Made by a program: the position numbers and the translations under genes
Shown: piece after piece, positions 1 through 20,000 of the stretch
Layout: the number at the start of each line of letters is the position of its first letter
Numbering within the stretch: the stretch's first letter is position 1
The notes under the pieces: model-generated
Seen by the model: the letters and a program-made list of their open reading frames with translations, nothing else
Told to the model about the DNA's origin: nothing
The model's database searches: none
Assembly: GCF_011745625.1 (NCBI RefSeq)
Contig: NW_027191475.1
Span: 361,920-381,919, forward strand
From: Cladosporium halotolerans
Lineage: Eukaryota
DNA length: 20,000 bases
Direction of reading: 5' to 3'

Positions 1-1034
1 ACGAAATTATCTGACACAACGTCTGCGTATGTTAAGAAAAGGACAAAAGAGACCCAAGTCGACACTGTATGCTTGCAAATGTATCTACTGTACATAGATT
101 GCTACCTTCCATTCGCCCGCTTGAGCATTGGTGTTTTGGCGCATGAAGATGCTAGGTTAAATAGCATAACTGTGGATATTGTAAATGCCCTTGACGCATA
201 CCATCGCTTCGCATCGCTTCATTAAACACTCTGTTTCTCTCTAGTTTGGTCCCCTTTGGACATTGGGCCCTCTTGCATCCAGCTCCTCACAGCAAACACT
301 AGCTCGCGGAGATCCACACCGCGCGAGAGGCATCTGCTCGTTCTAGACGGTAGTACACGGCCCACTGTATCACAATCCGACGGGCATCTTATCACTGCCG
401 CGTCATCTGTCAATATGCCAGTCTCGCCTCCTTGTGGTCCGAGCTAGATCGTGGGCTTTGGGCTGCCAGAGCGCGGCTTCTGTCGATAGTAGAAGAGATC
501 TTCGAGAGATCTGGGATGGCGACAGGGAAGGTGCTGTTAAAGTTTTGTACGCCTGTCACGGTCGGTCTTGGTCGGTCGTGCGCGTGCATTGGACTAGACG
601 TTGGTACATTGGGTTGACACAGGCTGGGTTCGGAGACGATTGGTGGCTTCTCGAGAGAAACGACGGCAGAGGCTTTCGCACTGCTGGACTTGTCTGGCGA
701 TTCCAAATGTTGGAACATTATACTTCTGTCATGACTGCGCCGAGCCCCGGTGTCACATGGCAGACACGCAGCCTTCGATCCGCACATGCATCCCGCAGGC
801 AAGGCAAGGTAAGGTAAGGTACCTGACTCTCCAGCGTGGGAGGGATGGAGGGACGTCGCGGCGTTGCAGCCCAAAGCCCCCCAAAAGCTTGCGGCCCGAG
901 CTGCCGACTTCACCTCCCACCAGCCAGACAAAAGAGCCAGACTTTTCGGGAGATCTTAAGAACGACCATGTGCTTTGCTTGATCGGGAATTGCAGCAGAA
1001 CGGAAGAGATCATTTGTAGGATATCGCTTCCACG

Positions 1035-2324
1035 ATGGCGAACCCCAACGCCGGCCACTTTTTCCAGACGTCCGAGTCGCTGGTTTCTGGCCAGCGCAAG
1101 GCGGCCAAAGCGCAGAACAAGCTTGGTCGTCCGATCAAGTTGTCTTCCAAGTTGCTGGCCATCGTTCCGGATCCGTTCGATGAGAGGGCCGTGTATGTTG
1201 CTGAGGCTGCTGGGGAGGTGAGGAGGATTGTTTTGGAGGTGAGTTTTGACGCTTCTTGGTTGTTCTCTCTTCGTGTCGGATGGAATATTTTGTATCTTCT
1301 GGGAATTTCATACACCACAGCAATTTTACCGTTTCGTCAGGACAAAGTAAAAACTGCTAACCGGGTAACATCCCAGACCGGCGAACGCATCTCCGTCGAC
1401 CGCGCCACCGCACCCCTAACCAGCCTCGCCTTCTCTCCCAACGGCCAACGCCTCTACTCCGGCTGCTGGGACAAGAACATCTACGCGACCGACTTCGAAT
1501 CCGGCGCCACCACGCACCTCACCGCCCACACCGACTTCGTCAAATGCCTCCTCACCACAACCCTCGCCGGCAAACCCATCCTGCTCTCCGGCTCCGCAGA
1601 CGCCACCATCATCGTCTGGGACCTCAGCACCAACAAACCCCTGCACAAACTCAAAGGACACGTCAAGGCCGTCCAGAACCTCGCCGTCGACCCCCTCAGC
1701 CTGCCCTCGGGCTCCTCCGCACCAGGCGAGAGCTTCGTCCTCTTCTCTTCCAGCTCCGACCGCGAAATCCGCCGCTGGCACATTTCCCTCTCCCGCGCGC
1801 ACGAGCTGCCGGAGAGTCTGGAGCGCCCGCTCCGCCCGCACGAGACGACGATCTGGGCGCTGCGGTTCGATTCAGAGGGCGATTTGTGGACGGCCAGCGC
1901 GGACAAGACGGCTAAGCACCTTGTTCGGTCTCGTGGGTGGGAGGCGGATACGGTGCTGAGGCATGCTGATTTCGTCGGCGATGTTCTGCCTTGTGATGAT
2001 TTGGGGCTGGTGGTTACGGCGTGTAGGGACGAGGAGGTGAGGGTGTGGGATGTGGCGAGCGGGGAGTGCGTTTGTGTTTACGAGGGGCATTTTGAGGAGG
2101 TGACAGGGTTGGCGAGGGTGGGGAGGGGGACGGTGGCGAGTGTTAGTATTGATGGGACGGTGAGGAGGTGGGGGTTGGAGAAGGGGGAGATGAAGAGGTT
2201 TGCGGAGGAGAGGGCGAGGGAGGCGCAGGGGGAGAGTGCGGACGTTGGCGTGAAGAAGGGAGGGCCGCAGTTGACGGCTGAGGAGGAGGATGAGCTCGCG
2301 GAGCTGATGGATGACAGCGACTGA
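1035..2324 (+). CDS. WD40-repeat protein; exons 1035-1238 and 1377-2324 (383 aa)
   Basis: ORF with several GH...WD-type repeats (LYSGCWDKNI, AHTDFVKCL...LLSGSADATIIVWD, KGHVKAV, LWTASADKTA, VTACRDEEVRVWD, EGHFEEV...SVSIDGTVRRW). Intron 1239-1376: GTGAGT donor, GCTAAC branch 1356-1361, CAG acceptor; 138 nt, in frame, no stop. Confidence 0.9.
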   Translation: MANPNAGHFFQTSESLVSGQRKAAKAQNKLGRPIKLSSKLLAIVPDPFDERAVYVAEAAGEVRRIVLEVSFDASWLFSLRVGWNILYLLGISYTTAILPFRQDKVKTANRVTSQTGERISVDRATAPLTSLAFSPNGQRLYSGCWDKNIYATDFESGATTHLTAHTDFVKCLLTTTLAGKPILLSGSADATIIVWDLSTNKPLHKLKGHVKAVQNLAVDPLSLPSGSSAPGESFVLFSSSSDREIRRWHISLSRAHELPESLERPLRPHETTIWALRFDSEGDLWTASADKTAKHLVRSRGWEADTVLRHADFVGDVLPCDDLGLVVTACRDEEVRVWDVASGECVCVYEGHFEEVTGLARVGRGTVASVSIDGTVRRWGLEKGEMKRFAEERAREAQGESADVGVKKGGPQLTAEEEDELAELMDDSD

Positions 2325-2392
2325 GAGTATAATTGCATTGATAGATGATTCAGAACCCCTAACCCCAGGCTACACATTGCGCAATTGCGCGC

Positions 2393-2854
2393 TCACTCCC
2401 GCCAGCAAACAACCGACACATCCCTAACCCTTCCGCTGTCCAGTCTCTCCCTAACAAGCTCCCAGCCCTCCAAACCAGCGAAATCGACCTTTTTCTCCCT
2501 CCCCAGCCCGAATATCCCCTTCCGCGGCGCAAATTCTACCTCCACCTCGACACGCCACGGTCCGTTCTCCTCCGCGACGCCCATGCCCCTCAACATCCCC
2601 GTCAAAATCCCCATGAACTCCACATATCCTGTCTTCGCGCCGATGGCGATGTTGCCGTCCCACTTGCTACCTTGGCTGGGTGCCTCATTGTGGGGAGAAG
2701 TAGAGCTGAGGACCTCGATGGTAAGAGGTACGGTCGAAGTGGTTATTTGCTCTGCTGCTTTCTTCTGTGGACTGGCCGCTGGTGGATCGTGCGCGTGAGA
2801 GCGAGCGCGGTGGGCTATCCAGTTGGGAATTAAGTGGATTAGGCTGCTGTCCAT
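2393..2854 (-). CDS. Hypothetical protein (~153 aa from ATG 2854; upstream in-frame ATG at 2983 possible)
   Basis: Intronless ORF; ATG 2854 in good context (GCAAAATGG); C-terminal domain resembles that of the neighbouring 3241-3897 ORF (LGR..V...EGWE.VR). No family recognised. Confidence 0.6.
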   Translation of the reverse strand: MDSSLIHLIPNWIAHRARSHAHDPPAASPQKKAAEQITTSTVPLTIEVLSSTSPHNEAPSQGSKWDGNIAIGAKTGYVEFMGILTGMLRGMGVAEENGPWRVEVEVEFAPRKGIFGLGREKKVDFAGLEGWELVRERLDSGRVRDVSVVCWRE

Positions 2855-3240
2855 TTTGCGTTGCGTTGCGTTGTTCGTTTTGCTTGTTTGAGCTGAAGGA
2901 AGAAGCTTGTACTTATCTTTAAGATCTGGCATGGGGACCCAGGGGATCTGGGAACTGAGATCGCTTTTGTATATGAGATCCATAGTTTTGCTGAAGTTAA
3001 TGCCGGAGGTGGTGTGGTGTCATGATCGATGGATAGCATGATGCTTGCAGTGGTGAATGATTGATCGATGGGTATTGAAGGATGTCCGACTAGCGTGAAG
3101 AGTGAGAAGGGCATGACATTATCGTTCGTTATTGACTAGATCATCCAAAGAAACGAGAGCAACTGGCTCTTTCGCACTGATCGCGGTTAATTGGTCGTTA
3201 ATCAACTAGTAAAGGAAAAGGAGAAGTGATAACCCCGACA

Positions 3241-3897
3241 TCAAGCAAAAACAACAATCTTATCAACCAAACCCTCACAAATTTCCGTTCTAACCCCTTC
3301 CCACCCCTCCTCGCCAACCCTCACCCCACTCCTCCTCCCCAAAACCTTCTCCCATTTAGTCTTACTCCTCAGCGCCCTGACTTCTTTCACCCCGCCCTTC
3401 CCCTTCCCCTTTCCGCCCGTAACATCAGGCTTGATCCGTCTCAGACACCGCCGAAACTGCTCCCACTCCATGCCCTCATAGACCGTCACGAAAGCTTTGA
3501 ATTTCCGCGCCGTAGGACAGACGACTTTCGACCACCCGTCGTCTTCGAGGACGATCGTCTCGGTGTAGCGGAGGGTGACGGGGATGGAGACTGCGATTGC
3601 GCCGGATGGGATTGAAGGCGCGAGAGACGCGTAGGTTGGCGGATCGGGCGTGATGCGTTGGTCGCGGCGGCGTTTGTTGTAAGGCGGTGGTGGAGGGTAC
3701 ACGGGCGGGTCGTCTTGCTCTTGGCTTGCGAGTTGGGATTCGGTGTTTGGCTCTGTTAATTCGGGCGTGGTGGATGATGATTCGGAGGACCAGTTTGAAG
3801 GGCTGCGGCGGGGTTGGTGGCGTTGCGAGCGGGATGTGCAGGTTGAGCAGAGGGATGCGAAGTGAGGGACTGGATTTGATGGGTGTGGTGGCGACAT
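3241..3897 (-). CDS. Hypothetical protein with PPxY motifs (~218 aa from ATG 3897)
   Basis: Open frame extends to 4041; ATG 3897 in ACCATG context. Ser/Pro-rich N-terminus with PPVY, PPPPPY and PPTY, then a globular C-terminal domain similar to 2393-2854. Confidence 0.65.
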   Translation of the reverse strand: MSPPHPSNPVPHFASLCSTCTSRSQRHQPRRSPSNWSSESSSTTPELTEPNTESQLASQEQDDPPVYPPPPPYNKRRRDQRITPDPPTYASLAPSIPSGAIAVSIPVTLRYTETIVLEDDGWSKVVCPTARKFKAFVTVYEGMEWEQFRRCLRRIKPDVTGGKGKGKGGVKEVRALRSKTKWEKVLGRRSGVRVGEEGWEGVRTEICEGLVDKIVVFA

Positions 3898-4450
3898 GGT
3901 TATTACTGGGGCGTTTGTTGCGTTCATTGAGTTGACGAGAGTATTTTTCACGTTGTGTAGTTGTGAGTTGAAGGGCGAGTCTGTGTTGCGACATCCCCGT
4001 TGCACATTGTTATCTGCGGCAATGCTGGGTTCCATGATCAATCTAGATGCGCGTATTAACTACTCCTCCCGGAGGAGGCCGTCTCAGACAGGGGTTGATG
4101 TCCGCATATTTCCGCTGCAGCCCGCGGGTCGCCGACATGCGATCCTGCGTGAGGATTTCGCAGGAAGGCGTGACACTCGAAACCACAGTGGTAAACTGCG
4201 AGTTATCGAGGTTAATCTTGCCCGAGATACGAGGCGTGGTCTGTAGAGCCGCGTGTAACACGAGTCGTGCAGCTGCACGTACTTTGACTTTGTGGAGACC
4301 GGAAACACTATCAAGCCCTACTGCCACCAAGAAGCACTAACGCAGCATGTGATGTCTTAGGTGATTTGATCACACGGTCACATCCTTTCGCAACTCGGCC
4401 TATGCGCATACTGGCGCAGTAAGAACCTTGAAATTTGAGCGTCTAAACTC

Positions 4451-4906
4451 TCAGCCTGGGCCCAACCTCGACCTAACAGCATTGCGCAACTGGCGCAAAG
4501 TATCCTCAGTCAACGGGGGTGTGATACCCTGTCGTGCTAGATCCTGGTAATTGGCCAGAACGAATCGCATGATATCAAGCGGTTTGAGGTTGCGCATGAT
4601 GTGCAGCATGATTTCCGCGGGCATCCTGAAAAGTGGAAAGAGTGCGGGTATGCGCGTGTTGTTCGTGATGTAGTCGATGCGAATCCGCGATAACGCAGGC
4701 GCCAGACCGGTTGCATGTAGAAGAGGGTAGTTCGCAAATGCGAAGTTTATGAAGGCTTCTGGTGGAAGAAGGTCGACGATGTCTAGGATCAACTCAGGTG
4801 GGAGCGTGTAGAACGGATGCTGTGGTCTTCTGTGTAGTGCCATTTGGGTCGAGGGTGTGTTCTGAGTCGAACCGCCGGTTTGCGGGTCAGCGTCTGTCGG
4901 ATCCAT
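4451..4906 (-). CDS. Small protein with two tandem F-box-like motifs (151 aa)
   Basis: PFYTLPPELILDIVDLLPPEAFINFAFANY and PLFRMPAEIMLHIMRNLKPLDIMRFVLANY both match the F-box pattern L..LP.E....I...L; CACCATGG start context. Confidence 0.75.
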   Translation of the reverse strand: MDPTDADPQTGGSTQNTPSTQMALHRRPQHPFYTLPPELILDIVDLLPPEAFINFAFANYPLLHATGLAPALSRIRIDYITNNTRIPALFPLFRMPAEIMLHIMRNLKPLDIMRFVLANYQDLARQGITPPLTEDTLRQLRNAVRSRLGPG

Positions 4907-4968
4907 GGTGGAGGTCGCCGCACGCGGAGTCTTGATGTAGCAAGCTATGAATAGCTAAGCAATTGCGC

Positions 4969-5721
4969 TCATTCTTTGTGAGGCTTATCTGAAGCAGCAG
5001 GCTGGATGAATTTCCAGACGTATCCCGAGACGAACCAGGCACAAACGGCGAGCACCACGATGTAAAGAGCGGTTGGGCCGAGAGATTTCGGAAAGATGTT
5101 GAAGACGTAAGGATCGAGGATGAGATCAACGTCCACGGGAGGCGGACTGAGCATCAAGTCCTTGTTGGTCGTGTAGAACTCCGCAGCAGCCCTTACACGA
5201 AGAAAGAGCACGCTTTCCTTGCTTGTATGCGGTGACGAGGTGGGCTCAGGACGTTTTCTCTCCGGCTTCTCGGCGTACGCCGCCAGCGTTTGGATCAGCT
5301 CTGGCGTGTCAAAGACTTCGTTGATGTTGTAAACGTCAATCCAAAAATTGGTGGGTTGCTGATCAGTGTTAGTACTGACATCGAGTGATTGGATTGCCTG
5401 TGGAGCAAACGGAAAGACACTTACGCTTGCCGACCAGCATGCGCGCAATTCGTATCTCTGCTGTGGGTTGAGGTCTCTGAGTAAGTACCAGTGATCTTTT
5501 ACGCCACCTGAAGCGGCCTCACCAGGTGCGGCCACGTCGAGGGATGTCCTCAGTGTGGATCTTTCCAGTGCGAGCGACTCTAACTGGAGCACGTCGAGAC
5601 TGGGGTTGCTGTCTGTGAAAGTGACGGCATCGGGCGCAGTGAAGATTGCCTTCTCGGTGTTTGCAGACACTGAGGCTACCAGCAGGGCGAACAGAGTGGG
5701 CAGGCCGGCGGATAGCTTCAT
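4969..5721 (-). CDS. PGA1: Pga1-like GPI-mannosyltransferase II coactivator; exons 5721-5425 and 5358-4969 (228 aa)
   Basis: Signal peptide followed by ANTEKAIF, RYELRACWSAS|QPTNF, ILDPYVFNIFPKSL and a C-terminal TM helix, as in the fungal Pga1 family. Intron 5424-5359: GTAAGT donor, TACTAAC branch, CAG acceptor; 66 nt, in frame, no stop. Confidence 0.75.
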   Translation of the reverse strand: MKLSAGLPTLFALLVASVSANTEKAIFTAPDAVTFTDSNPSLDVLQLESLALERSTLRTSLDVAAPGEAASGGVKDHWYLLRDLNPQQRYELRACWSASVSVFPFAPQAIQSLDVSTNTDQQPTNFWIDVYNINEVFDTPELIQTLAAYAEKPERKRPEPTSSPHTSKESVLFLRVRAAAEFYTTNKDLMLSPPPVDVDLILDPYVFNIFPKSLGPTALYIVVLAVCAWFVSGYVWKFIQPAASDKPHKE

Positions 5722-6258
5722 CGCGGTGGCGGTCGAGACAGGATACCGAGATGTCGGGATGGCAGTAAGGGTGGCTTCACAGCTCAGTAGGGCATCACGT
5801 GGGCAGGCAGTCAGGTGACGCGAGGCTTCATGCGCAGTGCTGCTTCGGGTCGTTGAATGCACACCACGGCGGACGTCCGGTCAGGTGTGTATAATAAGCC
5901 GGTGTTGTTCACTTCAGGGCGTGCCTCAGGTTGTCGACACTGTTGACGCCGGCCTCTCGTGGCCCGCCGGCCGGCAGACACCTCAGGCGGCGGCCGGGCG
6001 CGCGATTCGCCCGCTTCGCACGCGCTAGCCCCACTACGCGCCAAGAGCGACTGGGATGCCCTGAAGCTAGCCCGACCGCAGTCCCGCCCGCACAACAAAC
6101 GCTGCTTCCCAAAGTTCCCCACGGACCACCGCAGAGTAAACACCTCGCGCCTGCACACACCGCAGCATCCACCTCACCACCTCCCTCCTCCGCCACTCGA
6201 GTCCGCCGCGACCTCTCCTCCACCCAACAACCACATCACACCCACCACACCCGCAACC
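5722..6258. promoter_or_regulatory. Divergent intergenic/promoter region between the Pga1-like gene and alpha-tubulin
   Basis: Head-to-head ATGs 537 nt apart; GC-rich core and a C/A-rich leader before the tubulin ATG. Individual elements not identified. Confidence 0.5.
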
Positions 6259-7989
6259 ATGCGTGAGGTCATCAGCTTGAACGGTATGTTTACCCCTGTG
6301 CCACTGCCCCACGCGCCTTGACCGCCTCGAGGCCGTGAGGGCGAGACATCGACCGAGTGCTGACTTTGGACGCGTATAGTCGGCCAGGCCGGTTGCCAAA
6401 TCGCCAACAGCTGCTGGGAGGTTAGTCTCGAGTCCGAAAGAGCGTGCAATGCAATGGGATGCGATCGGATACGCATGGGAATCGGGAATACGGCTGCCTC
6501 AGGGGAACGGTTGCTGACATGATGGGATTGTAGCTCTACTGCCTCGAGCACGGCATCCAGGTCAGTGATGCGCACCGCACGCACAGCATGCTACAATGAC
6601 TGACTCTTCACAGCCCGATGGTTTCCTCACTGAGGAGCGCAAGGCCACCAGCGACGACCAGGGCTTCTCCACTTTCTTCTCCGAGACTGGTATGTCATCT
6701 CGAGTCCGCTCACTGCACTGCGGGCATCCTTCTAACGCAAGCAAACAGGCAACGGCAAGTACGTGCCGCGCACCATCTACTGCGATCTCGAGCCCAATGT
6801 CGTCGACGAGGTCCGCACCGGCCCCTACCGCGCCCTCTTCCACCCCGAGCAGATGATCACCGGCAAGGAGGATGCCTCGAACAACTACGCTCGTGGCCAC
6901 TACACCGTCGGCAAGGAGCTCATCGACCAGGTCCTCGACAAGGTCCGCCACGTCGCCGACAACTGCTCTGGTCTTCAGGGTTTCCTCGTCTTCCACTCCT
7001 TCGGTGGTGGTACCGGTTCCGGTTTCGGTGCCCTCCTCATGGAGCGTCTGTCCGTCGACTACGGCAAGAAGTGCAAGCTGGAGTTCTGCGTCTACCCCGC
7101 TCCCCAGGTCGCCACCTCCGTTGTTGAGCCTTACAACTCCATCCTCACCACCCACACCACCCTCGAGCACTCCGACTGCTCCTTCATGGTCGACAACGAG
7201 GCCATCTACGACATTTGCCGTCGCAACCTCGGCATTGAGCGCCCCAACTACGAGAACCTGAACCGCCTGATCGCCCAGGGTATGTATCAGCTTGATTATC
7301 TTCACTTACACGGCAATTGAGGCTAACATCTCCCAGTCGTTTCTTCCATCACCGCTTCTCTCCGTTTCGACGGCTCCCTCAACGTCGACCTGAACGAGTT
7401 CCAGACCAACCTGGTCCCCTACCCGCGTATCCACTTCCCTCTGGTCGCCTACGCCCCGATCGTCTCCGCCGCCAAGGCCGCCCACGAGGCCAACAGCGTC
7501 CAGGAGATCTCCATGGCTTGCTTCGAGCCCAACAACCAGATGGTCAAGTGTGACCCTCGCAACGGCAAGTACATGGCCACCTGCCTGCTCTACCGCGGTG
7601 ACGTCGTCCCCAAGGACACTCACGCCGCCGTCGCCACCCTCAAGACCAAGCGCACCATCCAGTTCGTCGACTGGTGCCCGACTGGTTTTAAGCTCGGTAT
7701 CTGCTACCAGCCCCCGATGAACGTGCCCAACGGCGACCTCGCCAAGGTCAACCGCGCCGTCTGCATGCTCTCCAACACCACCGCCATTGCCGAGGCCTGG
7801 TCTGCTCTTTCCCACAAGTTCGACCTCATGTACAGCAAGCGTGCCTTCGTCCACTGGTACGTCGGCGAGGGTATGGAGGAGGGCGAGTTCTCCGAGGCCC
7901 GCGAGGACCTTGCCGCGCTCGAGCGCGACTACGAGGAGGTCGCCGCCGACTCTGCCGAGGGCGAGGAGGGTCTTGACGCCGAGTACTAG
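6259..7989 (+). CDS. tubA: Alpha-tubulin; exons 6259-6283, 6380-6420, 6534-6560, 6614-6689, 6749-7279, 7337-7989 (450 aa)
   Basis: [34 protein letters not shown]..., GGGTGSG signature, acidic C-terminus ending EY. Five GT-AG introns with branch sites; exon sum 1353 nt = 451 codons. Confidence 0.97.
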
Positions 7990-8795
7990 ACGGAGAGCGA
8001 GTTTCTTGTTGAGCGAGGGAGAGAATCAATGATATTGGCCAGGCGCAGGGCTTACTAGGGTACTGATACTGATACTGACACTGCAAGACGCAGCAAACGG
8101 TTGTTTTTCTTTGATGCAAATGCCTTTTTAATCGAAAGCGAATTTTTCCCAAAAAATCTTGTAGAGCCAGGAGGAACGTGTGCGCATATCGTGAGGTGTA
8201 TCCGTGCCTCAGTGATTATCTACATTGCACGGTAGTGCCTCTTGAGGACTCGCTATCTTTTTCCAGACAATGCTCGACATGGAGTGACAGCCGTAGCGGC
8301 TCCACCCACCTGTAAAGGAATGGTGGAGGCAACGGACGGCAGATGGATGATGTAGGGCAGCCGGGGCAGGTTGGCACACAGCCACAAACAGCCATAGCGC
8401 GCAGCTGCTGTCTCGATGCAGCCCGGTGGTCAGCAAGCAACCGCCATGCGCCCAAGCGGCAGCGCGTGCGCCAAATCATACCTGACTGTCGGTCCCGGCG
8501 CCGGCTGTAGAAGTACCGCTGTTCTTTGCTCCGAGATGCCACTTGCTGCGCCCTTTCGCTCGACCTCGTCCCTCCTGTCGCGCGATCCCCAATTCCTCCC
8601 ACCCTGACACCTTCGCGACTTTGCCCCACTTCCTCCAGATCCGCTTGGAGAACATCGGTCTGGGTCGGGGCGCAACGCCGCCATATTAATCCTCGCCCTC
8701 CCTCGGCCTCGCTTGCCCTCCAGACACACCTCACTCCTTCAATTCACGCGCGCTCTCCCTCCCTCGCCGCAGCAGAGAGCGACAACGTCACCAGC

Positions 8796-10495
8796 ATGGC
8801 GGAGCCTACCACGCCCGACGCCGGGCCCAGCTTCGCCCCGCCGAGTCTCCCTCCCGGGTGGTGCGTCTTCACCAGCCCTTCTTGACCTCACACTCCCGAT
8901 CACACTTCCTCCTCTTCCCTTCCCTCGAGAGTCTCCAGCAGCTCGCGACCCTCAGCTTCCTCTTTCTCTCTCCTCCCACCTCTTTCACCGCTCGTGTGAG
9001 ACATTGGGCCTTGGCACTGACTTGGCGGCTATTCTAAAGGATCGCGCAGTGGGACAACAAGTGAGTGGTCGTTCTAGCCTCCCTTCTGTCGACCAGGTCG
9101 ACTTTCTCGCAATCAGGCGTTCTAACGCGCAATCCGCAGATCGCGAAAGTACTACTTCGTCCAAATCAGCACCGGCGAGTCCACCTGGGAAGTCCCCACC
9201 GCCGCCGCTCCGCAAGTCCCTACGCCGGGAGGCACGCCAGCACAGATGTCGGATCCTTTCCCGAAACCTGGTCAGCAGGGCGACCGCGGTAATGGTTATG
9301 GTGACGGCTACGGTAACGGCCAGGGAAATCAGTATGGGAACAACGGGCCTGAGGGCGCACAGGAGGGCGAGAGAGGGTTTAAGGTGAGAGGGCAACGATC
9401 AAGAGATGCCATCGGTGAGAATATGGTTACTGATACGTGGAACTATAGACAGACGCTTTCAAGATGGCCATGGGAGGCGGCAAGTCGCACTCAAACTCCT
9501 CCGGCCTAGGCGGTCTGGCCTCCTCGTTCCTGGGTGGAAGCTCAGGCGGTCACGGCAACTCCTCGCACAACTCTTCTGGCCTCGGAGGCCTTGCTCAGTC
9601 TTTCCTGGGCGGCAACGACAACAAGCACTCGAACAGCAATCAGCACGGATCTTCCGGCGGCGGCCTTGGAGGCCTCGCGCAGTCGTTCCTTGGCAGCAGC
9701 AACAACAACCACAACAGCCAGCACTCTGGCAGCAATCAGCACGGCTCATCAAGTGGAGGTCTAGGCGGCCTCGCGGGCCAGTTTCTCGGTGGAAGCAGCT
9801 CGTCAGGAGGCCACCATGGCTCGAGCCAGAACCAGGGCTACGGAGGAGGCAGCAACCAAGGCCACGGCAGTAGCAGCGGAGGCGGCTTCCTCAGCAGCCT
9901 GACGGGCGGTCACGGTGATAAGCCTCAGAGCGGCGGCTACGGTTACTCTGGAAGTGGCTCGAGCGGCACTTATACAGGCTCCGCTCCTCCCAGCTCATAC
10001 CAGCCCTCTGGCGCACCTTCACATGGCTCCGCTCCTCCAAGCTCCTCCTATCAGACTCCCGGCGCCCCGCCGCACGGCTCTGTTCCTCCAGGGACCTACC
10101 AATCCTCCGGCGCCCCGCCCCACGGCTACGGCTCCCAGCCCGGCGCACCGTCTGCGGGTTATGGCCCGCAGACTGGCTCTTACAACCCACCCGGCGGCGC
10201 TCCCTCATATGGGCAGGCAAGCGGCCACAGCGGTCCACCACAGCACGGCTCATACGGCGGGCCTCCTCCACCGCAAGGCGGGTTTCCTCAAGGCGGATAC
10301 AGTGGAGCTGGCACGCCTGGCGCTCCTGGTGGCTACGGCCAACCACAGGGAGGATATGGCCAGCCTCCTCAGGGTGGCTACGGTGGTGCCCAGCCGCCGC
10401 ACGGCGGCTATGGAGGCGGCGGGTATGAGCAGCATGGTGGCGGTGGTGGTGGCTATGGAGGAGGAGCACCGCCGCCGAACCCAGGGTGGAGGTAG
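8796..10495 (+). CDS. WW-domain protein with Gly/Ser/Asn/His-rich repeats and Gly/Pro/Gln/Tyr-rich tail; exons 8796-8860, 9040-9060, 9140-9383, 9449-10495 (458 aa)
   Basis: Splicing assembles a WW domain LPPGW|IAQWDNK|SRKYYFVQISTGESTWEVP. Introns: GTGCGT..CACTGAC..AAG, GTGAGT..TCTAAC..CAG, GTGAGA..TACTGAT..TAG. Exon sum 1377 nt, in frame. Confidence 0.85.
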
Positions 10496-11087
10496 ACGGC
10501 GATCGGTTCTTTGATTTCCTCATTTTGGTTTTTTTGGCAAGCAACGGATGAGTTTGATGACTGTACATGAAAAATGACTGCGTGCATGACATGATTGATT
10601 GATTGATGCGTGGCTACTTCTGGTTGCTCGTTTTGAAGCGTTGTGCGCGGTGATTCAGCAATGGAGACGTGAGACCGTAGACGGTGATGTAGATTCCGGA
10701 ATTGAGCATATCGTTGCCTTCCCGCGAATACGAGCCTCGTGTCTGCATGCGATGATAGCGGCGATTGAATCACGCCGCAGTCACCGCATGCAAGTGCTTA
10801 TTGAGAGACATCACCCCGGCAGTGGCACACAAGGCCCGGCACCTGAAGGCTGCACCGTGTATCTGATGTCTCAGACTGCATCCAGCCCGTCTGCACGCGC
10901 AGGCCTGTCTGAGGCAGCCACCAGACACGCCCGCCGCCGGCCAAGCTTCAGGTGAGCGCAGCGCCCCCAGACGCGTCCGTGCGCGGCCCTCTAACGCGGC
11001 CCGCTGGGCGGCTTCATCATCTGGAGATTCCACGAGACAGCCAGACAGACCGCACCCGCTCGCTAGCCTGCCACGCTGCCACGCCTG

Positions 11088-11118
11088 CACTGCTGCCACT
11101 GCCACTGCCACTGCTGCA
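11088..11118 (+). repeat. Imperfect (CCACTG)n hexamer microsatellite upstream of ypt1
   Basis: cactgctgccactgccactgccactgctgca seen directly. Confidence 0.6.
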
Positions 11119-11266
11119 CCACTCTTGCTCCCACGCATACTGCTCAACGCGCATCTGCCCTGACACTGCTAGGCATCCTCCCTCTCCTCCTCACGACCAC
11201 GGCGGCCACTCTCTGCCGCAGCACCACTGCACCTAACCCCCCGCGACACCCACACCCTCAGCAATC

Positions 11267-12217
11267 ATGAATCCCGAGTGGTGAGTGCCCTCGCCTGCCA
11301 ACGACGGCGCCTATGCCATACCTCTACTGCAGGCAGCACTGCTATGATAAGGACGTCACTAACACCGCGCCTCGCAGAGTATCTCCCGACCGCACCCTTC
11401 GCGCAGACCGCCACAGCCCGCTCCTCCTCGCTTTCCCGCTGCGCGCGCCCCGCCCCATCGCCCAAAAACCACCCCTACTGACCCGCACCCGCCGCAGATA
11501 CGACTACCTCTTCAAGCTTCTCCTCATCGGTGACTCCGGCGTCGGAAAGTCATGCCTTCTTCTCCGTTTCGCCGATGATACCTACACCGAGAGCTACATC
11601 TCCACCATCGGCGTCGACTTCAAGATCAGGACCATCGAGCTCGACGGCAAGACTGTGAAGCTTCAGATTGTGCGTCTCTATACCCTGAGAGAATAGTTTA
11701 CAACAAGTGACGGAATACTGACGGACTTGTGCTACAGTGGGACACCGCGGGCCAGGAGCGCTTCCGCACAATCACCAGCTCCTACTACCGCGGCGCGCAC
11801 GGCATCTGCGTCGTCTACGACGTCACCGATATGGATTCCTTCAACAACGTCAAGCAGTGGCTGCAGGAGATCGACCGCTACGCCACCGAGGGCGTCAACA
11901 AGCTGCTCGTCGGCAACAAGAGCGATATGACCGACAAGAAGGTTGTGGACTACAACGTTGCAAAGGTTCGTCGATATTCCTGCACTCCTCTGATTTTATT
12001 TCCAGCTCACACATCTTCACAGGAATTCGCAGACAGCCTCGGCATCCCCTTCCTCGAGACTTCCGCCAAGAACGCCAGCAACGTCGAGCAAGCCTTCCTC
12101 ACCATGGCCCGCCAGATCAAGGAGCGCATGGGCAACACCACCGTCAACAACAAGCCCACCGTGCAAGTCGGCCAGGGCCAGGGCGTGCAGTCCGGCAGCG
12201 CCGGCGGCTGCTGCTAA
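11267..12217 (+). CDS. ypt1: Rab1/Ypt1 small GTPase; exons 11267-11277, 11498-11669, 11738-11965, 12023-12217 (201 aa)
   Basis: [51 protein letters not shown]-terminal GGCC prenylation motif; exon sum 606 nt. Confidence 0.97.
11278..11497 (+). other. Complex first intron of ypt1: putative [D3,4] spliceosomal twin intron (internal 11281-11377; external 11278-11280 + 11378-11497)
   Basis: Internal: GTGAGT donor, CACTAAC branch 11357-11363, CAG 11375-11377. Its removal joins GTG+AGT into a perfect GTGAGT donor, used with TACTGAC 11476-11482 and CAG 11495-11497. Confidence 0.85.
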
Positions 12218-14864
12218 ATGCATTGCTTGGACATTCCACCCGGCTTCGGAAGGCCGAGCTCTCGGAACACACATACCTTTTTTTCTCTTACCTTTCACGA
12301 GATCCCCAAATCCTCTGTTGTTTTAATTGCCTGCTGCTGCGAAAGAATACAAACGTCTGAATTCCAAGCCTGATTGATGAGAACAAACCAAACACACTCT
12401 TCGCCGTTTCACCCGAGAAGTCCAATCCGATCCGCGACTCGTTCTTGACGCTGAGACTGCTGCTGGGGAATCTTCGCGAGAGAGCAAGAGGGTATCACAG
12501 CGAGCAAGCAACGGCGACTTTCAATCAACGGACTGCTTGGATTCCCTTTCCGTTCACGAGAGACACGAGTTGAAGGGAGTGGCGGGCGTTTCTTTCTTTT
12601 TCTATTCTGCTGCTCGGCTAGACTTTCGTGCTTGCTTTTCTCGCCCCGGCTGCTGTTCTTCTGCTACGGATCCTGCACTGCACTGCACACATGACTCTCT
12701 CGAAACGCGGTTCGCGGGCGGTGGAGATGGTTCCGCTGCGCATAATGGATAGGCTGGGCTAGGCTAGGCTAGGGTAGTTTTGTTGCATAACCGGGTTTTT
12801 GACTTTGGACTTAGTCTTTCGGCTGTGATTGATTCGTCTCACGTATTGGTTTTGGTATTGTCCTATCTCGCCAAGTAACTTGTGCCGCGGTGATAGTTTG
12901 ATTCGCTTGGGCTGCAGGTTGGGTGGGTGGTTGGAGGTTAGGCGGAGATTGAAAGTGTAGGAATGAAGGTAGGTACGTAGGCGGTCGAGCCGAGATCTGG
13001 AGGATGGAGGACTTGGGGTGGCTTGGTGTTACGCATGCGGATTTTGAGCTGGAGATTAGGACAGGGAGTGAATCCTACGCAGCTACCCTAGGCGATAATT
13101 CTGAGAAGCTGGGTAGTGTGCTTGTCGTATTGAGAAGATCTCGTGCGTTGCTATAGCCTGCGGACGCGATGAAGCTTCATCTAGTGCTGGGAAGGAATGT
13201 TCGGACGAGCGTGATGAGATAATGCCGTCTGCATTCAGTGGATTTGGGTCGCTACCTTACGTAGGTTGCTGTGGATTTTGCTCGTGATTCTACGAGGTCA
13301 ATTCTGTCGCTTTGAGCGGAGGAGGAGTTCCTTCTATTACATTTCGAGACAGATGCGTCGACATGTAATTCACCACGAATTCTACTCGCTTTGTTGAGCA
13401 TTTGCGGATCTCGATGCTGGTGCACAGGCTATCGGTAAGAGATTCCGCGGTCGAATTGATTACTTGTGAGTTGATTGGCATCGAGGGCACCGACGGTCTC
13501 TCTCGACTTGTGATATCGCAGTGCAGTCATCTCAGGAAAAGCTTCCAGATACAGGTGTATGACTTTGGCCAGCAATAGCCTTCACCAGTTGTCGCGGCCT
13601 AGGTCTATAGGCCTACGTACGGTGAGGGATAGACTCATCTCGTCGGATTCGAGGGGCGGATTGGATCGTATTTTTGCAATGTGCGGAACCCAAAGAACGC
13701 AGATATCTCTATTGGCTACAGTCGACATGGACAAGATTGCCTCAGGACTCTCGGACGTCGACGACACCATTCCCCCCCTAGTTGGTAGCCAGTCACTCTT
13801 CAAAACTTGATCGTGACATTAGTCCCGACAGTAAAACGGATACCAGCGCGAATGTATAATGCTGTTCATAGCGAGCATCAAATACTGACGACAGAATTTG
13901 AGTCCGAGTAAACGTATTGATCGTCAAACCCAAGTACCTTGGATCATGGACTATGTAGTCGACTCGTGACAGCCTCCCGATGTTGAAGCCTCGTGTGGTC
14001 GTCCTCGCGGTCAAAGCAAGTCATTTAGATAACGCTGTAACAATTAGAGTCTTCCTTCCAATGTGCAGGATCCAAAAAGTGGCGATATCACCGAACCTCA
14101 TGCTTCTGTTGAGCATGTAATTCGGACAGCCGTGAGGGCTTTCAATCAAGTGTATGTCTTGGTTTTTCTGGCTCGGGATGTACGAATTCTTGCGCCCGAA
14201 GTTTGACCGTATACTATTAGCGAGCACATACTATGAGAGCGTCAAGGTACACTACATTTTCACGACGTCCAGTCCGTGTGTCCGTCAGTTCAGAGATGTG
14301 TTGCAAGATCGATGAGGTGGAACCTCCGTTGCTGCCTGAGGCATGAATTACGCTACAATTCCCCGCGACCAACGCGCGACAAGGGATCCCAGCAGGCGCG
14401 TGTGAGGCACATGACTTGCGCCTATGAATGCCCGACCACTTCAAACACACTCTTTATTATCACTGCCTCACTTCGCTTTCGCGCACATTTTGCACTATTG
14501 CAGTGTCGATGTGCATTCCATTCTCGGCATTCGTCTCCTCGCGCAATTGTTTGTCCGTTGTTGACAACCACACCTAGGCGCAGAAAGCTGAAGCATTCGG
14601 GCGAACAGGCCAGTGTCGCGCCACATCCGTATTTCTACGCGCCTCTCAGCTCAGTTACACCTATTGGAGACTGCGCAGTCTCAGACGGCTTCATCACAGG
14701 GGACACTCAAACGTACAATAAATATTGCTCGATGCTGCTTGCCGCCCATCGGAAGTACCCAACCGAGGAAAACGCACTATGAAAGAAAGTCAACGCATGC
14801 AAGTGTCAGAACCACCTGCTAGCAACGGCCGCTCTTTCCGTCAGCAAACGTCGACGCAGGTGAC

Positions 14865-17195
14865 ATGGTCGAGTCAGCAATTACTACGCACCGCAAGTTC
14901 GTAGGTACTGCTTGCTTGTACCGCCACCTCGCGTTGCGAAAACCTCCTTTCCTGCGCAGGAACTTGAACCTTATTCTGGAACGACACGAAAAGCTACTCG
15001 CGGTCTCGAGAGGCGGTGCTGTTGACGGGGAGATGAGTGTGAACGAGAGGCGAGATGTTGGGTGGGATTACCCCACCACTGAGATGCTGGAGGATTTACT
15101 GAAAGGCCAGAAGCCAGTGTTGAATGTGGATGGATTGCGGATCTGGCGGCATGGCTCCAGAGCACAGAGGTAAACATTTCCTTGAGACATTGCCCATTTT
15201 GGATCGAGCGCAATTAATTCTCGAAACAGTGCTCGGAATCGATTGTCTCGAAAGGCTGGTAATGATCCTGATTGGCTTCCTGATCCGGACATCGATTTTC
15301 GAGCTCTTTGCTTCGTCACACTTATCTTTTTCGACCCTGGCAAAGGCAACACCAAGAAGAATAAGATCCACGTCGATACCAGAACCGCGCACATAGAGGG
15401 TAGGGAGGTGGCGGCGAATGAGTTTCGCTTCGACATCCACCTGGACGAGCCGTTTTCAATCGAGGTTGACAAGATCTATGAGACTGTCGCTAGAGGTAGT
15501 AACGGAACGCGGAGGTGGAAACGAACAATTCCGACTCACTATCAGCTTGATGTCGAAATCAAATGCCAGGACCCTCAGGATTCGATCGACTTTCTTTCGT
15601 TGATTGAGGAGAAGTCTCCGAAAGTGTACCAATCATCCCTGACCGCAAGAGACGCAATTTTGCGAGCCAACTGGGACGACCTCCCTGAATGCCCGGGCCC
15701 GAACAAGCTTCTGAGAATGACACGCACCAATGGTCCCGACTATGAAACTGAATCAAACTACGGAGTTGGCTTGTCAATAGGTTGGAGCCCGAAGAGAGAG
15801 TCTCCTCTGGCTACATATACGAAAGCTCGGCGTGCGGCCATTGTCCCCGAGCAGGATCAACTGCCTACACCGAGCGCATCCGACGAGTCTGAAAAGGCTA
15901 CAAAACAGCACGTGATAACATACATCTTTATGAATGAGCGATATCTCATCCAGGAGAATTTACGCTGTCCTCTCTGTGCTGCTGCGACGAATGCCCACGC
16001 TCTCCACGAATACGCCTCGTTCGATCAACTGCATTTTCATCTTCTTATGTGGCACGATCACTTTCACCCTAAGGTTGTGGGAGAGAAAGACTCCGATGCT
16101 TGCCATCGAAAGGTGTATCTCTGGTTTTCAGGCCGACAAACCGAGAAATTTAGTCAGCCTGTGGATGAGGACGATGAAGAGGAGTGGATAGCCCCCAACA
16201 GGCCTTTCGATCAAAAAGCATACCTGAGAGGCGAAGATGATTGGACCGGGCATCCGAGACTCCCCTCGCCAACAAGACATGGTCCAAAGCCTGCAAGACC
16301 TCCCACGAGATCTCTTAAAAAGCACGCTTCAAGTACTTCGGTTAGTCAGCTTTCAGCCAAGAGCAGATCCCACCCCTCAGAGGTGCGCGATATGCCCGAC
16401 TTGCCTAAGCCCAGATATCGAGTGCCAAAGGTCCCAGGGATCAGATTTTACCGTACAAAATCGAAAAGGCCTTTCGAGGAAGACGAAGAGGTTTCCGAGA
16501 GCGATGAGGAGGTCGACGAGAGCTGGCTACGAGCCCGCCTGCACGACGACATGCAGTCTCTGCCGATTAGCGCAGGCGAAGCGGAGTTTATACGTGACTG
16601 GAACTATGCGGCGAACGAGGAGAATTTCTCGGCTAACGTCCTCACGCGAGAGGGCGTGGTGCGCTTTACGAGGGTCTTTCAGGCGAAGCTGCAAGAACGG
16701 CGGTACTGCGAGGCATTTACGGCTTTCCTGGCCCGGCTGAAAGCGCACAGTGTGCTTGATGATGCGGTCTTTGACTACTGTATGGACCGGATTCAAGCAG
16801 TGTCAGATCTAGACAGCGATGACTTCCGACGGCTTAAGCATCCTCGATTGGAGACTGCGGCATCAAGGCGGGAAATGGCACCGGCAGTCCCAGCGACAAA
16901 TGGATGGGCAGTTCGAGGAGGCATCAACGGCAATACAATCCGTGGAAAGGGCAGCTTGAACGAGTCTGCGCCTCAAGGGCGCAAGACTTGCACATGCGGC
17001 AAATCGGTTTCCAGCGCAAGGGGCAGTATCATTTGCCACGACAACGTAAGTGCTTTTGGAAAGTGCCTCGAGGCTTAAGAGCTAACAATTTTGCCACAGC
17101 GCTGCTCCCGCGTTCATTTCCACATGGCTTGCGTCGGGCTCACGACCCGTCCAGACGCGTGGCGGTGTGCCGATTGCTCTCCTCCAGACCAATAG
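14865..17195 (+). CDS. suz12: Suz12-like (VEFS-box) Polycomb PRC2 subunit with C-terminal PHD finger; exons 14865-15169, 15230-17045, 17100-17195 (738 aa)
   Basis: N-terminal RKPPFLRRNL, C2H2 finger LRCPLC...FDQLHFHLLMWHDHF, VEFS-like FYRTKSKRP...SESDEEVDESWL...EAEFIRDWN...VVRF, and C4HC3 PHD. Introns 15170-15229 (GTAAAC..CAG, weak branch) and 17046-17099 (GTAAGT..GCTAAC..CAG); exon sum 2217 nt. Confidence 0.78.
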
Positions 17196-18202
17196 TCCCC
17201 AACTATGGTCGGTAGTCAAGTTTTTCCCTTTCAGTAGAGGCGGACAGCGTTCATGAACATAACTTAGCGAGGCGTTGTTGGGATCAGGGGTGGCTGTTTT
17301 TCTTTTGCTTTTCCAGTCTTTTGGTATCAGGGATCGGGCGGTTCCTGCGGAGGATTGCTTTGCATTATGTATATTCTCAATTGATCAATGATCACGGTGC
17401 TGGAGCCACGCCGCGCAGAACTAATATGATTTCGATGCATTGGAAGCGACAATTGTCTGCTGCCCTCATTCCGTGAATCGCTAGAGAGGGCCTCACTTGC
17501 ATGAGTTTTGGACTCTCGCGATCGGAATCACCGATGATACTAGCCTGTTCCCCCAGGCGCATTTTCGGACGGGTTCTGAAGTCGCATTCACTTATGCAGT
17601 TGCACAGCCGGGTTTTGACCATAGACGCATACTAGATAACATATAGTTGTTCAAGTATGAAATCGGAGAAGCCCTGGCCTTTTCCCGGCATCCTCATCAT
17701 TTTCGAAGCATGCAGCCTATAAATAAGCTTCCATGGGTGCGATACACAGCAAATAAGGCACCCTGTCGAAGAACGCTATTTGTTTGATCGAAACTTGGCA
17801 TGTGACATTGACTTCCAGCCTTGTAGAATTCACATGCCAGTGATAAGCCGTTTGAACCACGTGCGGCGCCCCCACTGGTAATAGCGACAGCCTGAGGCGC
17901 CGCTCTAGCGCATACGGTTCTTCACTTCTGAATGTGTGCGTCCAGCCCCACCTCTTCATACAAATCATCCTTGCATTCATCACCATCACATCCGGCAACA
18001 GACAACCCAATAGTGTCGCCCTATAATTTATTCTACCGAAATCGCAGCGATCCATCGACCTCTCACAACAACGACGACTGTCGAACGGAGAACCAACGAA
18101 TCTCCCTCAGAGCTCACTCGCCAACCACGCAAGACGTGGGCGATCACGAACTCACTGCCATCAGCCCAACTTCATTACCAGCAAGTGCTCAAGTTCACAG
18201 TC

Positions 18203-19921
18203 ATGGCGACTCCATCCGATCATCCCAAAAAAGCATCTCTCATGGGTCTTCCAGTCGAGCTTCAGACTAGCATTTTGGATTATCTGACATTGAATTCGGA
18301 CAAGAAATCATTCTGCTTGGTCAGTAAGAAATCGCAGGCTGTCATGACAACTCTACTCTACAGGAACATGGAAATATCGGCATACCGTCTCCTCGCTGAT
18401 CCGCCTAGCATTCCATACGGTCGAGTTGGTCTGCCTCACGTTCGGACTTTGACCATCAGATACAGTGCCTCATGTTTGCATCAGATCACACATGCGATTG
18501 CCAGAAAAGTCCTTGATCTGATCTTTGCGCTCCCTGAGGACTCGCTTTCCTGGTTTGAGATAGACTATGGCTTCATGACGACGCTAGACATCCATGACGC
18601 CGCGCGCAAGAGACACAAGAAAATTCGCAACTATCAGCGTCATTCCCGCAATTACTTTACAGATGACCTTGAATCATCCGTGCCGCGGAGAAGTGATGAT
18701 GTGGCACGGGTGACGTGCCTACAGCTCCTCATCTCTTCACTTCACAAGCTCGACCACAAGTTGGTCTGGCTTTTGGAGCATACGCACTTACTTCCAGGCT
18801 CGAAATAACTTGCGACTATAATTCCTCGAGCGCCTTGCGGGCGCTTGTCGAGTTATCACTACACTCTCGAAACCAATTTTGCCCGCAGCCTCTCCAACTC
18901 CAGAGTCTATCGCTCCGGAACGTGGCTTTCACGGAAGTTGCATCTCTTCTACCGAGCCTCATTGATTTCAAAACCATCAAGCATTTACGATTGTTGGATT
19001 GTCTCGGAGTTGACTCTTTGTTTGAAATCCTTGAACCGCTCGATCTGAGCATCTCGTCGTTGTGGATTGATGGCAGAACTGCGATTCCCTGGAATGACCG
19101 ATTGGCAGTAACGGTCAATAACTGGATCAGTTCCTTGAAATCTATACGGACGATCTGCTTGCGCATCAGCAGTCCCGAAGAACACGACAGCATCAAGTTC
19201 GATCTTGACTGGTCAAGGTTGCATGCATTTGCTCCTGTGATCGAATGTCTTGAGCTTGACATCAGAAATTTTGGCGATGAGTCCTCCCGGAGCCTTCGTC
19301 GCTATTTTGATAACGCTGCCGCGAAGAGGATCCAAAACAAGCCTTCTATCAACGACTTCCTTGGAAAAGCTGCAAACTTGCGGCAGCTGTCTTTGACGGG
19401 GTTGATGGTCATGACTCACGACGAAAGCGACACTTGGAACCTGTGGAACATTTTCAGCCTGAAGGTAAGTTCAAAAGGTATTTCTCTCTGACGTCTTTCC
19501 GTACAGGGTAAAGAAGGTAGTCCAGCAATGCTTTTATGATTTCAATGCTTGTGTGGACCCTTTCAGCGACTTGTAAGTCATAGTTATCATATCGCTAACG
19601 CATTTTCAGGACATCCTGAGATATGCCAACAACCTTCGGATACTCAGATTGTTCGTTTGTATCAATATTGTGACCGCCGAACGAGGCTATCATGACCATT
19701 CCAACGTCCAAAAAGCCGAAAGCATCACTCACGACTTAGCCGGAGCGATCTTCAAGGCATTCCCCACGCTGTCCGCAGTCATCATCCGGGTTTGTGAAAT
19801 GGAATTCGGATATCCAGATCATTGCGAATACGCTTATCTGCGCTCGGGAGAAGTCGACCTCCCCGGCTTGAAATTTGAAGCAATAGACACGCGTCTCTTG
19901 AACATAGATCTTGAATCTTGA
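18203..19921 (+). pseudogene. F-box protein with Leu-rich C-terminal region, disrupted by an apparent 1-nt deletion near 18793 (pseudogene or sequencing error)
   Basis: F-box SLMGLPVELQTSILDYLTLNSDKKSFCLVSK. Frame 1 stops at 18808 while an overlapping frame continues with LRR-like LQSLSLRNV, IKHLRLLDC, LRQLSLTG. Intron 19465-19609 (GTAAGT..GCTAAC..CAG) joins in frame to the last exon 19610-19921. Confidence 0.65.
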
Positions 19922-19927
19922 TTTTCT

Positions 19928-19963
19928 CAATCAGATAATCAATCAGGTAATCAATCAATCAGG
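19928..19963 (+). repeat. Short imperfect (AATC)n-based tandem repeat
   Basis: caatcagataatcaatcaggtaatcaatcaatcagg just after the F-box stop codon. Confidence 0.5.
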
Positions 19964-20000
19964 TCCCTGATTGAGCTCGGACCTGAATAATCAGATTCAG

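Follow-up and report, generated by a model that had tools for sequence, protein, structure and literature searches.

The first intron of ypt1 in Cladosporium halotolerans is probably a spliceosomal twin intron of the [D3,4] type

Introduction

How does the spliceosome of a fungus excise an intron whose apparent donor is poor while a strong donor lies three bases further in? The question is raised by the first intron of the ypt1/Rab1 gene of Cladosporium halotolerans, a complete intervening sequence of 220 nt at 11278-11497 of the window, the whole 20,000-nt stretch of genomic DNA analysed here, in whose coordinates all positions below are given. The original prediction, drawn from the letters of this stretch, was that the interval is a nested pair of introns, or spliceosomal twin intron (stwintron), in which one intron interrupts the donor of another between its third and fourth nucleotides, a split designated [D3,4]. 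Stwintrons provide the clearest evidence that short fungal introns are recognized individually, through intron definition; they are also used as models for the origin, movement and loss of introns.

Results

Exon 1 lies on the forward strand at 11123-11277, where 11123 marks the limit of the RNA contigs described below, and consists of 5′ untranslated sequence followed by the coding letters ATG AAT CCC GA (11267-11277), with the start codon at 11267-11269. The intervening sequence opens with GTG at 11278-11280, the putative first half of the outer donor. Directly behind it is a candidate inner intron of 97 nt (11281-11377) with a complete set of signals: the donor GTGAGT (11281-11286), the branch element CACTAAC (11357-11363), in which the branch A would be 11362 of the ACTAAC at 11358-11363, and the acceptor CAG (11375-11377), whose G stands 15 nt from that A. 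The AGT at 11378-11380, immediately behind the inner acceptor, is the putative second half of the split donor and begins the 120-nt 3′ part of the outer intron (11378-11497). This part carries a second branch element, TACTGAC (11476-11482; predicted branch A 11481, in the ACTGAC at 11477-11482), and ends in the CAG at 11495-11497 that serves as acceptor in mature RNA. The outer unit measures 3 + 120 = 123 nt. When checked against the sequence, the positions first proposed for the exon end, the donors, the branch elements, the acceptors and the AGT were every one exact to the base.

The inner unit as predicted is situated within the 6-nt donor of the outer unit, between nucleotides 3 and 4, and its removal would yield a consensus donor: GTG fused to AGT reads GTGAGT, followed by AT, and matches GURWGY at six of six positions. 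The donor found in the DNA at the mature 5′ junction is GTGGTG, which fits at three of six, the misfits being G at +4, T at +5 and G at +6. Joining the strong donor at 11281 to either acceptor produces a GAG TGA stop, so that the conserved N-terminus MNPEYDYL needs a cut after 11277, that is, after the GA of exon 1, as had been anticipated. Two other arrangements of these signals were tried and rejected. If the outer GT is paired with the inner acceptor, a donor that shifts the frame is left 1 nt downstream, and taking the tandem AG at 11378-11379 as the inner acceptor would rebuild the poor donor GTGTAT.

The remainder of the gene is conventional. Exon 2 (11498-11669) starts with A TAC GAC TAC and ends in the codons for KLQI; it is followed by an ordinary 68-nt intron (11670-11737, GTGCGT..CAG), by exon 3 (11738-11965), by an ordinary 57-nt intron (11966-12022, GTTCGT..CAG) and by the coding part of exon 4 (12023-12217), which ends in the double-cysteine C-terminus GGCC and the stop codon TAA at 12215-12217, all on the forward strand. 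The three downstream exons span the Pfam Ras profile PF00071 from end to end (profile positions 1-52, 53-127 and 129-161), and the best solved relatives are human Rab-1A and Rab-1B and yeast YPT1, with E values of 1e-29 to 1e-40 (exon 3 against Rab-1A, 1e-40); Rab8, Rab10, Rab35 and Sec4 are weaker matches, at about 1e-19 to 1e-26, with Rab8, Rab10 and Rab35 at about 1e-24 to 1e-26. The first residue encoded by exon 2 aligns to residue 5 of yeast YPT1, and four upstream residues, MNPE, are therefore expected. These profile and relative matches, which agree with the identity given in the original prediction, show the gene to be the Ypt1/Rab1 orthologue of a fungus whose introns are short and whose branch sites read CTRAC.

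The neighbourhood of the gene offered several side observations. CTGCCA/CTGCCAC-like repeats lie at 11070-11125, just upstream of the start of the RNA contigs. The upstream neighbour (9126-10495, forward strand) matches the WW domain weakly, at an E value of 5.5e-4 that falls short of Pfam's cut-off, and continues into a long low-complexity stretch rich in Gly, Ser, Tyr, Gln and Pro. Two further neighbouring genes on the forward strand are a 630-aa open frame at 15186-17078 with a match to the VEFS-box of the Polycomb Su(z)12 type, and a 434-aa frame at 1020-2324 with WD40 repeats.

Public sequencing runs were searched with 11000-12700, and four of the 24 runs listed (X1, X2, X3 and X7) were aligned to 10400-12900; all four consist of assembled contigs, in which rare forms drop out. 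The joint 11277/11498 is present in one X1 contig and one X7 contig, thus in two of the four runs and in two studies, and it skips 220 nt bounded by GT..AG with zero ambiguous letters. The X1 contig is recorded as RNA, is 1370 nt long and differs from the window at one letter, and X7 is RNA by guess rather than by record. The mature mRNA consequently reads CCC GA joined to A TAC GAC, encoding MNPE/YDYL, and the mature junction expected at 11277/11498 is the one present in these contigs. Both ordinary introns are also absent from contigs of X1, X3 and X7, which carry the joint 11669/11738 for intron 2 and, for intron 3, a joint aligned at 11963/12021 that becomes 11965/12023 when the cut is moved by +2. 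These three joints, each of them mature, are all that the contigs of the four runs show, and they settle the exon-intron model of ypt1. Upstream, the RNA contigs cover 11123-11277, and the repeat at 11086-11122 cuts contigs off beyond this, so the 5′ end of the transcript extends at least this far; at the other end, the 3′ untranslated region reaches at least 12813 in an RNA contig. The X2 contig extends through the introns and the spacer upstream, as DNA from a close relative would. Within the 220 intron positions it departs from the window at three (11313, 11320 and 11388), none of them within a signal, and with so few changes it tests nothing on signal conservation.

The joint of a splicing intermediate, 11280/11378, was found in none of the contigs from the four runs, a result with no bearing either way, since rare forms drop from contigs. 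Likewise, intermediate-like or intron-retaining cDNA contigs were found in none of the 26 loci, among 100, that carry the exon-1 motif ATGAAYCCNGA. The appearance of 11277/11498 as the sole joint at this intron fits two successive excisions and, equally well, a single ordinary 220-nt intron that is removed in one step from the weak GTGGTG at 11278, in which case the GTGAGT three bases downstream would only help to recruit U1 and the inner signals would be bystanders. A GU stands at 11278, so use of the site in one step is chemically possible, and the distal branch site and its acceptor are good ones. In other systems, atypical donors are known that U1 reads in a shifted register.

Given that the RNA joints accommodate both routes, the structure was compared among orthologous loci. 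Metagenome contigs were scanned with the exon-2 peptide, and the best 80 of 474 confirmed relatives were kept. Five of these 80 (L033, L038, L047, L048 and L058) have an acceptor directly before A TAC GAY, at the same phase-2 position. L038 begins inside the intron and is without exon 1, leaving L033, L047, L048 and L058 as evaluable. All four have the nested layout, GA/GTR/GT..branch site..YAG/AGY..branch site..YAG/A, with inner donor, inner branch and inner acceptor signals in four of four and a distal branch site and YAG before A TAC in each. Their 5′ ends read GA/GTA/GTGCGT (L033), GA/GTG/GTAAGC (L047), GA/GTG/GTACGC (L048) and GA/GTG/GTATGT (L058), so that the first half of the split donor is GTG in L047, L048 and L058 and GTA in L033. 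The inner branch elements are ACTGAC, GCTGAC, GCTAAC and ACTGAC, in the same order, and the inner acceptor is followed directly by the second half of the donor, as CAG/AGC in L033 and as CAG/AGT in the other three. The donor that would be rebuilt is GTGAGT in the window, L047, L048 and L058 and GTAAGC in L033, and the letters behind the inner acceptor extend it as AGTA in four of five (the window plus the four loci). Inner and outer units measure 69 and 85 nt in L033, 67 and 91 nt in L047, 65 and 80 nt in L048, and 183 and 78 nt in L058.

These loci are distant orthologues. The exon-2 peptide of the relatives is identical to that of the window at 57 of 57 residues, with only 29-38 of 57 third-codon positions identical (43 of 57 for L047 against L048). 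Forced global alignments, taken over the inner units and over the outer 3′ parts, give 35-56% identity for the intron bodies (62-66% for L047 and L048), and only the signals line up. Because silent sites and intron bodies have diverged so strongly, the kept inner signals are not leftover similarity. In all five sequences, joining the inner donor to the distal acceptor gives a stop, GAG TGA or GAG TAA, so any use of the strong donor requires the inner 3′ signals. The pattern argues for selection on the inner signals and hence for two-step excision, in a comparative set that is small (five lineages, metagenome contigs only). Removal in one step, by contrast, leaves unexplained why the inner branch site, YAG and AGY are kept in five of five lineages whose intron bodies cannot be aligned, and why the rebuilt donor is extended as AGTA in four of them.

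Several observations were made alongside this comparison. An extra phase-0 intron of 57-90 nt follows exon-2 nucleotide 123 in L033, L038, L047, L048 and L058 and is missing from the window; it was either lost in the lineage of the window or gained in the others. No synteny was found between the window and the flanks of the four relatives. A scan of a prokaryote genome collection with the exon-2 peptide returned 20 loci, all of them prokaryotic Rab-like sequences, and no fungal contig. Three contigs of Gammaproteobacteria MAGs (L081, L082 and L083; match at 1501-1671) hold a Rab-like stretch with 70-75% identity to the exon-2 peptide of the fungal Rab1, and their Rab genes are probably of eukaryotic derivation, residing in bacteria.

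The donors of the outer units were compared with those of ordinary introns. The consensus GURWGY is said to originate with Kupfer et al. 2004. The mature-junction donor of the window does not fit this form expected of a single U2 intron, and a similar misfit is found in five of five loci: the primary outer donors read GTGGTG, GTAGTG and, three times, GTGGTA, each with G at +4 and T at +5 and each missing three of the six positions of the consensus, which is quoted for fungal donors in stwintron papers (PMC12403724, PMC7138796). G at +5 is present in 16 of 16 complete ordinary introns from six ypt1 loci; one further ordinary intron, cut by the end of the L047 contig, reads GTACAA. A single step from 11278 would thus have to start from a donor that lacks three of six consensus letters, including the G at +5 kept in those 16 introns, and together with the conserved inner signals this makes such a route unlikely. 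As to size, inner units of 65-183 nt and outer units of 78-123 nt would be normal for these genes, whose ordinary introns measure 57-110 nt, and fit recognition by intron definition.

The frequency with which such signals arise by chance was estimated in three ways. A test that counts a branch motif with YAG/AGY 3-35 nt behind it scored 84 of 5000 dinucleotide shuffles of the intron core of the window, and across the five loci the counts were 84, 64, 58, 42 and 174 of 5000. For a GTRNGY donor at one fixed place, composition gives p values of 0.0015-0.0036 across the loci, with about 0.0017 quoted for the window. Finally, a composite [D3,4] motif was matched six times in 483,976 positions (101 sequences, 241,988 bases, both strands). 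Four of the six hits are the ypt1 first introns of the window, L033, L047 and L048, and two are unrelated (L015, 49-263; L056, minus strand, 385-636). L058 was missed only through its distal branch element, CCTAAC, which does not match the motif at its first position. Within the long inner unit of L058 there is a second CAG/AGT (2339-2344, positions 111-116 of the intron) with no branch motif nearby. It is a string that arose by chance or else a remnant of an older inner acceptor, and it shows that such strings can arise by chance.

The exon-1 motif loci also bear on how the nested intron may have arisen. Of the 26, 17 run directly into exon 2 (cDNA-like or intronless), four are nested and five have an ordinary intron. 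These five (L015, L026, L027, L057 and L070), all eukaryotic Rab1 loci, carry one ordinary intron after coding nucleotide 14 (GAN TA/C GAY), with lengths of 71 nt (L015, exon 1 at 2415), 611 nt (L026, exon 1 at 1645), 106 nt (L027, exon 1 at 1283), 57 nt (L057, exon 1 at 732) and 209 nt (L070, exon 1 at 58). The position after coding nucleotide 14 is that of the inner donor of the nested type, 3 nt downstream of its mature junction; on both sides the outer junctions of the nested type are placed 3 nt upstream (GA/A TAC), and the mRNA is unchanged. At this site, the letters GAGTAGTG are common to L026 and L033. An ordinary intron at the outer position was found in none of the 26 loci.

Discussion

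The interval 11278-11497 is, in our view, probably a spliceosomal twin intron of the donor-disrupted kind, type [D3,4]. In the proposed mechanism, the first reaction would use the strong donor at 11281 together with the closest branch site and acceptor (11357-11377), and the spliceosome would remove the 97-nt inner intron. The GTG at 11278-11280 would thereby be fused to the AGT at 11378-11380, producing the consensus donor GTGAGT with AT behind it, which would then pair with the distal branch site and acceptor (11476-11497) for removal of the 123-nt outer intron. The outcome would be the joining of CCC GA to A TAC GAC that encodes MNPEYDYL. From the signals we infer a separate excision of the inner intron that precedes removal of the outer one, and we take the primary GTGGTG not to work as a donor in its own right.

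Two-step excision would account for the retention of the inner 3′ signals and the AGY in all lineages, for the extension of the rebuilt donor as AGTA in four of five and for unit sizes like those of normal introns; it would also explain the selective pressure, as the strong donor joined to the distal acceptor gives a stop in all five. Two consecutive reactions have been described for other split positions and rest on ascomycete intron definition (PMC12403724, PMC7138796). The best reading of the chemistry of this feature is accordingly an unexceptional one, two consecutive ordinary splicing reactions.

A mixed situation may also be envisaged, in which one-step and two-step excision run in parallel to the same mRNA and the nested signals act as a kinetic aid that is not obligatory. 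All joints in the RNA contigs are compatible with it, and alternative one-step and two-step removal of complex introns has a precedent (PMC7138796, PMC12403724) in the abutting-donor intron of Lipomyces starkeyi, for which both routes are described, but there the products differ. If one step sufficed in ypt1, however, the inner 3′ signals should have decayed in some of the five lineages, and none has lost them; we therefore regard parallel routes as quite improbable. That the gene model itself is wrong, because the gene has a different first exon or start codon or because 11278-11286 is misassembled, is scarcely credible, as an RNA contig identical to the window runs through 11123-11277 and joins 11498, the DNA-like X2 contig of a close relative keeps the splice-signal letters, and four other loci have the same exon 1 and stub.

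A two-step [D3,4] intron in ypt1 would share its main features with known stwintrons. A [D2,3] stwintron is present in the biotin gene bioDA of Sordariomycetes and a [D1,2] stwintron in lipS (Flipphi et al. 2017, PMC5639578). As in those cases, the inner unit in ypt1 would be a U2 intron inside the 6-nt donor of an outer U2 intron, the host gene is well conserved, and the layout is fixed at one position (there across whole fungal classes) while the intron sequence drifts. Unlike them, the ypt1 intron is split between donor nucleotides 3 and 4 rather than 1 and 2 or 2 and 3, and its two-step path is predicted from sequence. It likewise resembles the [D4,5] stwintron of Lipomyces lipofer (PMC7138796) and the [D5,6] stwintron of rtnA, in a reticulon-like gene (PMC7138796, PMC6616335), in being donor-disrupted in a way other than [D1,2], and differs from both in split position and gene; these two papers also set out a "stwintronisation" model, in which new inner splice sites arise within an older intron. 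A broader parallel, named in stwintron papers too, is recursive splicing at the ratchet points of animal introns, in which a first splice regenerates the 5′ splice site for the second step, as would happen here. Recursive splicing concerns very long introns, and its regenerated donor is not a hexamer split by an intron, whereas in ypt1 it is the donor hexamer that an intron would interrupt, and both units are short.

A conserved [D3,4] stwintron in ypt1 has apparently not been described before. The literature consulted lists as demonstrated types [D1,2], [D2,3], [D5,6], [A2,3] and [D4,5], plus the looser [D6,7] and [D7,8] (PMC7138796), gives (D1,2), (D2,3) and (D5,6) for the Xylariales (PMC8469720), and states in a 2025 paper that types other than [D1,2] are rarely met (PMC12403724). 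Almost all described cases are [D1,2]. [D3,4] is absent from these type lists, although it may be mentioned elsewhere in the literature. The papers searched that are devoted to stwintrons contain no mention of ypt or ypt1, and those also searched for GTPase lack that word; ypt1 was combined with stwintron, nested or twin intron, or recursive splicing in none of the matches listed, and no publication was found that combines ypt1, introns, filamentous fungi and splice site. The original guess that the ypt1 case was undescribed thus held as far as the literature check reached, which yielded neither [D3,4] nor ypt1.

The ordinary Rab1 introns after coding nucleotide 14 suggest how the nested structure may have formed. 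The nested intron may be derived from an older Rab1 intron, or have formed around one, and both of its outer splice sites would then have moved by one codon. An ancestral GAG TA/GT would already hold the 5′ hybrid motif GTA+GT, and a shift of the intron by one codon would follow from the gain of an inner acceptor with AGY behind it and of three exonic letters at the 3′ end. It is possible, and we advance it tentatively as less than an even prospect, that the ypt1 [D3,4] stwintron is the surviving bridge of such a codon-sized, 3-nt intron shift, as read from a small number of loci. Alternatively, the outer intron was the host and its 3-nt coincidence with the ordinary Rab1 intron is due to chance. 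If the offset does reflect descent, ypt1 would be a living intermediate for codon-sized intron sliding. Such sliding has been debated mostly from statistics.

By way of comparison, an alternatively spliced [D1,2]/[A2,3] stwintron has been described (Fekete et al. 2017, PMC5587772) as an intermediate through which an intron shifts by 1 nt. According to that study, the mechanism applies to neighbouring positions only, and codon-step shifts are excluded. The ypt1 intron is similar in that a stwintron links two nearby intron positions with the mRNA unchanged, and differs from that case in that its offset is 3 nt, or one codon, and no alternative inner intron is evident.

The locus also carries a warning for annotation: the GT..AG junction passes gene callers unnoticed, and a nested structure behind it stays hidden. 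Established as a stwintron, the first intron of ypt1 would complete the series of donor splits from 1/2 to 5/6, in an essential, single-copy and extremely conserved gene for which orthology is trivial and failure of splicing is easily scored.
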